A stretch of DNA of 64,000 bases from an uncultured delta proteobacterium (GTDB lineage: Bacteria; Myxococcota_A; Polyangia; Polyangiales; B10-G4). The notes under the pieces were generated by a model. That model did no database searches and had not been told where the DNA came from. It saw only the letters and a program-made list of their open reading frames with translations. The number at the start of each line of letters is the position of its first letter. The first letter of the stretch is position 1. Made by a program: the position numbers and the translations under genes. Shown piece by piece: positions 1 to 64,000 of the stretch. The stretch spans positions 320,001 to 384,000 of the forward strand of contig CAVSGI010000013.1 of the NCBI GenBank assembly GCA_963727445.1, read 5' to 3'.

Positions 1-665
1 GCCACCACGAAGCGTGGGGGGTGCTCGGGCAGGGGATGCAGGTGGTGGAGGGCGCGTCCGCGACGATGCGGCGTGTCCTGCTTCGCGAGAACGAAGAGGC
101 GGCGATCACCATCGCTCAGGAAGGTACGCACGTCGACGCGGAGGACCTGCGGGCCGAGGCTTCGACCGGGCGCGAGAGCGACGGGCTCCACGGCGTGGGC
201 GTCTCTGTGTTCGGGGGCGCGACGTTGATGGGCGCGCGGGTGGCCGTCACCGGCAACCGACAGACGGGGATGGCGGCGATGCAAGGTGGGCGCGTCGTCC
301 TCGAGGACGTCGAGATTGCCGAGACACGGGAGCGCGCGTGCGCGGGCGAGGGTTGTGGCGAGGTCGCGTTCGGCTCGGGGCTGGTCACCGACCAGGACGG
401 CAGCGCGACCCTCGGCACCTTCGTCGTGCGGGACAACGCCCTGTGCGGCGTGCGGGTCCTGGGCACGGGGGCGGCGGACCTCTCGGAGGGGCGGGTGGCG
501 AACAACCCGATCGGCGCGAATGTCCAGGCCGCCGACTTCGACACGGACCGTCTGGTGGACCGGGTCGTGTACGAGGGGAACGAGCGAAACCTCGCGCGCG
601 ACAACCTCCCGCCGCCCGGCCTGCCCGAAGACATCGCCCCCAGCAGCAGCGGCGGCGGCGGCTAG
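1..665 (+). CDS. Right-handed beta-helix (pectin lyase-like) repeat protein, 5'-truncated by the window edge
   Basis: Frame is open from the window start; PbH1-like periodicity (GVSVFGGATL, VTGNRQTGM, VRDNALCGV, VANNPIGANV). Confidence 0.6.
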   Translation, partial: HHEAWGVLGQGMQVVEGASATMRRVLLRENEEAAITIAQEGTHVDAEDLRAEASTGRESDGLHGVGVSVFGGATLMGARVAVTGNRQTGMAAMQGGRVVLEDVEIAETRERACAGEGCGEVAFGSGLVTDQDGSATLGTFVVRDNALCGVRVLGTGAADLSEGRVANNPIGANVQAADFDTDRLVDRVVYEGNERNLARDNLPPPGLPEDIAPSSSGGGG

Positions 666-849
666 AAAAGCGCGCGTCTCTTTAATGAGCGGCCGGGCCG
701 CTTCTGTAGTGAAGGGCACGGGCCAACGTGCCCGCGCGATCATGATATGCGACCTGTGGCCGAACGACCTCTGGGAGTACGAGCGATGGCTCGGCTACGA
801 GCCCTCTGCTACCGTCTCGCCGGTGGCAAGGATCGACGACGACACCGCG

Positions 850-1587
850 ATGGGCGAAGGGGGTCGATCGTTTCCCGCCACGAATCGGTCGGCGGTGCTC
901 GGCTCGGGGAGCGACGATCCGGTCCACAAGGCGCGAGCCTTCAATCGACTGGTGAAGGCCTACTGGCGCCCGGTCTACAAGCACATCCGCGTGCGATGGC
1001 AGAAGTCCAACGAGGACGCCAAGGACCTGACCCAGGGCTTCTTCGCGCGCGCCTTCGAAAAAGACGTCTTCGCCGCCTTCGATCCCGAAAAGGGGCGCTT
1101 TCGGACCTACGTCCGCAGCTGTCTGGACAACTTCCTCACGAACACCGCGGTCGCCCAGAAGGCGCAGAAGCGCGGCGGGGGCCTCGCGCCTCTGAGCCTC
1201 GACTTCGCAGACGCGGAGGAAGAGCTGGCCGCTTCGGCGATCGTCGTGGAGTCGAGCGCCGAGGACGTCTTCGACCGGGAGTGGGCGCGCTCCCTGGTCC
1301 ACGCGGCGACGAAGACGCTCGCCGAGGAGCTCGAAGAGCGAGGGCGCGCCGTGCCCTACCAGGTCTTCGTGCGCTACGACCTCGCCGGCGACACCGACGA
1401 GCGCCCGACCTACGCAGCGCTCGCGGAAGAGCTCGGCATCAAGAGCTCGGACGTGAGCAACTATCTCAACGCCTCGCGCAAACGCTTCCGCGAGATCGTA
1501 TTGGACACGCTCCGCGAGCTCACGGCGAGCGAAGAGGAGTTTCGCCTCGAAGCGACCGAGCTGCTCGGAACGGAGGGGGGCGAGTAG
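850..1587 (+). CDS. ECF RNA polymerase sigma factor, Ser/Thr-kinase-associated type
   Basis: N-terminal FPATNRSAV, region 2 YWRPVYKHIR...DAKDLTQGFF, KGRFRTY, AQKRGGG, FDREWA and region 4 TYAALAEELG; start taken as ATG 850 inside ORF 286..1587. Confidence 0.85.
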   Translation: MGEGGRSFPATNRSAVLGSGSDDPVHKARAFNRLVKAYWRPVYKHIRVRWQKSNEDAKDLTQGFFARAFEKDVFAAFDPEKGRFRTYVRSCLDNFLTNTAVAQKAQKRGGGLAPLSLDFADAEEELAASAIVVESSAEDVFDREWARSLVHAATKTLAEELEERGRAVPYQVFVRYDLAGDTDERPTYAALAEELGIKSSDVSNYLNASRKRFREIVLDTLRELTASEEEFRLEATELLGTEGGE

Positions 1588-1601
1588 CCCTCCGACAAGA
1601 C

Positions 1602-3002
1602 GTGCGCACACCGCTCGCCACGACGATCGTATTGCTCGCCCTCTCGGCGGTCCTCGGAGGATGTGGGGGGGACGGGATCTGCGACGCCGACGGCCTCTCC
1701 GCCGCCCTCGCCGCCGCCGCGCCCGGCGACGTGGTCGCGCTCGGCGAGTGCGAGGTGACCGGCGCCTTCACGGTGCCTGCGGGCGTCACGCTGCGCGGCG
1801 CCTCGACGACGGCGAGCGTGCTGCACGTGAGCGGCGGGGAGCGTGGGCTGACCCTCGCGACGCGCAGCGGGGCGACCACTTCGGTCGAGTCGCTCGCGGT
1901 CGAGAGCGACGGCTGCGCGGCGATCGTCGCGGACGGGCCCGGCGCGGTGAGTCTCTCGGAGCTGGAGATCAGCGCGTCGCGCGGGGTGGGGGTCGCGGTT
2001 TCGGCGGTGAGCCTGTTGACGATGAGCCAGGTGAACGTCGCTGGGGCGATCGGCGACGACGCGCCTTTGACCATCCCCATGCCGCCCTACACCTGCGCCG
2101 GCGCCGACCCCGCGACCCACGGCATCGTCGTAGCCGGCGCCACCGAGGCGCGCCTCGACGACGTGAGCGCTCGCGGCTTCGCGGCCTTCGGCGCGCTCTT
2201 CTTCGAGTCGACGGCGACCTGGACCGGAGGCACCGTGGAGAACAACGTCGGCACCGGCCTCGAGGTCTATGGCGGCGAAGTGATGCTCGACGGCCTGAGC
2301 CTCTGCCGGTCGCGGATGGGGGTGCTCCTCGTCGAGTCGTACAACGGCATCTTCGCGGCGGGCGCCTCGGTTCAGTCGCGCGCACTGACGGTCTGCGACT
2401 CCGAGTCCTTCGGCTTGATGCACGACGGCGTGACGGCGATGCACGAGGATCTCAGCGCGACCGACAACGCCTTCGCCGCCGTCTGGGCCCAGGGCGGCGG
2501 CAGCCTCTCCCTCGGCGGGAGCGCGCCGGTGCTGACGGGAAACGGCTTCGGCGGGGTGGTGGCGTTCGAGGTGCCGGCGGTGAGCGTCGCGGGCGCGCGG
2601 ATCGAGGGGACGAGCGCGCGGACGACGGCGGCCGGCCCCTTCACCATCCGCGCGGGCGACGGCGTGCACGTGGTCGGCGCCGACGACCTTCGGCTGGACG
2701 CGCTGACGCTGAACGACAACGAGCGCGTGGGCCTTCTGCTCGATCTCGAAGGCGCGACCCCGACCACCTTCGACGTGGGCACGGTCACGGTGTCCGGCGC
2801 GGGCTCGAGCCTGGGCGCGGTCGCACAGAACGGCGACGTCCCGGCCGATTGGGACACGGAGGTGATGCGACTCGGGGCGACGGCGGCCAACGACGCGGCC
2901 TTGACCGAGGCCCTCGAGATCGTGGGGGCCATCGGACCCTCGTGCCTGCCCGATCCCTCCGACCTCGGCGCAGCGGGCATCGACGCGTTGGTCGGCCGCT
3001 GA
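1602..3002 (+). CDS. Lipoprotein with right-handed beta-helix repeats
   Basis: GTG 1602, signal peptide with lipobox VLGG-C; AALAAAAPGDVVAL...TVPAGVTLRG cap typical of beta-helix proteins. Confidence 0.75.
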   Translation: MRTPLATTIVLLALSAVLGGCGGDGICDADGLSAALAAAAPGDVVALGECEVTGAFTVPAGVTLRGASTTASVLHVSGGERGLTLATRSGATTSVESLAVESDGCAAIVADGPGAVSLSELEISASRGVGVAVSAVSLLTMSQVNVAGAIGDDAPLTIPMPPYTCAGADPATHGIVVAGATEARLDDVSARGFAAFGALFFESTATWTGGTVENNVGTGLEVYGGEVMLDGLSLCRSRMGVLLVESYNGIFAAGASVQSRALTVCDSESFGLMHDGVTAMHEDLSATDNAFAAVWAQGGGSLSLGGSAPVLTGNGFGGVVAFEVPAVSVAGARIEGTSARTTAAGPFTIRAGDGVHVVGADDLRLDALTLNDNERVGLLLDLEGATPTTFDVGTVTVSGAGSSLGAVAQNGDVPADWDTEVMRLGATAANDAALTEALEIVGAIGPSCLPDPSDLGAAGIDALVGR

Positions 3003-3003
3003 A

Positions 3004-6000
3004 TCAGTCTCCGGCGTGCTCCGCGATGAGCGCGCGGTGCGCGGGAACGTCTTCGAGGAGAGCTCTTCGGAGCTCGCCGTCGAGCAGACCGTCGGCCTGA
3101 GCGAGCAGCCGCCGGTGGCCCTCGGCGATGACCTCCGCGGCGTCCTCTTTTCGTCCCGCCGCGGACAGCGCGTGCGCGTAGGTGAGGTAGACGTCGGTCT
3201 CGTCTTCCTCCACCCCCCCGAGAGCGACGCAGCTTTCGTAGGCGCGTCTCGCGATCGCCTCCGCTGCTTCGACGCGACCGAGCGCGAGCGCTGCCCGCGC
3301 GGCCGAGACCTCGGCCATCACCGCCACCGTGTCGATCCCCGCCGCGCGCGCTGCCTCGGCGGTGCGCTGCCCGACCTCGAAGGCGTCCTCGTGGCGAGAG
3401 GCGAGCGCGAGCGTGCGTGCGCGGTAGGCATCGCAGAGGAGCGCGAGCCGCACCTCGCCGGTCGCCTGCGCCAGGTGCGCCGCGCCGTCCAGGCTCGCCT
3501 GTGACGCTTCGGTCTCGCCGAGCCCAGCCTGGGAGTAGCCGAGGTTCAGGAGCACGTATCCCTCCATCACCCGATGGCCCACCGCGCGGCACGCCTCGCG
3601 CGCCGCCGTGAGCGCGTTCACCGCGTCCGCGTAAGCGCCGAGGCGATTGTGGATGTCGGCGAGGTTCGCCCGCGCGCCCGCCGCCCGGCGCGCGTCACCG
3701 ACCAGCTCGTGCAGCTCCGCCGCCGAAGCGTACGCCCGCATCCGCGTGCCCAGATCGCCAGACGCGCCCGCGACCTGGGCACGCCAATCGAGCACCATGG
3801 CCCGGAGCTCGGGGGCCTGCCCTTCGGAGACCAGGGCGCACTCGGCGAGGAGCTCGCGCGCCCGCTCGGGATCGCCGCTCTGCACCAGCGCCAGCGCGAG
3901 ACGACCGAGCGCGATCGCGATCAGGGCCGGGTCCCCTGCGGCGCGGGCCGCGGCGACGGCTTCCGTGCCGACCTTCTCCGCCTCCTCACCGGCGCCGGAC
4001 CGTGAGAGCGCGATGCACCGGTCCGACAGGACGCGCGCCCGTTGCCGATCGTCGCTCACGTATCGAAGCGCGGCGTCGAGCTCCGCCATCTGCGCCTTGC
4101 GCGAACGGAAGCGCAGCGCGTCGACGCGGGCGATGTGCAGGCGATACCGCAGCGCATCCGGTGCGCCCAGGCGTAGCGCGGCGTCGCTCGCTCGGAGCAC
4201 GCTGTCGGCGTCGCCGCGTCGCGTCGCGAGCTCCACCGCGCGCGCATAACACTCGGCAGCCCGGGCGCCCTCGCCGGCTTCCTCGTGATGATGCGCGACC
4301 TCCTCCGGGTCGACATCCTCGCGCGTCTCGAGCCAGCGCGCCGCGTCGCGATGGAGCGCCACGCGCAGGTCGTCGGCGAGCATGCGGTATGCCACGTGGC
4401 CAGTGAGGGCGCTCCGGAAGTCGAAGAGACCGCGCTTGCGCGGCACGACGAGGTCGCGACGGCGCAGGGAGCGGAGGAGGAGCCCCGGCTCCACCGGACC
4501 GAGGGCCTGTACGTCCGGCGCGGAGAAGGGCCTTCGATAGATCGCGGCGCGCTTCACCAGATCTTTCTCCGCGGAGGGCAGGAGATCGAGTCGCGACTGA
4601 ACCGCGGCCTCGACGGTGAGGGGGATGGGCAGCTCCTCGGGCGGCTGCTGCAGCTCCCCCCGCTCCGCGAGGGCCGCGACGATCTGCTGCACGAAGAAGG
4701 GATTGCCGGCGGTTCGCTCGTGGATCCGCGCGGTGAGCGCGTCGGGGAGGCGCCGCTTCGCCGCGTAGGTGGCGAGGCGGCCAACGTCGGCGCGGCTCAG
4801 ACCACGGAGCTGGATCGCATGGACCTCGGCAGCGCTGAAGAGATCGGGGTGGGATTCGATGAAGGTCCGGACGTGCACACGCGATGATCGCGAGGGGCGC
4901 ATCCCAGCAGCGCTCCACGAGGCGATCGAGCACCTCCAGAGACTCGGCGTCGGCGAAGGAGAGATCTTCGAGGACCAGCACCGTGGGTCCCTGGCGGCAC
5001 GCGGCTTCGAGCCACTCGAGCAGAGACGACCGCAGCCGATCGTCGATCCGCCGCAGATCGGTCGCGGCGACGGAGTAGCCGGCTCGGTCTGCGGCCGAGT
5101 CGCGCACCAGGAGGGAGAGATCCGAGACGATGCGATCGGCGGTATTCGGGGTCGCGATGAAGCGCCGGACGAGGACGTCGAGGGTGTCGGCGCCGCCCGA
5201 GTCGGTCATCGCTTCGCGGATCAGCGACTGGAAGAGCGAGAGCGCCCGTCGCGATCGCTGCGCGGTGCCGCGCGCGCGGAGCACCCGAAGCGGGCGTGCA
5301 TCGTCGGCGAGCCGCGCCATCACGGCCTCGCGCAGGCGCGACTTGCCGATGCCCTGCGGCCCGCTGATCAGCGCCACCGTCACGCGCTCGTCGGTGATCG
5401 TGTCGTCGACCGCACGAAGGGCCATGGCGAGCTCGAGCTCGCGGCCGAAGAGGGGACCTTCGTCCCGAAACGCATCGAGCAGAGAGAGCACCTGGGTGTC
5501 GGGGGCGAGTTGGAAGAGCGAGCCCTCGAGCGCCTGCAAGGGAACCGACTCGGGGAGCCCGCGCGCCGCTTCGGCCGACACCCCCACACCTTCGAGAACG
5601 ACCGAGCAGGCGCTCTCCGCCTCGTCGAGGGCCGAACCGCTGATGCCGGTCTTGCCCCCCGACGCACGCCCCGACCCGATCGCGATGCGCTCGGCATGCC
5701 CGCGACAGCGGAGCGCGACCGAGGCCGCCCGGAGCAGCTCGTCGCCCGCGGTGGTCTCGGCACCGAAGAGGCCGACCAGGCGATCGCCGATCAGCCGGAG
5801 CACCCGGCCCCCTTCGTCCCGGATCGCAGCGGACAGACGCGACTCCTCGCGGACGCCGCGAGCCAGGAGCACCGCGACCACGCGCTGTTCTCCCGCGGGG
5901 ATGGTCGGAGGGCGCTTGGTGAGCGCGGCGTCCCCGCGCGCGGCGGCGAGCGCGTCGGCGAATTCGAGCGCATCGGCGAAGCGATCGCGCGGGCTCTTGG

Positions 6001-6751
6001 CCAGCGCGCGGAGGATCGCCGTCTCGAGTCCGGCGGGCGTCTCCACCCGTTCGTGATGCGGCGGGATCGGGTCCGAGAGTAGGGTGGCGACGAGGGTGCT
6101 GAGGGGAGTGTCGTGATGGAAGGGCGGCCGGCCGACCAGCGCTTCGTAGAGCACGGCGCCGAGGGAGAAGAGATCGGTCGACGCCTCGATGTCGGTGCGC
6201 CCTTCGGCCTGCTCTGGCGACAAATACGACAGGGTTCCGACGACCTGGCCGGCCTCCGTGAGGCGCGTCTCGTGCGTGGAGAGCCGGGCCACCCCGAAGT
6301 CGAGGAGCTTCACGCCGCCGTCGGTGGTCAAGAAGACGTTCGACGGCTTGAGATCGCGGTGCACGATCTTCTCCCGGTGCGCGGCGGCGAGCCCGCTGCA
6401 GATCGCGATGCCGAGGTCGATGATCCCGTCGAACTCCATCACGCCGCGCGCGAGGCGCTGGTCGAGAGTCTCGCCCTCGAGAAGCTCGAAGGCGATGAAG
6501 GGCATGCCCTCGGAGTCGGTCCCCGACTCGAGCACGCGCACGATGTTGTCGTGCTCGATCCGCACGGACGCTTCTCGCTCGAAGCGGCGGAGCGCCTGGG
6601 CGCTGGTGAAGGACGCGCGGACGACCTTGATGGCAGCGGCGCGGCCCGCGCTGTCGACGCCACGGTAGACGACGCCCATGCCACCGCCGCCGAGGACACC
6701 CTCGATCTGGTACGAGCCGATGACCTCGGGATACGCGCCTTCCGCCGTCAC
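3004..6751 (-). CDS. Ser/Thr protein kinase + degenerate cyclase-like domain + AAA ATPase + TPR region; one frameshift near 4865
   Basis: GGGGMGVVY, AIK, HRDLKPSN, DFG, YLSPEQ; Walker A GPQGIGKS, Walker B LVLEDL, GNPFF; ORFs 3986..6751 and 3004..4902 join if one base is removed at ...ARPD/FIESHP. Confidence 0.85.
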
Positions 6752-6811
6752 GGGAGCGCTGAGTCTCGCACGGCGCTCATCGGCCGTCGAATCCGGGCGC
6801 CGCGCGCCGCA

Positions 6812-7696
6812 TCACTCGACGGGCGGCAGGCCCCATTCGTCGGCGAGCGCCTGGTAAACGGTCGCCGGAAGCTGCACCAGCATGTTCTGTTCGGGGGCGA
6901 GGCGCTGGATGACGTCCTCGAGGGCTTCGCGGCGCATGGAGGTGCAGCCGGCGGTGGGCGTGTCGGGCGACGTCCAGACGTGGAAGAGGATGCAGCTGCC
7001 GCGTCCGGGGACCGGGGCGGGCTCGGTGTTCTGCGCGACGAAGACGAGGAACTCGTAGAGGCCGTCGTCGCGACGGAGGCGATCGGTGCTGTCCCAGTCG
7101 GGGGTGATGAGCGCGCGATCGACGATGCGGTTGTAGTACGCGGAGCTCTCGTCCTCGATGCATTGGAGCGTTGGCGTCATCGCCTGGTAGGCGATGCGCG
7201 TGCCGGCGGGAGCGGTGGATGCGTATCCGAGCGCGTGGTCTAGCCAGAAGGCGCCCGCGGGGGAGCGTCCGTCGCCCTCGTGCTTGACCGGTCCGTCGTA
7301 GCCGGCGGGGGCGGCCTCGCCGTGCAGACCCCGTCCCCAGCCGACACCGCTCCGGCCGAGGATGATCGGGATGTCGTCCGCGTCGCGTGTCCAGGCGCCG
7401 GCGGCGTCGCGGCGATACCGTGCGAGGGTGCCGGCGGAGGTGTCCCAGTCCGGCGTGCGCACGGTGACGAGATAGCTGGCGGCGTCGGTGAGGCGCGGGG
7501 CGGGTGCGGCGGTGTCGGGATCGCTCGCGGCGTCGGTGGGGGCGTCCGCGTCGGGCGTGGTGGCAGCGTCGACCGCCGTGGAGGCGTCTTCTTCGGGGGC
7601 CGGCGGCGCGCCGCGGCTCGACATGCGATCGCCGCCGCAAGCTGCTGCTCCGACGAGCAGGGCCGTGATCAGAAGAGAGCGAGGACGGGGCGTCAC
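6812..7696 (-). CDS. L,D-transpeptidase (YkuD-like) family lipoprotein
   Basis: GTG 7696, lipobox GAAA-C; KHEGDGRSPAG, GSCILFHVW...PTAGC catalytic His/Cys motif. Confidence 0.8.
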   Translation of the reverse strand: MTPRPRSLLITALLVGAAACGGDRMSSRGAPPAPEEDASTAVDAATTPDADAPTDAASDPDTAAPAPRLTDAASYLVTVRTPDWDTSAGTLARYRRDAAGAWTRDADDIPIILGRSGVGWGRGLHGEAAPAGYDGPVKHEGDGRSPAGAFWLDHALGYASTAPAGTRIAYQAMTPTLQCIEDESSAYYNRIVDRALITPDWDSTDRLRRDDGLYEFLVFVAQNTEPAPVPGRGSCILFHVWTSPDTPTAGCTSMRREALEDVIQRLAPEQNMLVQLPATVYQALADEWGLPPVE

Positions 7697-7761
7697 CGGC
7701 AGACTGTACGGGCTGCGGCGAGGGTTGTCGCGCGCGTGTAGCCAGGACTGTGGCGCCGCCC

Positions 7762-8439
7762 TCAGTCGCTGGTCAGCGGCTCGAAGAGCGTGATGGAGCC
7801 GGCGACGAAGACGAGGTCGAAAGCGCCGAGGATGCGGAGCCAGGCGAGGGTGTCGCCGAGGGGGGCGTCGGCGAGCAGATCGCGGGTCGCGACGACACCG
7901 GCGAGCAGCGCGGGGCTGACCAACGGGAAGAGGATGATGGAGAGCATGAGGTCGCGGGCGCTGGTGCGGACGCTCATGGCGGAGAAGAGCGTGCCGGCCG
8001 CGACGAAGCCGAGGGTGCCGAGGAAGAGGACCATGGTGAGGCGGCCGAGGATCGGGAGGAGATCGAGCTGGAAGAAGAAGGTGACGAGGGGCAGGAGCAT
8101 GAGCTCGACGGCCGTCAGGAAGAGGAGCGCGCCGAGGGCCTTGCCGATGTAGATGGAGGCGCGGGGGATCGGGGTCAGGAGCAGGCCGCGCATGGCGTCG
8201 TGGTCGCGCTCGCGCATCCAGCTGCGGCCCATGGCCAGGACGCCGGAGAAGGTGATGGTGATCCACAGGACGCCCGGGGCGATCTGCTTGGAGGCGTTTT
8301 GATCGATGTAGAAGGAGAGCGACGCCAGGACGGTGAGGAGGAACGCGAAGAGGCCGACCGTGACGAGGATCTCGCCGGTGCGGAGCTCGATGCGCAGGTC
8401 CTTACCGAGGACGAGGAGGGCGGCGCGGAGGGTGGTCAC
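7762..8439 (-). CDS. ccmB: Heme exporter protein CcmB
   Basis: KDLRIELR, PGVLW, RERDHDAMRGLLLTP, IYIGK; six hydrophobic segments; overlaps ccmA stop. Confidence 0.92.
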   Translation of the reverse strand: MTTLRAALLVLGKDLRIELRTGEILVTVGLFAFLLTVLASLSFYIDQNASKQIAPGVLWITITFSGVLAMGRSWMRERDHDAMRGLLLTPIPRASIYIGKALGALLFLTAVELMLLPLVTFFFQLDLLPILGRLTMVLFLGTLGFVAAGTLFSAMSVRTSARDLMLSIILFPLVSPALLAGVVATRDLLADAPLGDTLAWLRILGAFDLVFVAGSITLFEPLTSD

Positions 8440-9089
8440 CGGTCGTCCCCGCTGACGACGCGGCCGCGGTCGAGGCGAACGCGGACGTCGCCGACGCGAT
8501 CGGCGAGGGCGGGGTCATGGGTGATGAGGACGCAGATCGCGCCGCGCTCGCGCTCGGCTTCGACGACGTCGACGAGCCTCCGGACGGCGCTCTCGTCGAG
8601 GCCGGTGGAGGGCTCGTCGAGGAGGAGGAGGCGCGGCGCGTGGAGGACCGCGCGGGCGAGGGCGACGCGCTGGAGCTGTCCGCGCGAGTAGGTGCGGGTC
8701 GGGCGGTCGAAGAAGCGGCCCAGCTCGAAGCGTTCTTCGAGGGCGGGGATGCGCTCTTCGGGATCGAGGGCGTAGAGGCGAGCGTAGAGGGCGAGGTTCT
8801 CGCGGCCGGAGAGGTCGGGGTAGAGCATGGAAGCGTGGCCGAGCACGCCGAGGTGGCGGCGGATCCCCTTTCGCGCCGCGCGCTCGGACAGCTCGCCGTA
8901 GCGGACCTTCCCGCGCGTGGGCCGCGCCAGCTGCGCCAGGATAGACAGGAGCGTGCTCTTCCCCGACCCGTTCGGCCCCTCGACCACCGTCACCTTCCCG
9001 GCGACCAGCTCGAGATCCACCCCCGCGAGCGCGCGAGTCAACCCGAACATCTTCGTCAGCCCCTCAGTCCGAACCCGCTCGAAGTCCAC
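8436..9089 (-). CDS. ccmA: Heme ABC exporter ATP-binding protein CcmA
   Basis: GPNGSGKST, YSRGQLQR signature, LLDEP, LYPDLSGRENL; adjacent to ccmB. Confidence 0.9.
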   Translation of the reverse strand: MDFERVRTEGLTKMFGLTRALAGVDLELVAGKVTVVEGPNGSGKSTLLSILAQLARPTRGKVRYGELSERAARKGIRRHLGVLGHASMLYPDLSGRENLALYARLYALDPEERIPALEERFELGRFFDRPTRTYSRGQLQRVALARAVLHAPRLLLLDEPSTGLDESAVRRLVDVVEAERERGAICVLITHDPALADRVGDVRVRLDRGRVVSGDDR

Positions 9090-9098
9090 CCCCGAATG

Positions 9099-9296
9099 CT
9101 AACGGGGACGGTCTACACTTTTGAACTTTCGCGCCGCCCAGCCAACGGGGACGGTCTACACTCTTGCACTTTCGGGCCGCCCGGCTTCGGAAAGTGCAAA
9201 AGTGTAGACCGTCCCCATCAGAGGCGGTCCCCATCAGAGGCGTCCCCGTCAGAGGCGGGGGACGGAAAGTGCAAAAGTGTAGACCGTCCCCGTTAG
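9099..9296. repeat. Nested inverted-repeat element (REP/REPIN- or MITE-like): two direct and two inverted copies of a ~30-bp unit
   Basis: AACGGGGACGGTCTACACTYTTGMACTTTC at 9101-9130 and 9144-9173; reverse-complement copies at 9190-9216 and 9265-9296; three short GTCCCCRTCAGAGGCG units between the last two. Confidence 0.85.
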
Positions 9297-10450
9297 AAGA
9301 GGCGGGTGACGATGGTGTCTAGGTGGAGCCAGCGGTCTGGGGGGACACAGAGGTGGGTGGCGTCGCGCCGGAGGTCGCCGGATTCGAGGGCGCGGGCGAT
9401 GGGGCGGGCGCGAACGGTGCGGGGATCGAGGCCGGTTCGGCGCGTGACGTCTTCGAGATCGACGCCTTCGCGGGTCCTCAAGCCGAGCATCAGCGCCTCG
9501 TTGAGCAGCGTCTCCGCATCGAGATCCTCGCTCTCCATCTCGAAGCGCCCCTCGCCCACCGCGGCCACATAGTCCTCGCCCACCGCCACGTTCCGCCACC
9601 GCCGCGCCCGACCCGCACCCTCTTCCAAACACCCGACCGCCGCCGCCCCCAACCCCAGATAGGCGCCCCCCCGCCAGTAGTGCTGGTTGTGCAGCGACTC
9701 CTCACCGGGCGCCGCGTAATTGCTCACCTCGTAATGCGCGAGCCCATACGCCGCGAAACGCGCCTCCGCCGCAACGAACATCGCGGCGTAGTCGTCTTCC
9801 TTCGCCACCTCGAGCCGCCCCTTGCGATACAGCTCCCCGAACTGCGTCCCCGGCTCGATCGTCAACGCATACGCGGACACGTGCCTGAGCCCCATGTCCA
9901 ATAGACGCGTCAGGTCGTCGTCCACCGACGCCTGCTCCGGCATGCCGAACATCACGTCCGCGCTCACCCGGGGCACTTCGGCCATCGCCGCCTCGAGCGC
10001 CGCCCTCCCCTGCGCCGCATCGTGAAAGCGCCCGAGATATCTCAGCCGCGCGTCGTCGAGGCTCTGCACCCCCACGGAGAGCCTCCCCACCCCGGCCGCG
10101 ACCAGCGCCGCCGCGTGCCCGCGATCCAGCGACGAGGGGTTGCACTCCACCGTCACCTCGACGTCCTCCGCATGTACGTCGAACGCAGCGCGCACACCGG
10201 CGAGCACACGCCCCAGCGCCTCCGCCTTCCACAGCGAAGGCGTGCCGCCACCGAAGAAGACGCTGATCAACCGCCGGCCCGCGAGCGACGTGCGCCGCGC
10301 CTCGAGCTCCGCGAGAACCGCGTCCGCATACGCGTCGTGCGGCACGTCCCCGCGATCGATCTTACGCGTCGCGAAGTCGCAGTACGGGCACTTCTTCAGA
10401 CACCAGGGGAAGTGGACGTAGACGGATGTGTCAGTCGCTCGAGGCGCCAT
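9293..10450 (-). CDS. hemW: Radical SAM heme chaperone HemW
   Basis: YVHFPWCLKKCPYCDF, FFGGGTPS, YEVSNYA, HNQHYW motifs. Confidence 0.92.
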   Translation of the reverse strand: MAPRATDTSVYVHFPWCLKKCPYCDFATRKIDRGDVPHDAYADAVLAELEARRTSLAGRRLISVFFGGGTPSLWKAEALGRVLAGVRAAFDVHAEDVEVTVECNPSSLDRGHAAALVAAGVGRLSVGVQSLDDARLRYLGRFHDAAQGRAALEAAMAEVPRVSADVMFGMPEQASVDDDLTRLLDMGLRHVSAYALTIEPGTQFGELYRKGRLEVAKEDDYAAMFVAAEARFAAYGLAHYEVSNYAAPGEESLHNQHYWRGGAYLGLGAAAVGCLEEGAGRARRWRNVAVGEDYVAAVGEGRFEMESEDLDAETLLNEALMLGLRTREGVDLEDVTRRTGLDPRTVRARPIARALESGDLRRDATHLCVPPDRWLHLDTIVTRLF

Positions 10451-10988
10451 GGAAGATCGTCGTCCGGTAATACGCGAGCTCTTGCAGGCTCTCCCGGATG
10501 TCGTCCATCGCGCGATGGGTCTCCTGCTTCTTCGGCGCGTTCGCGAAGGCCTCGGGATACCACCTTCGCGCCAGCTCCTTCACCGAGCTCACGTCGACCT
10601 GCCGGTAGTGAAGGAACGCGTCCAACTTCGGCATGTAGCGCCGGATGAACCGCCGATCCTGATGGATCGAGTTGCCGGCGAGAACCGCACGCTTCGGCAC
10701 GCAGTGCTGCGAGAGGAACTCGATCACCGCCGTTTCCGCAGACGCCTCGTCGACGTCGCTCTTCCGCACCCGCTCCGTCAGGCCCGAATCGCCATGGTGC
10801 TGGGTGTTCCACTCGTCCATCGCTTCGAGGATCTCGTCGGGCTGATGGATCACCAGGTCGGGCCCCTCCGCCACCAGCGTCAGGTCCCCCTCGGTCACGA
10901 GGACGGCGATCTCGATCAGCCGTTCCTTCTCCGGATCGAGACCCGTCATCTCCATGTCGATCCAGACCAGTCGCTCGTCCTTCCCCAT
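10431..10988 (-). CDS. orn: Oligoribonuclease
   Basis: LVWIDMEMTGL, LAGNSIHQDRRF, HYRQVDVSSVKELARRW, HRAMDDIRES. Confidence 0.97.
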   Translation of the reverse strand: MGKDERLVWIDMEMTGLDPEKERLIEIAVLVTEGDLTLVAEGPDLVIHQPDEILEAMDEWNTQHHGDSGLTERVRKSDVDEASAETAVIEFLSQHCVPKRAVLAGNSIHQDRRFIRRYMPKLDAFLHYRQVDVSSVKELARRWYPEAFANAPKKQETHRAMDDIRESLQELAYYRTTIFHGASSD

Positions 10989-11101
10989 TGGCCGGCTTTT
11001 TTAGCCTGAATCGGCCGCCGGGGCCACGCCGAGATTGGACCCGGGCAGCCTCGCCCCCGACCTGCTAGGGTTCGGCCCCCGCTCGGCGGGAGCTTTCTGA
11101 C

Positions 11102-11890
11102 ATGCAGCGCATCGTCTTCGCCACCGGACCCATCGCCCGCGCGCCCATGCGACGCCAGCCGCGGCGGCTATTCGCCCAGATGCTCTCGCGCTCACTCGAC
11201 GTCGAAGTGGTGGTGGTGGTGGCGAGCACCTACAACGAGCTCGCCGGTCTCATGCACCGCGGAGACGCCCAGGTCGCGTGGCTCCCCCCGGCGGTCTACG
11301 TCCGCAGTGCCGAACGCGACGGCGTCGAGCTCCTCCTCGAGACCATTCGCCGCGGAGGCTCGCGATTTCGCAGCGTGCTCTTCGTGCGCGCGGATTCCGC
11401 CTACACCTGCCTCGAGGACCTCCAAGGCCACGCGGTCGCCTGGGTCGATCAGAATTCCTGCTCGGGCTACCTCTTCCCCCGCATCTCGCTCCTCGATCAA
11501 GGCATCGACCCCCGCACCTACTTCAAGCGCGAGCTCGTGCTCGGCAGCCACGAGGCCGTGATCCGTGCGGTCGAGGTGGGCACCGCGGCGGTGGGCGCGA
11601 CCTTCATGGACCAGAACGGAAAGGGCTCGATCCCCGGCTGGACCATCGAGGTCGAGGCCGACGACATGCGGCCTTTGCTGCTGAGCGAGCCCATTCCCGC
11701 CGACACCATCAGCGTCCGTGGCGACCTGGACCAAACGCTCCGCGACGATCTTCGCGAGGCTCTCCTCAGCCTACACGGCGTCGACGGGGGCGCCGACTGC
11801 ATCTACGGGCTCTTCGGCGCCGAGCGCTTCGAGCCCGGGACCACCGACGATTACGAGTCGATCCGCCGCGCCATCGCCGCCTCCTGCTGA
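11102..11890 (+). CDS. PhnD/phosphonate-binding-like solute-binding-fold protein without signal peptide
   Basis: AWLPPAVYV, DLQGHAVAWVDQNSCSGYLFP, GSHEAV, SEPIP motifs. Confidence 0.8.
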   Translation: MQRIVFATGPIARAPMRRQPRRLFAQMLSRSLDVEVVVVVASTYNELAGLMHRGDAQVAWLPPAVYVRSAERDGVELLLETIRRGGSRFRSVLFVRADSAYTCLEDLQGHAVAWVDQNSCSGYLFPRISLLDQGIDPRTYFKRELVLGSHEAVIRAVEVGTAAVGATFMDQNGKGSIPGWTIEVEADDMRPLLLSEPIPADTISVRGDLDQTLRDDLREALLSLHGVDGGADCIYGLFGAERFEPGTTDDYESIRRAIAASC

Positions 11891-11963
11891 GCCCAGACGC
11901 CCGAAGTGCGCCAAGCGCAACCCAAGCGCACGAGATTGCACGGATCTTCAGTTGTCACCGGGC

Positions 11964-11991
11964 TTGACCCAACCTGCGAACGTCTTATCTT
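11964..11991 (+). promoter_or_regulatory. Putative sigma70-type promoter of dnaJ
   Basis: TTGACC-16 nt-TATCTT, 15 nt upstream of the ATG. Confidence 0.4.
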
Positions 11992-12006
11992 GCGGCGGTT
12001 CGCGAT

Positions 12007-13074
12007 ATGGTCAAACGCGACTACTACGAAGTTCTGGGCGTCGAGCGGAGCGCGAGCACCGTCGAGATCAAGAAAGCCTATCGAAGGCTCGCGCTCGACC
12101 TGCACCCGGACCGCAACCCCGACAACCCCGAGGCTGAGGAGAGCTTCAAGGAAGCCTCCGAGGCGTACTCGGTCCTGAGCGACGGAGACAAGCGGGCCAC
12201 CTACGACCGCTACGGTCACGAGGGACTGTCCGGGCGAGGCTTCGAAGGCTTCGGGGACGTGCAGGACATCTTCAGCCACTTCCAGGACATCTTCGATGGT
12301 GTCTTCGGTGGTGGCTTCGGCGGCCGGAGCGTTCGTCGCCGCCGCAACGCCCCCTCCCGCGGCGCCGACGTGCGCGCCGCCGTGCTCCTGTCTTTGCGCG
12401 AGGCCGCCTTCGGCGCGAAGAAAGAGCTCGAAGTGACCCACCCGATGCCCTGCGAGTCGTGCAGCGGCACCGGCGCGAAGGAAGCGAAGCTCTCCACGTG
12501 TACGGCCTGCGGAGGAAGTGGCCAAGTCGCCCACGCCCGCGGGCCGTTCGTGCTTTCGACGACCTGTGGGCAATGCGGCGGCGAGGGCGCGGTCGCCGAG
12601 ACGCCGTGTGAAGACTGCAGCGGTCGCGGCGAGGTCGAGTCGACGCGCACCGTCAAGCTGACCGTTCCCGCCGGCGTCGACACCGGACAGACGCTGCGCC
12701 TCTCCGGTCAGGGTCAGGCGGGGCGCCTCGGCGGTCCCCCGGGTCACCTCTACGTGACCGTCGAGGTCGCCAGCGACGACGACTTCCAGCGCGATGGATA
12801 CGATCTCATCCACGAGCTCCATTTGAGCTACCCACAGGCCGCCCTCGGGGCGGCCGTCGAAATTCCGACCCTCGAAGAGACGCACTCGCTGAAGATCCCT
12901 GCCGGCATCCAGCCCGGAGAGACGGTCGTGGTGAACGGCGCCGGCGTTCCGCGCCTCGACGGCAGAGGCCGCGGCGACCTCATCGCCGTCGTGCAGGTCG
13001 ACGTCCCGAAGGAGCTCAGCCCGCGCGCCCGCGAGCTCCTCGAAGAGCTCGCCACCACCTTCGACGAAGGTTGA
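12007..13074 (+). CDS. dnaJ: Chaperone DnaJ
   Basis: [10 protein letters not shown]-domain with HPD, G/F region, four CxxCxGxG repeats, C-terminal domain. Confidence 0.97.
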
Positions 13075-13083
13075 GGCTCCGCC

Positions 13084-14091
13084 TCAAGCGAGGACCACGC
13101 CTTCGTGAATGGCGAGCTCGCCGCCGATCCGCACCGAGGAATCGGCCTGGCAGGCAGGAAAAGAGGTGCGTGCAGACCAGCCCGCGCCCGTCACCTTCGA
13201 GGCCGGATCACCGATCACCAGGTGAAGCCCCGGCACGTTGAGGTCGGTGTGCGCCTCTCCCGTCGGCGCATCCATCCCCAGGTTCACGCCGATGCTGACG
13301 AGTCCGATGCGATTCGAGTTATCCCCGAAGCCGAGGATCGATTCGATGTCCTTCTGCAGCTGGCGTGAATGCGCTTCCACTGAGACCACACGGCACTCGC
13401 GGATCTCCATCCGCACCGGGCTCTCCACGAGCGAGCCTTCACGCAGCCCGAAGAACTCGCCGAGAGAACCGTTGACGACGAAGACGCCATTCACCGCTTC
13501 CGGTGCAGAGTAGAGCGCGCCCGATGGCAGGGTGCACCACGCGCCGGGGTCGACCTCGCCCAGCTCGGGAAACCAGGGCGTGCCGGAGACGCGCAGCGAG
13601 AGCTCGGTGCCCCATCGCGATTCACAGGTGACCTCCTCCGACTCGGCGAGCGCTTCCATCATCTTGCGCCCGACGCGCGAGATCTCCCGATAGTCCCCCT
13701 GCATGCCTCGAACGAACGCGAGCTCGCTGATCCCCTCCATGTGTGCGTGCCGGAGCTCGTGCGTCGCGACGAGCGCGAGGAGGTGCTGGCGCATCCGCGC
13801 CTCCTGATGCGGAGCGCTGGCGAGGAAGGCGCTGCCGCGCGCGCGGGACAGCCGCCTCGCCAAGGAGTCGGGGATGGCGGGGAGCGGGCGGCGGCCGAGC
13901 TCCTCGAGCCACACCTTCCAGACCATGAGCTCGTGGGCTTCGCCCGCCGCGGCGATGCTCTCTACCATCGAACGCGACCTCTCGTCGCCGATGAGGACGA
14001 GCCCATCACCCGCAGAAAGCCGGAGCGCCGAGTGGACGACCTGCCGCCCGGCACGTGAAAGCTCGCTCGCGCTGACCCCCGAGAGGCTCAT
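13084..14091 (-). CDS. M29/aminopeptidase T-like fold protein, probably catalytically degenerate
   Basis: HAHMEGIS, WGTEL, TLPSGALYSAP, NGVFVVNGSLG, IGLVSIGVN, PGLHLVIGDP resemble the family, but the expected metal ligands appear to be substituted. Confidence 0.7.
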   Translation of the reverse strand: MSLSGVSASELSRAGRQVVHSALRLSAGDGLVLIGDERSRSMVESIAAAGEAHELMVWKVWLEELGRRPLPAIPDSLARRLSRARGSAFLASAPHQEARMRQHLLALVATHELRHAHMEGISELAFVRGMQGDYREISRVGRKMMEALAESEEVTCESRWGTELSLRVSGTPWFPELGEVDPGAWCTLPSGALYSAPEAVNGVFVVNGSLGEFFGLREGSLVESPVRMEIRECRVVSVEAHSRQLQKDIESILGFGDNSNRIGLVSIGVNLGMDAPTGEAHTDLNVPGLHLVIGDPASKVTGAGWSARTSFPACQADSSVRIGGELAIHEGVVLA

Positions 14092-14283
14092 GGGGCGCCG
14101 ATGCTACTGCCACGCCTCCGCTGGGGGTAGACCCAGAGGAGGTCGCCCGGATGGCGTCCCAGGATGTGGGCGCGACCTCGGATCGAGGACCTCGAAAACC
14201 CCGACTTCCTTCCACCCATCGCTGGCGGTACATTAGGGGGACATGAAGGAGTAGGCCGCGACTCGGGCGCGGCGAGGACGGGA

Positions 14284-14955
14284 ATGGGAAATCGGATTTA
14301 CGTGGGGAACCTGTCGTACGGCACGGCGGAAGACGGGCTCAGGGCAGTGTTCGAAGAGAGCGGCTACAAGGTCTCGGACGTTCACATAGTCACGGATAGA
14401 GAGACGGGTCGCTCCCGCGGCTTTGCTTTCGTCGAAGTCGAGGATAGCGGGGCGCTCAGCGCCGCCATCTCGTCCCTCGACGGAAAGGAAGTCGATGGGC
14501 GTCGGCTCGCACTGAGCGAAGCACGACCACGTCGCCCTCGCGAAGGCGGTGGTGGTGGTGGCGGTGGCGGCCACGGCGGTCACGGCGGCGGCGGCGGCGG
14601 CGGACGCTACAACAACGATCGCCGGCCACCGGTGCAGGAACGGCGGCGCCCCTACGGCGGCGGCGGTGGTGGCGGTGGTGGCGGTGGCCACAGCAGCAGC
14701 GGCGGCGGCCCTCCCGGCGGCGGCGGTGGTGGCGGTGGTGGCGGTGATCGCCCGCGCCGCAGCTTCGACAACTTCAGCGCGGGCCCGCCGCCCGATCCGC
14801 TGGAGCAACCCTCTGGCCGCGCCAGCAAGCGTCGCAAGAAGTGGGACAACAAGGATCGCGACGGTGGCGCGGGTCGCAGCGATGACCGCCGCGGCAACAA
14901 CCGCCGCTCGGGCAACCGCAAGCGCCGCGGCTGGGACGACGAAGGCGACTGGTAG
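14284..14955 (+). CDS. RRM RNA-binding protein with long Gly/Arg-rich tail
   Basis: RNP2 IYVGNLS and RNP1 RGFAFVEV, DRETGRS, DGRRL.LSEARPR. Confidence 0.92.
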   Translation: MGNRIYVGNLSYGTAEDGLRAVFEESGYKVSDVHIVTDRETGRSRGFAFVEVEDSGALSAAISSLDGKEVDGRRLALSEARPRRPREGGGGGGGGGHGGHGGGGGGGRYNNDRRPPVQERRRPYGGGGGGGGGGGHSSSGGGPPGGGGGGGGGGDRPRRSFDNFSAGPPPDPLEQPSGRASKRRKKWDNKDRDGGAGRSDDRRGNNRRSGNRKRRGWDDEGDW

Positions 14956-14967
14956 GTCTCGACCGGT

Positions 14968-17307
14968 TCAGCGGGTGGGAAGCCGCTCGCTGAGCTCCGG
15001 CAAGCGGCCCTCGTCGAGCCAGGCGTAGGTGCCCCAGGTCTGAAGGACGCGCCGGGTGTAGCGGCGGGTTTCGTCGTAGGGGATGTCCTCGATCCAAGCG
15101 TCGAGGGTGGTATCGCTGCGCTGGCGGAGCCATCGGTCGGAAGCGCCCTCACCGGCGTTGTAGGCCGATGGGATGATCGCGGGGTTGTCCTCGTAGCGCC
15201 GATACAGAAAGCCGATGAAGCGGGTGCCGATGCGGACGTTGATCTCGGGCGTCCGGAGGGCGTCGGGAGTGCTCGGCAGACCGAGCTCGTCACCGAAGCG
15301 CCGCGCCGTGGGTCGGATGAGCTGGATCAGCCCGTAGGCGTGCGCGACCGAAACGGCGCGCGGGTCGAAGGCGCTCTCCTCGCGGGCGATGGCGCGAACC
15401 AGCGCGCTGGGCACGCCCTCGGCGGCGGCGGCGTCTTCGATCAGCGGTGCGAAGGCGCGCGGATACGCGATGCGCCATCGGTGTCGTGACTCGCCCACGG
15501 GCGCGTGATCCAGGAAGTCGCGCAGGTGGCGGCGTGCGAGGAGGCTGGCTTCGGGATGCGCGCCTGCCCGATCGAGCACGGCGGCCGCGAGCCACATGGC
15601 CTCCTCGTCCGCCTCGTCGCCGAGGAGCCCGGCGGCGCCCAGCTCGCGCATCGCCACGTCCGGCTCGTCCACGCGGAGGAGCTCCACCGCGCGAACGAAG
15701 GCGGGGGCGGTGAGCTCGGGCCGGAGCGGAAAGGTCAGCGGCTCGGATGGCTCGGCCGACATCTCGGCGCGCACGGCAGCGGCGCGCTCCGCATCGAGGA
15801 GCTCGAGGCGATGGAGCGACTGCTGCGCGTAGTAGCTGAGCGGATAGCGGCGGGCAATCTCGTCGAAAGCCGCTACGGCCTCGCCGTCGCGACCGAGGTC
15901 GGCCAGGGTGCGCGCGCGCCAGTAGGCCGCACGGCCGCGCAGATCCACCGTGTGCTCCATCGGGCCATCGGCGAGGGAGGCCTCGAGGACGGTGAGCGCC
16001 TCTTCGAGCGCGGCGCGTCGCGCTTCGGGGTCATCGGCGGCCGCCGCGCGTCCGCGCGCGTCCCACGCCAGATGGAAGCGGGCCTCCCCGCGCATGTCCC
16101 CTTCGGGGAAGTCGTTCGCGGCGCGCGCCATACGGAGGTGCGCCGCCTCCTCGTCCCCGAGCGCCGCGGCCGAGAAGGCCGAACGGAAGACGGCATCGTC
16201 CGCCAGCCGATCCTCGGGGTCGGCCAGGACCAGGGCGTCGTAATGGTCGAGGGCCTCCTGATGCCGCCCCCGGCGACCGTGCGCTTGCGCTGCCAGGTAA
16301 TGCGCGGGCGTGCGCACCGACTCGTCCTCGCATCGGCGGATCACCTCTTCGAGCACCGCCGATCCGTCGTCGCGCCGGCGCATGCGCAAGAGCGCCTTGC
16401 CCTGCATCAGCTTCGCACGACAGGACTCGAGCCCCGAGGACTCGCGCGCGAGGGCGGCGAAAGCGTCCTCCGCTTCGTCGTGGCGCATCGCATTGAAGAA
16501 CGCCTCGGCGCGAACGAAGCGATCCTCGAAGGGGATGGTGGCCAGCGCGCGGCGACGCTCCGCCGGCAGCGTGGCGAGCACGGCCTCGGCCCGCTCCATC
16601 GCGATCTCTCCGATGCGCGCACCCGGCGCGCGTGTCGCCACGCGCCGATAGAGGAGCAGCGCCTCCTCGCGCTCCGCGGCATCCTCGCTGTCGGCGAGGA
16701 TTTCGGCGAGAGGCATGCCGGCGCTCGCCGCGCCGACGTGCGATGGCGTGCGGTCGACGATCGCGCGAAGCGCGCTCACGGCCTCGTTTAGATGACCCGC
16801 CTTCGCGAGCGCCACCGCCGTGAGCGACTCCGCGCGCTCGCGATCGGGGAAGTCGTCGGGCAGGTCCGACAGGAGCGCGATCACCTCGTCTCCTCCGTCG
16901 GCGCCGATCAGCTCCGCCAGCTCGAGACGCGCCCAGGGCGCGAGCGGGTGGTCCATCTCCGACAGCGCCGCGAAGTGGCGTCGGGCGTCGTCATCCAGAT
17001 CCTGGCGCAGCGCAGCCCTGGCCGCGATGAAGTGCAGCCGCCCGAGGACGGAGGGCTCCGGCGCACCGGCGATGGCTTCTTCCGCGAGGCGCTGCCGCTC
17101 GGCGGGATCGGTCGCGGCGAGCACGGCGCGCACGGCCTCGTCGCCGACGACGCTCGCGGGATCGAAGCGTGGAGGCCCGGCAGGCGCACGGGCCGGTGCC
17201 TGGGCTGACGCCGCGCCCGGGCGGTTGGCCGGCGCGTCGCAAGTGCAGAGCGCGACGGCAAAAAACGCCGCGATCGTCGCCCTGGTGATTCGTGCGTCGC
17301 CCCGCAT
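14968..17307 (-). CDS. slt: Soluble lytic murein transglycosylase (TPR + SLT domain), exported
   Basis: IAREESAFDP, AYGLIQL, AYNAG, IPYDETRRY; N-terminal signal/lipobox; TPR-like helices. Confidence 0.88.
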   Translation of the reverse strand: MRGDARITRATIAAFFAVALCTCDAPANRPGAASAQAPARAPAGPPRFDPASVVGDEAVRAVLAATDPAERQRLAEEAIAGAPEPSVLGRLHFIAARAALRQDLDDDARRHFAALSEMDHPLAPWARLELAELIGADGGDEVIALLSDLPDDFPDRERAESLTAVALAKAGHLNEAVSALRAIVDRTPSHVGAASAGMPLAEILADSEDAAEREEALLLYRRVATRAPGARIGEIAMERAEAVLATLPAERRRALATIPFEDRFVRAEAFFNAMRHDEAEDAFAALARESSGLESCRAKLMQGKALLRMRRRDDGSAVLEEVIRRCEDESVRTPAHYLAAQAHGRRGRHQEALDHYDALVLADPEDRLADDAVFRSAFSAAALGDEEAAHLRMARAANDFPEGDMRGEARFHLAWDARGRAAAADDPEARRAALEEALTVLEASLADGPMEHTVDLRGRAAYWRARTLADLGRDGEAVAAFDEIARRYPLSYYAQQSLHRLELLDAERAAAVRAEMSAEPSEPLTFPLRPELTAPAFVRAVELLRVDEPDVAMRELGAAGLLGDEADEEAMWLAAAVLDRAGAHPEASLLARRHLRDFLDHAPVGESRHRWRIAYPRAFAPLIEDAAAAEGVPSALVRAIAREESAFDPRAVSVAHAYGLIQLIRPTARRFGDELGLPSTPDALRTPEINVRIGTRFIGFLYRRYEDNPAIIPSAYNAGEGASDRWLRQRSDTTLDAWIEDIPYDETRRYTRRVLQTWGTYAWLDEGRLPELSERLPTR

Positions 17308-17474
17308 TCCTCGCCTTCGTCATAGAAGAGGTGATCGCCCGCGGCAAATTCTCTCCCGCCGACCTCGATGAAGAGGACGCCCGAGACGCCCCCGCCTCTT
17401 CCCGGCGGACGCGGCCGCGAGGAGGCGCACACCCCCACCCTTGACCCCCCAAGAGGCCGCCACACCTTGAACGG

Positions 17475-17897
17475 GTGATTCGGAAGTGCCCCTCCTGCGG
17501 CTCCAAAAACCGCATCCCCGCCGCTCGCCTCCACGAGGTGCCGCGCTGCGGCAAATGCAAGACGCCCCTCGGCGCCGTGGCCGAGCCGATCGTCCTGTCC
17601 GACGCTTCGGCCTTCGACGAGCTGATCGGTGGCTCGAAGCTCCCCGTCCTCGTCGACTTCTGGGCGCCCTGGTGCGGTCCCTGCCGCATGGTGGCCCCCG
17701 AGATGGAGAAGCTCGCCCGTGACAAGTCGCGCGCCCTCGTCGTCGCCAAGGTCGACACCGACAGCGTCCCCTCCATCGCCGCCCGCTTCGGCATCTCCGG
17801 GATCCCGACCATGATCCTCTTCGAAGGCGGCCACGAATCGAAGCGCCTCAGCGGCGCCATGCCCGCCAGCGCCATCGCCTCGCGCCTCGGGATCTAG
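17475..17897 (+). CDS. trxC: Thioredoxin 2 with N-terminal Zn finger
   Basis: CPSC...NR...CGKC plus WCGPC active site. Confidence 0.92.
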   Translation: MIRKCPSCGSKNRIPAARLHEVPRCGKCKTPLGAVAEPIVLSDASAFDELIGGSKLPVLVDFWAPWCGPCRMVAPEMEKLARDKSRALVVAKVDTDSVPSIAARFGISGIPTMILFEGGHESKRLSGAMPASAIASRLGI

Positions 17898-17902
17898 CTG
17901 AG

Positions 17903-18385
17903 CTAGTCCGAGCCGTGGTGACGACGGGCCTGGGCGAGGTCCTCGGCCTCCGCCTCTGCTCGACGCTCGCGCTCGCGCTTCTCGTCGCCCCGGAAGCGGT
18001 CGTGGTGGCGCTCCACCACGTCCTTTTCGGCCTGGGCTTCGGCCAGCGTCGTGCGCGCCTCGTCCACCTTCGATTGGGCATCCCCCACCGCCTTCTCCGC
18101 CGCCCGAATCGCCGCTCCCAGCGCCTCTTCTTCGTTCCGCCGACGGGAGAGGAACGCGCTGCCCCGCGCGAGCTCGGCCGCCGAACCGCCAGCCTCCTCC
18201 CCGCGGGCGAGCGCGTCCTTCTCCTGCTTCACGCGCTCGAGGTGAGCCCGCAAGGCCCCCCGCGCCTCGTCGAGCGCCTGCTTCGCTTCCTCGAGCGCAG
18301 ACGTACGGACCGCGAGCTCCGCCTCGGCCTGCTCGACGCCGTGTGCGCGAACGGTGCGCGCGGCTTCGAGCGGGTAGCGCTTCAC
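17903..18385 (-). CDS. FliJ/YscO(SctO)-like coiled-coil protein
   Basis: GTG 18385 overlaps the upstream stop (GTGA); RYPLEAARTVR start, heptad-rich, EKDVVERH...ERRAEAEAED end. Confidence 0.55.
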   Translation of the reverse strand: MKRYPLEAARTVRAHGVEQAEAELAVRTSALEEAKQALDEARGALRAHLERVKQEKDALARGEEAGGSAAELARGSAFLSRRRNEEEALGAAIRAAEKAVGDAQSKVDEARTTLAEAQAEKDVVERHHDRFRGDEKRERERRAEAEAEDLAQARRHHGSD

Positions 18386-20046
18386 TCGATCACGCGGGCG
18401 CCGCTGACGGTGGCGACGACGTCGTCGTAATCCGAGCCGTCGGGGCTCTCGTAGCGGCCGTCCATGGCGTCCGATGAGAAGGCGTCGACGCTGAGGTCGC
18501 CCCCCTCGTCGCGCGCGTCGACGACGCCCGAAAGGGTGATGTCGGTGCGGGAGAGATCCAGCGTGCGGAGCTCGGTTTCGATCGCATCGGCGATGTCCAT
18601 GAGCGCGTCCTGGCACACGACGCCAACGCACGTCGCGTCGCAGGCGGCGTCGATGACGGGCTCGGTGCCCGCCCAGCTGACGAGGGTCCCGCAACCGCCG
18701 CGGGCCTCGAGGAGGGAAGCGACGTCGTCGGCCCCGGCTTCGACCACCAGCGCATCGTCCAGCGCCACACCCAGGCTGCCGAGCGGGATGGTCGCCCCGA
18801 TCTCGTCGATGGAGATGGCGTCCGCCTCGGGCATCGGCGTGTAGGCGAGGCGCCCGCCGACCGTCCCCAGCGCGGTCAGGTCCACCACCAGCGACGGCAT
18901 GGAAGAGGTCGCGTCTCCGGTCGAGACGCTGACCACCTCGAAGCTGGGATCGGTGGCGTGGAGCGTGACCCGCCCGTCGATCGCCAGGCGCGCCGCGCGC
19001 GCCCGGAGCTCCTCGGAGAGCGCATCGACGGCGCGCGTCGGACCGCTCATGTCCGTCGTGAGGCTCGCGCTCAGGCCGTCGTCGAGGAAGGCGCTGACGC
19101 GCTCGGAGGCGACCGAGTCGGCGGCCATCGTATCGCCCCCGTCCCTGAGATGCTGCTCGAGGCGGTCGAGGAAGAAGGTGGCGTCGCCACCCCCCCCTTC
19201 GACGAGTGAACGTCCGCCGCGGGTCACGGCGCGGGAGAGGGCTTGTGCCGCAGCCGCCGCGTCGACGTCGAGGAGCGTCGCGTAGGTCCCCATCGCCTCG
19301 AGGGGCAGGTCGCTCATCGTCACCGTGATCTCGGTGTCGACGTCAGCCTCGATCGCGACGCTGTCGGTGCAGCCCTGCGCGACGACGTCGCCCATCGGCC
19401 CGAGCCCGGACGCGGTGACGGCGTAGACGAGGCCCGCCGGGAGCGCGAGGAACTGGGCCTGCGTCTCGTCGGCGACGAGCGTCTTTTCGCGGTCGGCCTC
19501 ACCCGCGAGCACGTCTTCGTCGTCGCAGGTCATCCCGGTGAAGACACCGACGCGACGGGTTTCGACCCGCCGCGAGCCCATCCACTCGACGTTCACCACG
19601 AGCCCGCCGAAGCCCGCGTCGCTGACGGAGACCCCGATCAGGATCGGCGCCGCCCTGGGCGCGGTGACGCGCACGCTGAACGCGGAGGCGGTGGTGCCGG
19701 CCATCACCCGAAAGCCTGCCTCGCCGTTCACGTCGGTCTGCACGCTGAGCTCCGAGAGGCTCGCGTCGTTCGCGCGACCGACGAGCGCCAGCTCCACTGG
19801 CTCGCCCGCGATGGGGCTCCCATCCATCTCGCGATAGAGGATGCGGACCGACGCTTCGTCTCCGAAGAGGAGCGCGAGGTTGGAGTCGCCCACGACTTCG
19901 ATCACCGCCGTGGGGGTGGTGCTGCCGTCCGGTAGTCCGGAGTCCGAGCTGCCCGAGCTGCCATCGTCACAGCCCAGAGCGGGGAGCGCCGTGAGAGCGC
20001 AGACGAGGAGGAACCACCCCCCGCGTCCGACCTTAAGAAAGTGCAT
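18382..20046 (-). CDS. Lipoprotein with Ig-like domain(s), function unknown
   Basis: ATG 20046, lipobox PALG-C; TDVNGEAGFRV Big-like motif. Confidence 0.7.
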   Translation of the reverse strand: MHFLKVGRGGWFLLVCALTALPALGCDDGSSGSSDSGLPDGSTTPTAVIEVVGDSNLALLFGDEASVRILYREMDGSPIAGEPVELALVGRANDASLSELSVQTDVNGEAGFRVMAGTTASAFSVRVTAPRAAPILIGVSVSDAGFGGLVVNVEWMGSRRVETRRVGVFTGMTCDDEDVLAGEADREKTLVADETQAQFLALPAGLVYAVTASGLGPMGDVVAQGCTDSVAIEADVDTEITVTMSDLPLEAMGTYATLLDVDAAAAAQALSRAVTRGGRSLVEGGGGDATFFLDRLEQHLRDGGDTMAADSVASERVSAFLDDGLSASLTTDMSGPTRAVDALSEELRARAARLAIDGRVTLHATDPSFEVVSVSTGDATSSMPSLVVDLTALGTVGGRLAYTPMPEADAISIDEIGATIPLGSLGVALDDALVVEAGADDVASLLEARGGCGTLVSWAGTEPVIDAACDATCVGVVCQDALMDIADAIETELRTLDLSRTDITLSGVVDARDEGGDLSVDAFSSDAMDGRYESPDGSDYDDVVATVSGARVIE

Positions 20047-20232
20047 TACCCCCGAAGTGTAGCCACCGAGCCAGCGCAGAGCCACCTCACCCCCTCGTGA
20101 AGCTCTCCTACATCCTCCCACCCGGGGCGAAGTTTTGCTACGTTCCGGCGCCCCATCCCGAATACGGCGGGAGCCCGAGCCGTTGGTGCACGGGCTGCCG
20201 AAGACGCGGCCTCTGCGGGGCAATCTCCAAAC

Positions 20233-21921
20233 ATGGCTTACTCCCTGACCATCGGGCTCCGCTATCTGCGCTCCAAGAAGCGATCGACGGTGTCCTTGAT
20301 CACCGTGATCGCCGTGGCCGGTGTCGCGCTCGGGGTGGGAGCGCTGCTCGCGGTGCTGAGCATCACCAGCGGTTTTCAGGACGCGTTTCGCGACAAGGTC
20401 CTGGGTGTCAACGCCCACGTCCTGGTGCTGAAGTACGGTCTCGACTTCGACGAGTACCGCGACGTCATCACCATGGCGGACGAGATGCCCGAGGTGGCCG
20501 GGGCCGCGCCCTTCGTCATCAACGAGATGATGTTGGCCAAGGGCGACCGCATCGGCGGCGTGCTGGTGAAGGGCGTGGACCCGGAGCTGATGCCGTCGGT
20601 GCTGGACCTGCCGAGTCAGATGGTGGCGGGTTCCCTCGACGGACTGCGGCGCCCCGACGCGCATCCGCCTCTGTCACCCGACGATCTCTCCGCCGGCGGC
20701 GATGCGATGGGCGAAGACCTCGACGACTACCTGCGCGGGCTCACCGGCGAGGGCGACGAGGAAGATGCGCCCGACGCGGGCGCGATGACCGAGGAGCAGA
20801 TGGAGGCGCTCCGGGATCGGATCGCGGAGACGGGCGGTGACGAGCCGCTGATCGTCGGCGACGAAGACGCGCCCGACGCGGCCGCGGAGTGGCAGCCCGT
20901 CTGGGAGACGGATCCCCAACTCGCGGGCGACGGCGAAGGCGACGAGATCGAGCCGCTCCCCGAGGTCGAGGTCCCCACCCTCGAGGAGATGCAGCAGGCG
21001 CTCTCCGAGCTGGACGAGGGCGAGGGGCTGCCCACGGACGACGCCGAGCGCGAGCTCTTCGAAGAGGAAGCCCGCGAGCGCGAGCAAGCCGAGGGTGTGG
21101 TCGATGCGCAGGACCTGCCCGGCGTGGTGGTCGGCAAGACGCTGGCCGCGAACCTCGGTCTCGAGATCGGCGACCGCGTGCGGGTCATCTCGCCCCTCGC
21201 CGGCCTCGACACGAGCCTCTGGGCGCCCAACGACCGCACGCCGCGCAGCCGCGAGTTCCGCGTCATCGGCGTCTTCGAAGCGGGCTTTCAGGAGTACGAC
21301 AGCCGCCTGATCTACGTGGACCTCTACGAGGCGCAGTCCTTCTTCGATCAGGGAGACACGGTCACCGGCGTCGAGATGCGCTTGAACGACATCGACGCGG
21401 CGCCCGAGATCGCACGCAAGATCGAACGCGAGCTCGGCGGCGGTCCCTTCCACACGATGGACTGGGAGGAGCTCAACCGAAACCTCTTCACCGCTCTCGA
21501 GATTCAGAAGGTGATGCTGAGCCTGGTCACCTCCGCGATCATGGTGGTGGCGGCGCTGGTGGTGATCGCGACGCTGATCATCCTGGTACTCGAAAAGAAG
21601 CGCGAGATCGCGATCCTCAAGGCGATGGGCGCGAAGGACTTCAGCGTCCTCGGCATCTTCATGGTGCAGGGTCTGGTGATCGGCGCCTTCGGTACGCTCA
21701 TCGGGCTCTTGTTGGGCGGCGGGGCCGTCGCCTATCTCGACCTCTACCAATTCCCGCTCGATCCGAAGGTGTATCTGATCGACCACCTCCCGGTGCGGAT
21801 CAGCTCGTGGGAGTTCGTGCTGACGACCGGTGTGGCCTTCGCCATCTGCCTTCTGGCGACGCTGATCCCGAGCTGGTGGGCGGCGCGCCTGTTGCCAGCC
21901 GACGGCGTCCGCTACGAGTAG
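20233..21921 (+). CDS. LolC/LolE-family lipoprotein-releasing ABC permease with a large acidic insertion
   Basis: IGLRYLRSK, GVALGV, SITSGF, MacB periplasmic core, EKKREIAILKAMGA, FtsX C-terminus. Confidence 0.9.
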   Translation: MAYSLTIGLRYLRSKKRSTVSLITVIAVAGVALGVGALLAVLSITSGFQDAFRDKVLGVNAHVLVLKYGLDFDEYRDVITMADEMPEVAGAAPFVINEMMLAKGDRIGGVLVKGVDPELMPSVLDLPSQMVAGSLDGLRRPDAHPPLSPDDLSAGGDAMGEDLDDYLRGLTGEGDEEDAPDAGAMTEEQMEALRDRIAETGGDEPLIVGDEDAPDAAAEWQPVWETDPQLAGDGEGDEIEPLPEVEVPTLEEMQQALSELDEGEGLPTDDAERELFEEEAREREQAEGVVDAQDLPGVVVGKTLAANLGLEIGDRVRVISPLAGLDTSLWAPNDRTPRSREFRVIGVFEAGFQEYDSRLIYVDLYEAQSFFDQGDTVTGVEMRLNDIDAAPEIARKIERELGGGPFHTMDWEELNRNLFTALEIQKVMLSLVTSAIMVVAALVVIATLIILVLEKKREIAILKAMGAKDFSVLGIFMVQGLVIGAFGTLIGLLLGGGAVAYLDLYQFPLDPKVYLIDHLPVRISSWEFVLTTGVAFAICLLATLIPSWWAARLLPADGVRYE

Positions 21922-21963
21922 CGCGGAGCGAGGCGTGATAGGGTCCCGCCGATCGGAGGGGCC

Positions 21964-22305
21964 TTGAAGATCGTCATGTACGTCCTGGCCGTGTTGGTCG
22001 GCCTTCTCGGTTTGGTCTTCGTCGCGGGGAACCAGGGCGAGGTGCTGCGCATCGTGGTCGGCGCGGTGTTGATCGCCGCAGCGATCGCCATGGTGGTCGC
22101 GGCGCGCATGCGCCCGCAGGTCACACAGCGGAACATCGTCCAGCGCATCGACGTGGGCGGTGACGTCCGCCTCGAAGAGCTGAAGTGCCAGAAGTGCGGG
22201 GCGACGCTCTCGAAGGAGGCGGTGACGGTGCACGAGGGAGCTGTGATGGTCGCGTGCCCCTACTGCCAGGCCAGCTACCAGATGGAGGAGGCGCCGAAAT
22301 GGTGA
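21964..22305 (+). CDS. Small two-TM membrane protein with C-terminal zinc ribbon
   Basis: GGAGG RBS before TTG; two hydrophobic helices; CQKC...CPYC; stop overlaps next ATG (TGATG). Confidence 0.8.
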   Translation: MKIVMYVLAVLVGLLGLVFVAGNQGEVLRIVVGAVLIAAAIAMVVAARMRPQVTQRNIVQRIDVGGDVRLEELKCQKCGATLSKEAVTVHEGAVMVACPYCQASYQMEEAPKW

Positions 22306-23897
22306 TGCTCTTTTCGAACGTGGCGCGCGCCATCCAGAAGGACGTGGGCGCCTTCTTCGGAGCGGTGCGCGGCGAAGACGAGGTCCCCATCCCGCGCGGG
22401 CTGAACACCTACCCGTTCACCGGAAATGGTGGGCAGACGCGGCTGCATCTCCGCGTTCAGGACGACGGAACCGGCCTGCTCTTTCGCGATGTCACCGACG
22501 TCATCCACCTGACCACCACCGCCACCGAGATGATCTGGATGGCCCTCGAGGGCTGGCCGCCGCGCCGGGCGCTCGGCGCGCTCTCGCGGCGCTACCGGGG
22601 CACGCGCGGGGACTTCGCGGCGGACTACGCGCGGATGCAGCGAGTGGTGCAGGTGTTGTCGACGCCCTCCGCCAGCTGTCACACCTGCGCCCTCGAGCTG
22701 CCGCAGGTGCCGCTCTTCAGCCAGCGCGCCCGCGCGCCGCACAAGGTCGACCTCGCGCTCACCTACGCCTGCAACAACCGCTGCCCGCACTGCTACAACG
22801 ACCCGGAGCGCTTCGACATGCGCGCGCTGCCGGTCGACGATTGGAAGCGCATCCTCGATCAGCTCGCGGAGGTCGGCGTCCCGCACGTGATCTTCACCGG
22901 CGGCGAAGCCACCGTCTACAAGGGCCTCGAAGAGCTCATCGCCCACGCCGACCAGGCGGGGATGATGACCGGGCTCAACTCCAACGGACGGCGCCTCCGC
23001 GATCGCGCGTACGTCGAACGGCTTCGCGACGCCGGCCTCGACCACGTGCAGATCACCCTCGAGAGCCACCACGCCGCGGTGCACGACGCCATGGTCGGCG
23101 CCCGCGCCTGGGAAGAATGCGTGGCCGGCGTGCGCGCCTGCGTCGAGACCGAGGGCCTCCACGTCATCACCAACACCACCATCACGCGCGTCAACGCCGC
23201 CGAGATCGGCGAGACGGTGGAGTTCCTGGGCGACCTGGGCCTGAGCACCTTCGCGATGAACGGGATGATCTACTCGGGCGGCGGCGACGCGAACCCCGAT
23301 GCCATCCCCCAGGACGCCCTGCCCTCGCTCCTGATCGAGGTCCGCGACACCGCCGAGGAGCGCGGGCTGCGGTTCCTCTGGTACACGGTCACCGAGTACT
23401 GCGAGATGAACCCGGTCGAGCTCGAGATCGGGGCCAAGCGCTGTAACGCAGGCGAGTACTCGATGTGCATCGAGCCGAACGGCGACGTGCTGCCCTGCCA
23501 GAGCTACTACATCTCCGCCGGGAACATGCTTCGAGATCCCTGGAGCGAGATCTGGCGCGGCGAGCTCTTCCGCTCCTTCCGCGACCGCGAGGACGATCCA
23601 GCGTGGGCGGGGCTCCCCGACAAGTGCCACACCTGCCCGGACCTGCCGCTCTGCGGCGGGGGCTGCCGCATCGAGCGCGAGTCTGCGGCGGGCGTGGCCC
23701 CGGGCGGCTGTCAGAGCTGCGCGAGCGGCGGACTCACGACGGGACGCGGGATCCGCTCGACAGGCGTCAGCGCCGCGAGCCACTGCACCTGCGGCGAAGG
23801 AGAGAGCGCCGGAGCCGGATGCGCGAGCGATGTGCACCGCGCACCGATGGGTCTCGTCACCCTGCGCATCCCGGAGCGGACGGAGGTCTCGCGATGA
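22305..23897 (+). CDS. Radical SAM/SPASM protein with N-terminal PqqD/RRE-like domain
   Basis: CNNRCPHC, FTGGE, SPASM CNAG...CIEPNGDVLPC and CHTCPDLPLCGGGC; alternative start ATG 22299. Confidence 0.92.
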   Translation: MLFSNVARAIQKDVGAFFGAVRGEDEVPIPRGLNTYPFTGNGGQTRLHLRVQDDGTGLLFRDVTDVIHLTTTATEMIWMALEGWPPRRALGALSRRYRGTRGDFAADYARMQRVVQVLSTPSASCHTCALELPQVPLFSQRARAPHKVDLALTYACNNRCPHCYNDPERFDMRALPVDDWKRILDQLAEVGVPHVIFTGGEATVYKGLEELIAHADQAGMMTGLNSNGRRLRDRAYVERLRDAGLDHVQITLESHHAAVHDAMVGARAWEECVAGVRACVETEGLHVITNTTITRVNAAEIGETVEFLGDLGLSTFAMNGMIYSGGGDANPDAIPQDALPSLLIEVRDTAEERGLRFLWYTVTEYCEMNPVELEIGAKRCNAGEYSMCIEPNGDVLPCQSYYISAGNMLRDPWSEIWRGELFRSFRDREDDPAWAGLPDKCHTCPDLPLCGGGCRIERESAAGVAPGGCQSCASGGLTTGRGIRSTGVSAASHCTCGEGESAGAGCASDVHRAPMGLVTLRIPERTEVSR

Positions 23898-25126
23898 CCA
23901 GCCCCCTCACCCACTTCTCCCGCGAGCGCGACGGTCAGGTCGCGCGCTATCACCTGCGCGTCGATCCCGACGGCTCGGGGATCCTCCTCGCCAACGCTTC
24001 GGCCGCGCTTCGCCTCTCACAAACCGGCGTGATCATCGCCCGCGGGATCCTCGAAGGCGCGAGCCCCGGGCGCATCTCCAAGGACCTCGCGCGCAAGTTC
24101 GCGCACGTCGACCGATCGAAGGCGAGCCAGGACGTCGACCGCGTCGGCAAGGCGATCGACGACCTCGCCCGCCCGCGTGACGGGATCGCGCTGACCAGCC
24201 TCGACGACCCAGATGCCACGCTGCACCGGCGCGCGCTCTCGGCGCCGCTCTGCGCCGAGGTGGTCACGCCCTCGGCGGGTCGAGCGAAGGAGATCGTCCA
24301 CCGCCTCTGGGACATCGGCATTCCGCAGGTGCGCTTCGTGCTTCCCGTGGGCCACAACGCCGGCCATCTCGTTCACCTGGTAGAGGCGGCGGAGGACGTG
24401 GGGATGATCACCGGCGTGCGCGCGCGGGCGTCGGACCTGATGCCGGAGACCGTGGTCCGCGGCCTGGCCATGGCGGGGCTCGACCACCTCGACCTGCTCT
24501 GGAGCGGTGTCGACCCGCAGATGCACGAGGACCTCTTCGGCGAAGGGGACCTCGCGCATGCGGAGAGGCTCCTCGCGCTCTGTCACGACCTCGAGCTCTT
24601 CCCGATCGCCGTCATGCCGTTGCTCGGGGCGATCCTCGACGATCTCGACGACCTGGGTCGCGTCCTCGCGAAGCATCGCATCGAGGCGCTGGTGGCTTAT
24701 GCCATCACCGACGAGGACGGGCAGGGTCGCGCACTGTCGAGCATCGAGCTCCCACAGGTGGCGACCAGCCTCGAAGAGGTGGCCGAGCACGGCAACATCA
24801 ACCTCGTATGGGCGGCGCCGGAAGAGCGCGACCCGTCGATCACGCTGGTGGAGCAGGTCGCGGCCGGACCGCGCGCCGCGGGCGAGGCCTGCATCCGCAT
24901 CGAGGCCGACGGGCGGGTGATCGCGCCCAACGGGCCGGCGACGATGGCGGGCAACCTCTTCGACGATCCCTGGGAAAAGATCTGGCAGGCCCCGATCTTC
25001 CACCACTGGCGCACGTCGGTGGACGATCCGCCGCGGTGCACGATGTGCCCGGGGCTCGCCCTCTGCGCCGCCGGCTGCCCGAAAGACCGCGCGACCTGGG
25101 CCACCCTTTCTGGAGGTGAGAAGTGA
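23894..25126 (+). CDS. Degenerate radical SAM/SPASM paralogue lacking CxxxCxxC, with RRE-like N-terminus
   Basis: ATGA overlap; HLRVDPDGSGILL matches HLRVQDDGTGLL of the upstream gene; no CxxxCxxC; retains CTMCPGLALCAAGC. Confidence 0.8.
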   Translation: MTSPLTHFSRERDGQVARYHLRVDPDGSGILLANASAALRLSQTGVIIARGILEGASPGRISKDLARKFAHVDRSKASQDVDRVGKAIDDLARPRDGIALTSLDDPDATLHRRALSAPLCAEVVTPSAGRAKEIVHRLWDIGIPQVRFVLPVGHNAGHLVHLVEAAEDVGMITGVRARASDLMPETVVRGLAMAGLDHLDLLWSGVDPQMHEDLFGEGDLAHAERLLALCHDLELFPIAVMPLLGAILDDLDDLGRVLAKHRIEALVAYAITDEDGQGRALSSIELPQVATSLEEVAEHGNINLVWAAPEERDPSITLVEQVAAGPRAAGEACIRIEADGRVIAPNGPATMAGNLFDDPWEKIWQAPIFHHWRTSVDDPPRCTMCPGLALCAAGCPKDRATWATLSGGEK

Positions 25127-26991
25127 TGCGCCGCCTCTCGACTTGGGCCGCCCTCACGGCCGCGACGATCGTGCTCCTCTTCCCGGCGCTGGCGACGGCT
25201 CCTGCCGCTGCGCAGACCTATGCGTTCTCCGTCCCGCAGGTGACGATGGAGTGCAGGGTCAACACCGACGCCTCGGTGCGCATCCACTACATCATCGAGT
25301 TCGAGAACAGCTCCTACGGCTCGCCCATCGACGTGGTCGACGTGGGGCTTCCCCACGACGATTACCGAATCTCGAACATGCGGGCGTCCCTCGACGGCGT
25401 GGAGACGCACGCCATCGCACCCTCCACCTACATCGACACCGGCGTCGAAGTGCACATCGGCGCCGGGATCCCGGCCGGGGCCCGCGGCGTCTTCGAGTTC
25501 ACGACGACCATGCCGGATCTCGTATTCTCGGACACGACCGACGATGCGCTGGCGTCGATACGCATCACGCCCACCTGGTTCGATGGAGCCCTCGTCACCG
25601 GCGACACCGATCTGCGCATCGCCATCGAGCTGCCGCCGGGCGTGAACGCCGAAGAGGTCCTGAATCAGGGCACGCCGTTCTACAACAAGGCCGACCTCGA
25701 CGATCACGCGCTTGTCGGCTTCCGCTTCGAGCACACGCGCTTCACCGAGGCGCACATGGTCGGCATCTCCTTCCCGCGCCGAGTGATGAGCCGCGTGGTG
25801 GAGATCACCAAGTGGGACCTCCTCGTGAAGTGGTGGGAAGACAACCCGAAGGTCCGCGTCATCGCCGGCATCCTGATGCTGCTGGTGTCGCTCCTCTTCT
25901 TCATGCGCTTCACCGGCTTCACCGGCTGGTCGGTCTTCATCTTCCTCGCAGGCGTGGTGGGGGTGCTCTGCTACTTCGCGCCGTTGGTGCAGCTGGTTCT
26001 GATCCCGGTCATCCCGGTGGTCGGCGCGCTCCTCGAATGGCGCACGCAGCGGAGAAAACGGACGTACCTGCCGCCCATCGCCTCGGTGGAAGGCGGCGGG
26101 ATCAAGCGCGGGCTCACCGCGCCCGAGGCCGCGGTGCTCCTCGAGCTGCCCCTGGGCCGGGTGCTGACGCTGGTCGTCTTCGGGATGCTGCGGAAGCGCC
26201 TGTTGATCCAGCAGAACCTCAAGCCGCTCACCGTGAGCATCGTCCCTGCCATCGCCCAGGCCAAGAAGCACAAGGCGCGGCGGCGGGCGGCGGCTCAGGC
26301 CGGGCTGGTGATCCACGCCTATGAGCACGCCTTCCTCGACGCCATCGACGACAGCCGCGGCCTCTCGGTGAACGAGGTCGACTTCGGCGCGGCGATGAAG
26401 AAGCTCGTCGAGCACGTCGCGGAGCGCGTGCTCGGCTTCGACGTGGACCAGACGAAGAAGTACTACCGGTATCAGATCCAGCGCGCGTGGACCGAGGCCG
26501 AGGCCATCGGCGAGCTAGACATGCGCACCAAGAAGGTCGACGAGAAGCTCGAGTGGTTGCTCATGGACGACGACTACGACGACCGCTTCTCGAGTTGGGG
26601 GACGGGCGGCTACTGGTACCGGCCCACCTGGGGCTACGTCCACACGGGCGGCGGCGTCGATCTCGGCAGCGTCGCCGACGCAGCGGCGTCCGCCGGCGGG
26701 GGCGCCATCGACCACACGCAGACGAGCTTCGGCGACGTGGCGGCGGGCTTCGCCGGGTGGACCGAGCGCGTCACCGGCCAGCTCTCGAACGCCATCCGGC
26801 CGGGCGACGTGAACGCGGCGGCCGCCGGCGGCGTCATCGATCTCTCCGGCGCCGACAAGGTGACGGGCGAGGTCCTCGAAGCCTTCTTCTCCAACAGCGG
26901 CGGCGGTGGCGGAGGTGGCGGCGGCGGGGGCTGCGCGTGCGCCTGCGCCGGCTGCGCGTGCGCGTGCGCCTGTGCCGGCGGCGGCCGATGA
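25126..26991 (+). CDS. DUF2207-like membrane protein with Gly-linker and (Cys-Ala)n C-terminal tail
   Basis: Signal peptide, VNTDASVRIHY exported domain, three TM helices, LTAPEAAVLL, YEHAFL, tail G11-CACACAGCACACACAGGGR. Confidence 0.82.
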   Translation: MRRLSTWAALTAATIVLLFPALATAPAAAQTYAFSVPQVTMECRVNTDASVRIHYIIEFENSSYGSPIDVVDVGLPHDDYRISNMRASLDGVETHAIAPSTYIDTGVEVHIGAGIPAGARGVFEFTTTMPDLVFSDTTDDALASIRITPTWFDGALVTGDTDLRIAIELPPGVNAEEVLNQGTPFYNKADLDDHALVGFRFEHTRFTEAHMVGISFPRRVMSRVVEITKWDLLVKWWEDNPKVRVIAGILMLLVSLLFFMRFTGFTGWSVFIFLAGVVGVLCYFAPLVQLVLIPVIPVVGALLEWRTQRRKRTYLPPIASVEGGGIKRGLTAPEAAVLLELPLGRVLTLVVFGMLRKRLLIQQNLKPLTVSIVPAIAQAKKHKARRRAAAQAGLVIHAYEHAFLDAIDDSRGLSVNEVDFGAAMKKLVEHVAERVLGFDVDQTKKYYRYQIQRAWTEAEAIGELDMRTKKVDEKLEWLLMDDDYDDRFSSWGTGGYWYRPTWGYVHTGGGVDLGSVADAAASAGGGAIDHTQTSFGDVAAGFAGWTERVTGQLSNAIRPGDVNAAAAGGVIDLSGADKVTGEVLEAFFSNSGGGGGGGGGGGCACACAGCACACACAGGGR

Positions 26992-27006
26992 CGCATTCGC
27001 GTCCAC

Positions 27007-27025
27007 TTTGGGCCCCAGGCCCAAA
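27007..27025. terminator. Perfect 8-bp hairpin after the CACAC-tail gene (terminator, processing site or operator)
   Basis: TTTGGGCC-CCA-GGCCCAAA. Confidence 0.4.
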
Positions 27026-27055
27026 TTGAACACGAATGCCGCGATCCGATCACAC

Positions 27056-27814
27056 ATGGCCGATATGAGCGAAGGCGCGCCGCCCAGCATCCCGCCAGAG
27101 TCGGTCCTTCGCGCCCAGGACGCGCTGATCGCGCCGATGCGCTCGCGCATCCTGCGGCGCATCGGCATCGGCCACCGCGGGCCCGTCCTCGACCTCGGCG
27201 CGGGGCCGGGGGTGGTGAGCGCGGAGCTGTTGCGGCGGAGCCGCGGTCCGGTGGTCGCCCTCGATCGCGATCCCATCGTGAAGAAGGCGCCCGCCGACGA
27301 GCGCGTCGTCGCCGACGCGACCGCCCTGCCCTTCGCCTCGGGCCGCTTCGCGCTCGTCTACGCGCAGTTCGTCTTTCTCTGGAACGACGCGGCGGCGCGA
27401 CGCCGCATCGCCGAGGAGATCGCTCGGGTGCTCTCACCGGACGGCGTGGTGGTGATCGTCGAGCCGGACTATCACGCCGCCATCGAGCACCCCCCCACCA
27501 TCGCCATCGCCCCGACCGCCGCCGCCGCCATCGCACGCGCGGGTGGGGTGCCCGACGTCGCCCGGCGCCTGCCGGCGGAGCTCTGTGAGGCGGGCCTGAC
27601 GGTGCGCATCGAGCAGAGCCCGGAGCTCGTCCCGCCCAATCCCGCGCGCTTCGCCGCGCTCGAAGGATTGCCGCTCACCGCCGAGGAGCAGGCGCGCATC
27701 GCGCAGGCGAAGAACGCTGACGCCGCGCTTCGCCCCGACGCCCGCTTCGCTCACGTACCGCTCTTCTTCTTCACTGCCGAGTCTGGGGCCTCGGGTCGAC
27801 GACGCGGCCCATGA
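27056..27814 (+). CDS. Class I SAM-dependent methyltransferase
   Basis: VLDLGAGPG, VVALDRD, ADATALPF, ARVLSPDG, EPDY. Confidence 0.85.
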   Translation: MADMSEGAPPSIPPESVLRAQDALIAPMRSRILRRIGIGHRGPVLDLGAGPGVVSAELLRRSRGPVVALDRDPIVKKAPADERVVADATALPFASGRFALVYAQFVFLWNDAAARRRIAEEIARVLSPDGVVVIVEPDYHAAIEHPPTIAIAPTAAAAIARAGGVPDVARRLPAELCEAGLTVRIEQSPELVPPNPARFAALEGLPLTAEEQARIAQAKNADAALRPDARFAHVPLFFFTAESGASGRRRGP

Positions 27815-29132
27815 AGAGGATCGTCCCCGAGCTCGGCTCGCGGATGGCGAAGAGGAAGGGGCGGTCGGCGCGGATCTCGATCGGCTCGGCGGGTCGCCCG
27901 CCGCCAAAGCCCATCGTGACCGCGGTGGCCGCGGCCGCCTCGGTCCCCTCTTCGTCCACCTTCACGAACACCTGGTGGTACGCCTCGCTCACATAGAGGC
28001 GCTCGTCGGGGTCGGCGGGGCGCCCGATGCCGAAGAAGTCGGCTGCGCCGTCGTCGAACGCGAGACGCATGCCGAGCGCCTTCAGGGCTGTGGAGAGGGT
28101 CATGCGGGTCGACATCTCGAAGCGCGGCATCACCAGGCGCACCCGGTCCTGTGAGAGAAGCCCGACCCATCGCTCGAACTGATCACCCGAGAGCTGGCCT
28201 TCGATGGCTGGCAGGCCCGTGGCCGAGTCGGGGATGATCAGCGTCATCACCAGCTCGTCGCCGCGGTAGGGCAGCTCGACCACCGTCACGTCGCCGCGAT
28301 GCGCGTGCTTCAGGTTCTCGGTCTGCCGCATCAGCGGCACCTCGATGGTCGAGCCATCGGCGAGAGTGAAGCGCTCGTCGCGAGTGAGCGCTGAATCGAA
28401 GGGCTCGGCCCACGCGCCCAGGAAATAGACGGCGTTGACCAGCACCAGGCCGGTGTCGGCGGTGATCGAAGTCGGGGGCAACAGATCGGTGATCCGCTCG
28501 CGTGTCTGTTGGGCGACCCATTCGTTGATGTGCTCGCGCTGCTCGTTCGGCGCGCCGTGGAAGTCCACGCCTTCGAAGGGCGCGGCGTAGGTGGTGCGCG
28601 TCAGCGTGAGGTAGTCCTGCTCGAAGCGAGCGCTCTGCTCGCCGAAGAGGCGATCCACGACGCGCAGCTCGTAATCCTCGCGGTTCGGATCGTTCCAGCG
28701 CGCGAGCACGCGGCCCGCGGCTTCGTGCACCGCGTCGGCGTCCCCAACGAGGCCCATGGTGCGCGCCATCTCCGCTGCGGTCTCACCCCGGGCGCCGCCG
28801 AAGACCATCTCGAAGGCGAGGGTGATGGAGGCCGGCGAGATCGCGAGATTGCCGTCGGCTCCGCGCGCCTGCCCGTAGATCGCGAAGCCGAAGGCGTTGC
28901 TGGTGCGAGCGAAGGCCGAGGCCTGCTCCGCCGTGGGCGGCTCCTGCTCGCGCGGCTCGGGGTTCGAGAAGAACGACTCCGGCGCTTCGTCGTTGCCGGC
29001 GCCCTCGCTTTCGGCCTCGGCCGTCTCCGGCGCTTCGGTGCTGATCTGCGGCGCGGACGGCTGCGTGACGGGCCCGTTCGTCCCGCACTTGCAGGCGCAG
29101 AGCGCCATCAAGACCACGAAGAATCGCCGCAT
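27771..29132 (-). CDS. Serpin (serine protease inhibitor), lipoprotein
   Basis: NLAISPASI, GARGET, LVNAVYFLGAW, hinge DEEGTEAAAAT, ADRPFLF, ILFMGRV; ATG 29132 with lipobox-like Cys. Confidence 0.95.
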   Translation of the reverse strand: MRRFFVVLMALCACKCGTNGPVTQPSAPQISTEAPETAEAESEGAGNDEAPESFFSNPEPREQEPPTAEQASAFARTSNAFGFAIYGQARGADGNLAISPASITLAFEMVFGGARGETAAEMARTMGLVGDADAVHEAAGRVLARWNDPNREDYELRVVDRLFGEQSARFEQDYLTLTRTTYAAPFEGVDFHGAPNEQREHINEWVAQQTRERITDLLPPTSITADTGLVLVNAVYFLGAWAEPFDSALTRDERFTLADGSTIEVPLMRQTENLKHAHRGDVTVVELPYRGDELVMTLIIPDSATGLPAIEGQLSGDQFERWVGLLSQDRVRLVMPRFEMSTRMTLSTALKALGMRLAFDDGAADFFGIGRPADPDERLYVSEAYHQVFVKVDEEGTEAAAATAVTMGFGGGRPAEPIEIRADRPFLFAIREPSSGTILFMGRVVDPRPQTRQ

Positions 29133-29143
29133 CGTCCCTCCGT

Positions 29144-30505
29144 TCAACGACTGACGTCGAAGGCCCTGGACGTCGAGATCCGGCGGCAGAGCCCGGGGGT
29201 GAACTCGCACGAAGAGACGGCGGCGGTCAATGCTCCCGGCACCAGGATGGCGTCGCGCGTCTCGATCGGCAGCTCCGGGAAGAGGCCGCGGGCGCGAGCC
29301 GCGCCCCAGTACTGGACGTACCAGCGCGGCGCAGTGTCCACCGCGTAGGTGACGCGCTGGATGGTGTCGGCTGCGGTCGATGTCCAGCGCACGCGCTCCG
29401 TCAACGCGATCCCGTCGGCGGTCGCGACGTCCAGCGTCGGCGGCGAGAGGAATTCGGCGTCGATCGGCGCGCTGGGCGGCCCGTCCCAATCGAGGACGAC
29501 GCTCGACTGACCGCCGCCGTCCGACTCGAGCTGCAGCGTGAGGAAGGACGCTTCGCCCGCCGGCGGATCGACGAGGCCTAGCCGGGCGGTGACCACGCCG
29601 GTGGCTTCGGTGTAGGTGGTCTCGAGAGGGAAGCCGACGGTGGCGCCGATCTGTCCGCGCGGCGTGACCGTGCTGAGCGCGGCGAGTGGTAGCGCGCTGT
29701 CGAAGAACGGCGTGCCGCTCGGCACCACGTAGGCGATGGTCCGCTCCGCGAGCGGGACGTCGGTGGAGAAGTCGAGGACCAGGTCCGTCGTCTCGTCTGC
29801 CGCTGGCGTCTCGAGGAAGGTCGCGTCCACCATCCACTGTCGGCCGCGCGCGCCGAAGGTCGCAGGCGAGAGCGCCCAGGCCCAACCGATCAACGTGGTG
29901 GAGGGCTGAGGCGACATGCGGATGGTCCAGGGGAGCGTGAGAAAGCCGCGGAACTGGAGCGCGTCGCCGTCGAGTGGCTCGACGAAGAGCGTGGACAGGC
30001 CCGCCGGTGCATTCACCACGGTGCCGGAGAGAGAGATGGTGGCGACGCGCTCGAGGGCGATCACCATCTGGGCCTCCTCGGCGGTGACGGGCCAGCCGCG
30101 ATCCTCGTGATGACGGATCACCTCGCGGTCGAAACCGACGTAGGTGGTCGCGATGTAGTCGGGATGGAAGGCGGTGAGCACCAGCTCACCCGCGTCGATG
30201 TCGACCCCATCGAAGGTCACCGCACCCCTGCGATTGGTCGTCGCGGACAGGAGCCCATCCGGGGTGTCGAGGAAGACCTGCGCGTCTTCGATCGGCACGA
30301 GGTCGGCGACGGGGCTGCTCACCACCACCACCGTGAACCGAAGCGGCGCCTGGGCGTCGGCGTCTTCATCGGCGGAGGCGGCGTCCGAAGCGGGGGTGGT
30401 GTCGGCCGTCGCGTCGGTGAGCGCCCCGCCATCGTCGCCACATCCGACCGTCACCGCCGCGGCGGCGAGGAGCAGGCGAAGCAAGCTCTCGGTCGTGAGA
30501 ATCAC
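29144..30505 (-). CDS. Hypothetical lipoprotein (beta-rich, carboxypeptidase-regulatory-like segment)
   Basis: Lipobox VTVG-C; PIEDAQV...TTNRRGAVTF; start overlaps upstream stop. Confidence 0.65.
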   Translation of the reverse strand: MILTTESLLRLLLAAAAVTVGCGDDGGALTDATADTTPASDAASADEDADAQAPLRFTVVVVSSPVADLVPIEDAQVFLDTPDGLLSATTNRRGAVTFDGVDIDAGELVLTAFHPDYIATTYVGFDREVIRHHEDRGWPVTAEEAQMVIALERVATISLSGTVVNAPAGLSTLFVEPLDGDALQFRGFLTLPWTIRMSPQPSTTLIGWAWALSPATFGARGRQWMVDATFLETPAADETTDLVLDFSTDVPLAERTIAYVVPSGTPFFDSALPLAALSTVTPRGQIGATVGFPLETTYTEATGVVTARLGLVDPPAGEASFLTLQLESDGGGQSSVVLDWDGPPSAPIDAEFLSPPTLDVATADGIALTERVRWTSTAADTIQRVTYAVDTAPRWYVQYWGAARARGLFPELPIETRDAILVPGALTAAVSSCEFTPGLCRRISTSRAFDVSR

Positions 30506-31197
30506 GGGGTGCTGCGACAGAGCCCTTCGAGCTCACCACAGCCCACGCAGCAAGTTCCTTCGCAGCAGTGGCGATCGTTGCGGCACCAGAAGCCGCGGTC
30601 GTCGAGGGGCAGGCACATCGCCTGACAGGTCGGCGGCAGGAACTCGCCGGTCATGGCATCGGCCGCGCCGAAACAGAGACCCGACGCGCATTGCCGGTCG
30701 TCGAAGCAGGGCTCACCCACGGCGAGGAGGGTGCCGGGTCCGCCGTCCCCGGCGTCTCCAGCGTCACCCGCGTCACCCGGGCCCGGTCCGCCGTCCAAGG
30801 CTCCGTCGAGGCCACCATCGACGCCACCGTCATCCGGCCCGGCGTCGGCGCCTCCGCACCAGCTGTTCTGATCGATGGTCCCAGCCGGGCACTCGCAGCA
30901 CCCCACGTAGAACGGCTCCTCGTCGCAGGCGTAGGCGCAGAGAGACTCGATGTCGCAGGGCGAGTCGTCGCAAGAGCCGGCGTCGCCGGGGAGCGGACCC
31001 CCGTCGCTGCAGAGGCTCACGTCGAAGGTCCCCGCGGGGCACGGCGCGCACGAGGTCGTTCCCGTACCCGTCCCCGTGCAGGACGAGACGCAGAGCACGA
31101 CGCTGGAGCACGGGCCCGGGCCCACCACGGTCGGCGGCGGGTCGCCGCAGCTGCAATCCCCCAGCGTGACCAGCAGGACGATGAGCAGGATGATCAC
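30502..31197 (-). CDS. Cys-rich secreted protein or lipoprotein
   Basis: Hydrophobic N-terminus, many Cys, DGG/DAG linker, GEPC...CASGLC motif. Confidence 0.65.
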   Translation of the reverse strand: MIILLIVLLVTLGDCSCGDPPPTVVGPGPCSSVVLCVSSCTGTGTGTTSCAPCPAGTFDVSLCSDGGPLPGDAGSCDDSPCDIESLCAYACDEEPFYVGCCECPAGTIDQNSWCGGADAGPDDGGVDGGLDGALDGGPGPGDAGDAGDAGDGGPGTLLAVGEPCFDDRQCASGLCFGAADAMTGEFLPPTCQAMCLPLDDRGFWCRNDRHCCEGTCCVGCGELEGLCRSTP

Positions 31198-31280
31198 CCC
31201 CCCATCCTAGCTGAATTCGGGTCCCAGGCCCGTGCCCGGCCTCCGTCCCCAAATGAGGCCGCCGACCTGTCGCGCCCGCC

Positions 31281-31309
31281 TTGACAGCCCGCCGAGGCTG
31301 CATTAGTTG
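31281..31309 (+). promoter_or_regulatory. Putative promoter of tRNA-Gly
   Basis: Perfect TTGACA at 31281, 17-nt spacer, imperfect -10 TAGTTG, 11 nt before the tRNA. Confidence 0.45.
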
Positions 31310-31320
31310 TTCGCGCCTCT

Positions 31321-31489
<169 letters not shown>

Positions 31490-31502
31490 ACTATCCGGAT
31501 GA

Positions 31503-32689
31503 CTATTTCGTCCGGGGACCGTGCGCCGAGGCGGGGAAGAGCAGCGCCGCGACTTGGTCGCCCGCCTGCCTCGCCTCGTCCGGGAGCAGCGTCGAGTAAT
31601 GCTCCCGCATCCTGTCGGTTGCGTGCCCCACGAGGGACTTCGCGACCACTGGATCCACCTTCGCGCGCCTCAGAAGGTCGGTCATCGACCGCCTGAGCCC
31701 GTGCGAGGTGATGCGCTGCGTGATGCCCGCGCGAGCGCGGGCGGCGGCGAGCGCATCCGAGATACGCGCCGAGCCGAGGGGCGTCCCGACCCTGGATGGG
31801 AACATCAGCCCGCTCGACAAGCCGGGATGCTGCTCGCGAACGAGCCGCGCCCGATGCTCGCGGAGGAGCTCGAGCAGCACGCCCGGCACGCCGACCCATC
31901 GCGCCTTACCCGACTTCGTCGACGGCACGAGCTCGCCCTTCACCACCTTGCGGCGGACCCAGAGCACCCGCTCCTCCTCGACGAGGTCCGCGAACATCAA
32001 CGCCGACACCTCGCCCCAGCGAAGCCCGGTGAGCCCCTGCGTCCACGCCGCGGCCGCGAGCATCGGATCCCCGGCACGTAGCGCTTCGAGAAGCCGCGCC
32101 AGCTCACGCGGCGGCAGCGAGTTCGACTCCTCGAGGTTCGGCTGAACCTTGAGGAAGCGCACCTCCTCCGCCGGGTTGAACGTCAGCCCGACCGGCCGCC
32201 GCGCGTCGTTGAACATCGCGCGAAGCACCCGAAGCCAGCTGTTGATGGTCGCCGGTGCGTACTGAGCGAGCGACGCGATCATCCACCGCTCGATGTCGCC
32301 CGGCGCGACGTCGCGCATCGGCATCTCCGCGATGCGATCGCTGAGCCGGTCCAGCGCGAGCGCGTAGCGCTCGGCCGTCGACGCGTTCAGGTCACCGCGC
32401 GCGATCTTTCGCTCGAGCCACGAGCTCGCGAAATCGCCGACCACGACCGGGGCCGTCTTCGGCATCGGGCTCGGCCGGCTCACCGGCGGTCCCGAACATC
32501 GAACGTCCGGAGCAGCGCCTCGCGCGCCTCGATCGCTTCCTGCCGCGACACGTCCTCGAGAACGCGCCGCAGGTTCACGCGCTTGCCCGTCGACGGATCG
32601 ACCGGCTGCGCGCGCACGATCCACACTTTCCTCTTCAGTTGCCAAAGACCAGGCAGGACCCGCCGGCCCTGCTTTTCTGATTTCCTCAT
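31503..32689 (-). CDS. int: Tyrosine recombinase/integrase; N-terminal arm-binding domain (32480-32689) is out of frame by one base near 32492
   Basis: TGLRWGE, TKSGK, SHGLRR, VGH, MREHY catalytic set; GGAGG RBS before ATG 32689 (MRKSEKQ...LPGLWQL...DPSTGKR). Confidence 0.88.
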
Positions 32690-32906
32690 CGCGATACACC
32701 TCCGGGCGGAGGCGAGCCGCGTGAGCACGCCCTTCCAGCATAGCGAGGAGATCGACCCGACGAAACAGGAGCGTCCGCCCCCGCCGCCCGATCGGCGCCA
32801 CCTCCCCACGCTGCACCGCCATCAACAGCCCCCGGCGCGACCGATAGCGGAGGAAGACGCGCGCCTCCTCCGTCGTCATCAGCTCCTGAGATGGATCGCC
32901 GGCCAT
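32690..32906 (-). CDS. Excisionase-like HTH (HTH_17/MerR-like) whose frame overlaps the int 5' end; true 3' end uncertain
   Basis: LMTTEEARVFLRY...AVQRGEV...GRRG..LLFRRVDL. Confidence 0.7.
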
Positions 32907-33457
32907 GGGACGCCGGCGAACGTCGGTCGTCAGCGCAGCGATGGAAGGCTCCGAAATGGGGAGATCGTATTTCGGGGGGTGGGCTCGGCTCGTGGACGGT
33001 TCACTGCGCCAAGCTCGGGTCCTCGGTGCGGCGCCGAGTGTGCCAGCACCCATTCGACCAGCGATTCACCAGGTTGGCGACCAAGCGCTCCACCAAAGTA
33101 TTTGTCGGTGTCGCCTGGGTCACGCCTAGAGAACGTACGCATCCTCAGTCGAGCGGTCGATGTTTGTGTCCAAATACATCAGCCCGTTCGCTATCCGCCC
33201 GCCTGCGCGCCGGACCGGTCACCATGGAAACATCCAGCAAGCCCCGCTTCAGGTCTTGCAGCGATTCGACCCGACCTGGCGGTCGTCGAAGCGGCGAAGC
33301 CAGCCCCAAACGAGAGGACGCGGACACAGGGTGGTCGCGCCGCCTCTGCGGGCGCAGGCGAGGATGTGTGCTCCCGGTCCTTGTTTCCGTACATCGAGTC
33401 GTGGGTCAGTTGTGAGGGCGGGGAGGAAAGTATAGATGCATCCAGGGTCTCGGTCTC

Positions 33458-33877
33458 GTGGTGCTGGTGGCGATGCTGCCCGTGCCGAGACCCTGGAGAG
33501 AACGAGGAAACCAACGCGATGACCGCGATGTTGCCGGCGTGGAAAACGGGCGGCTCCTCATCGCGGCTACGGTGACCAATCTTTCCCTCGTTGTTGACGA
33601 TGTGCGCAGGTTCCCGCACGTCCGACGGTGGCACGAGGCGTCCCACGTGATGGCCATCCAAGCGTCGAGCGGCAGGATCTTCGTGGGCGGTCGAAGCTAC
33701 CGGCACACCAGCGACGGAGACGTCAACCAAGCGATCGTGTATCGGGTCGATGCTGGGGGGCTCATCTGGAGCGGAGCCTTGGGCGACGTGCGCGGATCCC
33801 CGGACGAGTGGGCGACCGACGTGGCCGTTCGGAGTGCTGGAGACCTCGTGATCTCGGCACGAATGATGGCGTTGTGA
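33458..33877 (+). pseudogene. Probable fragment of a beta-propeller protein
   Basis: GRIFVGG, GLIWSG..G...DEWATDVAV..GDLVIS blade-like motifs; no convincing start. Confidence 0.35.
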
Positions 33878-34664
33878 ACTCGCAGACCCGAAACGCCTCG
33901 ACGATCTTCTTGGCGATGACGCTGGCGGCGTGCGGGCAGTCCCATGACCCCGCTAACCCTGAGGAGGATGCCGCGATGGATGCGCCGATGGATGCACACG
34001 ACAGTGGCTTTGAGGCCGGAGCGGACTCGGCATCTCCTGATGCCGATGGCAGCACGTGGCGTCCGTGGGATGGTGGTCCTGAGGACTCGAGCGCGGGTGA
34101 CAGCGCCGAGATGGATTCCGGCCCGGTCTGCTCTGCGCGCGACGGGGGATGCCTGCCCGGAATCGAGACTTTCGAAATGGAGCCGTTTCCCGAGTTCGGC
34201 ATCGTATCGACGCCCTACATGTATCACTCCGGCCTCGTCTTGAGCATGCCGGTGCCAAACGATTTCGGGCAATCACCGGTGACCATGGTGCGCTGCGGCG
34301 CTTCGGGCTTCTTCGGTTTCCGCTGCAGTGAAGGCGCCCGTTTCATCCCGTCCGGCACCACGTTCATCGCCTCGGCCGAGATCGGTCTGCACTATGACTA
34401 CGTCGAGTTCACGCTTCCGGCGAATGCGAGCCTCGTCCGATTCCACGTGGCCGCGACATCCGACCTTTCCTCCCCCCCACCGTCCAGGCGATCGGCGTGA
34501 GCGTTGATGGTGTCGAGAGCTACGCGGTACCGCTAGTCGCCCCTCACTACACCCGCTGGGATGAGGGGGTGGTCGAGGTGCGCAGCGATGACGGGATCCG
34601 CAAGCTGCGCATCACTGTCGAGCCGCGCCGTCCCATCGCCATCGACGACATCAGCTGGGAGTAG
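33874..34664 (+). CDS. Lipoprotein cargo, frameshifted in a C7 run (34472-34478)
   Basis: Lipobox TLAA-C, D-rich linker; an extra C gives ...TVQAIGV...IAIDDISWE* ending at 34664. Confidence 0.6.
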
Positions 34665-34771
34665 CGGCCGTCAGCATCGAGGAGAACACTCGGGCGGCGT
34701 CGGGCACATCTGGCAGTAGGCGTCGATGCAGCGGTACAACGGCGCGGGGGTTCGGTCCTCGCACGCAAGAC

Positions 34772-35410
34772 TGGCGCGTCCCGCTCATCGAAGAGGATCT
34801 GTCGCTGGAAACCACGACCTTGCATCTCTCGATGGCCAGTCTGCTGCCACAAGAGGTTCTCGACGATCTGACCCGCCGATTCGGCGCTCGATTCTCCGAC
34901 CTCGACGAGCACGGTCGGCTCGCCGTGGCCACCGCCGCGGCGGAGGGGAAAGTCACCAACCGGATGCTGCAAGCCGTCACCACCGCGCACCCGCGCGACT
35001 TGACGCTGCTTCTCCAGCGCTTGGTCGCCGACGGCCTCCTCGAGCGTCACGGGGACCGCCAGGGTGCTTGGTACACGGCTCCCGAGGCTCCCAAAGCTGC
35101 TCCCCAAACCGCTCCCCAAACCTCCCCCCAAACCTCCCCCCAAACCCAAATCATCGAGGAAAACGAGGACCCCGTCGCCAAGGTGGCTGGGAAGTCCTGG
35201 GCGCGAAGAGAGGACGTCGAGCGTGCCATCCTCGCCCTCTGCAGAGGCCGATTTCGGACGGCCCGCGAGCTCGCGGATCAGCTCGGGCGGGCCGTCAAGA
35301 CGATCTCGCAGAACTACGTCTCACAGCTCGTTAAAGACGGGCGGCTCGAGCAGAAGGACCCGAGCAACCCTCAGAACCCTGACCAGGCCTACCGGACCGT
35401 CGAGAGCTGA
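34772..35410 (+). pseudogene. C-terminal remnant of an AlbA_2/HATPase_c_4 (RecG-C-like) winged-helix protein
   Basis: WRVPLIEE...LHLSMASLLP, EGKVTNRML, HPRDLT..LQRLV..GLL, NYVSQLV.DG.L...P.NP.NPDQAY; N-terminal domains absent. Confidence 0.6.
35099..35146 (+). repeat. Four 12-bp tandem repeats encoding (A/S)PQT
   Basis: GCTCCCCAAACC x2, TCCCCCCAAACC x2. Confidence 0.85.
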
Positions 35411-35547
35411 CGCCGCCGAACCTCGCGGCCCGCTGACTACCTGTTGACTACACCCCCGTGCCCAACCGTTCCCGTGCGTGCTCACGCGATGTCGCCAACG
35501 CCGCGTCTTCGTTCAATTCACAAATCGGGTCGGGGACGGTTGGGCCA

Positions 35548-35686
35548 TTGCCAAGGTTGAAGTCGTGGGTTCGAATCCCATGTCCCGCTCCACGAGACTT
35601 CGCTTAGAGGGGTAGTGATTTCGGCTGGTTGGCGATTCGTCGACCGGCCGAAGTCGTATCTGGGATCTGAGCGTCGAGCCACGTTG
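35548..35686 (+). repeat. att site, right copy: displaced 3' half of tRNA-Gly plus 94 bp of downstream DNA
   Basis: Starts TTGCCAAGGTTGAAGTCGTGGGTTCGAATCCCATGTCCCGCTCCA. Confidence 0.92.
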
Positions 35687-35774
35687 GTGGACGCTGTCCT
35701 TCAGTCGTGCTTCGCGAGTCTTGCAGGCCCTTCGATAGCCCCGCTCTGCCAGGTGGCCGGCGTACAATGCCGAC

Positions 35775-38620
35775 GTGGGGACTGGCTTCGTCGGTCGGGA
35801 CTCCGAGCTCGAGACGCTCGATGGTGTGCTCGTTCTGGCCCACGGCGGCCGAGGCGGGCTCGTCATCGTTTCGGGAGACCCAGGGATCGGCAAGACGCGC
35901 CTCTCTCTGGAAGCGTGTCGTCGCGCGGAGGCCCGAGGACAGCGCGTCGCGTGGGGCCGGGCCTGGGAAGCGGGCGGTGCGCCCTCCGGCTGGCCCGTGA
36001 CCGAGATCGTGCGCGAGATCGCCAGCGAGGCCGCCCTCGCGAAGCTCGGCGACAAGCGCGCTTTCCTCCATCCCCTCGTGCCCGACGAGCTCGTCGATGC
36101 TCCGCCCGGGCCGCAAAGCGACGACAAGAGCGCCCGCTTCCGCACCTACGAGGCGGTGATGCTCCTCGTGACGGCAGTGGCCGAGGAGACACCCCTGGTC
36201 CTCGTCTTCGACGACCTCCACGCCGCCGACGCGATGACCACCGAGCTCGTCCACTTCGTGGCGCGCTCCACGGCGGCGCGTCCGGTGGGCATCGTGGTGA
36301 CATGGCGCCCGCACGAGGCGAGGCTCTCCGCACCGTCGCTAGACCAGCTCTCGGCGATCGCCCGCGAGGCGACGATGATCGACCTCGGGCCGCTCTCCGA
36401 CGACGACGCGGCGGAGGTCGTGAGGCGTGCGCTCGGTGAGCGCGGCACCGAGGCAGACGACGGAGCGCTCCTGAGCATCCTCGAGGCCGGGCAGGGCAAC
36501 CCGCTCTTCGTCGAAGAGCTCGCGCGCGGCTCCGCGACCGGGGTGCGGCTCCCAGGCGGGCTCGAGCATGCGATCCGCGGGCACCTGTCGCGCCTCGACG
36601 AGGTGGCGCGCTCCGTGACGGAGGTCGCGGCCGTCTTCGGACGCCGCGTGGACCGCGCGTTCCTGACGGAGGTATGCGCCGCACAGCTGAACATCTCGAC
36701 CGCGGCCTGTGCCGACGCGGTCGAGCGCGCGATCGAGAACGACGTGCTCACTGCCGAAGGTCCCTCGGTGCTCTCCTTCGTCCACATCCTGGTGCGGGAC
36801 GCGCTCTACGAGTCGATCGCCATCGGCGAACGCCGGCGGCGGCACGCGACCGCCCTGAACGCCATGAACGCGCGGGGTACCGCCTCCGCCGCCGAGCTCG
36901 CGTTCCAGGCGCTTCGTGCCTACCCCGAGACGCCCGCGGATCAGGTGCTGGACCTCGCCAGCCGCGCGGCGGAGGAGGCGCGCCGCACCTACGGTTTCGC
37001 CGAAGCGGCCGCCATCGTCAGTCGCGCGATCACCACGGTCGCCGGCGATCGCTCAGTCGAGACCGAGCGGCTCGCGGAGATCGAGCTCGAGCTCGCGCGC
37101 GACGAGATCATGAGCGGACGGGTACAGGCCGGGAAGGAGATCGCCCAGCGCGTCGCGGTGGCGGCCGACCGACGAAACCCGGCTCCCGCTCGTGTTCGCG
37201 ACGCCCGCCGCCGATTGGCAGCCGATTGAAGAAGAGGCGCTGGCGTTGACGCGAAGCTACGGCGACGAGATCCAGATGCTCCGTGCGATGGCGATGGCGT
37301 TCATGACGTTCACCATGGCCGCCGACGCGGAGCGGGCGGCGGAGGTCTTGCGCGAAGCCACGGAGATCGCGCGCCGATTTCCAGAGCCCCAGCACCGCTA
37401 TCGGGTCCTGTACGCGAACGCGATGGAAGCCGCTCGCCGCGGCCACTTCGACGAAGCCGAAGCGTTCGTTCAGGAAGCCGAGGCCGCGCGGAGTTGCGGC
37501 TTCGTCGAGACGACCCTCCCCGTTCTCCCCCTCTACCGCTTCGGTCAGATGCTGACGCAGAGGCGCTGGGACGAAAGCATCGACGCTCACCAGGCAGAGG
37601 CGCTTCTGGGTACACAACAGGGCGCCCAGATCATGTTCGCCATGATGCAGGCCGAAATGGGTCGCATGGAGCGGATCCCGGCGCTGCTCGCCCAGATCGA
37701 CCGCGACTTCTTCGGCCGTCCCACCGCCATGGTCAACGGCGTCGCGAAGATGGCGATCGCGGTCGGGGATCGTTCGATGGCCGCGGCATGCCGGGACGCG
37801 CTCCTGCCGCGGCGGAGCGAGGTAATCCTCTGGGGCTTCGCCGGCTTCACGACGGAGGGAGCCCTCGCCGCCACCCTCGGAAAGCTCGCGGCCACCCTCG
37901 GCGATCTAGAGGAGGCCCGTGGCCACTTCCTGCACGCCATCGAGATCGACACGCGCACTCATGGGCGGGTGGCGCTGGCGCACGCCCACGCCGATTGGGC
38001 GGCGATCCTCCTCCGCCAGGGCGACGCCACCCACGCCAACGAAGCAGCCGAGCACCGCGCACGCGCCGATGCGCTCTACCGCGAGCTCGGCCTGGTGCAC
38101 CTGATGAGCTCACAGCCATCCGAAGGTGCGGTCGCCAGCGGCGCCTCGAGCGACGAGGTCGCGCGGGTGCTCGGCGTCGTCCGCGAAGGGGCGACGTGCG
38201 CCCTCACCCTGGGGAGCGAGACCCTGCGAGTGCGCGACTCGAAGGGCGTTCGCTACCTGGCCATGCTCGTGGAGCGCGCCGGACGCGCGGTGCACGTCCT
38301 CGATCTGGTCGCGGGCGGCGCCGGCGTGTCACGACTGGAGCTCGATGGCTCCGACGCCGGACCCGTGATCGATGAACGCGCACGCGACGCCTACCGCCAG
38401 AAGCTCTCGGACCTCGCCAGCGAGCTCGAGGAGGCCGAGAGGAACGCGGACCTCGGCCGCGGCGAGCGTGTCCAGGCCGAGATCGACGCCCTGGTGACCG
38501 AGCTGACGCGCGCGCTCGGCCTGGGCGGGCGCAACCGCCGCGCCGGCTCGAACGCGGAGCGGGCGCGGGTGAACGTCCAGCGCCGGACGGGGTCGAGGGC
38601 CCCACCCACGCGAGGGTCCA
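35775..38620 (+). pseudogene. AAA ATPase-TPR-HTH transcriptional regulator, disrupted near 37165 and truncated after ERARVNVQRR
   Basis: FVGRDSEL, GDPGIGKT, FDDLH, GNPLF; C-terminal DSKGVRYL, HVLDL, GLGGR.RR, ERARVNV; frame switch between ORFs 35775..37229 and 37192..39243. Confidence 0.7.
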
Positions 38621-39781
38621 GTGAGGCTGGGGGTCACGGTCGAGGCGACCCAGGGCTGCGGGGCGGCCCGCGTCCTGCTCTTCGCTCTGGCCGAGCTGGG
38701 CATCGAGCACCGACTGGTCGCGCGGAGCGACGGCTACTTTCTCGAGCGCCACGGCCGACCCGGGCCCGTGCTCCGGGACGAGGCGAACACGTTCGTCGGC
38801 TTGGCGGCCTGCCTCGACCACCTGGCGAGCCCGAGCGAGCGGGCCGCGATCGAGGCGTTCACCCGGCGCTTCCACCCCGCCCTCCGCGCGGTCCTCGCGA
38901 AGCGCGACGACGAGGCGACGCGGGCCGAGCTCGAACGCGCCCTGCGCGATCTGAGCGAGGCGCTCGGGGATCGGAAGTACCTGCTGGACGCGCCCAGCCT
39001 CGCCGACACCAACGCCCTCTCCCTCCGCGTCGCCGCCTTCTTGGGCTTCGACCTCGTGCGCTGGCCGAGCCTGGTGGCCTACCGCGCTCGGGTGGAGTCC
39101 CGGCCAGCGTGGGAGCTGGCATCGACGGAGATGGACGAGATGCATCCCGAAACTCTCCTCCGCTTCTGGTTCGGAGACGCGCCGGCAGATTCGGAGGGAG
39201 CGCTGATCGCGAAGGTCCGGCGCTGGTTCCAGGGCGGCCCTGATTTCGATCGCGCGATCGAGGCCCGGTTCTCGCGACTGGTGAGAAAGGCGCTCGCCGG
39301 CGATCTCGACGCCTGGACCGCGACTCCCCGCGGCCGCCTGGCGCTGGTGATCGCCCTCGATCAGCTCCCGCGCAACCTTCATCGCGAAGAGCCGAGGGCC
39401 TACGCGGGCGACGCGCGAGCGCAGGAGATCGCGCTCGAGGCGATGGACGCGGGGGCGCAGCGGGCGCTGAGCGCGGAGGAGCGGATCTTCCTGAACATGC
39501 CCCTGGTCCACGCCGAGGATCCGGTGCTGCAGGAGCGGGCCGTCGCCGAGGCCCGCGCGCTGGCGGCGGACGCCGAGCCCTCCGTGCGTGACGCGCTCTC
39601 GATGGCCGTCGAGCAGGCGGCGAAGTATCGCGACGTGATCGCGCGCTTCGGTCGTTTCCCTCACCGAAACGTCATCCTCGGGCGCGAGAGCAGCCCCGAG
39701 GAGGAGGCTTTCCTGATCGGCTGGCGCGAGCGCGTGCCGCCAGCACGGCTCCGCGCGGGCGCTCAGTCGCGGGTCGCGTAG
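38621..39781 (+). CDS. Glutathione S-transferase-like domain fused to DUF924
   Basis: N-part ALAELGIEH, LSEALGDRKYL...SLAD, WPSLVAY..RVESRPAW; C-part FWFG, LDQLPRN, FGRFPHRN.ILGRES. Confidence 0.8.
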   Translation: MRLGVTVEATQGCGAARVLLFALAELGIEHRLVARSDGYFLERHGRPGPVLRDEANTFVGLAACLDHLASPSERAAIEAFTRRFHPALRAVLAKRDDEATRAELERALRDLSEALGDRKYLLDAPSLADTNALSLRVAAFLGFDLVRWPSLVAYRARVESRPAWELASTEMDEMHPETLLRFWFGDAPADSEGALIAKVRRWFQGGPDFDRAIEARFSRLVRKALAGDLDAWTATPRGRLALVIALDQLPRNLHREEPRAYAGDARAQEIALEAMDAGAQRALSAEERIFLNMPLVHAEDPVLQERAVAEARALAADAEPSVRDALSMAVEQAAKYRDVIARFGRFPHRNVILGRESSPEEEAFLIGWRERVPPARLRAGAQSRVA

Positions 39782-39793
39782 GGGCGCCGCGAG

Positions 39794-41821
39794 TCAGCCG
39801 AGCACGCTGCAGATGTTCGAGACGCAGCTTCCCTCGCCTGCACAGCAGTCGCCGTCGTCGCGGCACGCTTCGCCGCGCATCGAGCACGTCGGTACGTCCG
39901 GTGGCACGCAGACCGGTCCGGCGCCGACGTCGCGACAGAAGCCGCTGCAGCACTCGCCGCTCGCCGCGCACTCGCGGCCGTCGGCGCGGCAGGCCTCCTC
40001 GGCCCAGAACGCGGCCATGTTCTGGTGCGTGACGTCCTGCTGTGGAATCCAATAGGGCACGCGGCTCGGATCGCTGCCCGCGCTCGGCGCATTCGAGACC
40101 GCGCTCACCCAGAGCTGCCGGCGGCCGGTGCCGCGAGTGCCGACCTGCGCGTTGCCGTAGTCGCGCGCCGCTGAAGAACGCGAGCCAGAAGTAGCCGCCG
40201 GCGTCGAAGGGCGAGAACGTCGGGTAGTAGCTGTTCTGCGCGCCTCCGTTGAGCGCGGCGAGGTCGATCGGCCGAGCCATCCATCCCCACGAGGCGGATT
40301 GCGGCGGGGTACTGCGTGCCGGCGTTGTTCGAGCGGCTGTTCGCGCCGCTCTGGATGGCGATCCAGGCGAGTCGGGCGACCACGACGGGCGGGCGATCGC
40401 GCTTCCGCCGCCGGCCAGGAGCACGCGTCGATGCGCCGAAGGTGTCCGGCCCGGTGACGGGGATGATCCCGAGATCGCTCGCCGTGAAGTCGACGCCCCA
40501 GCTGGCGCCGTTGTGGTTGGTGACGAACGCGATCGAATTGCCGTCGGGCGACCACTCGGGTTGCGCCGAGGCCGTCGTCGGAAGCGGCGTGCCGCTCGGC
40601 GTCAAGCGCGCGCCCGGTCGTCGCGTCGACGAGGAAGATCTCGTTGGCCCAGTTCGCGATCAGCCGCGTCGCGTCGGGGTTGAAGCTCGAGGTGAGCCAG
40701 CGCGTCGTCGTCGGCGGCACGAGCGTGGGCGCAGGATCGGCGGTGAGATCGGCGGTGAGATCGAAGACCGCGCCGAAGCCCCGCGAGGCGTCCCAGATCT
40801 CGGCGGCCATGCGGCGTCCGTCGCGGCTGACCGTGTGGCACGCGACGCAGCGCTCGCCGTCGCTCGCGCGCGGCGGCGGGTTGGGCAGGAAGCTCTCGAG
40901 GCCGCTGCCGTCGCCGCCGATGCGCAGGATGCGACCGCTCGGAGGTCCCAGTAGTAGATCGCGCCGGTGATCGAGGCGGTGGCGAAGTCGAAGCTGCGCG
41001 GCGTGCCCCCGATCGTCTCGCTCGTGGCGGCGATCCAGCGGTCGACCACGATGCTCGTGCTCTCGCCCCCGCTCGAATCGGCCAGCGCGCGCCACTCGTC
41101 GCGGCCGATCGCCCAGTCGAAGCCGAAGCCCGCGCCCGAGTGGAGCACGTAGGCGGTGAGCGTCGACGTGCGGCGCGCTGAGCGTGACGCGGTAGAGGTC
41201 GCCGTCGGCGCCGCGCTCCCACTGCACGTCGGGCGGGTAGACGTTCTGCGGGAAGAGCGTGCCGTCGAGCGGATAGAGGAGGTTGGCTGCGCGCGGGGCG
41301 TCGTCGGTAGGTGCACCGAAGCGCGAGGCTGCGTCGGCGGGGACGCCCGGCCCGAGCACGCTGCGGGTCAGCGAGACCGTCAGCGTCGTCGTCGCGCTCA
41401 TGCCGAGGGCGTCGGCCTGGATCGTCTCGACGCCGCCGATGTCGCCGTCGACGGTGAAGACGCCCGTGGTCGAGTCGATGTCGCCGAGGCGGCTCGAGGC
41501 CGCCGACCAGAACACGGTGCCGAGCGTGGACGTGCTGCCGTCGCTCCAGCTCGCCTGCAGCTGGAAGTCGACTGACTGTGGGGTGCCGTCCGAGGTCACG
41601 CTCGGATCGGCTGGCGTGATCGCGATCGAGACGACCGCGGGAGGCGCGGCCACGTCGGAGCGCGCGTCGTCGCGCATGCTCGCGTCCAGGCTCGCGCGCG
41701 GCTCGCACGTGCCGTCGATGCAGATGTCGGTCGACGCGCAGTCGGCGCTGGTGGAGCAGACGCCCGGGGTCGGTCCCGAGCCACAGGCAGACAAGAGGAT
41801 CGCGAGGAAAAGCCGGCGCAT
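39794..41821 (-). pseudogene. TolB-like beta-propeller lipoprotein with Ig-like domain; several frameshifts
   Basis: Lipobox LLSA-C; YPLDGTLFPQN, GAIYYW, CVACHTVSRDG, QPEWSPDG, YYPTFSP, YFWLAF lie in three different frames. Confidence 0.7.
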
Positions 41822-42282
41822 GCGATCACGTTACCAGCTCTCTGCAGAGCTCGGTCATCGCTGTGTGGGCGGGCAGCCCCAGATCCCGGTTTCGCGCCTC
41901 CTGCCTCGGGATCCCGAGAACATACACGCTGGCCGACGAGGGGGCGCTCGCTTCGTGGCATGCTCGGGCCATGGGGACGACGTTTCCGGCTCGCCGAGGT
42001 GTTCGCTGAACACGGTCGGAGGCCGCGATCGGCTCCGGCCTCTACGACGCAGGGCGCATCCTGCGCGAGCTCCCCCTCCCGATTCCGGACCTCCTCGTCG
42101 CACCGGTGCACGAGCGGAGATTTCGCTACCGCTCCGGCCCGTGCTCCGCCGAGCACGACGAGGTCAGCGTCAACGGCGCGACATACCAGTCGATCGCGGT
42201 CGAAGCCGAGCGACTCGACGTCGTGCACGCGCTCTCGGAAGCCATCCACCTCGACCAGTACCGTGGGTCGTACCGAAAAGGG

Positions 42283-42552
42283 ATTGATGCCCTCTCGAAG
42301 AGACGGCTTCGGGCTGCGGACGACGACGGTGGTGAAGAAACCGTACATCACGACCACCCATGACGCGATGCCGGCAAACCACACCAGCAAACGCACCAGG
42401 AGGAGCGAGCTGAGGACACCGTACGACCCGAGGTTGACCCAGAGCAGCCCCGTGGCGATTCGTGGCAACCCAGATGCTTCTGCCGCGATCGAGACGATCC
42501 CCGTGGCCATCACGAGCGCGAAGTAGCCCGGAAACAGCGTCTCGATGCCCCG
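42283..42552 (-). pseudogene. Fragment of a TDT/SLAC1 (tellurite-resistance/dicarboxylate transporter) gene
   Basis: TLFPGYFALVMATGIVSIA signature, MYGFFT...KPSL.EGIN; only ~90 aa, no start or C-terminus. Confidence 0.65.
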
Positions 42553-42711
42553 TGCTGGACCTCTCGGACTGCGACGTGGCGCGGGGCGACGGCGGCGCGG
42601 GCGGCGCGGGCGGCGTGGGTGGGCGCGGTCAGAGCGGCGGCGCGGGCGGATGCGCTCGTCGCTCGCCTCGCTGATTGACAACCGCCGATCCGGCGTCGCA
42701 AATCGACCGTC

Positions 42712-43404
42712 ATGGCAACCCCAAACGACCATCACAGCGCGCACTACCGAAAGAAGGCCATCCCCCCGTGGCTGGTCTCGGCGCTGATGGCAGGTCCGCG
42801 GCGACGCATCTACGAGCGTTTCGCTGCCGCGTTCCCACCCGAGCGCGAACAACGGGTCCTCGATCTCGGCGTCAACGCGTCGTCCGACCGACCCGAGGGC
42901 TACTACTTCGAGCGGCACTACCCCCACCTCGATCGAGTGGTGGCCTGCGGCCTGGAGAGCCCCGAAGGGATCTCCGTCGCCTATCCTCAGGTCCAGTACG
43001 TCCAGAACACCCGAGAAGCCGAGCGTCTTCCTTTCGAGGACGAGGAGTTCGACGTCGTGTTCTGCAACGCGGTGATCGAGCACGTGGGCACCCGCGACGC
43101 CCAGCGGCGATTCCTCGGAGAGATCCTGCGCGTCGGCAAGCGCGCGTTCGTCACCACCCCGAACCGCTGGTATCCAGTGGAGACGCACACCGTCGTGCCC
43201 CTGCTGCACTATCTGCCGGCGAACGTGTATCGACCTCTCTACCGCCGCATCGGCTTCGACTTCTTCTCGCACGAGGAGAACCTCAACCTCCTCGATCGCC
43301 GTGCGCTCCACGAGTTGCTCCCCTCCGGCGACGAGAGGCCGGTTCGGATCGACACGCTGACGTTCCTCGGTTTGCCCTCGAATCTCCTCCTCTTCGTGGG
43401 CTGA
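42712..43404 (+). CDS. Class I SAM-dependent methyltransferase
   Basis: VLDLG, LPFEDEEFDVVFCNAVIEHV, TPNRWYPVETH. Confidence 0.88.
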   Translation: MATPNDHHSAHYRKKAIPPWLVSALMAGPRRRIYERFAAAFPPEREQRVLDLGVNASSDRPEGYYFERHYPHLDRVVACGLESPEGISVAYPQVQYVQNTREAERLPFEDEEFDVVFCNAVIEHVGTRDAQRRFLGEILRVGKRAFVTTPNRWYPVETHTVVPLLHYLPANVYRPLYRRIGFDFFSHEENLNLLDRRALHELLPSGDERPVRIDTLTFLGLPSNLLLFVG

Positions 43405-43465
43405 ATCTGGCAAGGCGCGCGCGGCGTTCGAGATCCAGTTGGGCAGCGCGGGGTGCTACGGTGTC

Positions 43466-44128
43466 GTGGTGTTCAGATGGCTTGCGACGGCGATTCTGCT
43501 TCTGACGCTGAGCGCATGCAGGTGCGGTTACCGGGTCGCCGGTAACCCGGACGCGACGGACACGGCGATGGACGCTCCGATGGACGCGGCGGCGGACGTT
43601 TCCCCGGACACGCCGATGGACACGGCGGTGGACGCCCCGATGGACACGGCGATGGACGTCCCGACGGACGCGTCCATGGACGTCCCGACGGACACGCCGA
43701 TGGACGTCCCGATGGACACGCCGATGGACGTCCCGACGGACACGTCCATGGATACGCTCGTCGATGGTGATGCGTCTGGTCCTTGCGGGATGAGCTGCGC
43801 TGCCGACGAGGCCTGTCTGAGCCTGAGCACCGGCTCGGTCTGCATGACGTGCGCGGAGATGGAGGCGGGGTACGCGGCGCTCGTGGCCATGGATTCTTGC
43901 ACCGTCTCCACGGATTGCCGGCATGTGCTCGGCGCGTGCGACATCGGTCTCGGCACCGAGTGCTACTACGCTTTGAACATCTCCGTGGCCATCTCGGACG
44001 TCGGCGCGTTCGCACCAGCGTGGATGTCCACCTGTACGGTACGAGACCGTTGCTCCACCATGTGCGGGATGTTTCCCGGCCCTGGAACGCGACCCGACTG
44101 CACCAGCAGCACGTGCATTCCGCGATGA
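43466..44128 (+). CDS. Lipoprotein with Asp-x-x-x tetrapeptide repeat stalk and Cys-rich C-terminus
   Basis: Lipobox TLSA-C; DTPM/DVPT repeats; Cys-rich C-terminal domain. Confidence 0.7.
   Translation: MVFRWLATAILLLTLSACRCGYRVAGNPDATDTAMDAPMDAAADVSPDTPMDTAVDAPMDTAMDVPTDASMDVPTDTPMDVPMDTPMDVPTDTSMDTLVDGDASGPCGMSCAADEACLSLSTGSVCMTCAEMEAGYAALVAMDSCTVSTDCRHVLGACDIGLGTECYYALNISVAISDVGAFAPAWMSTCTVRDRCSTMCGMFPGPGTRPDCTSSTCIPR
43559..43762 (+). repeat. About 17 degenerate 12-bp coding repeats
   Basis: GACACGCCGATG / GACGTCCCGACG-type units. Confidence 0.85.
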
Positions 44129-44135
44129 CTCGGCT

Positions 44136-45383
44136 TCACCGTTCGCACACCAGGCCGGCGACGTAGATCTGGTTTCCGACGGACGCCGGGTCGTGTTGGG
44201 CGGTGTAGGCGATGATGGCGTCGTCGTCGTGGCCGCGAATCATGGGGGCGCGCAGGAACTGGCCTTCGTCGAGCTCGAAACGCTCCTCGACATCACCATC
44301 GTCGGTGAGGCGGAGCGCAACGAGCTTCGTGTGTCGGCCGCTGCGGTCGCCCGGGTCGCTCTCCACGTAGGCGAGCCAGATGGCGCGGCGCGTGCGGAGA
44401 AGGGAGAGGCCTCCGTCTCGATAGGCGGGCGCGGCGAGCACGGTCGGCGCGGTCAGCGGATGACCCTCGTGATCGGTCGTGAAAGCCTGCAGCTCGCGCT
44501 CTTGAGTGTCGGGGTCTCCGTCGGGTGCTTGGAGCCAGGTGACGAGCGAGCGGCCGCGTGTCGTCGGGACGACTCGAATGCGACTCGCCGCCGCGAACGG
44601 CGGGAGGTCCACCACATCAGCGACCGGATCGCCGCGCGGACCGATGCGCTGCGCGCGGGCCCGCGTCGGCGCGACGCCGCGGCTCATGGCGACCACGAGC
44701 ATCGATCCGTCCTCGTCCGTCGCGCGCGACCACCAGATCGCGCCGTCGAGGATCTCAATCGGGTCACTCACCCACAACACGCGACCGCCACTGGGATCGA
44801 CCATGAAGAGCGACCGGGACCCGTCGCCGGATGGTTCGTCGAAGAAGGCGAAGCCTTCGGTCGTTGCGCGAGGGATGGCGCAGGTGGGCCGGTCGATGCG
44901 TGTGAGATCGGTGCGCGGCGTGCCGTCCCGAGCGACGAAGCGCGTGAAGCAGTGGTCCTCGTCCCAGCTCGAGACGAGAATGTCGTCGTCGCGCGCGCTC
45001 TCGGCCATGTAGAGCGCGCCGATGACCCACCGAGTCAGCGGAAAGACGACCTGCTCGGGCGCGACGGGGCCGTCGACGTCGATGCGGCGGAGCCTCCGGT
45101 CCTCGGACCGATACGCCATGAGGTAACCGTCGGACATCGCGAGCGCATTGTCGTGATAGTGCTCGTGCGCCCCGGACGTGAGCTGCCAGGGTGCGTGCGC
45201 CGTCCAGGTGCACGCGGGGAGGGGAACCGCATCGGGAGGGGCGTCGGTGCTTCCGCCGTCATCGGCGCCGCCATCAGGGGGCCTCGTGGCGGCGTCCGCT
45301 GCGCGTTCGTGGCTGAGGTAGCACGCCGGAGCGACCGTGGTGAGGAGCGCGACGACGACGAGAGCAGTGAAGGGAGAGTTCAT
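44136..45383 (-). CDS. Hypothetical lipoprotein, probably a beta-propeller
   Basis: ATG 45383, lipobox VAPA-C YLSHER; repeated beta-strand motifs. Confidence 0.65.
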   Translation of the reverse strand: MNSPFTALVVVALLTTVAPACYLSHERAADAATRPPDGGADDGGSTDAPPDAVPLPACTWTAHAPWQLTSGAHEHYHDNALAMSDGYLMAYRSEDRRLRRIDVDGPVAPEQVVFPLTRWVIGALYMAESARDDDILVSSWDEDHCFTRFVARDGTPRTDLTRIDRPTCAIPRATTEGFAFFDEPSGDGSRSLFMVDPSGGRVLWVSDPIEILDGAIWWSRATDEDGSMLVVAMSRGVAPTRARAQRIGPRGDPVADVVDLPPFAAASRIRVVPTTRGRSLVTWLQAPDGDPDTQERELQAFTTDHEGHPLTAPTVLAAPAYRDGGLSLLRTRRAIWLAYVESDPGDRSGRHTKLVALRLTDDGDVEERFELDEGQFLRAPMIRGHDDDAIIAYTAQHDPASVGNQIYVAGLVCER

Positions 45384-45492
45384 GGCGCGGCGGTTCGGCG
45401 AGTGGGCGAGCACTGGCCCATCGTATCCAACTTCACGCCGGACGAGCAGCCCGCCGCGGCTCGACGAGCCTCCGAGCTGGTATGATGACGTC

Positions 45493-47091
45493 GTGGCCCT
45501 TGGAGGGAGAGCCGCGGTTTTCGCGATGGTCTCAGCGTTGCTGCTCGTGGCGGGCTGCGCCAACGAAACCGCGGTCTACGTGGTGATCGACGCGCAGGAC
45601 CTCGGGCGCGTGCGCGCGAGCGTCCTGTCGGTCCGTGCGTTCGGGCCCGACGGCGAAGCGATGCTGGACGTGGCTCGCTTTCCGCTCGACGACGCACCGC
45701 TGCCGCGGGTCATTCGGCTCACCCCCTCGAACGGAGACGCGTCGCGCCGTTGGGTGCTCGTCGCGCAGCTCGAGCGAGAGGATGGGTCGATCGTCAACGA
45801 GAACCGATTGGTTGGCGGGTTCGTCCAGGGGGCGACGCGGCACGCGCTTCTGTGTGTAGAAGACTCGTGCCTGGGCGCGGCGTGCGGCGGCGCTCCCGAC
45901 GGCTGTGATCCAAACGTTCTGGGATCGGCCTGTGAGGGCTGTAGCGATGGTCTCTGCGCGCGGATCGAGGCCGAGTTGTTGACGGACGGCGCGGGCATTC
46001 GCTGCCCGCCCCGCCCCCCGCCACCCGAAGCGATGTGCGGCGACGCGGCCGACAACGACGCGGACGGGTTGATCGACTGCGCCGACGAAGACTGCGAGCG
46101 CCGACCGTGCAGTCCGGCGGGCGACGCATGCGTCGGCGGAGAGTGCATCTGCCTCGACGAGGCGACGGAGACGAATTGCGGCGACGGACTCGACGAAGAC
46201 TGCAACGGCGCCATCGATTGTGCCGACGCGCAGTGTGAGGGCATGCCGTGTGACGACGGTTTGGCCTGCACGACGGGCGAGGTTTGTACGGACGGCGCTT
46301 GCGTCGGTCTGCCCACGGACTGCGACGACGGCATCCCCTGTACGATAGACCGCTGCGACGACGACCGCGGCTGTGTCAACACGCCGAACGACTCGATGTG
46401 CGACGACCGGATCCTTTGCACGACGGACGTCTGTAGCGCGACCGACGGCTGCGTGATCATTCCCGATGCCAGTCGGTGCGACGACCATGTCCTATGCACT
46501 GAAGACGCTTGCGTTCGAGGGATTGGATGCGTCAACACGTCCAACGACGACCTCTGCGACTCCGACCGATGCAACTACGGCGTCTGTCGGCCCCCCACCG
46601 GCTGTCAGTTGGTCCCGCACGACGGCATCGACTGCGACGACGGCAACCCCTGCACCGACGGCGACGTCTGCTCTGGGGGGACGTGCAGTGGGACCAAGAA
46701 GAACTGCGACGACGGCATGCCCTGCACCGACGACTATTGCGACGGTGGCGTGTGCCGAAACAGTCCCTTACCGCAAGGGACGGCGTGCGGAACCGAACGG
46801 ACCTGTTGTGACGGCTTTTGCAGATGGATGGGGAGCGACAACCACTGCGGCGGTTGCCGTCAGGATTGTCGCGGCGGTTTTGGGTGCCGCTCCGTGCCTG
46901 GCGTGCCGGGCCGGTTCCACTGCAACTGCGACGGGCCCACCGCGGAGTGCCCCCACGGGCAGACTTGCATCCAGCCCCACGACGAGTCGATATATCGCTG
47001 CGCCTGCACGGACGACTCTCAATGCCGTTTCTCGAACAACACGTGCAGGACGCGCTCGGGCACTTTCAACTACTGCGCCTACGACGAGTGA
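45493..47091 (+). CDS. Cys-rich repeat lipoprotein
   Basis: Lipobox LVAG-C; DNDADGLIDCAD.DC repeats, several CDDGxxCTxDxC repeats, HCGGC. Confidence 0.75.
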   Translation: MALGGRAAVFAMVSALLLVAGCANETAVYVVIDAQDLGRVRASVLSVRAFGPDGEAMLDVARFPLDDAPLPRVIRLTPSNGDASRRWVLVAQLEREDGSIVNENRLVGGFVQGATRHALLCVEDSCLGAACGGAPDGCDPNVLGSACEGCSDGLCARIEAELLTDGAGIRCPPRPPPPEAMCGDAADNDADGLIDCADEDCERRPCSPAGDACVGGECICLDEATETNCGDGLDEDCNGAIDCADAQCEGMPCDDGLACTTGEVCTDGACVGLPTDCDDGIPCTIDRCDDDRGCVNTPNDSMCDDRILCTTDVCSATDGCVIIPDASRCDDHVLCTEDACVRGIGCVNTSNDDLCDSDRCNYGVCRPPTGCQLVPHDGIDCDDGNPCTDGDVCSGGTCSGTKKNCDDGMPCTDDYCDGGVCRNSPLPQGTACGTERTCCDGFCRWMGSDNHCGGCRQDCRGGFGCRSVPGVPGRFHCNCDGPTAECPHGQTCIQPHDESIYRCACTDDSQCRFSNNTCRTRSGTFNYCAYDE

Positions 47092-47145
47092 GGCCGACGA
47101 GACCTTCGGGTCGACGCCGCATCAGCCACCGCGCCACCCTTCATC

Positions 47146-47616
47146 GTGACCGAGCAGAAGAAGAAGAAGACAGACCCGCCAGCGATCTTCCTGGTCGGAG
47201 TCTTGACGAGTCTCATATGCACTTTCCTGCTCGTCGGAGGGGCGTGCGATGCGACGGAGATCACCTGCGAGCGGGCAGAGAGAGTCGACTGCTCCGTCGC
47301 GACGAAGCTCTTCGGCTGGAAGCGCTCGCGTCGAACGATCTTCGACGTCGTGGCGGCCTCCTACGACTACGATCAGCCGAGCCGCACGGATCTGGCCTTC
47401 GCCCACAGCGCATCGGGCGGACGCCTGTACCTCGAGTCGACCGACAGAGCGGTGAGCGAGGCCCTCGCCGCGTTCCTCGCCGACCCTGGCCAGGACACCT
47501 TTCACCTGATGAAGGAGCCTCCGGCCGCCGGCCTGCTCGTGCTCATCGGCGTCGGTCTCATCATGGTCATCGGGGGCCTTTTCAAGTGGCGTTCGAAGCG
47601 GCGTTCCCTCGACTGA
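47146..47616 (+). CDS. Small two-TM membrane protein
   Basis: Hydrophobic helices at both ends, C.R...DC loop. Confidence 0.55.
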   Translation: MTEQKKKKTDPPAIFLVGVLTSLICTFLLVGGACDATEITCERAERVDCSVATKLFGWKRSRRTIFDVVAASYDYDQPSRTDLAFAHSASGGRLYLESTDRAVSEALAAFLADPGQDTFHLMKEPPAAGLLVLIGVGLIMVIGGLFKWRSKRRSLD

Positions 47617-47728
47617 GCACGGGACGCTGCGCGAGCGCCCTGGACCCGCCAATAGGCCCGCGGCACTGGCCCGCAAGACCTGCATTCACCTTCGACAGTG
47701 GGGAGGTTGGGGTGTACATCTGCATTCG

Positions 47729-48796
47729 ATGGCAGACCAATACCCGGTGATCGTCGGATTGTCCCTCGATCATGAAACCGACGACATCCTCGAAGCGGCG
47801 AAGGAGCTCGGCCAACGGCTGAAGCGGCCGCTGCTGGTGGTTCACGCGATCAGCGAGCGTCGGCTCGAGAGCGAAAAAGGGCAGGCCAAGCGCATCGCAG
47901 AGGCGAAGGGCGAGCTCGTCCCTCATCTCGAAAAGCTCCGGGCCGCCGGACTCGTGGTCGAAGAGGAAGTCGCGATCGGGCGACCGGCCGACCTCGTGAT
48001 CGAAACGGCGCAACGGATCGGAGCGGAGCTCATCATCACCGGCGGCGGCAGACCGGCCACGGTTCGGCGCTGGCTGGTCGGTTCGGTGGCTGAGGCGGTG
48101 GTTCGCCACTCCTCGGCGCCGGTCTGGATCGCCCGAGGCGCGCCCCCCATCGGCCGCCCCGTCCTCTGTCCGGTCGACCTGAGCCCCCAGTCGAAGCTGG
48201 GCCTCGCCGCCGCCATCCGCATGGCGCGTGCCTTCGGTTCACCGCTCCGCGTGATGACGGTCCTCACCGACTTGCAGCTGAACGAGCTCGACGAGGACGA
48301 GGACGTCGCGAGGGGGCAGGTCGATGCGCTGCTCGCCGCTCACGACGTCGATGGGCTCGAGGTCAGCGTGAATGTCGACAGCGGGATCCCCGCGGCGAAG
48401 ATCGTGGAGGCGGCCGCCGACGCCGGCTTGCTCGTCGTCGGTAGCCGGGGCTTCGATCCCCTGATCCCCGACTGGCTGGGCCCGGTGACGACACGAACGC
48501 TGCGTCACAGCCGCTGCAGCGCGCTCACGATTCGGGAAGTCGACGTGGACCTGGAGCGGCGCGAGCACGCCATCGCGAACCTCGCGCATGCCCACCGGGA
48601 GGTTCGACGCTTGCTCGAGGAGCAGCAACCCCAGGACGCGCTCCCGTTGATCGAAGGTCTGGCGGAGCGCGCTCCCGCCAACGCCGAGATCCAGGAGACC
48701 TTCGCCATCACCCTCGAACGGGTGGGACGCAACGTCGAGGCGAGAGGCCGCCACGAGATCGCGAAGATGATCCGCAAGCGCATCGTCAACGACTGA
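47729..48796 (+). CDS. Universal stress protein (two USP domains) with TPR-like C-terminal extension
   Basis: LLVVHA, GRPADLV, WLVGSVAEAVVRH, VLCPVDLS, LLVVGSRG. Confidence 0.88.
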   Translation: MADQYPVIVGLSLDHETDDILEAAKELGQRLKRPLLVVHAISERRLESEKGQAKRIAEAKGELVPHLEKLRAAGLVVEEEVAIGRPADLVIETAQRIGAELIITGGGRPATVRRWLVGSVAEAVVRHSSAPVWIARGAPPIGRPVLCPVDLSPQSKLGLAAAIRMARAFGSPLRVMTVLTDLQLNELDEDEDVARGQVDALLAAHDVDGLEVSVNVDSGIPAAKIVEAAADAGLLVVGSRGFDPLIPDWLGPVTTRTLRHSRCSALTIREVDVDLERREHAIANLAHAHREVRRLLEEQQPQDALPLIEGLAERAPANAEIQETFAITLERVGRNVEARGRHEIAKMIRKRIVND

Positions 48797-48915
48797 GGCT
48801 TCGAAAACCAGGCCCTCCCTCCCGGGAGCGGCTCATGTCCTAGCCAGCCCACCGGCAGATTTCATTGGCTTTTTTTGCTCGAGAGCCAGGCATGTGTGTT
48901 GCTCCGAGTGATCAC

Positions 48916-50640
48916 ATGCGACGCACTCCCCTGCTCCTCATCCTCCTGTCCCTGCTCGGCGCCTGTGTGGCCGGCGACTCCGACAAGAGCGCCGCCGAGC
49001 CCTGGTCGCCTGGAAAGGCCGATGGCCAGTTCGAGATGCGCGAGGTGGGTCCCCTCGAGATGGGCGAGGCCCTCGCCATCGAGCTCGACGGCACCCTGCC
49101 CGCTTATCGGGTCGAGTCCTACGGCGACACGAAGCTCTCCATCGAGCTGCGGGGCCTGTCGGGGACGGATGCCTACGTGGTGGTCGAAGGCCCCCTCGAC
49201 GGCGATGGGGACGCGACCGTCGTGGGTCAGGCGGCGAAGGTCGACGAGGACGACGACTCGGGTGAAGGCTTCGACTCCCGCCTCGAGGTGAGCCTCGACG
49301 CGCCGGGCGTCTACCGAGTGCTCGCGGGGACCTACGAGTCGCTCGCTCTCGGCGATGCGCCCAGCGGCTCGCTCTCCCTCGAGGCGACCTGCACCGCGGG
49401 CTGCACCCGCCCCTCGATCCGCGCGGCCGAGCTCATCCGCACCCTGCAGCAGAGCGGCCAGCTCGAGCAGCTCACCACGATGCTCTCGGCGAAGCTCGCC
49501 GAGCTGGTGCCCGACGAGACCCAGCGCGCCGCGCTCGCGACGCAACTCGACAGGTTCATCGAGCAGGTTCAGGTCTCCGACGACGCCCGCTTCCCGGTCG
49601 TGCCCCTACGTCAGCTCGGAAGCCTCCGCGCGGCGCTCGGCCTCATGCCTTCCGAGCCGAGCGAGCCGGCAGCCGTCGTGACCGGCGATCTCATGAGCGT
49701 CCTCGGCGCCTGCGACGCGCCGCGCAACCGGCCGAGCCCCGTGAACCCCGCGCTCCCCGAGCTCGGCTACGGGCACTTCCCGAACCGTGCGCTCACCGCC
49801 TGCCAGGTCGCGCACAGCCAGAAGCTCGCACAGGTCTTCGCGTCTCTCGCAGCGAACAACGGTTCGAGCGTCACCTACGCCGGCGCCGACCACACGACCG
49901 CGCGCTCCCTGGTCGAGGCGCTCGTCGGCAGCGGACACACGGTCGAGGTGCGCAACGAGCGAACCTACGCGAACTTCCTCTCCTTCGCCTGGGGCGACGT
50001 GGACGTGGTCTGGCCGGTGTGGCTGGACACGGGCATGGACATCGAGGACGCGGCCTTCGCCATCCCGATGGGTCACAGCGGTCACGCATGGCGCATCAGC
50101 GGCCCAGACGTGAACGCGCGCGTGATGTTCTACCTCGGCATCAGCGGCGCCTCCTTCTTCGCGCAGACGCAGACCCGCCCCGCCTGGACGGGTGAGGTCG
50201 TGAGCGACTCGTCGACCAGCGACGACCCCGCCGGGCGCGAGCACGTGCTCTCGGCCCTCGACGCCGCATCGACCTACCTGCGCCGCATCGAGGTCGAGTC
50301 CTCGACCGTCGCGGCAGGCCTGCCCGCGGACGGCTACGGCTTCGTCGGCGTCTGCAACGACTCCAACGCGGCCATCGAGTACGTCACGCGCGGCACCATC
50401 ACCACCTACCCGCTGATGCGCGCCGCGAGCCTCGACGCCGAGGCACCCCTGAACGACGGCCTGGACGACGCCATCCGCGCGCTTCCGCACGACGCGGACG
50501 TCGCAGCGGAGCGCTCCGACGCGTTGCGCCGAATCGTGGCGATGGCGCCGCTCGCCGCGGACTCCCCGCTCTACCCCGACGCCGCGCTCGCGAGCCAGAT
50601 GCGGGCAGCGCGCGCCGAGGTCGCCGGCGCCAATCGCTGA
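48916..50640 (+). CDS. Lipoprotein with GKAD motif, PPC-like domain and unknown C-terminal domain
   Basis: Lipobox LLGA-C, GKADG, TDAYVVV...DDDSGEGFDSRL...GVYRV. Confidence 0.7.
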   Translation: MRRTPLLLILLSLLGACVAGDSDKSAAEPWSPGKADGQFEMREVGPLEMGEALAIELDGTLPAYRVESYGDTKLSIELRGLSGTDAYVVVEGPLDGDGDATVVGQAAKVDEDDDSGEGFDSRLEVSLDAPGVYRVLAGTYESLALGDAPSGSLSLEATCTAGCTRPSIRAAELIRTLQQSGQLEQLTTMLSAKLAELVPDETQRAALATQLDRFIEQVQVSDDARFPVVPLRQLGSLRAALGLMPSEPSEPAAVVTGDLMSVLGACDAPRNRPSPVNPALPELGYGHFPNRALTACQVAHSQKLAQVFASLAANNGSSVTYAGADHTTARSLVEALVGSGHTVEVRNERTYANFLSFAWGDVDVVWPVWLDTGMDIEDAAFAIPMGHSGHAWRISGPDVNARVMFYLGISGASFFAQTQTRPAWTGEVVSDSSTSDDPAGREHVLSALDAASTYLRRIEVESSTVAAGLPADGYGFVGVCNDSNAAIEYVTRGTITTYPLMRAASLDAEAPLNDGLDDAIRALPHDADVAAERSDALRRIVAMAPLAADSPLYPDAALASQMRAARAEVAGANR

Positions 50641-50668
50641 ACGACGAAGGCCGACGCGGCAGAGCGTC

Positions 50669-52477
50669 TCAGCCCTGCGCCACCGGACGCAGCTCCTCCG
50701 CACCGTGGAGCTCCGCGTAGCCGCGCCGGAGGCCGAAGCATTTCGTCTGCAGAGCGCAGCGGCCGCACTCGTCTGGGTGGACGAACTCGCCGCGGTCGAG
50801 CCCGTCGCGGATGTCTGCCAGCTCGAAGGCGTGGGAGAGCTCGGGAGGAACGAGGCAGAGCGGAATGCCGCACATCGACTCGAAGCCTCCGACGCTCACC
50901 CCGAGCGCGGCGGCTCGCTTCACGCCTTCGGCGAGGTCGGGCATGACGTCGCGGTAACGGGGGATGAGCTCCGGCGTGTGGGGGACGACGTCGCTGCTGG
51001 GCGCGACGAAGGAGACGACGATGGACGCCTGGGGCCAGCGATCGGCGACCATCTCCACGTACGACGGGAACTCGCGATGGTTGAGCTGGCAGAAGACGAA
51101 GTTCAGCCACACCGCCGCGCCCTGCCGCACGAGCTCGTCGATGCCGACGCAGGACTTGTCGAAGGTGCCGGGGGCGTTGGTGATCGCGTCCGATGTCTCC
51201 GCGCGCGCCGCGTGGAGCGAGATGAAGAACTCGTTCACGCCCGCCTCGAGGAGCGCGGCGGTGAGAGCGGGGTCGGCGAGGCGAATGGCATTGCTCTGGA
51301 GCTCGACGTCGGAGGCGCCGAAGGAACGACTGAGCTTCACGTATTCGACGAGGCGTGGGTTGAGCGTGGGCTCGCCGCCGGAGAGGACGACCTTGCCGCC
51401 GCGCTCGGCGATCCCCCGGATCGCCTCTTCCACCTGTGCGTCCTCGGCCGTGGGCAAGTGTGTGGACACGAAGCAGAAGTCACACGCCTGATTGCAACGG
51501 AAGTTCACGCGGACGATGCGGTACTCCTTCTGCGTGCCGTCGACGTGTCGGTTGACGTCCTCCTGAAAGAGCTCGCGCCGGACCTGCTCTGCCACGGTGG
51601 AGATGATGCTGAGCCTGCGCCGCACGCGGTCGCTTCGAATCGGGCGCACGGAGGCTTCGTCGAAGCGGCCAATCGTCACCTCCGGAAAGCCCGGACAGCG
51701 GTCCCGCACCGTGCAGTCGTCGCAGACCGCGGTGTGAGACCACCCCTCCTTCGGGCCACCGCCGCGCGTGAAGGAGAAGAGATGGGCCACCCGCGCGGGG
51801 TGCTCGAAGAAGCATGGGGGGATCAGCGCGCTCGCGTCGACCGAGAGATCGAGGCCGACCCGCCGGGCGCTCGCTTCCGTCTTCTCGACGACCGCCGCCG
51901 CGCGCGAAAGCGGCAAGAGAAGCGAGGGATCCGGCGAGCGCACCGGGACGCCCAGGACCAACGCCGCCGGCTCGACGCCCGCCGAGGCGAGCTGCGCGGG
52001 AAGCTCCGGCAGCGTGCGCTCGGTCGCGGCGACCACGGGCGCGGACACCTCAATCCGTATATTCGCGTCCGCCAGCGCCGCGATCCCCGCGCGCATCGCG
52101 TCGAAGCCGCCCGGGTCCTGCGTGATGTGGTCGAGCTCCGGACCCCACGTCGGGACGTGGACTCGCGCGAGGTCGAGACCGGCCTCCGCCAGCGCGTTCG
52201 CGCGGGCGTCGTCGAGGAGCGTGGCGTTCGTCTCCAGCTCGATGCGAAGGGCGCCCCGCTTCTTCGCGTAGGCGACGAGCTCCACCAGGTCGCGGCGGAG
52301 CGTCGGCTCGCCACCGGTCAGGACAATCGTCTCGGCGCCCTTGCTGAGCGCTGCGTCGATCCGCGCCCGCACGGCGTGCGGCGTCACGAAGAAACGGTCG
52401 TCTCGGGGCGCCCGCGCCGTACAGAACCCGCAGTTCTGGTTGCAACTCCGGTTCGTGAACACCCGCTCGACGCGCAT
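50669..52477 (-). CDS. Tandem double radical SAM protein
   Basis: CNQNCGFC + TGGEPTL and CNQACDFC + SGGEPTL; each half ends with CxxCx5CxG. Confidence 0.9.
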   Translation of the reverse strand: MRVERVFTNRSCNQNCGFCTARAPRDDRFFVTPHAVRARIDAALSKGAETIVLTGGEPTLRRDLVELVAYAKKRGALRIELETNATLLDDARANALAEAGLDLARVHVPTWGPELDHITQDPGGFDAMRAGIAALADANIRIEVSAPVVAATERTLPELPAQLASAGVEPAALVLGVPVRSPDPSLLLPLSRAAAVVEKTEASARRVGLDLSVDASALIPPCFFEHPARVAHLFSFTRGGGPKEGWSHTAVCDDCTVRDRCPGFPEVTIGRFDEASVRPIRSDRVRRRLSIISTVAEQVRRELFQEDVNRHVDGTQKEYRIVRVNFRCNQACDFCFVSTHLPTAEDAQVEEAIRGIAERGGKVVLSGGEPTLNPRLVEYVKLSRSFGASDVELQSNAIRLADPALTAALLEAGVNEFFISLHAARAETSDAITNAPGTFDKSCVGIDELVRQGAAVWLNFVFCQLNHREFPSYVEMVADRWPQASIVVSFVAPSSDVVPHTPELIPRYRDVMPDLAEGVKRAAALGVSVGGFESMCGIPLCLVPPELSHAFELADIRDGLDRGEFVHPDECGRCALQTKCFGLRRGYAELHGAEELRPVAQG

Positions 52478-52576
52478 CGCTTCGAGTGAAGTCTGCGCGG
52501 CCGAGCGCGGCTTTTCAATCGAGCGACGACGACCGACTCCGTTGCCCTCCCCGAGCGACCGTGGCAGCGTCGGCCC

Positions 52577-53636
52577 GTGAAGGCTCTTCGTCGGGCGGCG
52601 CTCTTCGCGCTGGCGTGGCTCGCTGCCTCCTGTGGCGCGCCCAGAGGTAGGGTGCCCGGTCCGACCTCGCCGCCGCCTGCGGAAGACGAAGCGGCGGCGC
52701 CGAGAGAGGGCGCTCGCACCCGAGGACGAAGCCCTGCTGGCGCGTCTGCCGGACGACACCATGCTGGTCATCGCGCTCGATCACGAGCGCCTCGCGGCGT
52801 CGCCGTATCACGGCGCCCTCGTCGGCGACGAGGCGATCCTCGTGCACACCGCGCTCGGAATGCACCTGCATCTCGATCCGGAGACCGACCTTCCCGAGGA
52901 CTTTCTGCGTCAGGCCGACAGGACGCTCATCGTGATCACCCTCGACGAGGTGGGCCTGAACGACCTCTTCGTCGCGGTCGAAGGGGCGCTCGACGCGGAC
53001 GTCGTCTCCGCGCTGGCGTCGTCGGCCGGCGCGAGCCTGCATGTGGGCGAAGACGGCGAGGGACGAATCGGCCCGATCGCCGAGGACGAGGTGGAGGCGA
53101 TCGGCGTCTATCGCCCGTCTTCCGGCCTGGCCTTCGGTCCGCTCGATCGTGAAGAGGAGATCGCCGCGCTGCTCTCGGATCAGCCCGCTCGGTCGCGCGG
53201 CGACTCGACCTTGCGCCGCGTGCTTTCACGAACGCCGAACACGACGGGAGCGCGGGCTTTCATCGCGAACACGCGGGGCCTCGCGGCCTATCTGCGCGAG
53301 ACCTTCGCCGCGCAGAACCTCACCACGGAGATCGTCGACACCCTGGTGGGCGTGACGCTGGAGCTCGACGTGGACGACGGCGCGACGCTCGAGCTGTCGG
53401 GGATCGCGAGCACGCCGGAAGCGGTCGAGACGCTCGCGGACCAGCTCGACGAGCTCATCGCTGGGGCGGCGGAGCAGCCGCTCCTCGTCGCCCTCGGCAT
53501 CGCGGCAGCGATCGAAGCGCGGGAGCGAACGGTGACCGACGACGAAGCACGCTTCGTCTTCCGCATGAGCGACACGGCCTTCCGCGCAGCGCTCGTGCGC
53601 ATGATGGGAGTCCTCGCGTCGGCAGCCTCCGAATGA
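52577..53636 (+). CDS. Hypothetical lipoprotein, frameshift near 52705
   Basis: Signal and lipobox LAAS-C in ORF 52577; body (LLARLPDDT...) in ORF 52632..53636. Confidence 0.6.
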
Positions 53637-53680
53637 GTACATCAGGCCGCGAAGCGGTAGACTGCTGAGAGAGGGAGTCG

Positions 53681-54373
53681 GTGAAGCACAGAATCCTCAT
53701 CGTCGACGACAACGACTTGAACGTCGAGCTGCTCTCGCAGCTCCTCGACGAAGACTACGAGTTGGAGACGGCGTCGAACGGAGAGGAAGCGCTGAAAGCG
53801 GCCGCGAGCTTTCGCCCGGATGTGGTCTTGATGGACCTGTCGATGCCCGTCATGGATGGCTGGGAGGCCACGCGACGACTTCGTGCGCTCCCCGAGAACA
53901 GCCACCTCCGGATCCTCGCGGTGTCCGCGTGCACCATCCCCGGCGAGGTGGAGCGCGCGATCGCCCTCGGGTGCGACGGCTTCGTGAAGAAGCCCGTCGA
54001 CGAGCAAGCGCTCCTCGACAAGATCCGCGCGATCCTCGAGGGCCGCATCAGCGCGGTCCCGGATGTCGACAACGCAGGGCCCAACGTGACGCCACAGGAC
54101 CACCGCCGGACGCAACGCAAGCTCGACAGCTGGCCCGTGGGCGTCACCTCGTATCGGCTCGGCGAGGTGTGGCTCTGTCACGTGGACACCGACGCGGGCG
54201 ACATCATCGGCCGCGCGCGGGGCGCGACCCGCGACGCCGCCGAAAAGGAGGCCGTCAGCATCGCCTCCACCAAGGTCCACTCCTCCCGCAGCCTGAGACG
54301 CGCCCTGGACGACCTCCGTTCGAGCGTATCGCGCATGGAAGAGAGCCTGAAAGAGGGCGACGGGGACGAGTAG
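53681..54373 (+). CDS. Response regulator receiver domain with small C-terminal output domain
   Basis: ILIVDD, DVVLMDLSMPVMDG, FVKKP; GGGAG RBS. Confidence 0.9.
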   Translation: MKHRILIVDDNDLNVELLSQLLDEDYELETASNGEEALKAAASFRPDVVLMDLSMPVMDGWEATRRLRALPENSHLRILAVSACTIPGEVERAIALGCDGFVKKPVDEQALLDKIRAILEGRISAVPDVDNAGPNVTPQDHRRTQRKLDSWPVGVTSYRLGEVWLCHVDTDAGDIIGRARGATRDAAEKEAVSIASTKVHSSRSLRRALDDLRSSVSRMEESLKEGDGDE

Positions 54374-54424
54374 CTCGCGAGTCGCGGCCACCGGTGTGCC
54401 GCGTCCGTGTGGAGCGGCGGCTCC

Positions 54425-54940
54425 TCAGAGGCGGACCTTCAGCCCCATCTCCTTCATCGAGAGGAGCGCCTCGGCGTTGCCGCGGGCGTCGTCCACCGGA
54501 TGGTGGGTGTGGGGCGACTTCCGCAGATGCTTGAAGCTCTTGAATGTGTCCTTGGTGAGGCCCTTGTAGAGGGAGCCGAGGTTCTGTGAGCTGAAGCCGA
54601 AGGGGTTCTTCCCGAGGAAGTGATGGAAGTACCAGTTGATGAACTGCCAATCGAAGCCGTTGTTGTCCGCGACGAAGATCTTCCGATCGTCGCACTCGTC
54701 TTCGAGCCAGGCGTCGAAGCGCTTCATCACCGCGGCCGGATCTTCGAAGGCCTCGGTCGCTTGGCGGGTGAACCCACTCACGGCGAGGGCCTCGGGGACC
54801 CATTGCTCGGAGATCGGCTTCAGCTGCCCATAGAAAGTTCTACCGAGACCCGGCTCCACGATCACGGCGCCGAAGCAGACCATCGAGTAGTCCCCAGGAA
54901 TGGGTCCATCGGCTTCGACGTCGACCATTACCCAAGTCAT
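54425..54940 (-). CDS. DEDDh 3'-5' exo(ribo)nuclease, Rv2179c-like
   Basis: VDVEADGP, DNNGFDW, HHPVDDA. Confidence 0.8.
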   Translation of the reverse strand: MTWVMVDVEADGPIPGDYSMVCFGAVIVEPGLGRTFYGQLKPISEQWVPEALAVSGFTRQATEAFEDPAAVMKRFDAWLEDECDDRKIFVADNNGFDWQFINWYFHHFLGKNPFGFSSQNLGSLYKGLTKDTFKSFKHLRKSPHTHHPVDDARGNAEALLSMKEMGLKVRL

Positions 54941-55019
54941 GATGCTCAAACCCTAACCACGGTGGCACACGCGTCCAGCGGCGACTTTTCATCGAAGGGC
55001 ATCGGAGGGACACTGATCC

Positions 55020-55989
55020 GTGGAGGTCCTCGTGATCGTTCGCTTCGCCTCTCTCTTCGTCCTGTTCACCCTCTTCGCCTGCTCCGACGACGACTCGGTC
55101 GTCCTCGACGCCGAGCCCGACACCGCCGTCGGCGACGGGAGCATGGATGCGATGCCCGACGCGGACGTGCCCGATGCCTCGGACGCGACGCCAGACGGGA
55201 TGCGGAGCGATGGGATGGTCGCGGACGCGGCGATCGACGCCCCACCAGCCGACGCCACCCCCGACGCTGCGATGGACGCGACACCCGACGCCGTGGTGGA
55301 CGCGACCGCGGACGCGACCATGGACACCGGACGGGACGCGGTGGTGGTGGACGCCACCTCCGGCGTCTGTGGCGATGGCGTCCGCGATCCGGGTGAGGCC
55401 TGTGACTACGCGGTCGACCTGTGCTGCAACCGCAGCTGCACCGGGCCGGCCGCCGTACGCACGCTGTGCCGGGCGTCGGCGGGGATTCTGCGACCGCCCG
55501 GAGCGCTGCGACGGTACGTCGGTCGCGTGTCCCTCCGACGGATTCCGGTCGGCGAGCACCACATGTCGCGCCTCGGCCGGCGTCTGCGACCTCGCGGAGA
55601 ATTGTACCGGAAGCAGCGCGACGTGCCCGACCGATACGCTGGTCGCCGCCGGCACCGAGTGCCGAGCCAGCGCCGGCGTCTGCGATGTCGCCGAGAGCTG
55701 CACCGGCGCCTCCGTGCGATGCCCCGCCGACCGCCTCGCCCCGACGCGCACCGTGTGCCGCGCAGCGGCCGGCGGCTGCGACGTCGAGGAGACCTGCACC
55801 GGCACCTCCGTTCGCTGCCCCGCGGACGCCTACAGCGCGCCGCGCACCCTGTGCCGCGCCGCCGACCCGCTCACTTGCACCGCCGACGCGCGTTGCAGCG
55901 GCCTGAGCCCCGACTGCCCACCCAGCGCCTCGACCTGCACCGCCGGCCTGATCTGTTGCATGCCGGGATGCGCTCGCGTCTGCCCGTGA
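55020..55989 (+). CDS. Lipoprotein with disintegrin-like Cys repeats, frameshift near 55485
   Basis: Lipobox TLFA-C, D-rich linker, CGDGVRDPGEACD, repeated CRASAGVCDxAExCTGxSxxCPxD. Confidence 0.7.
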
Positions 55990-56023
55990 CCCGCGCGCGT
56001 CGACGCACGACAGCAGGCGCGCA

Positions 56024-58223
56024 TCAGTCCTCCTCTTCCTCGTCGTCGTCCTCGTACTCCTCGTCTTCCTCTTCTTCGTCCTCTTCTTCGTTCTCGTCGA
56101 AGAGGTCGATGTCCGGATTCGACCAGAAGCCGAAGGTCTTGATGAAGGCGAGCTCGTCGGCCTGAAGGAAGGTCGCGTCGGGGACGTCGTCGAGCTCGGT
56201 GAAGCCGAGACCGAACCAATCCGACTCCTCGGCCAGATCCTTCATCACCGCGACCACCTCGCCGTACCGCTCCTCGGGGGCCAGATCCTCGGACGCCTCG
56301 AGCAGCTGGCCGAGCCTTTCCGTCGGATCCTCGCCGTAGCTCATGAAGAAGCGAGCGAAACCGACCGCGTGCACGGGGACGTGGTCGACACGCTCTTCGA
56401 TCTCGGTCGGCAGCGCGATCTCGTCCAGCCCACACAGCCAGCAGAGCCAGGTGAGGCGGGTCCATTCCTGGCGGCAGAGATGATTGATGCCGACGCCGCC
56501 GAAATCCTCGGGGATCGCGACCTCCACCGGACCATCGGGCAGCAGGTGTGAGACGTCGGGCACGATCCAATCCGCTTCCCCGAAACGCTCCACCAGACGC
56601 TCTCGATGCCGCATGAGGCGTGTCGCGCTCTTCTGGATGGCTTCGTGAAAGCGCTCGACCTCCGCCGGGTTCTTGGCCTTCGTTCGATTCGAGGAGCTTC
56701 GAGAGGCGGTCGATGCTCTTGCGCCGCGAATCGTCGGTTGGCCAGAAGGTCCAGTCGGGGAAGAGCGCGTGGATGTAGGAGCCGATGCCCTTGGCGAACC
56801 CCTCGTCGTTCGCGCGGAGCCGCTCGACCGACTCGCGCGCGCCCGCCGCGTCGCCGAGGCTCGCGCGCACCAGCGCGCGCGTGTACTCGAACGACGCCGC
56901 CTCCTCTTCCGGCGCCGTGCGGATGGCGGCGTCGATGATCTCCGACGCCAGCTCCGACTCGTCCGCGTCGTCGAGAACGCCGGCCGCGAAGCGGAGCATC
57001 TCGAAAGGATCGCCGCCGCCGCGAATCACGTCGAAGGCAGCGTTGACGCATTTGTCGGGTCCTCCCCCGAAACGCGCGATGTTGGAGACGAGCATCCTGC
57101 CCATCTGGGTGGCGTGGACGGTCACGTTCGCGCTGACCGGACGCGCGAGCGTCGCGAAGGCCTGCCGGAGCTTCTCCGGCTCCGCCTCGCCCCGTCCCAC
57201 GGCGCGCGCCATCGCGAAGAGGGACGCGCCGACCTGCCGCTCCGAGGCCAGGCGCTCCGCGAGCGCCATGAAGCCGCTGGTCGCGCTGAGCACGCTCTGC
57301 GTGGCCTCGAGGTCGTTGGGGAGGCCGGTGTCGACGCTCGCCATGACGTTGCCGGCGCCGTCGAGGTACTCGATCACGCCCACCGGGTCGTCGTCGTCGA
57401 ACTCGCCACGCATGGCGTGGGCGGTTCCTTCTTCGACGTCGTCTTCGTCGAAGCGCACGAGGCGCGGTCCCTTCTTCTCTCCGAGGGCGTAGCTGACCTC
57501 TTCGAGGACGTTGCCGCCTTCATCGTAGGTGCGGGTGAGGCCGTGACGCTGACCGTCATGCCACTCGGCCTCCTCCACCAGAGCTCCGCTCTCCTCGTGG
57601 AAGATCTTCGCGGTGCCCTCGATGACGCCTGCCTCGTACGGCTCTTCGGTGACGAGCACCCCTTCGGTGTTCCACCAACGCCACACACCGGTGCGCGCGA
57701 TGGTTTCGTCGTCGTTGTCGATCACCGCGCCCGCCACCCAGCGGTACATGTCGTCCTCTTCCCGCTTGCGGAAGTGCGCGTCTTCGGGGACGCCCTGGGG
57801 CCGCGTGTCGGGGAAGGGCTCGCCATCCTCCATGCACTGGTTGCCGTCGGCGTCGTAGCACCGCGCAGCCACTACGCTGCCATGCTCGTAGTCCATCTCC
57901 GCGCGCTGCACCGCCTCGCCCAGCCCGTAGGGAAAGTTCTCCGTGGTCTGTGCGGACGAGCGCCGAAAGACGTTCGTTCCGTGGAGCTTTCCTTCGTCGA
58001 AGGCCCCCTCACGGGACACCTCGCCGTTTTCGTGAAAGCGCTTGAACGAGCCGTGGGGGGTTCCGTGGACGAACTCGGTTTCGCAGCAGAGCGTCCCGTC
58101 GGGGCGCCACCACTTCACGAGCCCGTGCTTGTCACCCGCGTCGTCCGATTCGTGGAGGCACCATTCGTCGTCATCTTCGTCCCAGTACGCGCCCTCGGGC
58201 ACGCTCGACGGTCGCTCGCGCAT
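56024..58223 (-). CDS. MORN-variant (YwqK-like) repeat protein with TPR-like region and acidic tail, frameshift near 56680
   Basis: HGLVKWWRPDG, HGSFKRFHENG, HGLTRTYDEGG repeats; continues in the frame of ORF 56024..56614. Confidence 0.7.
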
Positions 58224-58279
58224 GTTCCCTCCGTATCAGGAGCGCACGAGCATACACCCCTCGAGGCGCGTCGGTCGGG

Positions 58280-60544
58280 TCAGGCCTCACGCGCCGAGAT
58301 CGACACGATCGCCACGCCCCCTTCGCTTCGGACCGCGACGCGCAGCCGGTCGTCCTCGTCTCGCGGACGCCACAGGACGCTCCGGCCCTCGCCCTCGATC
58401 ACACCGTCGGACTCCCAGCGCGTGCTCACGGCGGCGGGGCCTCCGTCGATGCGTACCTTCACGCCGTCGTCGGTCTGCTCGGCGACGACCAGGCGCACGG
58501 TGGGCGGACCCCACAAGCCCACGTCGCGGGAGCGCTCGGCCATCTTCGGCGAGCTGTCCCGCCACTGATCGATGATGCGCAAGCGAGGCCCCTCGCTCCC
58601 CGTCCCTTCGTTTTCGTCGAAGGCAGCCATGCCGCTGTCGGCCGGCGGCGGGTCCACCACCATGCCGGTATCTCCGTCGGCCCCCGCGTCGCCGGCCGCG
58701 TCTCCCGCCGCGTCGCCCGCGTCGAGGTCGCCGTCCATGCCGGCGTCCAAGGGCGGCGGATCGACCACCATGGTGTCCACCCCGGAATCGGCGGGCGGCG
58801 GGTCGACCACCATGGTGTCCATCCCCGAGTCCATCGGAACCGGATCGACCACGTCCTCGCCGCACGCCATCGTCCCGAACGCGAGCGTGGACGCGAGCAC
58901 GACGTTGCGCGCCATCTCGATGTACGCCGGCGTGGGCGCGCCGTCGCGAATGAGGACGTGCTCGCCCGAAGCGAAGCTCTCCATGCGGTCGCGGAGCGCG
59001 TCGAGGGCGACGTGCCACTTCTGGTCGGCCTCGGCGATCTCCAGACCGAGGACCGCGGTGTGGCGCGCGATGGCGTCGTGGTCGTGGGGGTCGAGGGTCT
59101 CGGCGAGCTTCGCCGCGCGCTCGAGGAAGTCGGCCGTCTCGTTGCTGATGCCGCGCGTGATGCGGTCCGCCTCGCGCCGCAGCGCCGGCAGCTGACCATG
59201 GGGGTCGTCGTAGAAGCGCTCGAGAACGTTTTGCGCGTAGCCCACGCCCATGTAGCGGTTGGCGACGCCCTGCGGGGCGAAGTTGCGCTCGCGGAAGGCC
59301 GCCGCCGAGATGCGGAAGAGGAGCTCGGCCCGATCGTCGTCCATGCGGTAGTTCCAGCCGAGGTAGCTACCACCCAGGTCCTGCACCGCGCCCATCTCCA
59401 GGTGAAGCGGTGTGCCGTAGTAGGGCTCGGCGCGACAGAAGTTCACCGGGTGCGAGGCGTGCTCGCGCATGAAGGCGATGTTCTCGCGCACATCCGAGAG
59501 CGTCGCGTGCGGCTCGAAGACGAGGAGGTTGTAGCAGACGAAGATCCCCGCGTCGTCGCAGGCGTCGAGCGCTGCACCGATCGCCTTGGTCTGCGTGCCG
59601 CGGCGCAGGTGATCCCCGCCCGCCTCGGAGGCGTTCTCCACGCCGACGTAGAGTCGGATCACGCCGAGGTCGGCGAGCTCCTGCGCCAGCTCCGCGGTGA
59701 TGGTGTCGGGTCGCGCCTTGCCGACGATGCCCAGGGTCCCGACGCCGTAGCGGTCGAGCTCCTCGCGCATGCGCCGGACGCGCGCGAGGGTGTCCTTCGG
59801 GCGGGGCAGCGTGAAGTTGTCGTCGTGGAAGCAGAAGATCGCGGGCTCGGCGGCCTCGTGCCAGAGGAGCGCCATCTCCTCGGCGACGTTCTCCGGGCTC
59901 CGCAGGCGGAAGGTCTTGCCGCCGCCGTAGGTGCGCGCGTCGCGGTAGAAGCTGGTGATGGAGCAGTAGCTGCACTTGCCCCAGCAGCCGCGGCTCGCCA
60001 TCAGCGGCACGAAAGGCACGCCGAAGTGGCGGCGGTGATCGCGGTAGCGGCGCGGGAAGGGGAGCGCGTCGAGGTCGTCTTCGAGGGCGCGCGGCGGCGT
60101 TCGAAAGACCGCACCGTCATCGGCGGCGAGGGCGAGACCGGGGATGTCGCCGAGCGGGGTGCCCGCTTCGAGGGCCGCCATGAGCTCGACGATGGTGCGC
60201 TCGCCCTCGTGTAGAACGACGGTGTCGACGCCGTGGCCACGCCCCACGACCTCACGCCACGCGAGGGTGGGGAACTGTCCACCCGCGGTGATGTGACCGC
60301 GGAAGCCGGCCGCGCGCAGGCGACGCGAGAGGCGCAGGAACTCGTGCGCCCGGTGTTGGAACTGGATCGCGAGACCGATCACGTCCGGCGCGAGTCCGAG
60401 CGCCCTGTCGGCGACCGCCTCCGCCTCGTCGGGCGTATTGAAGGAGACGAAGAACGCCTCGTGACCCGCCTCTTCCGCCGCCGCCGCGATCATGCCGATC
60501 CCGAGGTTCTCCTCGAAGTCCGCACCGATGAGCACCACCCGCAT
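58280..60544 (-). CDS. B12-binding radical SAM protein with a long C-terminal fusion (hydrophobic/lipobox segment, VVDPPP repeats, beta-domain)
   Basis: NLGIGMIAA, DVIGLA, TAGGQFPT, HEGE cobalamin-binding domain; SRGCWGKCSYC, FHDDNF, YVGVE. Confidence 0.9.
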   Translation of the reverse strand: MRVVLIGADFEENLGIGMIAAAAEEAGHEAFFVSFNTPDEAEAVADRALGLAPDVIGLAIQFQHRAHEFLRLSRRLRAAGFRGHITAGGQFPTLAWREVVGRGHGVDTVVLHEGERTIVELMAALEAGTPLGDIPGLALAADDGAVFRTPPRALEDDLDALPFPRRYRDHRRHFGVPFVPLMASRGCWGKCSYCSITSFYRDARTYGGGKTFRLRSPENVAEEMALLWHEAAEPAIFCFHDDNFTLPRPKDTLARVRRMREELDRYGVGTLGIVGKARPDTITAELAQELADLGVIRLYVGVENASEAGGDHLRRGTQTKAIGAALDACDDAGIFVCYNLLVFEPHATLSDVRENIAFMREHASHPVNFCRAEPYYGTPLHLEMGAVQDLGGSYLGWNYRMDDDRAELLFRISAAAFRERNFAPQGVANRYMGVGYAQNVLERFYDDPHGQLPALRREADRITRGISNETADFLERAAKLAETLDPHDHDAIARHTAVLGLEIAEADQKWHVALDALRDRMESFASGEHVLIRDGAPTPAYIEMARNVVLASTLAFGTMACGEDVVDPVPMDSGMDTMVVDPPPADSGVDTMVVDPPPLDAGMDGDLDAGDAAGDAAGDAGADGDTGMVVDPPPADSGMAAFDENEGTGSEGPRLRIIDQWRDSSPKMAERSRDVGLWGPPTVRLVVAEQTDDGVKVRIDGGPAAVSTRWESDGVIEGEGRSVLWRPRDEDDRLRVAVRSEGGVAIVSISAREA

Positions 60545-60619
60545 GGCAACCTCCCTCGCGGCGCGGACGCGCCGCTGGAAACGAGATGGGCACGGGTCAG
60601 CGGCGGGTCGTGTGCGTGC

Positions 60620-62041
60620 TCACGGAGTGGCGGGCCAGCGCGGCCAGATCTCGACTTCGCAGATGCCGGCGAGCTCCTCGAGACCGTCCGCGGGCTCCCA
60701 TTTCTGGTCTGTCGCGCGAAAGATGGCACCGACGTCCGATGCGTCCGGAGCGGCCATCCAGTTGCCGCCGAAGAAGCGCTCGCCGCTCGCCCACCGCCGG
60801 ACTCCTCCGCTCAGGCGGAGCCCGATGTAGGACCGCCCGGTTCCTCCGAAGAGCATGGCCGCCGCCGCCGCCTCCTCCGGCGTGTGGATACTCGCCCCGA
60901 ACATCTCGAGCTCCGCGCATCGTTGCTCGAGTCGCTCCTCCCAGTCGGACGCTGTGCCGAGGCCGGGTGGCGTCGCTTGCACGAAGCAGTGGAGACCGTC
61001 GGCGCTCTCGACGCTACCGCTTCGCCCCTCGCATGGGGTGTAGACGGTGGATGGACAGCTGCCCACACAGAAATGCGCCCGCATGAGCACAGCGCCGAGC
61101 CCAGGCGCCTGGCGGTTCATCGGCCACTCCCGCGTGTACCAGAGCTCGTTCGCACCCTCGTGATGGAACGGCAGCCAGCCGTCGGCGCCGAGGGCCTCGT
61201 TGAAGCGCGAGAAGCTGCCTCGACCAGCGAAGCTCGTGTCCCGCGACGCGCGCGTGACTTCGTAGTGCGTCACGCCATCGCGATAGGTGAGCACCAACCC
61301 ATCGCGCGAGAGCCGGGGCTCGGTGGCCTCGGAGGCGTCCCCGGTGTCGACCGGGACGGCTGCCGGAAAGGCCGTGCCGCGCATCGAACGCTCCGTGATC
61401 TGCAGCTGGCCCCCGACTTGCGCCACCAGGGTCAATCCGTCGCCCGACACCGATGGATGCTGCGCGCCAGTCGGGAAGGCATCGACCGGATCGAGGTCCC
61501 CGAACGTGCCCATGCGCAGGCCTCGCGACGCACTGCGGATGCGGATGACGTCGTCGGGGTCGAGCGACTCGACGTAGACCAGCAAACCGTCGCCGGTGAG
61601 CGTGGCGCGTTGGATGCGGTATTCGCTCGGCGTGAGGGGGACCTGCTCGGGCGCGTCGAACTCCCCGAAGCTTCCGTCGGTCGTGTCGTAAATGCGCGCC
61701 GCCGTCCACAGCTCCCCGCTGAAGGGGTCACGGTCGTCGACCCGCGTGAAGAAGAGCTGGGTCCCGTCGGTGGTGAGCTCCGGTGCGTAGTGGCTCGAGG
61801 CCGTGCTCAGCGCGCGGGAGGGAACATGGAGCGAGATGGGCTGATGGACGAGGCCCAGGTCGAAGGGGCCCGCGTCGACCGAGCCGTCGGCCCCGGCGTC
61901 CGCGGCATCCGGCGAGGAATCGAGGGTTGCATCGCGCGAGGCGTCCTCTACGCCGCTGTCCGTGCCCCCATCGTCGAGGAAGACGGGTTTCGTGCACCCA
62001 GCGAGAACGAGGACGAAGACGGCAGTCGCGAAGCGCACCAC
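60620..62041 (-). CDS. Lipoprotein with PD40-type propeller and C-type-lectin-like C-terminal domain
   Basis: Lipobox VLAG-C; PELTTDG, PSVSGDG, PRLSRDG; HCF...C...ASIHT.EE...YIGL...WASGE...ICE. Confidence 0.7.
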   Translation of the reverse strand: MVRFATAVFVLVLAGCTKPVFLDDGGTDSGVEDASRDATLDSSPDAADAGADGSVDAGPFDLGLVHQPISLHVPSRALSTASSHYAPELTTDGTQLFFTRVDDRDPFSGELWTAARIYDTTDGSFGEFDAPEQVPLTPSEYRIQRATLTGDGLLVYVESLDPDDVIRIRSASRGLRMGTFGDLDPVDAFPTGAQHPSVSGDGLTLVAQVGGQLQITERSMRGTAFPAAVPVDTGDASEATEPRLSRDGLVLTYRDGVTHYEVTRASRDTSFAGRGSFSRFNEALGADGWLPFHHEGANELWYTREWPMNRQAPGLGAVLMRAHFCVGSCPSTVYTPCEGRSGSVESADGLHCFVQATPPGLGTASDWEERLEQRCAELEMFGASIHTPEEAAAAAMLFGGTGRSYIGLRLSGGVRRWASGERFFGGNWMAAPDASDVGAIFRATDQKWEPADGLEELAGICEVEIWPRWPATP

Positions 62042-62087
62042 GGCGATTATACGTCGAACGAGGGGGCTCGGAGGCTATCATCGATGC

Positions 62088-62831
62088 ATGCGCGCACTGC
62101 TCGTTGCGACGATGCTCACCGTCGTGATGACGACGGGGAGGGCGAACGCGCAGGCCCACGAAGAACGCGAGACCGATCTGACCGTCGATGCGGAGGAAAA
62201 CGGCCTCGATGAAGAGGCGCGTATCGTCTACGAGGCCGGCGTGGTCGCCTATCAGGAGCAGCGCTTCGACAACGCGCTCGAGTACTTCCAAAGGGCGCAT
62301 GAGCTCAGCGGGCGACCTCAGATGCTCTTCAACATCGGCCTCGTCGCGGACCGCCTGCGCCGCGACGAGCTGGCTGTGGAGTCCTACGAAGCGTTCCTGC
62401 ACGAGCTACCCGATGCTGCGAATCGAGGGGAGGTCGAGGAGCGGCTCCGCCTGCTGCGCGCCGGGCTCGAGGCGCAACGACCCGCGACGACCGCTCAGGC
62501 CGAAGAGGGCGGCGCCAACGCCGCGGCAATCGTGCTCGTGTCCCTCGGTGGTCTGGCCGTCGGCGGTGCGATCGCCGGCGCCATCTGGTGGGCGGATCGG
62601 GCCGACGTCCTGTCGCAGTGCGACGCGCGTGGTTGCGCGAACGTAGGAACGATCGAAGGAGAACGAAGCGCGGCGATCGGCGTGACCATCGCCGCGGGCG
62701 TGGTCGGGCTCGCGGCGCTCACCACCGGCGTGATCCTGCTCGCGTCGGGCCGAGGCCGTAGCGACGCGGGCGAGTCGGCGCTCGCGTGCGGCGTTTCGCC
62801 CTTCGGCGTGAGCTGCGCGGGTCGGTTCTGA
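62088..62831 (+). CDS. Exported TPR protein with C-terminal hydrophobic segments
   Basis: Signal peptide; ARIVYEAG, ALEYFQRAHELS, LFNIG, AVESYEAFL; ends GRF. Confidence 0.78.
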   Translation: MRALLVATMLTVVMTTGRANAQAHEERETDLTVDAEENGLDEEARIVYEAGVVAYQEQRFDNALEYFQRAHELSGRPQMLFNIGLVADRLRRDELAVESYEAFLHELPDAANRGEVEERLRLLRAGLEAQRPATTAQAEEGGANAAAIVLVSLGGLAVGGAIAGAIWWADRADVLSQCDARGCANVGTIEGERSAAIGVTIAAGVVGLAALTTGVILLASGRGRSDAGESALACGVSPFGVSCAGRF

Positions 62832-62838
62832 GCCCGGC

Positions 62839-64000
62839 TCAGCAACCCTCGAGGGCGCAGCCGAGCGCGGCTTCGGCCCGCGGGTCCACGTCGCCCCAGC
62901 CGGTGATCACGTCGGCCGGGCCGAGGTCGGGCAGGAGCTCGCGCGCGTCGTCGTCGAGGAGGGGATCGGCGGAGATCAGGCTGGTCTCGATGCGCGCACG
63001 CATCGACGCGAGGTGGGCGTCCTCGATGGCGTCGCCATCCCCGAACCAATGGTCACCGCGCAAGAGATCCACCGCCGACGCGAAGCGCTCGTCCTCGGCC
63101 GCGCTGATCTCCCCGTCGACGGCGAAGAGGGTGAGGAGCCACGAGAGCACGGCCATGCGGTCGCCCCGCTCGATGCCGTAGTAGCGATCCTCGAGGCAGC
63201 CCTCGAAGCTGCCCTCGCGAACGCCGTCAGCGATCGCGGCGGCCTGCGAGGCGTAGCCGACCGAGTAGGCGAGGGGCCAGAAGCCGCCACCGTCCCACAC
63301 CGAACGGGACATGTGCGCCGCGATGAGGTGGCGCTCAGCGTCCGTGATCTCCCCGTCGGCGAGCGCGGCAGCGCCCATCATCCGCGCCACGCAGAGCGCG
63401 CCCTCCTGGTCCGCGACGATGGCGCCGTTCTCCGTGAGCATGCCTTCGCCCCATGGACGGATCGTCGCGTCGACGTGCTCGCCCACCCCGCGGGTCACGG
63501 TGCGGGTGAGCACCACGTCGGCGACCATGGTGAGGCCGAGCGTCGCGTAACCGAGCACCTGGCGGCCGGTGCCGACGGCGACCGCGCGACCGGTGGCCCG
63601 CGCGGCGAGAGACGCTCCCTCGCGGACCAGACGTTGGACGAGCCGATCGACCATGCGCCGAACCAGACGTCGCAGCACCGCGCGAGGATCGAGGAGCCCG
63701 CCGACCCGCACCGCGATCTTGGCGAGAGCCGGCAGCGCGAAGATCCCGCCGAAGAGCCCGCGGAGCTCCGGGATGTCCATCGCGCTGAGCACCGCGCCCG
63801 TGACCAGGAGCAGGTTCTGTCCCTCACGGATGTCGATCCCGTAGGCCGCGGCGATCTCGATGGCCATTCGGATGCGAATGCGGAAGTTGGCGATCAGCCC
63901 GTGGCTCACGCTCAGCGGGATGCCGGCGTAGGGGATCAGCGACTCGAGGTTCACGAGGATCTCGGTGCGCGTCACCTGGCCGACGTACCGGTCGATGATG
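62839..64000 (-). CDS. Protein with EcsC-like helical region and two TerB-like domains, 5'-truncated by the window edge
   Basis: EIAAAYGIDI; ALADGEITDAE and FAVDGEISAAE motifs. Confidence 0.6.
   Translation of the reverse strand, partial: IIDRYVGQVTRTEILVNLESLIPYAGIPLSVSHGLIANFRIRIRMAIEIAAAYGIDIREGQNLLLVTGAVLSAMDIPELRGLFGGIFALPALAKIAVRVGGLLDPRAVLRRLVRRMVDRLVQRLVREGASLAARATGRAVAVGTGRQVLGYATLGLTMVADVVLTRTVTRGVGEHVDATIRPWGEGMLTENGAIVADQEGALCVARMMGAAALADGEITDAERHLIAAHMSRSVWDGGGFWPLAYSVGYASQAAAIADGVREGSFEGCLEDRYYGIERGDRMAVLSWLLTLFAVDGEISAAEDERFASAVDLLRGDHWFGDGDAIEDAHLASMRARIETSLISADPLLDDDARELLPDLGPADVITGWGDVDPRAEAALGCALEGC

Follow-up and report, generated by a model that had tools for sequence, protein, structure and literature searches.

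A radical SAM enzyme, its cluster-less paralog and a membrane protein with an invariant Cys-Ala tail point to an undescribed protein-modification system

An operon that encodes a radical SAM (rSAM) enzyme, an inactive twin of that enzyme, and a membrane protein ending in alternating cysteines and alanines raises the question of what the enzyme acts on. The operon lies in the window, by which we mean the whole 64,000-nucleotide stretch of DNA that was analyzed. Together, the rSAM, its twin, and the invariant Cys-Ala tail point to an undescribed protein-modification system; the Pfam and NCBIfam models and the literature searched contain no description of such a cassette. Our preferred reading, to which we give a probability of roughly 0.6, is a membrane-bound protein-maturation system whose focus is the invariant (Cys-Ala)n tail at the C terminus of a DUF2207-like membrane protein.

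Gene content and neighborhoods of the cassette

The cassette comprises five co-directional genes, all on the + strand, at positions 21964 to 27814 of the window:

21964..22305, + strand: zinc-ribbon protein (ZnR), 113 aa, from the list of open reading frames (ORFs)
22305..23897, + strand: rSAM, 530 aa from the ATG at 22305 (alternative start, GTG at 22302)
23894..25126, + strand: pseudo-rSAM, 410 aa
25126..26991, + strand: membrane protein, 621 aa from the ATG at 25126
26056..26118, + strand: juxtamembrane segment of the membrane protein, aa 311-331 (RTYLPPIASVEGGGIKRGL)
26899..26931, + strand: run of eleven glycines, aa 592-602 of the membrane protein
26932..26991, + strand: tail CACACAGCACACACAGGGR, aa 603-621 plus stop codon, the proposed rSAM substrate
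27056..27814, + strand: class I SAM-dependent methyltransferase, 252 aa, after a 64-bp gap

This five-gene arrangement had been noted in a preliminary description of the DNA and was found again at these coordinates, as were the stop/start codon overlaps that link the first four genes: TGATG between ZnR and rSAM, ATGA between rSAM and pseudo-rSAM, and TGATG between pseudo-rSAM and the membrane protein gene. GGAGG lies 8 to 17 nt 5' of each of the three overlapping starts (rSAM, pseudo-rSAM, and membrane protein). The only gaps within the operon are 42 bp (21922-21963) and 64 bp (26992-27055), and a separate precursor ORF therefore cannot fit, in agreement with the earlier remark that no small precursor gene is found nearby. 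ORF clustering with a 50-aa minimum likewise gave no conserved small-ORF cluster among 98 loci.

The membrane proteins form two subfamilies, type 1 and type 2, which share 26 to 33% identity and differ in gene order, yet both retain ZnR, the true rSAM, the pseudo-rSAM, the tailed membrane protein, and the methyltransferase. In 46 of 48 type-1 loci, the gene that immediately precedes the membrane gene encodes the pseudo-rSAM. ZnR adjoins the true rSAM in all type-1 loci, and the two stay paired when unlinked from the membrane gene. In type 2, it is ZnR that lies directly upstream of the membrane gene (15/15 loci), with the rSAM downstream in 13 of 14. The methyltransferase belongs to many cassettes but not to all: 32 of 43 type-1 loci have it immediately after the membrane gene, and 5 of 6 type-2 loci have it downstream. 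Neither gene order includes a conserved protease or exporter. An S26 signal peptidase adjoins some type-2 loci; this is not general.

Co-occurrence of the tail with both rSAM paralogs and the zinc-ribbon gene, which the preliminary description had proposed as a check, is thus borne out, with the pseudo-rSAM adjacent in nearly all type-1 loci and the rSAM and ZnR either alongside or at another site in the genome. At type-1 locus L057, the 7.9 kb upstream contain no rSAM-type gene, and the same is true of the 3.9 kb downstream at type-2 locus L107. A ZnR-rSAM pair is encoded elsewhere in four of the five genomes without a local rSAM. Among 201 genomes sampled from the window's phylum, four encode the membrane protein, and three of these carry an rSAM ortholog and three a pseudo-rSAM. 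The other 197 contain neither enzyme, except for two weaker rSAM matches (36 to 38% identity). In the fragmented assemblies G004 and G097, the membrane protein is present and a true rSAM ortholog was not found; a third, G012, has the membrane protein and no pseudo-rSAM match.

A true rSAM enzyme, a cluster-less paralog, and their probable membrane partner

The rSAM matches the Pfam models Radical_SAM (3.9e-26) and SPASM (1.6e-12), and its cluster motif is CNNRCPHC; every complete ortholog has CN[ND]xCxHC and CxxCx5Cx3C. In its AF2 model (pLDDT 82), residues 33 to 120 form strands followed by three helices, an RRE-like N-terminal domain, and a type-2 ortholog matches Pfam PqqD (1.1e-6). The top Foldseek matches are SkfB, SuiB, PqqE, and CteB. 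The best NCBIfam matches are PqqE-, AhbD-, and NirJ-type models, all far under their cutoffs, and not the sactisynthase models. The architecture is that of a RiPP maturase.

The pseudo-rSAM shares 23% identity with the rSAM over 440 aa (E 7e-32), and the alignment shows that the 22-residue cluster loop is deleted. An RRE-like domain and a barrel remnant are left, with CxxxCxxC lost and only CxxCx5Cx3C retained. CxxxCxxC is absent from all members of the pseudo-rSAM family, and the type-2 proteins have lost the SPASM cysteines too. Pfam and NCBIfam give weak matches to PqqD, SPASM, and TIGR04347.

ZnR has two hydrophobic helices by hydropathy (residues 3-21 and 27-45) followed by CxxC-x19-CxxC (CQKCG...CPYC), and its only matches in Pfam and NCBIfam are weak ones to zinc ribbons. 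Judged by its sequence, it is a membrane protein anchored by two N-terminal transmembrane (TM) helices, and the zinc ribbon at its C terminus would be cytoplasmic. The methyltransferase matches Pfam Methyltransf_11 (1.7e-12); assignment to the DVU_1556 family was rejected at 42 bits against a cutoff of 155.

The membrane protein matches no Pfam or NCBIfam family. We found at least 522 homologs, and the family profile collects 1013 representatives of 50%-identity clusters at E <= 1e-3. The AF2 model (pLDDT 82) contains a signal peptide, a beta-sandwich (aa 34-217), three TM helices (aa 241-310), a helical domain (aa 332-493), and a disordered linker that leads into the tail. The modeled helices, the signal peptide, and the positive-inside rule suggest a periplasmic beta-sandwich and a cytoplasmic helical domain and tail. 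The roughly 600-residue body, periplasmic domain included, keeps about 45% identity across phyla.

Apart from the tail, the best-conserved stretch is the juxtamembrane segment, in which Y314, P316, R328, G329, and L330 are invariant and V321 to K327 are at least 90% conserved; it is common to type-2 proteins and tail-less paralogs. Complex prediction for the pseudo-rSAM with membrane-protein residues 311 to 621 gave an ipSAE of 0.74 (runs 0.77, 0.74, and 0.74; best control, 0.00), with at least 46% of contacts common to the runs and a partner pLDDT of at least 62. Among solved complexes, 116 of 157 attain the ipSAE mark used, as do 2 of 215 mismatched pairs; these counts hold only roughly because our own alignments were used. 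The predicted interface joins pseudo-rSAM residues 28 to 91, the RRE, to residues 311 to 331. Docking of an RRE on the cytoplasmic part, another check suggested at the outset, is therefore predicted for the pseudo-rSAM, but the confident interface is with the juxtamembrane segment and leaves out the tail.

The tail as candidate substrate

The C terminus reads G11-CACACAGCACACACAGGGR-stop at 26899-26991, as the preliminary description had it. The last 17 to 19 residues are an alternating cysteine-alanine repeat that is unchanged across bacterial phyla: the core is identical in 120 of 120 type-1 homologs among the matches listed, and the canonical tail occurs in 111 of 150 representatives of 50%-identity clusters. 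Type-2 proteins carry a permuted version, CACACACAGCACACAGGGR, in 118 of 120 homologs. The Ala spacers are as invariant as the cysteines, an invariant GGGR closes the tail, and rare natural variants are confined to the middle Ala-Gly pair, which becomes AS, VS, or DS. The region of the eleven-glycine run, which acts as a flexible spacer, is Gly/Ser-rich in homologs and varies in length and sequence. In 101 distinct DNA versions of the tail, synonymous codons vary at every position (TGC 395, TGT 282; four Ala, six Arg, and three stop codons), so selection is at the level of the peptide.

We infer that the tail is the substrate and that the rSAM most likely modifies it; the product is probably a Cys thioether, although homology cannot assign the chemistry. 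The tail would hang in the cytoplasm from its glycine-rich tether. The catalytically dead pseudo-rSAM would serve as an adaptor, its RRE-type domain holding the juxtamembrane segment (YLPPIAxVEGGGIKRGL) in the predicted complex, and would bring in or place the active RRE-rSAM-SPASM enzyme. ZnR, the partner of that enzyme, may act as its tether or perhaps as the point where electrons enter. Radical chemistry would then alter the tail, the likeliest products being Cys thioethers to neighboring alanines; if S-to-C-alpha bonds joined adjacent residues, six-membered thiomorpholine rings would result, as in the enteropeptins. The methyltransferase, where present, may decorate the tail further, and the modified tail would most likely be retained on the protein as a built-in prosthetic group.

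CxC-rich sequences are classic metal-binding motifs, as in metallothionein, and six to seven alternating cysteines on a flexible tether resemble them. The tail could be an unmodified set of metal or iron-sulfur ligands, where the rSAM pair builds or inserts a metal cluster; or the pair may merely dock on, or regulate through, the membrane protein while acting on another substrate. We consider this unlikely. It would suit an interface at the juxtamembrane segment rather than the tail and an rSAM whose nearest NCBIfam models are cofactor-type enzymes, and the authors who describe the Cys-rich protein CrpA suspect that its function is metal-related (PMC13692751). Simple metal ligation, however, does not require the invariant Ala spacers; the variants confined to the middle pair, the RRE-type peptide-recognition domains on both rSAM and pseudo-rSAM, and the peptide maturases that head the Foldseek matches also argue against it.

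More doubtful still is that the tail is a tethered RiPP precursor, with the membrane protein as a giant leader or scaffold from which the tail, once modified, is cleaved to yield a small peptide, bioactive or metal-binding, that is released or exported. The succession of recognition segment, flexible linker, and C-terminal core is leader-like, and the tail closes with an invariant GGGR. Mycofactocin and PQQ derive from C-terminal residues of their precursors. Against this, the body is conserved far beyond a leader's needs, the tail is probably cytoplasmic, and neither gene order conserves a protease or exporter, the S26 peptidase lying beside some type-2 loci only; release by proteolysis, an option in the preliminary description, gains no support from the cassette.

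Very little speaks for an rSAM pair that acts on an unlinked small precursor or small molecule, with the membrane protein as an immunity, transport, or sensing partner and its tail conserved for an unrelated reason: many rSAM/SPASM enzymes do use small peptides whose ORFs gene callers overlook, and our clustering began at 50 aa, but the operon has no intergenic space, the 98 loci show no conserved small-ORF cluster, and the pseudo-rSAM gene overlaps or adjoins that of the membrane protein on which its product is predicted to dock.

Comparison with known systems

The membrane protein resembles DUF2207 and DUF2207_C proteins (Pfam PF09972 and PF20990) in its signal peptide, extracytoplasmic beta domain, TM helices, cytoplasmic domain, and Gly-rich C terminus, and by protein-language-model features its nearest named clusters are DUF2207-type (0.93 to 0.95), yet both Pfam models fail to detect it. 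DUF2207 is not known to have a function or a Cys-Ala tail, aside from one reported mutant study (PMC10457818). Curated pseudo-rSAM families such as NCBIfam TIGR04347, "pseudo-SAM/SPASM protein," share with the window protein the missing CxxxCxxC cluster and a gene placed with those of an active system; at 26.8 bits against a cutoff of 525, the pseudo-rSAM is therefore not a member.

Maturases of sactipeptides and ranthipeptides that carry an RRE at the N terminus (SkfB, CteB, AlbA, and StsB) are like the window rSAM in fold and domain order (SkfB ranks first in Foldseek, E 1.5e-16, and CteB eighth to ninth), in SPASM auxiliary clusters, and in having a Cys-rich substrate, which in the window system is a candidate only. 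The window rSAM nevertheless falls far under the family cutoffs (SkfB, 83 bits versus 300; StsB, 97 versus 625; AlbA, 55 versus 850), and its system lacks a short leader-core precursor. Enteropeptins offer a purely chemical parallel: their rSAM-made S-to-C-alpha bond between neighboring residues has the geometry that a Cys-Ala repeat would offer, but the acceptor is N-methylornithine, not alanine. QhpD, an rSAM-SPASM enzyme, makes Cys thioethers on QhpC, a protein subunit of quinohemoprotein amine dehydrogenase that keeps them in its working structure. It differs in joining Cys to Asp and Glu, in acting on a small soluble subunit, and in having no known pseudo-rSAM partner.

PMC13692751, which also names the latter dehydrogenase (as QHNDH), describes CrpC, an RRE-rSAM-SPASM enzyme of Methanococcus voltae that makes ranthionine thioethers in CrpA, a 29-kDa protein, within its Cys-rich C-terminal region. 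That system is like the window one in having an RRE-rSAM-SPASM gene beside that of a large protein with a C-terminal Cys-rich part, a recognition element upstream of that part (for the window, a predicted one), a second related protein that may help, and a product, proposed for the window, that is a modified protein, not a peptide. CrpC belongs to TIGR04463 (PMC13692751), which is outside the 25 best NCBIfam matches of the window rSAM. CrpA has ten 17-residue CxxQ/D repeats, whereas in the window candidate a short invariant (Cys-Ala)n tail ends a polytopic membrane protein, and the window set also includes a cluster-less rSAM paralog, a membrane zinc-ribbon protein, and a methyltransferase.

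The operon and its membrane protein

Between 21964 and 27814, the plus strand of the window carries five consecutive genes, listed here with their neighbours on either side.

20233-21921: LolC/E-type lipoprotein-release permease, upstream of the operon (TIGR02212, 1.2e-91)
21964-22305, plus strand: zinc-ribbon protein with two transmembrane helices (here ZnR)
22305 (ATG; alternative GTG at 22302)-23897, plus strand: RRE-rSAM-SPASM enzyme (here rSAM)
23894-25126, plus strand: rSAM paralogue without the catalytic cluster (here pseudo-rSAM)
25126 (ATG)-26991, plus strand: membrane protein of 621 amino acids (aa)
27056-27814, plus strand: methyltransferase, after 64 bp
27774-29885, minus strand: serpin, downstream of the operon (Pfam Serpin, 4.9e-106)

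The preliminary description had noted overlaps between the first four genes, and the window DNA bears this out, with junctions reading TGATG, ATGA, and TGATG. A GGAGG sequence lies 8 to 17 nt 5' of each start at these three junctions. Since the only gaps in the operon are 42 bp (5' of ZnR) and 64 bp (5' of the methyltransferase gene), there is no room within it for a separate precursor ORF. The only Cys-rich substrate candidate in the window operon is the tail of the 621-aa protein. A scan of 21500-28300 found no promoter-like sites and four terminator-like sites (1.3 expected), none of them at a gene end. No RNA sequencing run was listed as containing the stretch, and three DNA runs contain only small shares (0.05-0.16). 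Neither flanking gene recurs at related loci. The TIGR02212 match of the permease is interrupted by a very acidic insert of ~170 residues in its periplasmic domain, and the serpin and methyltransferase ORFs are convergent, their 3' ends overlapping by ~40 bp.

No Pfam or NCBIfam family matches the membrane protein. Its AF2 model (pLDDT 82) begins with a signal-peptide helix, followed by a beta-sandwich (aa 34-217), three membrane helices (aa 241-310), and a helical domain (aa 332-493); the C-terminal end (aa 508-621) is disordered. The signal peptide, the odd number of helices, and the five Lys/Arg residues right after the last helix suggest that the C-terminal half lies in the cytoplasm (the charge and helix numbering for this topology starts at a GTG and is one residue higher). 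Structure matches to the periplasmic domain (beta-sandwiches of a generic kind, the N-domain of M1 aminopeptidase, and ribophorin I) are uninformative on function. A protein-language-model search placed the protein nearest to the named clusters DUF2207 and DUF2207_C (0.93-0.95). However, neither DUF2207 model (PF09972, PF20990) matches it at E <= 10, and genome-wide scans with both miss the gene, leaving a likeness by language-model features only.

A profile of the family recovered 1013 representatives of 50%-identity clusters at E <= 1e-3, 752 at E <= 1e-10, and 386 at E <= 1e-30, among 1.84 billion. The family has thousands of members, labelled hypothetical protein throughout, in Chloroflexota, Myxococcota-type, Planctomycetota, and Armatimonadota genomes. 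Some homologous proteins are longer (766-948 aa; P0246, P0287, P0290, P0291, P0294, and P0302) and carry the transmembrane, cytoplasmic, and tail module after a larger, different N-terminal region; no Pfam domains were found in these forms. Four of the homologous loci also encode short paralogues of the cytoplasmic module (266-333 aa; L068:245-1141, L073:766-1767, L074:1781-2617, and L083:9984-10784, minus strand). These keep the juxtamembrane motif EGGGIKRG and the helical domain, share a conserved end (...ATFYG), and have no periplasmic domain, Gly run, or Cys-Ala tail; the one at L073 lies directly 3' of a true rSAM gene. Such paralogues could act as decoys or regulators, or form a third type of substrate. 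In the genome of the window, the tailed protein itself is the only copy of the module.

Invariance and gene linkage of the Cys-Ala tail

Among the matches listed, all 120 homologues of the membrane protein (43-83% identity) share the end (CA)CACAGCACACACAGGG, and the residue after it is R in 118 and V in 2. Deltaproteobacteria, Anaerolineae, Armatimonadota, and Planctomycetes MAGs are among the source labels. In an alignment of 82 sequences, C607-G620 is invariant. We compared codons in 105 tails (the fetched loci plus the window; 101 distinct DNA versions). Cys is encoded by TGC 395 times and TGT 282 times, and Ala by GCC (396), GCG (157), GCT (64), and GCA (60); Gly uses all four of its codons and Arg six, and each of the three stop codons occurs. 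Third codon positions thus vary freely while the peptide is fixed, so the constraint is on the amino acids, and a DNA-level repeat or Z-DNA element can be set aside.

The canonical end, [(CA)nG] repeated two to three times and then GGx, is present in 111 of the 150 best cluster representatives; most of the remaining 39 are fragments or frameshifts, and a few are informative. These rare variants (P0308, P0314, P0370, P0371, P0376, P0382, P0379, and P0273) replace the middle Ala-Gly with AS, VS, or DS, or, in one case each, have a single uninterrupted (CA)5 block (CACACACACAGGGR) or a very short form, GSCACAGGGR. Every one of them retains the terminal CAGGGR. A search of proteins of 30-341 aa against residues 500-622 found the tail in 111 of the 120 matches listed. 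These tail-bearing matches were short-contig fragments, late start calls, or frameshifts, and none was a convincing independent gene for a stand-alone tail peptide or a split protein.

We examined homologous loci from a metagenome scan (79) and a genome scan (19), which fall into two subfamilies. In type 1, to which the window belongs, the order is ZnR, rSAM, optional inserts, pseudo-rSAM, sometimes a second tailed membrane gene, the membrane gene, and the methyltransferase, and the tail reads (CA)2-3 G (CA)4 GGGR. In type 2, whose membrane proteins are 26-33% identical to that of the window, the order is ZnR, one or two membrane genes, rSAM, pseudo-rSAM, and methyltransferase, and the tail is permuted to (CA)3-4 G (CA)3 GGGR. 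Type 2 is the larger group, with at least 4679 matches, mostly labelled Anaerolineales or Chloroflexota; its canonical tail is present in 118 of the 120 matches listed.

Linkage of cassette genes to the membrane-protein gene. Loci with sufficient flank were counted, after dropping the duplicates L038, L048, and L051.
Type 1, pseudo-rSAM at most 400 bp upstream: 46/48 loci
Type 1, true rSAM upstream: 22/34 loci
Type 1, ZnR upstream: 21/34 loci
Type 1, methyltransferase downstream: 32/43 loci
Type 2, ZnR adjacent: 15/15 loci
Type 2, rSAM downstream: 13/14 loci
Type 2, second rSAM-like gene: 8/9 loci
Type 2, methyltransferase: 5/6 loci

The two type-1 exceptions for pseudo-rSAM are L078, with a gap of ~480 bp, and L057, with none within 7.9 kb. 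Where a locus had no local rSAM gene, a ZnR+rSAM pair (55-57% identity) was present at another locus in four of the five genomes tested; in the fifth, G004, it was not found. Across 201 sampled genomes of the window's phylum, the membrane protein occurs in four (G000, G012, G082, and G097), an rSAM orthologue (E <= 1e-129) in G000, G012, and G082, and pseudo-rSAM in G000, G082, and G097. The gaps (rSAM in G097, pseudo-rSAM in G012) fall in fragmented assemblies, the G012 membrane gene beginning 485 bp from a contig end. The other 197 genomes gave no match to the enzymes save two weaker rSAM/SPASM matches (36-38% identity) with the N-terminal part missing.

Several loci carry additional genes. 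Tandem membrane-protein paralogues, both with a canonical tail and about 40% identical to each other's family, occur within one cassette at L030, L031, L033-L036, L052, L061, L078, L088, and L094. Type-1 inserts between rSAM and pseudo-rSAM (L034:1557-4737; also L030, L035, L036, L061, and L078) encode a Ser/Thr protein kinase (Pkinase, 4.3e-45), a GNAT acetyltransferase (1.3e-25), a 182-aa protein of unknown function, and a 228-aa protein that weakly matches the activation domain of MetH (PF02965, 3.3e-5). Three type-2 loci (L095:13705-16680; also L101 and L108) have, around the methyltransferase gene, a dual-specificity-type phosphatase (Tc-R-P, 3.1e-18) and an S26 signal peptidase (2.2e-50), as well as an unknown protein of ~350 aa between the two rSAM-like genes. 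The type-1 kinase and type-2 phosphatase hint at a link to phosphorylation signalling.

The active enzyme, its degenerate paralogue, and accessory proteins

The window rSAM has Pfam matches to Radical_SAM (3.9e-26) and SPASM (1.6e-12). Its SAM-cluster motif, CNNRCPHC, conforms to a CN[ND]xCxHC pattern that is invariant in 34 of 34 aligned orthologues. The SPASM pattern Cx9-15Gx4C ... CxxCx5Cx3C ... C is also present, with C381, G394, C399, C442, C445, C451, and C455 invariant across the same 34 sequences. Beyond these three cluster motifs, C126 (in a CxTC at 126-129, after the RRE) and C367 are likewise invariant, and a GGCxxC (about 468-471) lies C-terminal to the SPASM domain; these extra cysteines could form a further metal site.

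In an AF2 model of the enzyme (pLDDT 82), the N-terminal domain consists of strands at 33-70 and then three helices at 72-120, as in PqqD-type RREs. Foldseek ranks SkfB, SuiB, PqqE, and CteB highest, and its alignment spans the whole rSAM for the RRE-bearing SkfB and SuiB. The window rSAM itself has no Pfam PqqD match at E <= 0.01; a type-2 orthologue has one at 1.1e-6. Model, fold matches, and orthologue together support an N-terminal RRE, a PqqD-like winged helix.

Sequence comparison with solved structures ranks PqqE (77 bits) and SkfB (71 bits) highest. No NCBIfam model matches the rSAM at its cut-off. The best, PqqE (TIGR02109), scores 126 against a cut-off of 381 bits, and there are no pqq genes within the cassette, so we do not regard the enzyme as a PqqE. 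Scores for the curated AlbA, SkfB, and StsB families of sactipeptide and ranthipeptide maturases are similarly low (55 versus 850, 83 versus 300, and 97 versus 625 bits). TIGR04463, to which PMC13692751 assigns CrpC, is absent among the best 25 of the 64 NCBIfam matches.

The pseudo-rSAM is 23% identical to the rSAM (E 7e-32). A 22-residue stretch containing the CxxxCxxC is deleted and CxxCx5Cx3C alone is retained; the type-2 counterpart has lost its SPASM cysteines too. It falls outside the TIGR04347 pseudo-SAM/SPASM family (26.8 versus a cut-off of 525 bits), and a profile search identified PqqE alone as a PDB relative (E 0.0086).

We predicted a complex between pseudo-rSAM (46-row alignment) and membrane-protein residues 311-621 (82-row alignment). 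The ipSAE was 0.74 (runs 0.77, 0.74, and 0.74), and the best control gave 0.00. Of 157 solved complexes, 116 reach this mark, as do 2 of 215 mismatched pairs; the use of custom alignments makes this calibration rough. At least 46% of contacts were common to the runs, with partner pLDDT of at least 62. The confident predicted interface joins pseudo-rSAM 28-91, a PqqD-like domain with a weak Pfam PqqD match at 36-83, to membrane-protein residues 311-331. Further contacts are predicted between pseudo-rSAM 248-299 and 381-392 and membrane-protein 356-358 and 383-398. The 311-331 segment (YLPPIAxVEGGGIKRGL) is the best-conserved stretch besides the tail, and is retained in type-2 proteins and in the tail-less paralogues. 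The prediction supports binding of pseudo-rSAM to the membrane protein at 311-331; the Cys-Ala tail is outside the confident interface.

ZnR combines two hydrophobic helices with a CxxCG...CPxC ribbon. The methyltransferase, of generic class I type (Methyltransf_11, 1.7e-12), has no relative in the PDB at E <= 1e-3. Its scores against the DVU_1556 family (NF045667), 42.4 bits in the window and 53.3 bits in type 2, are well below the cut-off of 155 bits.

The tail as a candidate substrate

Taken together, the tight, ancient association of the tail with an active rSAM, a dead paralogue, ZnR, and usually a methyltransferase fits a protein-maturation system, in which the Cys-Ala tail would be the substrate and the dead paralogue, with its RRE, would serve as adaptor. 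We put the probability that the tail is the substrate of the rSAM at roughly 0.6. Cys thioethers are the usual outcome for the RRE-rSAM-SPASM architecture, and the enzyme may place such links on the tail, a tentative proposal to which we give about half that weight. CrpC forms thioethers on a 29-kDa protein (PMC13692751), and in enteropeptins Cys is joined to the alpha-carbon of the next residue to give a six-membered thiomorpholine (PMC12395415). A more elaborate version, unlikely in its full form, is that the tail becomes a ladder of adjacent thioether heterocycles (e.g., thiomorpholines linking Cys S to the neighbouring Ala C-alpha) kept in covalent attachment to the membrane protein as a new type of protein-derived redox or metal-binding cofactor on the cytoplasmic face, with the dead rSAM as obligatory dock and ZnR as anchor or point of electron entry.

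One alternative is that the tail is an unmodified metal-binding string. A Cys-rich string could fit such a role, but Ala is conserved as strictly as Cys along the tail, which argues against simple metal ligation and for a share of Ala in the chemistry or in active-site fit; we consider this alternative rather improbable. That the tail is a tethered precursor, later released, seems to us less probable again. An unlinked substrate of the rSAM pair is very improbable. A short leader plus Cys-core precursor gene, as in sactipeptide and ranthipeptide systems, is not evident nearby, with no operon gap above 64 bp and no conserved small-ORF cluster (minimum 50 aa) in 98 loci.

If the rSAM modifies the tail, this post-translational modification would be a new one, and the product would probably be a new protein-derived cofactor. 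The DUF2207-like membrane-protein family would gain a first functional lead, and the dead rSAM would be a clean case of a pseudo-enzyme retained for substrate docking. With a short, invariant candidate substrate and defined enzymes, the question is directly testable.

None of the Pfam/NCBIfam (release 20) models claims any of the five proteins above its cut-off in either subfamily. We found no description of the system in the literature searched, and the list of rSAM-associated Cys-rich proteins supplementing PMC13692751 might include the family. The likely target here is a strictly invariant Cys-Ala repeat of 17-19 residues ending a large membrane protein. To our knowledge, radical SAM/SPASM maturases are known almost solely from small secreted peptides, and we know of few cases in which they modify a whole protein (QHNDH and CrpA).

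Follow-up and report, generated by a model that had tools for sequence, protein, structure and literature searches.

A near-invariant Cys-Ala tail on a bacterial membrane protein, a probable substrate of a co-inherited RRE-radical SAM-SPASM enzyme

The window analysed here is a stretch of 64,000 nt from the genome of an uncultured delta proteobacterium (GCA_963727445.1, CAVSGI010000013.1:320001-384000). It contains an operon in which genes for a zinc-ribbon membrane protein, an active radical SAM enzyme, a dead paralog of this enzyme and a membrane protein with a Cys-Ala tail (hereafter the carrier) follow one another with overlapping starts and stops; a methyltransferase gene comes next (Table 1). 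A promoter scan of the region found none, and terminator-like sites numbered four versus 1.6 in shuffled sequences. The zinc-ribbon protein has only sub-threshold zinc-ribbon matches and goes with unnamed Atlas clusters (0.97-0.98). A short motif in this protein, RIDVGGD (22122-22185), looks like VIDLSGAD in the pre-tail region of the carrier (26830-26860); the similarity may be due to chance. Further downstream, a tRNA-like stretch (~31330-31400) and its partial repeat (~35550-35620) flank an integrase-like ORF (31503-33053, minus strand); the region 31330-35750 is probably a small integrated element.

Table 1. Features of the operon and of flanking genes (positions counted from the first nucleotide of the window)
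Feature	Position	Strand	Basis or remark
LolC/E-type permease, acidic insertion of ~170 residues	20233-21921	+	
Small membrane protein, 113 aa, two N-terminal hydrophobic segments and CxxC...CxxC zinc ribbon	21964-22305	+	First operon gene
RRE-radical SAM-SPASM enzyme, 531 aa, proposed maturase	22302-23897	+	Pfam Radical_SAM 92.6 bits, SPASM 48 bits, above cut-off
RRE-type N-terminal domain, residues ~33-120, strands then three helices	22398-22661	+	Secondary structure of the model
Intact CxxxCxxC (C157, C161, C164)	22770-22793	+	Sequence; conserved in all active clades
SPASM cysteines C367, C381, C389, C399, C442, C445, C451, C455	23400-23666	+	Alignment
Pseudo-radical SAM/SPASM paralog, 410 aa	23894-25126	+	RRE kept, weak PqqD matches
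Carrier membrane protein, 621 aa	25126-26991	+	Start overlaps upstream stop; no Pfam/NCBIfam family
Probable signal peptide ending AAA/Q (cleavage AAA|Q)	25126-25212	+	Hydrophobic segment 7-25, sequence pattern
Extracytoplasmic beta-sandwich, ribophorin I (Ost1)/M1 peptidase N-domain fold	25213-25806	+	Structure comparison, Foldseek
Three TM helices, then RTQRRKR	25846-26061	+	AlphaFold2 model, hydropathy, sequence
Inner domain, GOLPH3/Vps74-like fold	26110-26778	+	Structure comparison
Conserved helix (SGxDxxT) before the spacer, candidate RRE-binding 'leader'	26845-26889	+	Role inferred
Gly11 spacer, exactly 11 codons	26899-26931	+	Homologues vary in length and letters (G/S/R/H)
Cys-Ala tail CACACAGCACACACAGGGR and stop TGA, proposed core	26932-26991	+	Sequence, homologue alignment
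Class I SAM-dependent methyltransferase, common but optional	27056-27814	+	Pfam Methyltransf_11 48.7 bits; start codon inferred
Bacterial serpin, probable lipoprotein-type N-terminus, convergent with methyltransferase	27771-29126	-	Pfam 357 bits

A reading of the sequence alone (the sequence-only reading) had described the end of the carrier as 11 Gly, a Cys-Ala tail and a stop codon, a description borne out when the coordinates (26899-26991) were read again: the tail, CACACAGCACACACAGGGR, is composed of C, A, G and R only and has seven Cys in mixed codons. The spacings CxxC and CxxCxxxC occur in Cys-Ala tails, and the seven-Cys form also has CxxxCxxC. In a six-frame scan of the 9.47-Mb genome (68.8% GC) the motif was unique.

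All 120 best homologues of the carrier (self included) have the Cys-Ala tail and 117 end exactly with CACAGCACACACAGGGR; this ranking is biased toward proteins sharing the tail. Of 8000 scored proteins, 885 were homologues with E ≤ 0.001. With a tail-free query (carrier body only) matches were obtained in 7 of 401 genomes of the same phylum and in 37 of 251 genomes of Anaerolineae; the tail was present in 7/7 and, among strong Anaerolineae matches, in 36/36 (a count that omits a second carrier copy in one genome). For the 41 distinct tails from the body-only searches, the last 10 residues are identical in all 820 pairs, while the mean number of nucleotide differences is 5.9 per pair, i.e. synonymous change is free. 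Since these residues stay unchanged despite such freedom, the tail is, judged from the sequences, under strict selection. A microsatellite or frameshift artefact is ruled out on the same grounds, and the earlier argument that mixed codons speak against a slippage microsatellite holds, the protein being fixed while nucleotides differ.

Loss of the tail among homologues, which the sequence-only reading had named as evidence against its proposal, was not what we saw: at 50% identity, 123 of 150 representatives have the tail and 120 of the 123 end with CACAGGGR. The GGGR end is thus conserved as anticipated (a few tails end with GGGV or GGGA instead), but the Cys count, also expected to be constant, varies mostly from six to eight (7 Cys in 85 tails, 6 in 24, 8 in 10 and other numbers in 4). 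A central Gly that breaks the phase of the alternation is kept in 120/123 tails. Not one of the 27 representatives without the tail is a complete protein that simply ends differently; 25 of them stop at or before position 501 of the 588-position profile, and the other two stop at 552 and 560, one continuing into unrelated sequence. A pattern scan of GTDB genomes found at least 125 tail stretches; the matches listed come from Chloroflexota, Planctomycetota, Armatimonadota, Myxococcota, Hydrogenedentota, Elusimicrobiota, Nitrospirota and Bacillota and also include records labelled Pseudomonadota. One carrier representative is archaeal.

In the AlphaFold2 model of the carrier (pLDDT 86.7; below 50 in the spacer) an outer beta-sandwich is followed by three TM helices (residues 241-263, 268-284 and 286-309) and an inner helical domain; three TM helices and the basic RTQRRKR, as claimed earlier, are seen both in the model and in the sequence. 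The outer domain (model residues 30-222) is similar to ribophorin I/Ost1 (6c26; Z 14.7, rmsd 2.8, 179 residues aligned). The inner domain (329-552) matches GOLPH3 (3kn1) with a middling Z of 7.5 (rmsd 3.7, 160 aligned) and Vps74 (2zih) with Z 6.1, the GOLPH3-like match being obtained with the whole carrier model only. A search of PDB sequences with the carrier profile gave nothing significant, nor was the match to the FibroRumin peptide family TIGR04135 (E 0.5) significant. A second carrier subfamily (loci L178-L197) has the tail CACACACAG-CACACA-GGGR, with the CxxxCxxC spacing within the tail itself, the gene order zinc ribbon-carrier-enzyme and another motif in place of the SGxDxxT helix. 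Some loci have tandem carrier paralogs, both tailed (seven cases); at these loci there is an inserted gene with a weak match to the methionine-synthase activation domain (PF02965, 21.1 bits).

Topology was assessed across the family, with 25 of 139 alignment rows set aside for absence of the anchor motif. An N-terminal hydrophobic segment is present in 105 of 112 members; hydropathy indicates a single TM segment in 33/42 proteins of the second subfamily and two or three in 63/71 proteins of the window's subfamily, and the mean numbers of K/R are 4.2 and 2.9 after the last TM segment versus 1.2 and 1.8 before the first. The N-terminal segment, the K/R excess and the one-TM subfamily point to an inside, cytoplasmic location of the tail, the orientation that the sequence-only reading had favoured. 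Were a fourth hydrophobic stretch (337-355) to span the membrane, the tail would come to lie outside; in the carrier model this stretch is packed within the inner domain.

Gene neighbourhoods were counted in 75 distinct loci, 69 of them with this carrier family. Of 53 loci in which the upstream DNA is long enough, 49 have the enzyme or its paralog next to the carrier; three of the four exceptions were checked and the pair was found elsewhere in the genome. Where 6 kb or more of upstream sequence is available, 36 of 47 loci have the zinc-ribbon gene (18/19 in the second subfamily); where 0.9 kb or more is available downstream, 45 of 63 have the methyltransferase gene (8/19 in the second subfamily). 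Neither a peptidase nor an E1-like enzyme nor an exporter recurs among neighbours in the 75 clustered loci and the second-subfamily loci, and the clustering of the 75 loci gave no recurrent MNIO (DUF692) neighbour. Among 1932 small ORFs in 93 loci none is conserved, and no conserved small precursor peptide was found; the idea of a hidden one was rejected for this reason.

The association is also visible at the level of genomes. In 251 Anaerolineae genomes the carrier was found in 36 and the enzyme (E ≤ 1e-100) in 38, all 36 being within the 38; in two genomes the enzyme is present and no tail was found. In 401 genomes of the window's own phylum the enzyme occurs in six, all of which are among the seven with the carrier; the seventh carrier contig ends within the paralog gene. 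A divergent enzyme was detected in 4 of 250 genomes of Clostridia (one genome was left unscored), each time adjoining a shorter carrier with the tail. In this mostly Clostridial version (L045:7931-10455, L219-L221, L022, L043) the tail continues after GGGR as [AV]GCS..., some tails have no central Gly, and the enzyme has Cys for one auxiliary cluster only. The proposal that the tail is within reach of an Fe-S enzyme thus gained a concrete candidate, the RRE-bearing radical SAM/SPASM enzyme inherited with the carrier.

The nearest relatives of the window enzyme are from Polyangiaceae, which makes a myxobacterial host probable. Its top PDB match, both by fold and by sequence, is SkfB (Z 26.5, rmsd 3.9, 351 aligned, residues 46-456), with SuiB also among the best; its N-terminal domain aligns with those of SkfB and SuiB. 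The Pfam PqqD model has no match in the window enzyme and is above cut-off in one sister-clade enzyme. The eight SPASM Cys are invariant in the 18+7+13 two-cluster Cys-Ala-linked enzymes examined; all but C389 are invariant in 26/26 enzymes linked to the sister (CHSA)n tails described below. C389 is present in 38/38 two-cluster Cys-Ala enzymes; enzymes of the Clostridial and CHSA clades lack it. C381, C399 and C455 map onto three ligands of the first auxiliary cluster of CteB; this cluster is open and binds substrate sulfur in CteB, PapB and Tte1186 (PMC10177961). The Cys equivalent to C367 is a ligand in SuiB and unbound in the SkfB crystal (PMC6231123), and the invariant extra C367 may close the first auxiliary cluster as its fourth ligand. 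Closure would count against the thioether reading given below.

We also compared six positions lining the active site, as defined in PMC10288494 and mapped onto the enzyme by motif. The window enzyme has Y, T, S, T, Q and S at these positions; by this mapping four of six are the same as in SkfB and none as in PqqE or CteB. In nearly all of 44 Cys-Ala-linked enzymes, among them the Clostridial ones on long branches, the residues are Y, T, S/T, T, Q, S; CHSA-linked enzymes (n = 26) have Y, T, T, S, S, S. The paralog, which shares 23% identity with the active enzyme across 440 columns, has no CxxxCxxC and no Cys for the first auxiliary cluster while retaining CxxCx5Cx3C (the motif loss was seen in 15/15 cases). 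It is missing beside the carrier in at least eight loci bearing the same tail and is therefore not required for recognition everywhere.

A second tier of enzyme matches (39 with E from 1e-50 to 1e-70) goes with carriers whose tails are of the type (CHSA)n. Such a tail was found at 25 of 32 second-tier loci examined and elsewhere in six of the seven remaining genomes (31/32); the Cys-Ala tail was found at none of the 32. The CHSA carriers (L195, L200, L213, L222-L301, L347-L357) are related to the window carrier; their tails have 7-11 Cys, include CVHD and end otherwise than with GGGR, Ala-Cys being the unit common to both tail types. Often a gene for a protein with four TM segments (25 loci) or for a zinc-ribbon protein with a coiled coil (23 loci) is found nearby. 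A metagenome scan added at least 120 (CHSA)n stretches; 49 loci had an ORF with such a stretch, of which 42 match the carrier profile, and the enzyme was present in 35 of 38 loci with downstream DNA. Two genomes hold both systems, each with a separate enzyme. Several Anaerolineae also have ordinary DUF2207 genes, their products ending in plain Gly, at a distance of less than 10 kb from a CHSA system (six loci).

A tree of 45 rows built with IQ-TREE (random thinning left no more than nine rows per group, and there were only four long-branch outgroups) places Cys-Ala enzymes on one side of a branch (99/95) and CHSA enzymes on another (87/98); a further tree of 95 rows was built with FastTree. 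Tail subtypes change six times on the tree versus 29.3 times in shuffles, one subtype being weakly supported (47/93). Tail type thus follows enzyme clade. Genes of one operon are inherited together, so this match is no proof of co-evolution through the substrate; it could arise from operon inheritance alone, although the two genomes with both systems keep the enzymes separate.

We consider it probable that the enzyme acts on the cytoplasmic tail of the carrier, because a near-invariant tail is inherited together with an enzyme of the peptide-cross-linking type across many phyla. As to the product, by analogy with StsB and SkfB there is about an even chance that the tail is a RiPP-style core borne by a membrane protein and receives Cys-to-carbon thioethers. 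The RRE-radical SAM-SPASM enzyme would bind the C-terminal region of the carrier and abstract H atoms from the tail; Cys sulfurs would then be joined to carbons of facing Ala or Gly in sactionine-type thioethers. The central Gly would make the tail mirror-complementary, each Cys standing opposite Ala or Gly in a hairpin; Clostridial tails that have no central Gly fall outside the scope of this argument and count against it. The product would be a stiff, cross-linked hairpin still tethered to the membrane on the carrier. The dead paralog may serve as a binding partner and the methyltransferase as an optional tailoring enzyme. What the product is for is the least certain point; our guess is a module that binds metal or takes part in signalling, borne by a trans-envelope protein.

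Several other readings have to be weighed against thioether formation. The Cys could be oxidised at C-beta and closed into 5-thiooxazoles as by SbtM, which would make the system an O2-independent counterpart, built on a membrane scaffold, of MNIO-made copper-binding peptides. SbtM, a SPASM enzyme, converts the Cys of Gly-Cys to thiooxazole (PMC9204691), the Ala-Cys unit is shared by the two tail types, and C367 may fully ligate the first cluster, as in anSME. What makes this chemistry plausible is the MNIO-linked TIGR04222 proteins: membrane proteins of that family with Cys tails adjoin MNIO enzymes (PMC12452194), and the carrier family matches TIGR04222 weakly (E 4e-6 and 1e-9). We still rate it as unlikely, the SbtM family being absent from the best 25 NCBIfam matches of the enzyme, both fold and active-site residues pointing toward SkfB, and the phase break at the central Gly, kept in nearly all tails, being left unexplained. 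A different radical reaction on the tail, for instance one that epimerises every second residue or forms non-alpha links (Ala C-beta, lanthionine-like), would suit the alternating pattern; epimerases use an extra Cys as H donor, and C389 could play this role. Non-alpha links are made by CrpC at ACAGM-like motifs (PMC13692751). However, C389 is missing in two clades (Clostridial and CHSA), EpeE is a much poorer fold match than SkfB (Z 16.8 versus 26.5) and the active-site residues are unlike those of the ranthisynthase CteB, so that such chemistry, too, seems improbable.

The tail might instead stay unmodified, its thiols binding metal or an Fe-S cluster, with the enzyme loading the site or acting elsewhere. 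The Cys spacings of the tail, the Cys/His-rich sister tail, the zinc-ribbon partner frequent in both systems and the two genomes with the enzyme and no tail agree with this reading. Metal sites, on the other hand, seldom require invariant Ala spacers or a fixed GGGR end; moreover, the RRE-SPASM architecture is that of peptide maturases, the 93 loci offered no other conserved peptide substrate and the two tail types go with separate enzyme clades. We regard an unmodified metal site as a minor possibility. Far less probable is processing at GG-R, suggested in the sequence-only reading, in which removal of Arg would leave a bare di-Gly for sulfur transfer or conjugation, or the tail would be released as a peptide. 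GGGR is nearly invariant, which agrees with it, as does the extension of Clostridial forms beyond GGGR. The suggestion found no support in the neighbourhoods, where no peptidase is conserved and no E1-like enzyme or exporter recurs, and tails ending with GGGV or GGGA, as well as the different ends of CHSA tails, speak against it.

Thioether formation on the tail could be part of a broader picture, which we put forward tentatively and hold to be rather doubtful: DUF2207/TIGR04222-like trans-envelope proteins may form a family of scaffolds, ribophorin-like on the outside and GOLPH3-like on the inside, with swappable cores, each core exchanged together with its dedicated enzyme. One radical SAM clade would serve (CA)n tails, its sister clade (CHSA)n tails and MNIO enzymes other tails, and the (CA)n enzyme with its dead paralog may write a two-way thioether zipper on a Gly-centred hairpin, giving a cross-linked module tethered to the membrane in bacteria and archaea.

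To our knowledge, cross-linking by radical SAM enzymes has been described for small peptides and for two soluble proteins; if true, the proposed modification would extend it to the tail of an integral membrane protein. Examined loci span at least nine named bacterial phyla and one archaeal carrier. The substrate is a large protein with 1.4% Cys, and such a class would therefore be missed by precursor mining. The CHSA sister pair provides a natural specificity control, and the system offers a way to approach what DUF2207-like proteins do. A literature search, mostly of open-access texts, found no description of a Cys-Ala carrier/enzyme system, so comparison is with systems related in part.

The carrier had been called DUF2207-like, and a remote kinship is indeed visible, though not as a Pfam match. 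DUF2207 proteins (PF09972, PF20990) likewise combine an outer beta-sandwich, a TM block, an inner domain and a Gly/Ser end; DUF2207 Atlas neighbours of the carrier score 0.93-0.95, and a plain DUF2207 protein matches the carrier profile at ~44 bits. Neither Pfam model matches the window carrier at E ≤ 0.1 or the 12 other Cys-Ala carriers chosen for the scan at E ≤ 0.05; of two CHSA carriers, one passes PF09972 (30.9/24.4). Unlike the carrier, ordinary DUF2207 proteins in the examined loci end with plain Gly. Knockout of a DUF2207 gene (SMU.243) in S. mutans alters stress tolerance (PMC10457818). TIGR04222 (cut-off 43) has no match in the window carrier and gives 16.8, 26.6 and 38.1 bits for its relatives. 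TIGR04222 membrane proteins beside MNIO genes have a Ser/Gly-rich, Cys-bearing end, proposed as a substrate of the RiPP enzyme; their diverse tails are predicted to be periplasmic (PMC12452194) and the enzyme is an MNIO, while the window system has a radical SAM enzyme. Overall, the carrier is a remote relative of DUF2207 and TIGR04222, below both cut-offs.

Among peptide-modifying systems, StsA/StsB and SkfA/SkfB are similar in relying on an RRE-dependent radical SAM enzyme, and StsA also in its CxCxC donors. The CxCxC of StsA gets three nested Cys-Gly sactionines, StsB linking alternate Gly in a hairpin (PMC10288494). StsA and SkfA, however, are small free leader peptides, whereas here the core ends a 621-aa membrane protein and has Cys on both arms. 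The window enzyme has the CxxxCxxC, SPASM/twitch and RRE expected of a sactipeptide system, and the 93 loci have no conserved small ORF for the stand-alone precursor also expected of one. The enzyme is below the cut-off of every named NCBIfam among the matches listed (score/cut-off: StsB 96.7/625, SkfB 83.2/300, AlbA 55/850); similarity over the full length says little about the chemistry of enzymes in this group (PMC10288494). SbtM is similar as a SPASM enzyme acting on peptide Cys, its substrate being a small Sec-containing peptide with a GGUG motif (PMC9204691).

Also similar in part are CrpA/CrpC of Methanococcus voltae (TIGR04463) and QhpC/QhpD, in which RRE-radical SAM-SPASM enzymes make thioethers on a protein with C-terminal Cys motifs; the substrate of CrpC is a whole protein, cross-linked at ACAGM and similar motifs (PMC13692751). 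CrpA has a mass of 29 kDa, ten repeats of 17 residues and C-x-x-Q/D motifs, and the main text of the same paper does not contain the word 'membrane'; the carrier would fail the Cys filter used there. The acceptor motif of ranthisynthases and CrpC, C-x-x-(x)-D/E/Q, is absent from the tail, and TIGR04463 is not among the best 25 matches of the enzyme. The window system works like a sactipeptide or Crp system, yet it falls outside the named families of both.

Follow-up and report, generated by a model that had tools for sequence, protein, structure and literature searches.

A cobalamin-dependent radical SAM enzyme of Myxococcota fused to a lipoprotein-like tail with repeated Asp-Pro-x-Pro motifs, its probable substrate

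A single gene on the reverse strand (58280..60544) of the window, the whole 64,000-nucleotide stretch of DNA analysed here, encodes a protein of 754 amino acids (P0001) in which a B12-binding domain, a radical SAM domain and a helical domain are followed in the same chain by a hydrophobic segment leading to Cys561; behind this cysteine lie four VVDPxP repeats and, last, an Ig/PKD-like domain. Judged by its relatives, this fusion of an enzyme with a lipoprotein-like tail is real, conserved and old. The tail with its repeats is quite probably the substrate of the enzyme, and the reading that we favour, with a confidence somewhat above even, is that the B12 radical SAM enzyme modifies the Asp-Pro-x-Pro repeats, after which the tail is exported and cut off as a lipoprotein.

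Results

The frame begins with an ATG preceded, at a distance of 5 nt, by the Shine-Dalgarno-like sequence GGGAGG (60550..60555, reverse strand); a scan for promoter and terminator found nothing. The original prediction for this DNA, that enzyme and tail share one open reading frame, holds, since the 754-residue frame has no stop and is shared by all homologues compared. GC3 in frame is 0.82-1.0 over the full length, junction and tail included. A protein search with the fusion gave 708 matches, and among the best 120 of these (49-87% identity, 643-824 aa) the tail is fused to the enzyme in 120/120. The hydrophobic segment ending in Cys and 2-10 copies of DPxP, features proposed to be checked in homologues, are kept in all 121 sequences (query and best 120 of 708), with a total of 537 DPxP copies and spacers of very different make-up. 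The named loci of these relatives belong mostly to Myxococcota, chiefly Polyangiales, and to metagenome-assembled genomes of Deltaproteobacteria.

By domain layout and modelled fold, the enzyme part is a class B (cobalamin-dependent) radical SAM enzyme, predicted as such to bind cobalamin and a [4Fe-4S] cluster and to cleave SAM. As in class B enzymes, a cobalamin-binding Rossmann domain (Pfam residues 12-121, E 1.8e-16; 60182..60511, reverse strand) precedes a radical SAM core (Pfam residues 184-356, E 4.8e-15; 59477..59995, reverse strand), both above the Pfam cut-off. The former displays G57-x-A59-x-Q61-x-Q63, GG88-89 and GE114-115, motifs as defined in the available part of PMC9204698, and the latter CxxxCxxC at 187/191/194 and the conserved K276, R297, Y299 and N339, with R371 and E373 conserved just outside the Pfam Radical_SAM match. 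The structure model adds a helical C-terminal enzyme domain (residues 404-526; 58967..59335, reverse strand), near which the stand-alone enzymes of split forms (514-569 aa) end. In fold comparison the enzyme matches OxsB (5ul3), TsrM (6wte), MgmA/QCMT (9ccb), CysS (9n1b) and TokK (7kdx) with Z 20-23 and an rmsd of 3.5-4.8 Å over 378-476 aligned residues, OxsB, TsrM, MgmA and CysS tying at Z 22-23. Sequence identity to class B enzymes of known structure is only 13-20%, the closest PDB sequence match being 9ccb, which is MgmA and methylates a Gln of methyl-coenzyme M reductase. None of the NCBIfam B12-rSAM families HpnJ, HpnR, BchE, ApyD, rSAM_ocin_1 and MgmA comes near its cut-off (best 91 bits versus 577.6), and the split-form enzyme likewise stays below every named NCBIfam B12-rSAM cut-off. 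Lys276 and Arg371 occur without exception (44/44 enzymes) and Arg297 in 41; located on barrel strands in the structure model, the three residues may face a substrate carboxylate.

The four repeats that had been predicted after the cysteine are VVDPVP at residue 565 (58835..58852) and VVDPPP at residues 579 (58793..58810), 593 (58751..58768) and 629 (58643..58660), all on the reverse strand. By chance, four DPxP arise in 6/100,000 shuffles of the 84-residue repeat region. In the sequences compared, the acidic residue and Pro(+3), rather than Val, are the conserved core features: given the flanks, Asp is present in 480/480, Pro(+3) in 480/480 and Pro(+1) in 480/489 motifs, with Val(-1) in 364/502, and paralogue clades have Glu in place of Asp (EMAP-type motif). 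Val as the target of modification, as initially proposed, is thus disfavoured. Genome-wide, the pattern [VIA][VASC]DP[PAVLMI]P occurs in 24 of 7,792 coding-like frames, with more than one copy in the fusion gene only; the search for other VVDP-type proteins has therefore retrieved single-motif frames, and no other multi-core protein was found among the 7,792. A lipoprotein-like protein on contig C21 of genome G000 (304060-306318, forward strand) carries a single CVVDPPPD just after its Cys-rich start; it is possibly a substrate in trans, or a chance occurrence.

The structure model of the full chain (mean pLDDT 85.9, pTM 0.83) consists of the helical domain to residue 526, a helix at 539-560, disorder over 561-659 and a beta domain up to the C-terminus. 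The beta-rich domain that had been anticipated behind the repeats emerges, by model and fold search, as an Ig/PKD-like beta-sandwich joined to a conserved linker (IDQW..R..D.PL..PP; residues 655-754; 58283..58582, reverse strand), with six or seven strands, pLDDT > 90 and a middling best Z of 6-7 to many Ig/PKD domains; Atlas PKD clusters match it at 0.83-0.85, to be taken as a lead only, and no Pfam match was found. The model suggests that this end domain is likely to dock on the enzyme, in the role of a follower element. The pTM of 0.83 falls within the 0.79-0.89 expected for a docked end domain and exceeds the 0.69-0.80 for an undocked one, under rough assumptions. Residues 671-680 have a pLDDT of 91 with the enzyme versus 79 in the tail alone, and residues 531-550 have 92/91 versus 67/83, values from alignments of unequal depth (87 and 40 rows). 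For residues 551-560 the model has low confidence (64). With all repeats below pLDDT 50, it does not position any core in the active site, and in the analysis of enzyme-tail covariation, at an effective depth of 83, the top cross-domain pairs were not clearly above the rest.

How enzyme and tail are arranged elsewhere was assessed in a sample of 401 genomes of the phylum, in which 55 enzyme places in 39 genomes were all read by eye; a second query on the same sample returned nearly the same enzyme set. Both arrangements that the original prediction had proposed to look for, a tail in cis or as an adjacent open reading frame, were found: 53 of the 55 enzyme copies possess a lipoprotein-like partner, fused in 39 and encoded by an adjacent gene in 14. 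The places comprise 29 fused Asp-type (that of the window included), 10 fused Glu-clade, 10 adjacent Asp-type and 4 adjacent Glu-type forms, one partnerless enzyme and one cut by a contig end, with EMAP, AEAAP, TEMV and similar motifs in the fused Glu-type clades. Nearly all partners carry a small-[D/E]-x-x-P motif, clear in 49/53 and deviant in four (L100, L119, L123 and L127), on changing scaffolds, as behind the motif stands an Ig-like domain, another domain or none. At a split locus, L066, the end of the gene for a 547-aa enzyme overlaps with that for a separate 212-aa protein equipped with an N-terminal signal, a Cys, DP(M)P repeats and a beta domain of the same kind, a protein with 14 relatives among stand-alone proteins. 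A metagenome scan with the split-precursor alignment gave 7 loci, two with an enzyme end directly upstream, one cut and four being unrelated PKD-like matches. A tree of 37 enzymes, chosen from the 111 that were aligned, requires at least three changes between fused and separate forms and two between Asp and Glu.

Several loci vary this theme. At L100, L112, L122 and L124 the Glu-type partner is encoded upstream of its enzyme; ahead of the partner's beta domain stands a Cys-flanked core, CxxCxx(I)AEMAP or a variant, CEKIACP. A fused Glu-type protein at L105 (1336-4212, forward strand) contains four THMCEMAP cores, the spacers of which are folded-looking domains of approximately 100 residues. 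The sole enzyme copy without a partner nearby (L114 / L168, G385:C89) is preceded by frames which we take to be an Mrr-like nuclease and a transposase-like protein, which suggests that the partner gene has been displaced.

As a tail of this kind is encoded in relatives by a gene next to that of the enzyme, an enzyme combined with its own substrate is the best reading of the fusion, and as the short motif tracks the enzyme in cis and in trans while its surroundings change, it is the tail that is read as this substrate. It is unlikely that the tail serves instead as a membrane anchor or partner of an enzyme that acts on a lipid or small molecule, in the manner of HpnJ/HpnR (hopanoid) or BchE. 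HpnJ, HpnR and BchE are indeed among the best NCBIfam matches, but with 83-91 bits versus cut-offs of 481-650, and no lipid-pathway neighbours recur in 73 loci. Asp-Ala-Gly-rich linkers, as would befit a spacer, are also present in other lipoprotein-like frames of the window and the repeats are left undocked in the model; an Asp in every motif would, however, be needless for a mere spacer, and the split-form enzyme has no anchor, yet its neighbour gene retains [D/E]xxP on unrelated scaffolds.

The signal-like helix (residues 539-560) and the lipobox-like Cys561 (58862..58930, reverse strand, with the codon of Cys561 at 58864) correspond to a lipobox-like hydrophobic-Cys segment noted originally, and conservation bears this designation out. 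In the query and the best 120 of 708 matches, Cys ends the segment in 121/121 and is preceded by Gly/Ala at -1 in 119/121; the net charge ahead of the h-region is at least +2 in 113/121 and a charged residue within the h-region is found in 3/121. Such a pattern of charge and Cys is expected from the positive-inside rule and the specificity of Lgt and LspA if an internal signal-anchor carries a lipobox, and its occurrence here is the reason to read the segment as one. This assignment is built on sequence signs (Cys, -1 residue, charge). The genome contains genes for Lgt and LspA, and the putative SPII-type signal with its lipobox-like Cys is internal in fused and N-terminal in split forms. Less typical features are L/V/I at -3 in only 44/121 and T-M-A-C as the lipobox of the window protein. 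Export and lipidation of the tail are on these grounds reasonably likely.

That the repeats are modified with the hydrophobic helix acting merely as an enzyme-docking leader or uncleaved anchor, with neither lipidation nor release, appears unlikely as well. Such a role would suit the helix start, predicted with confidence in the full model but less well in the tail alone, the modest hydrophobicity (best 12-residue mean 1.8) and the loss of the basic n-region in the lineage of the window (P0001-P0003), where the net charge ahead of the h-region is 0 to -1. The lipobox end, on the other hand, is not buried, given the low confidence of residues 551-560, and the same segment stands N-terminally in split forms like an ordinary lipoprotein signal. 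Signal peptidase II requires a Cys with Gly/Ala at -1, so that their conservation would be superfluous for a pure leader.

On comparison, the ATG at 58915 (Met544) did not prove to be a conserved internal start. Met occupies this column in only 6/120 homologues, and a ribosome site with a start codon before the Cys was found in 4/39 loci; the two controls gave 1/39 each, and the true start 32/39. An internal start conserved in the whole family is rejected by these counts, which leaves the lineage of P0001-P0003. In all three, a compact signal of 18 residues comes after Met544, and the upstream basic residues are gone. Even for this lineage, we regard it as quite improbable that the tail is produced separately from Met544 and then modified in trans by the full-length protein; no Shine-Dalgarno-like site precedes the internal ATG in the window.

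Across 73 loci no conserved neighbour genes were found, the largest shared cluster besides enzyme and antisense frames being Ser/Thr kinases (12 loci, varying places), and the fusion unit therefore seems self-contained. Directly upstream on the same strand of the window lies a 473-aa lipoprotein-like frame (60620-62041, reverse strand) without Pfam/NCBIfam match and without DPxP, which did not turn up as a common neighbour at the loci of relatives. A 700-aa frame (50669-52771, reverse strand) has two tandem radical SAM domains, with HxsC4/HxsC (His-Xaa-Ser system) as best NCBIfam match, below cut-off. A MORN-repeat protein is distributed over 55830-58223 and 56024-56614 (both reverse strand), with a codon bias that collapses near 56700, where another frame takes over; this break is likely a frameshift or assembly indel. 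On the forward strand, the frames 55020-56165, with a lipoprotein-like start and Asp-Ala linkers, and 55147-55989, with disintegrin-like Cys repeats (Pfam E 3.6e-22), are probably one gene with a frameshift. Although these two frameshifted-looking neighbours indicate that the assembly may carry indels, a lost stop erroneously joining the enzyme to an unrelated lipoprotein can be dismissed with near certainty on the evidence of homologues, since the same fusion comes from many sources and GC3 remains high through the junction.

Discussion

In the favoured sequence of modification and export, the end domain and the first part of the signal helix would pack on the enzyme, as the model suggests, and keep the floppy repeats close. 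While still in the cytoplasm, each motif would be C-methylated by way of a 5'-deoxyadenosyl radical and methylcobalamin; the invariant Asp is the most likely site, and Pro(+3) comes second. The internal signal would then act as a signal-anchor and the tail cross the inner membrane, as in established lipoprotein biology; lipidation of Cys561 by Lgt and cleavage by LspA would free a modified lipoprotein of 194 residues, the oxygen-sensitive enzyme staying on the cytoplasmic side.

With regard to the reaction, C-methylation is, by analogy, given a modest preference. Radical methylases constitute the majority of class B enzymes (PMC9204698, available part), and QCMT places a methyl group on the C-alpha of residues within peptides, Asp and Glu of test peptides among them (PMC13469106, available part), which is why C-methylation at Asp was chosen. 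By motif alignment, the lower-face cobalamin positions are Gln61/Gln63, versus bulky Trp/Arg in TokK/TsrM, and at TokK/CysS-type positions Gln63 lies under the cobalt and Ile196 two residues after the Cys loop, versus Trp76 and Trp in TokK. As Trp76 of TokK tolerates several substitutions (PMC9204698, available part), Gln63/Ile196 do not exclude methylation. Nevertheless, the small residues beneath the cobalt may be closer to OxsB, which is not a methylase, than to TokK/TsrM and may permit a non-methylating reaction; PMC13331322, in its available part, also bears on these residues and on such chemistry. All Glu-type enzymes (12/12) have Phe at position 299, where Tyr is found in 23/25 of the Asp-type, a difference that comes from only 1-2 independent pairs and is not significant; co-evolution of Tyr/Phe299 with the Asp/Glu motif was dropped for this reason despite a steric fit. 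A more far-reaching reading, and a rather doubtful one, would have the chain as a self-processing lipoprotein RiPP that unites maturase, signal doubling as leader, multi-core precursor and follower, acts on Asp/Glu by a new reaction other than methylation (cross-link, rearrangement or decarboxylation), with Tyr/Phe as barrel switch, and yields a modified surface lipoprotein across Myxococcota.

The design of enzyme, signal and repeat tail is undescribed in the literature searched and falls under RiPP-like protein modification. This literature contained few subscription papers, and PMC13056109 without its supplements on mined DAG-RiPP clusters; within it no description of the fusion family was found, and PMC12710340 mentions neither B12 nor cobalamin nor lipoprotein. 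The family is common, being present in 39 of the 401 genomes sampled from the phylum, and would bring its own short substrates along, which makes the proposal directly testable. If true, it could lead to a catalyst that functionalises C-H bonds selectively at Asp/Glu or Pro and reveal a so far unrecognised kind of modification on the surface proteins of myxobacteria, and it would show a lipoprotein signal that functions 540 residues inside a cytoplasmic enzyme.

With class B enzymes the fusion shares the Rossmann, TIM barrel and helical cap fold and the GG and GE motifs. PoyC and the bottromycin methylases are named among this class in the available part of PMC9204698; none of OxsB, TsrM, MgmA/QCMT, CysS, TokK, PoyC and the bottromycin methylases carries its own substrate or an export signal.

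The proposed route resembles that of the DAG-RiPPs (DybA/DybH, NedABC; PMC13056109, PNAS 2026), RiPP-lipoprotein hybrids in which, according to the available part of this work, a precursor with a lipoprotein signal is modified at a short motif by an enzyme of the cytoplasm, a precedent for cytoplasmic modification followed by lipoprotein processing; some of the precursors are folded proteins and some myxobacterial motifs are internal. The DAG-RiPPs characterised to date, however, use an MNIO (ChrH-type) enzyme, a Cys-based motif and a separate precursor gene (PMC13056109, available part), whereas the enzyme of the myxobacterial fusion is a B12 rSAM and its motif is acidic and multi-copy, with the signal buried 540 residues into the enzyme chain. 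The main text of PMC13056109 contains none of the terms 'radical SAM', 'rSAM', 'cobalamin' and 'fused'. If the proposal is true, lipoprotein-linked RiPP chemistry would extend from MNIOs to B12 radical enzymes.

The layout is that of the borosins, which, in the available part of PMC8429565, unite enzyme and core in one chain, occur elsewhere in split two-gene forms and act iteratively on the core. In-frame enzyme and core with split forms elsewhere are also found here, a likeness of architecture only. Borosins rely on a non-radical SAM alpha-N-methyltransferase that acts on backbone amides and has no B12 or Fe-S, and no internal lipoprotein signal is seen for them (PMC8429565, available part). 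An OphMA-like alpha-N-methyltransferase domain is absent from the fusion, in which only B12-binding and Radical_SAM were found and the fold matches rSAM, so that the fusion would, if correctly read, be a radical-enzyme counterpart of the borosin fusion. By analogy, it appears to work like a DAG-RiPP in its route and like a borosin in its layout, and is a member of neither, since the enzyme that defines each of them is replaced here by another.
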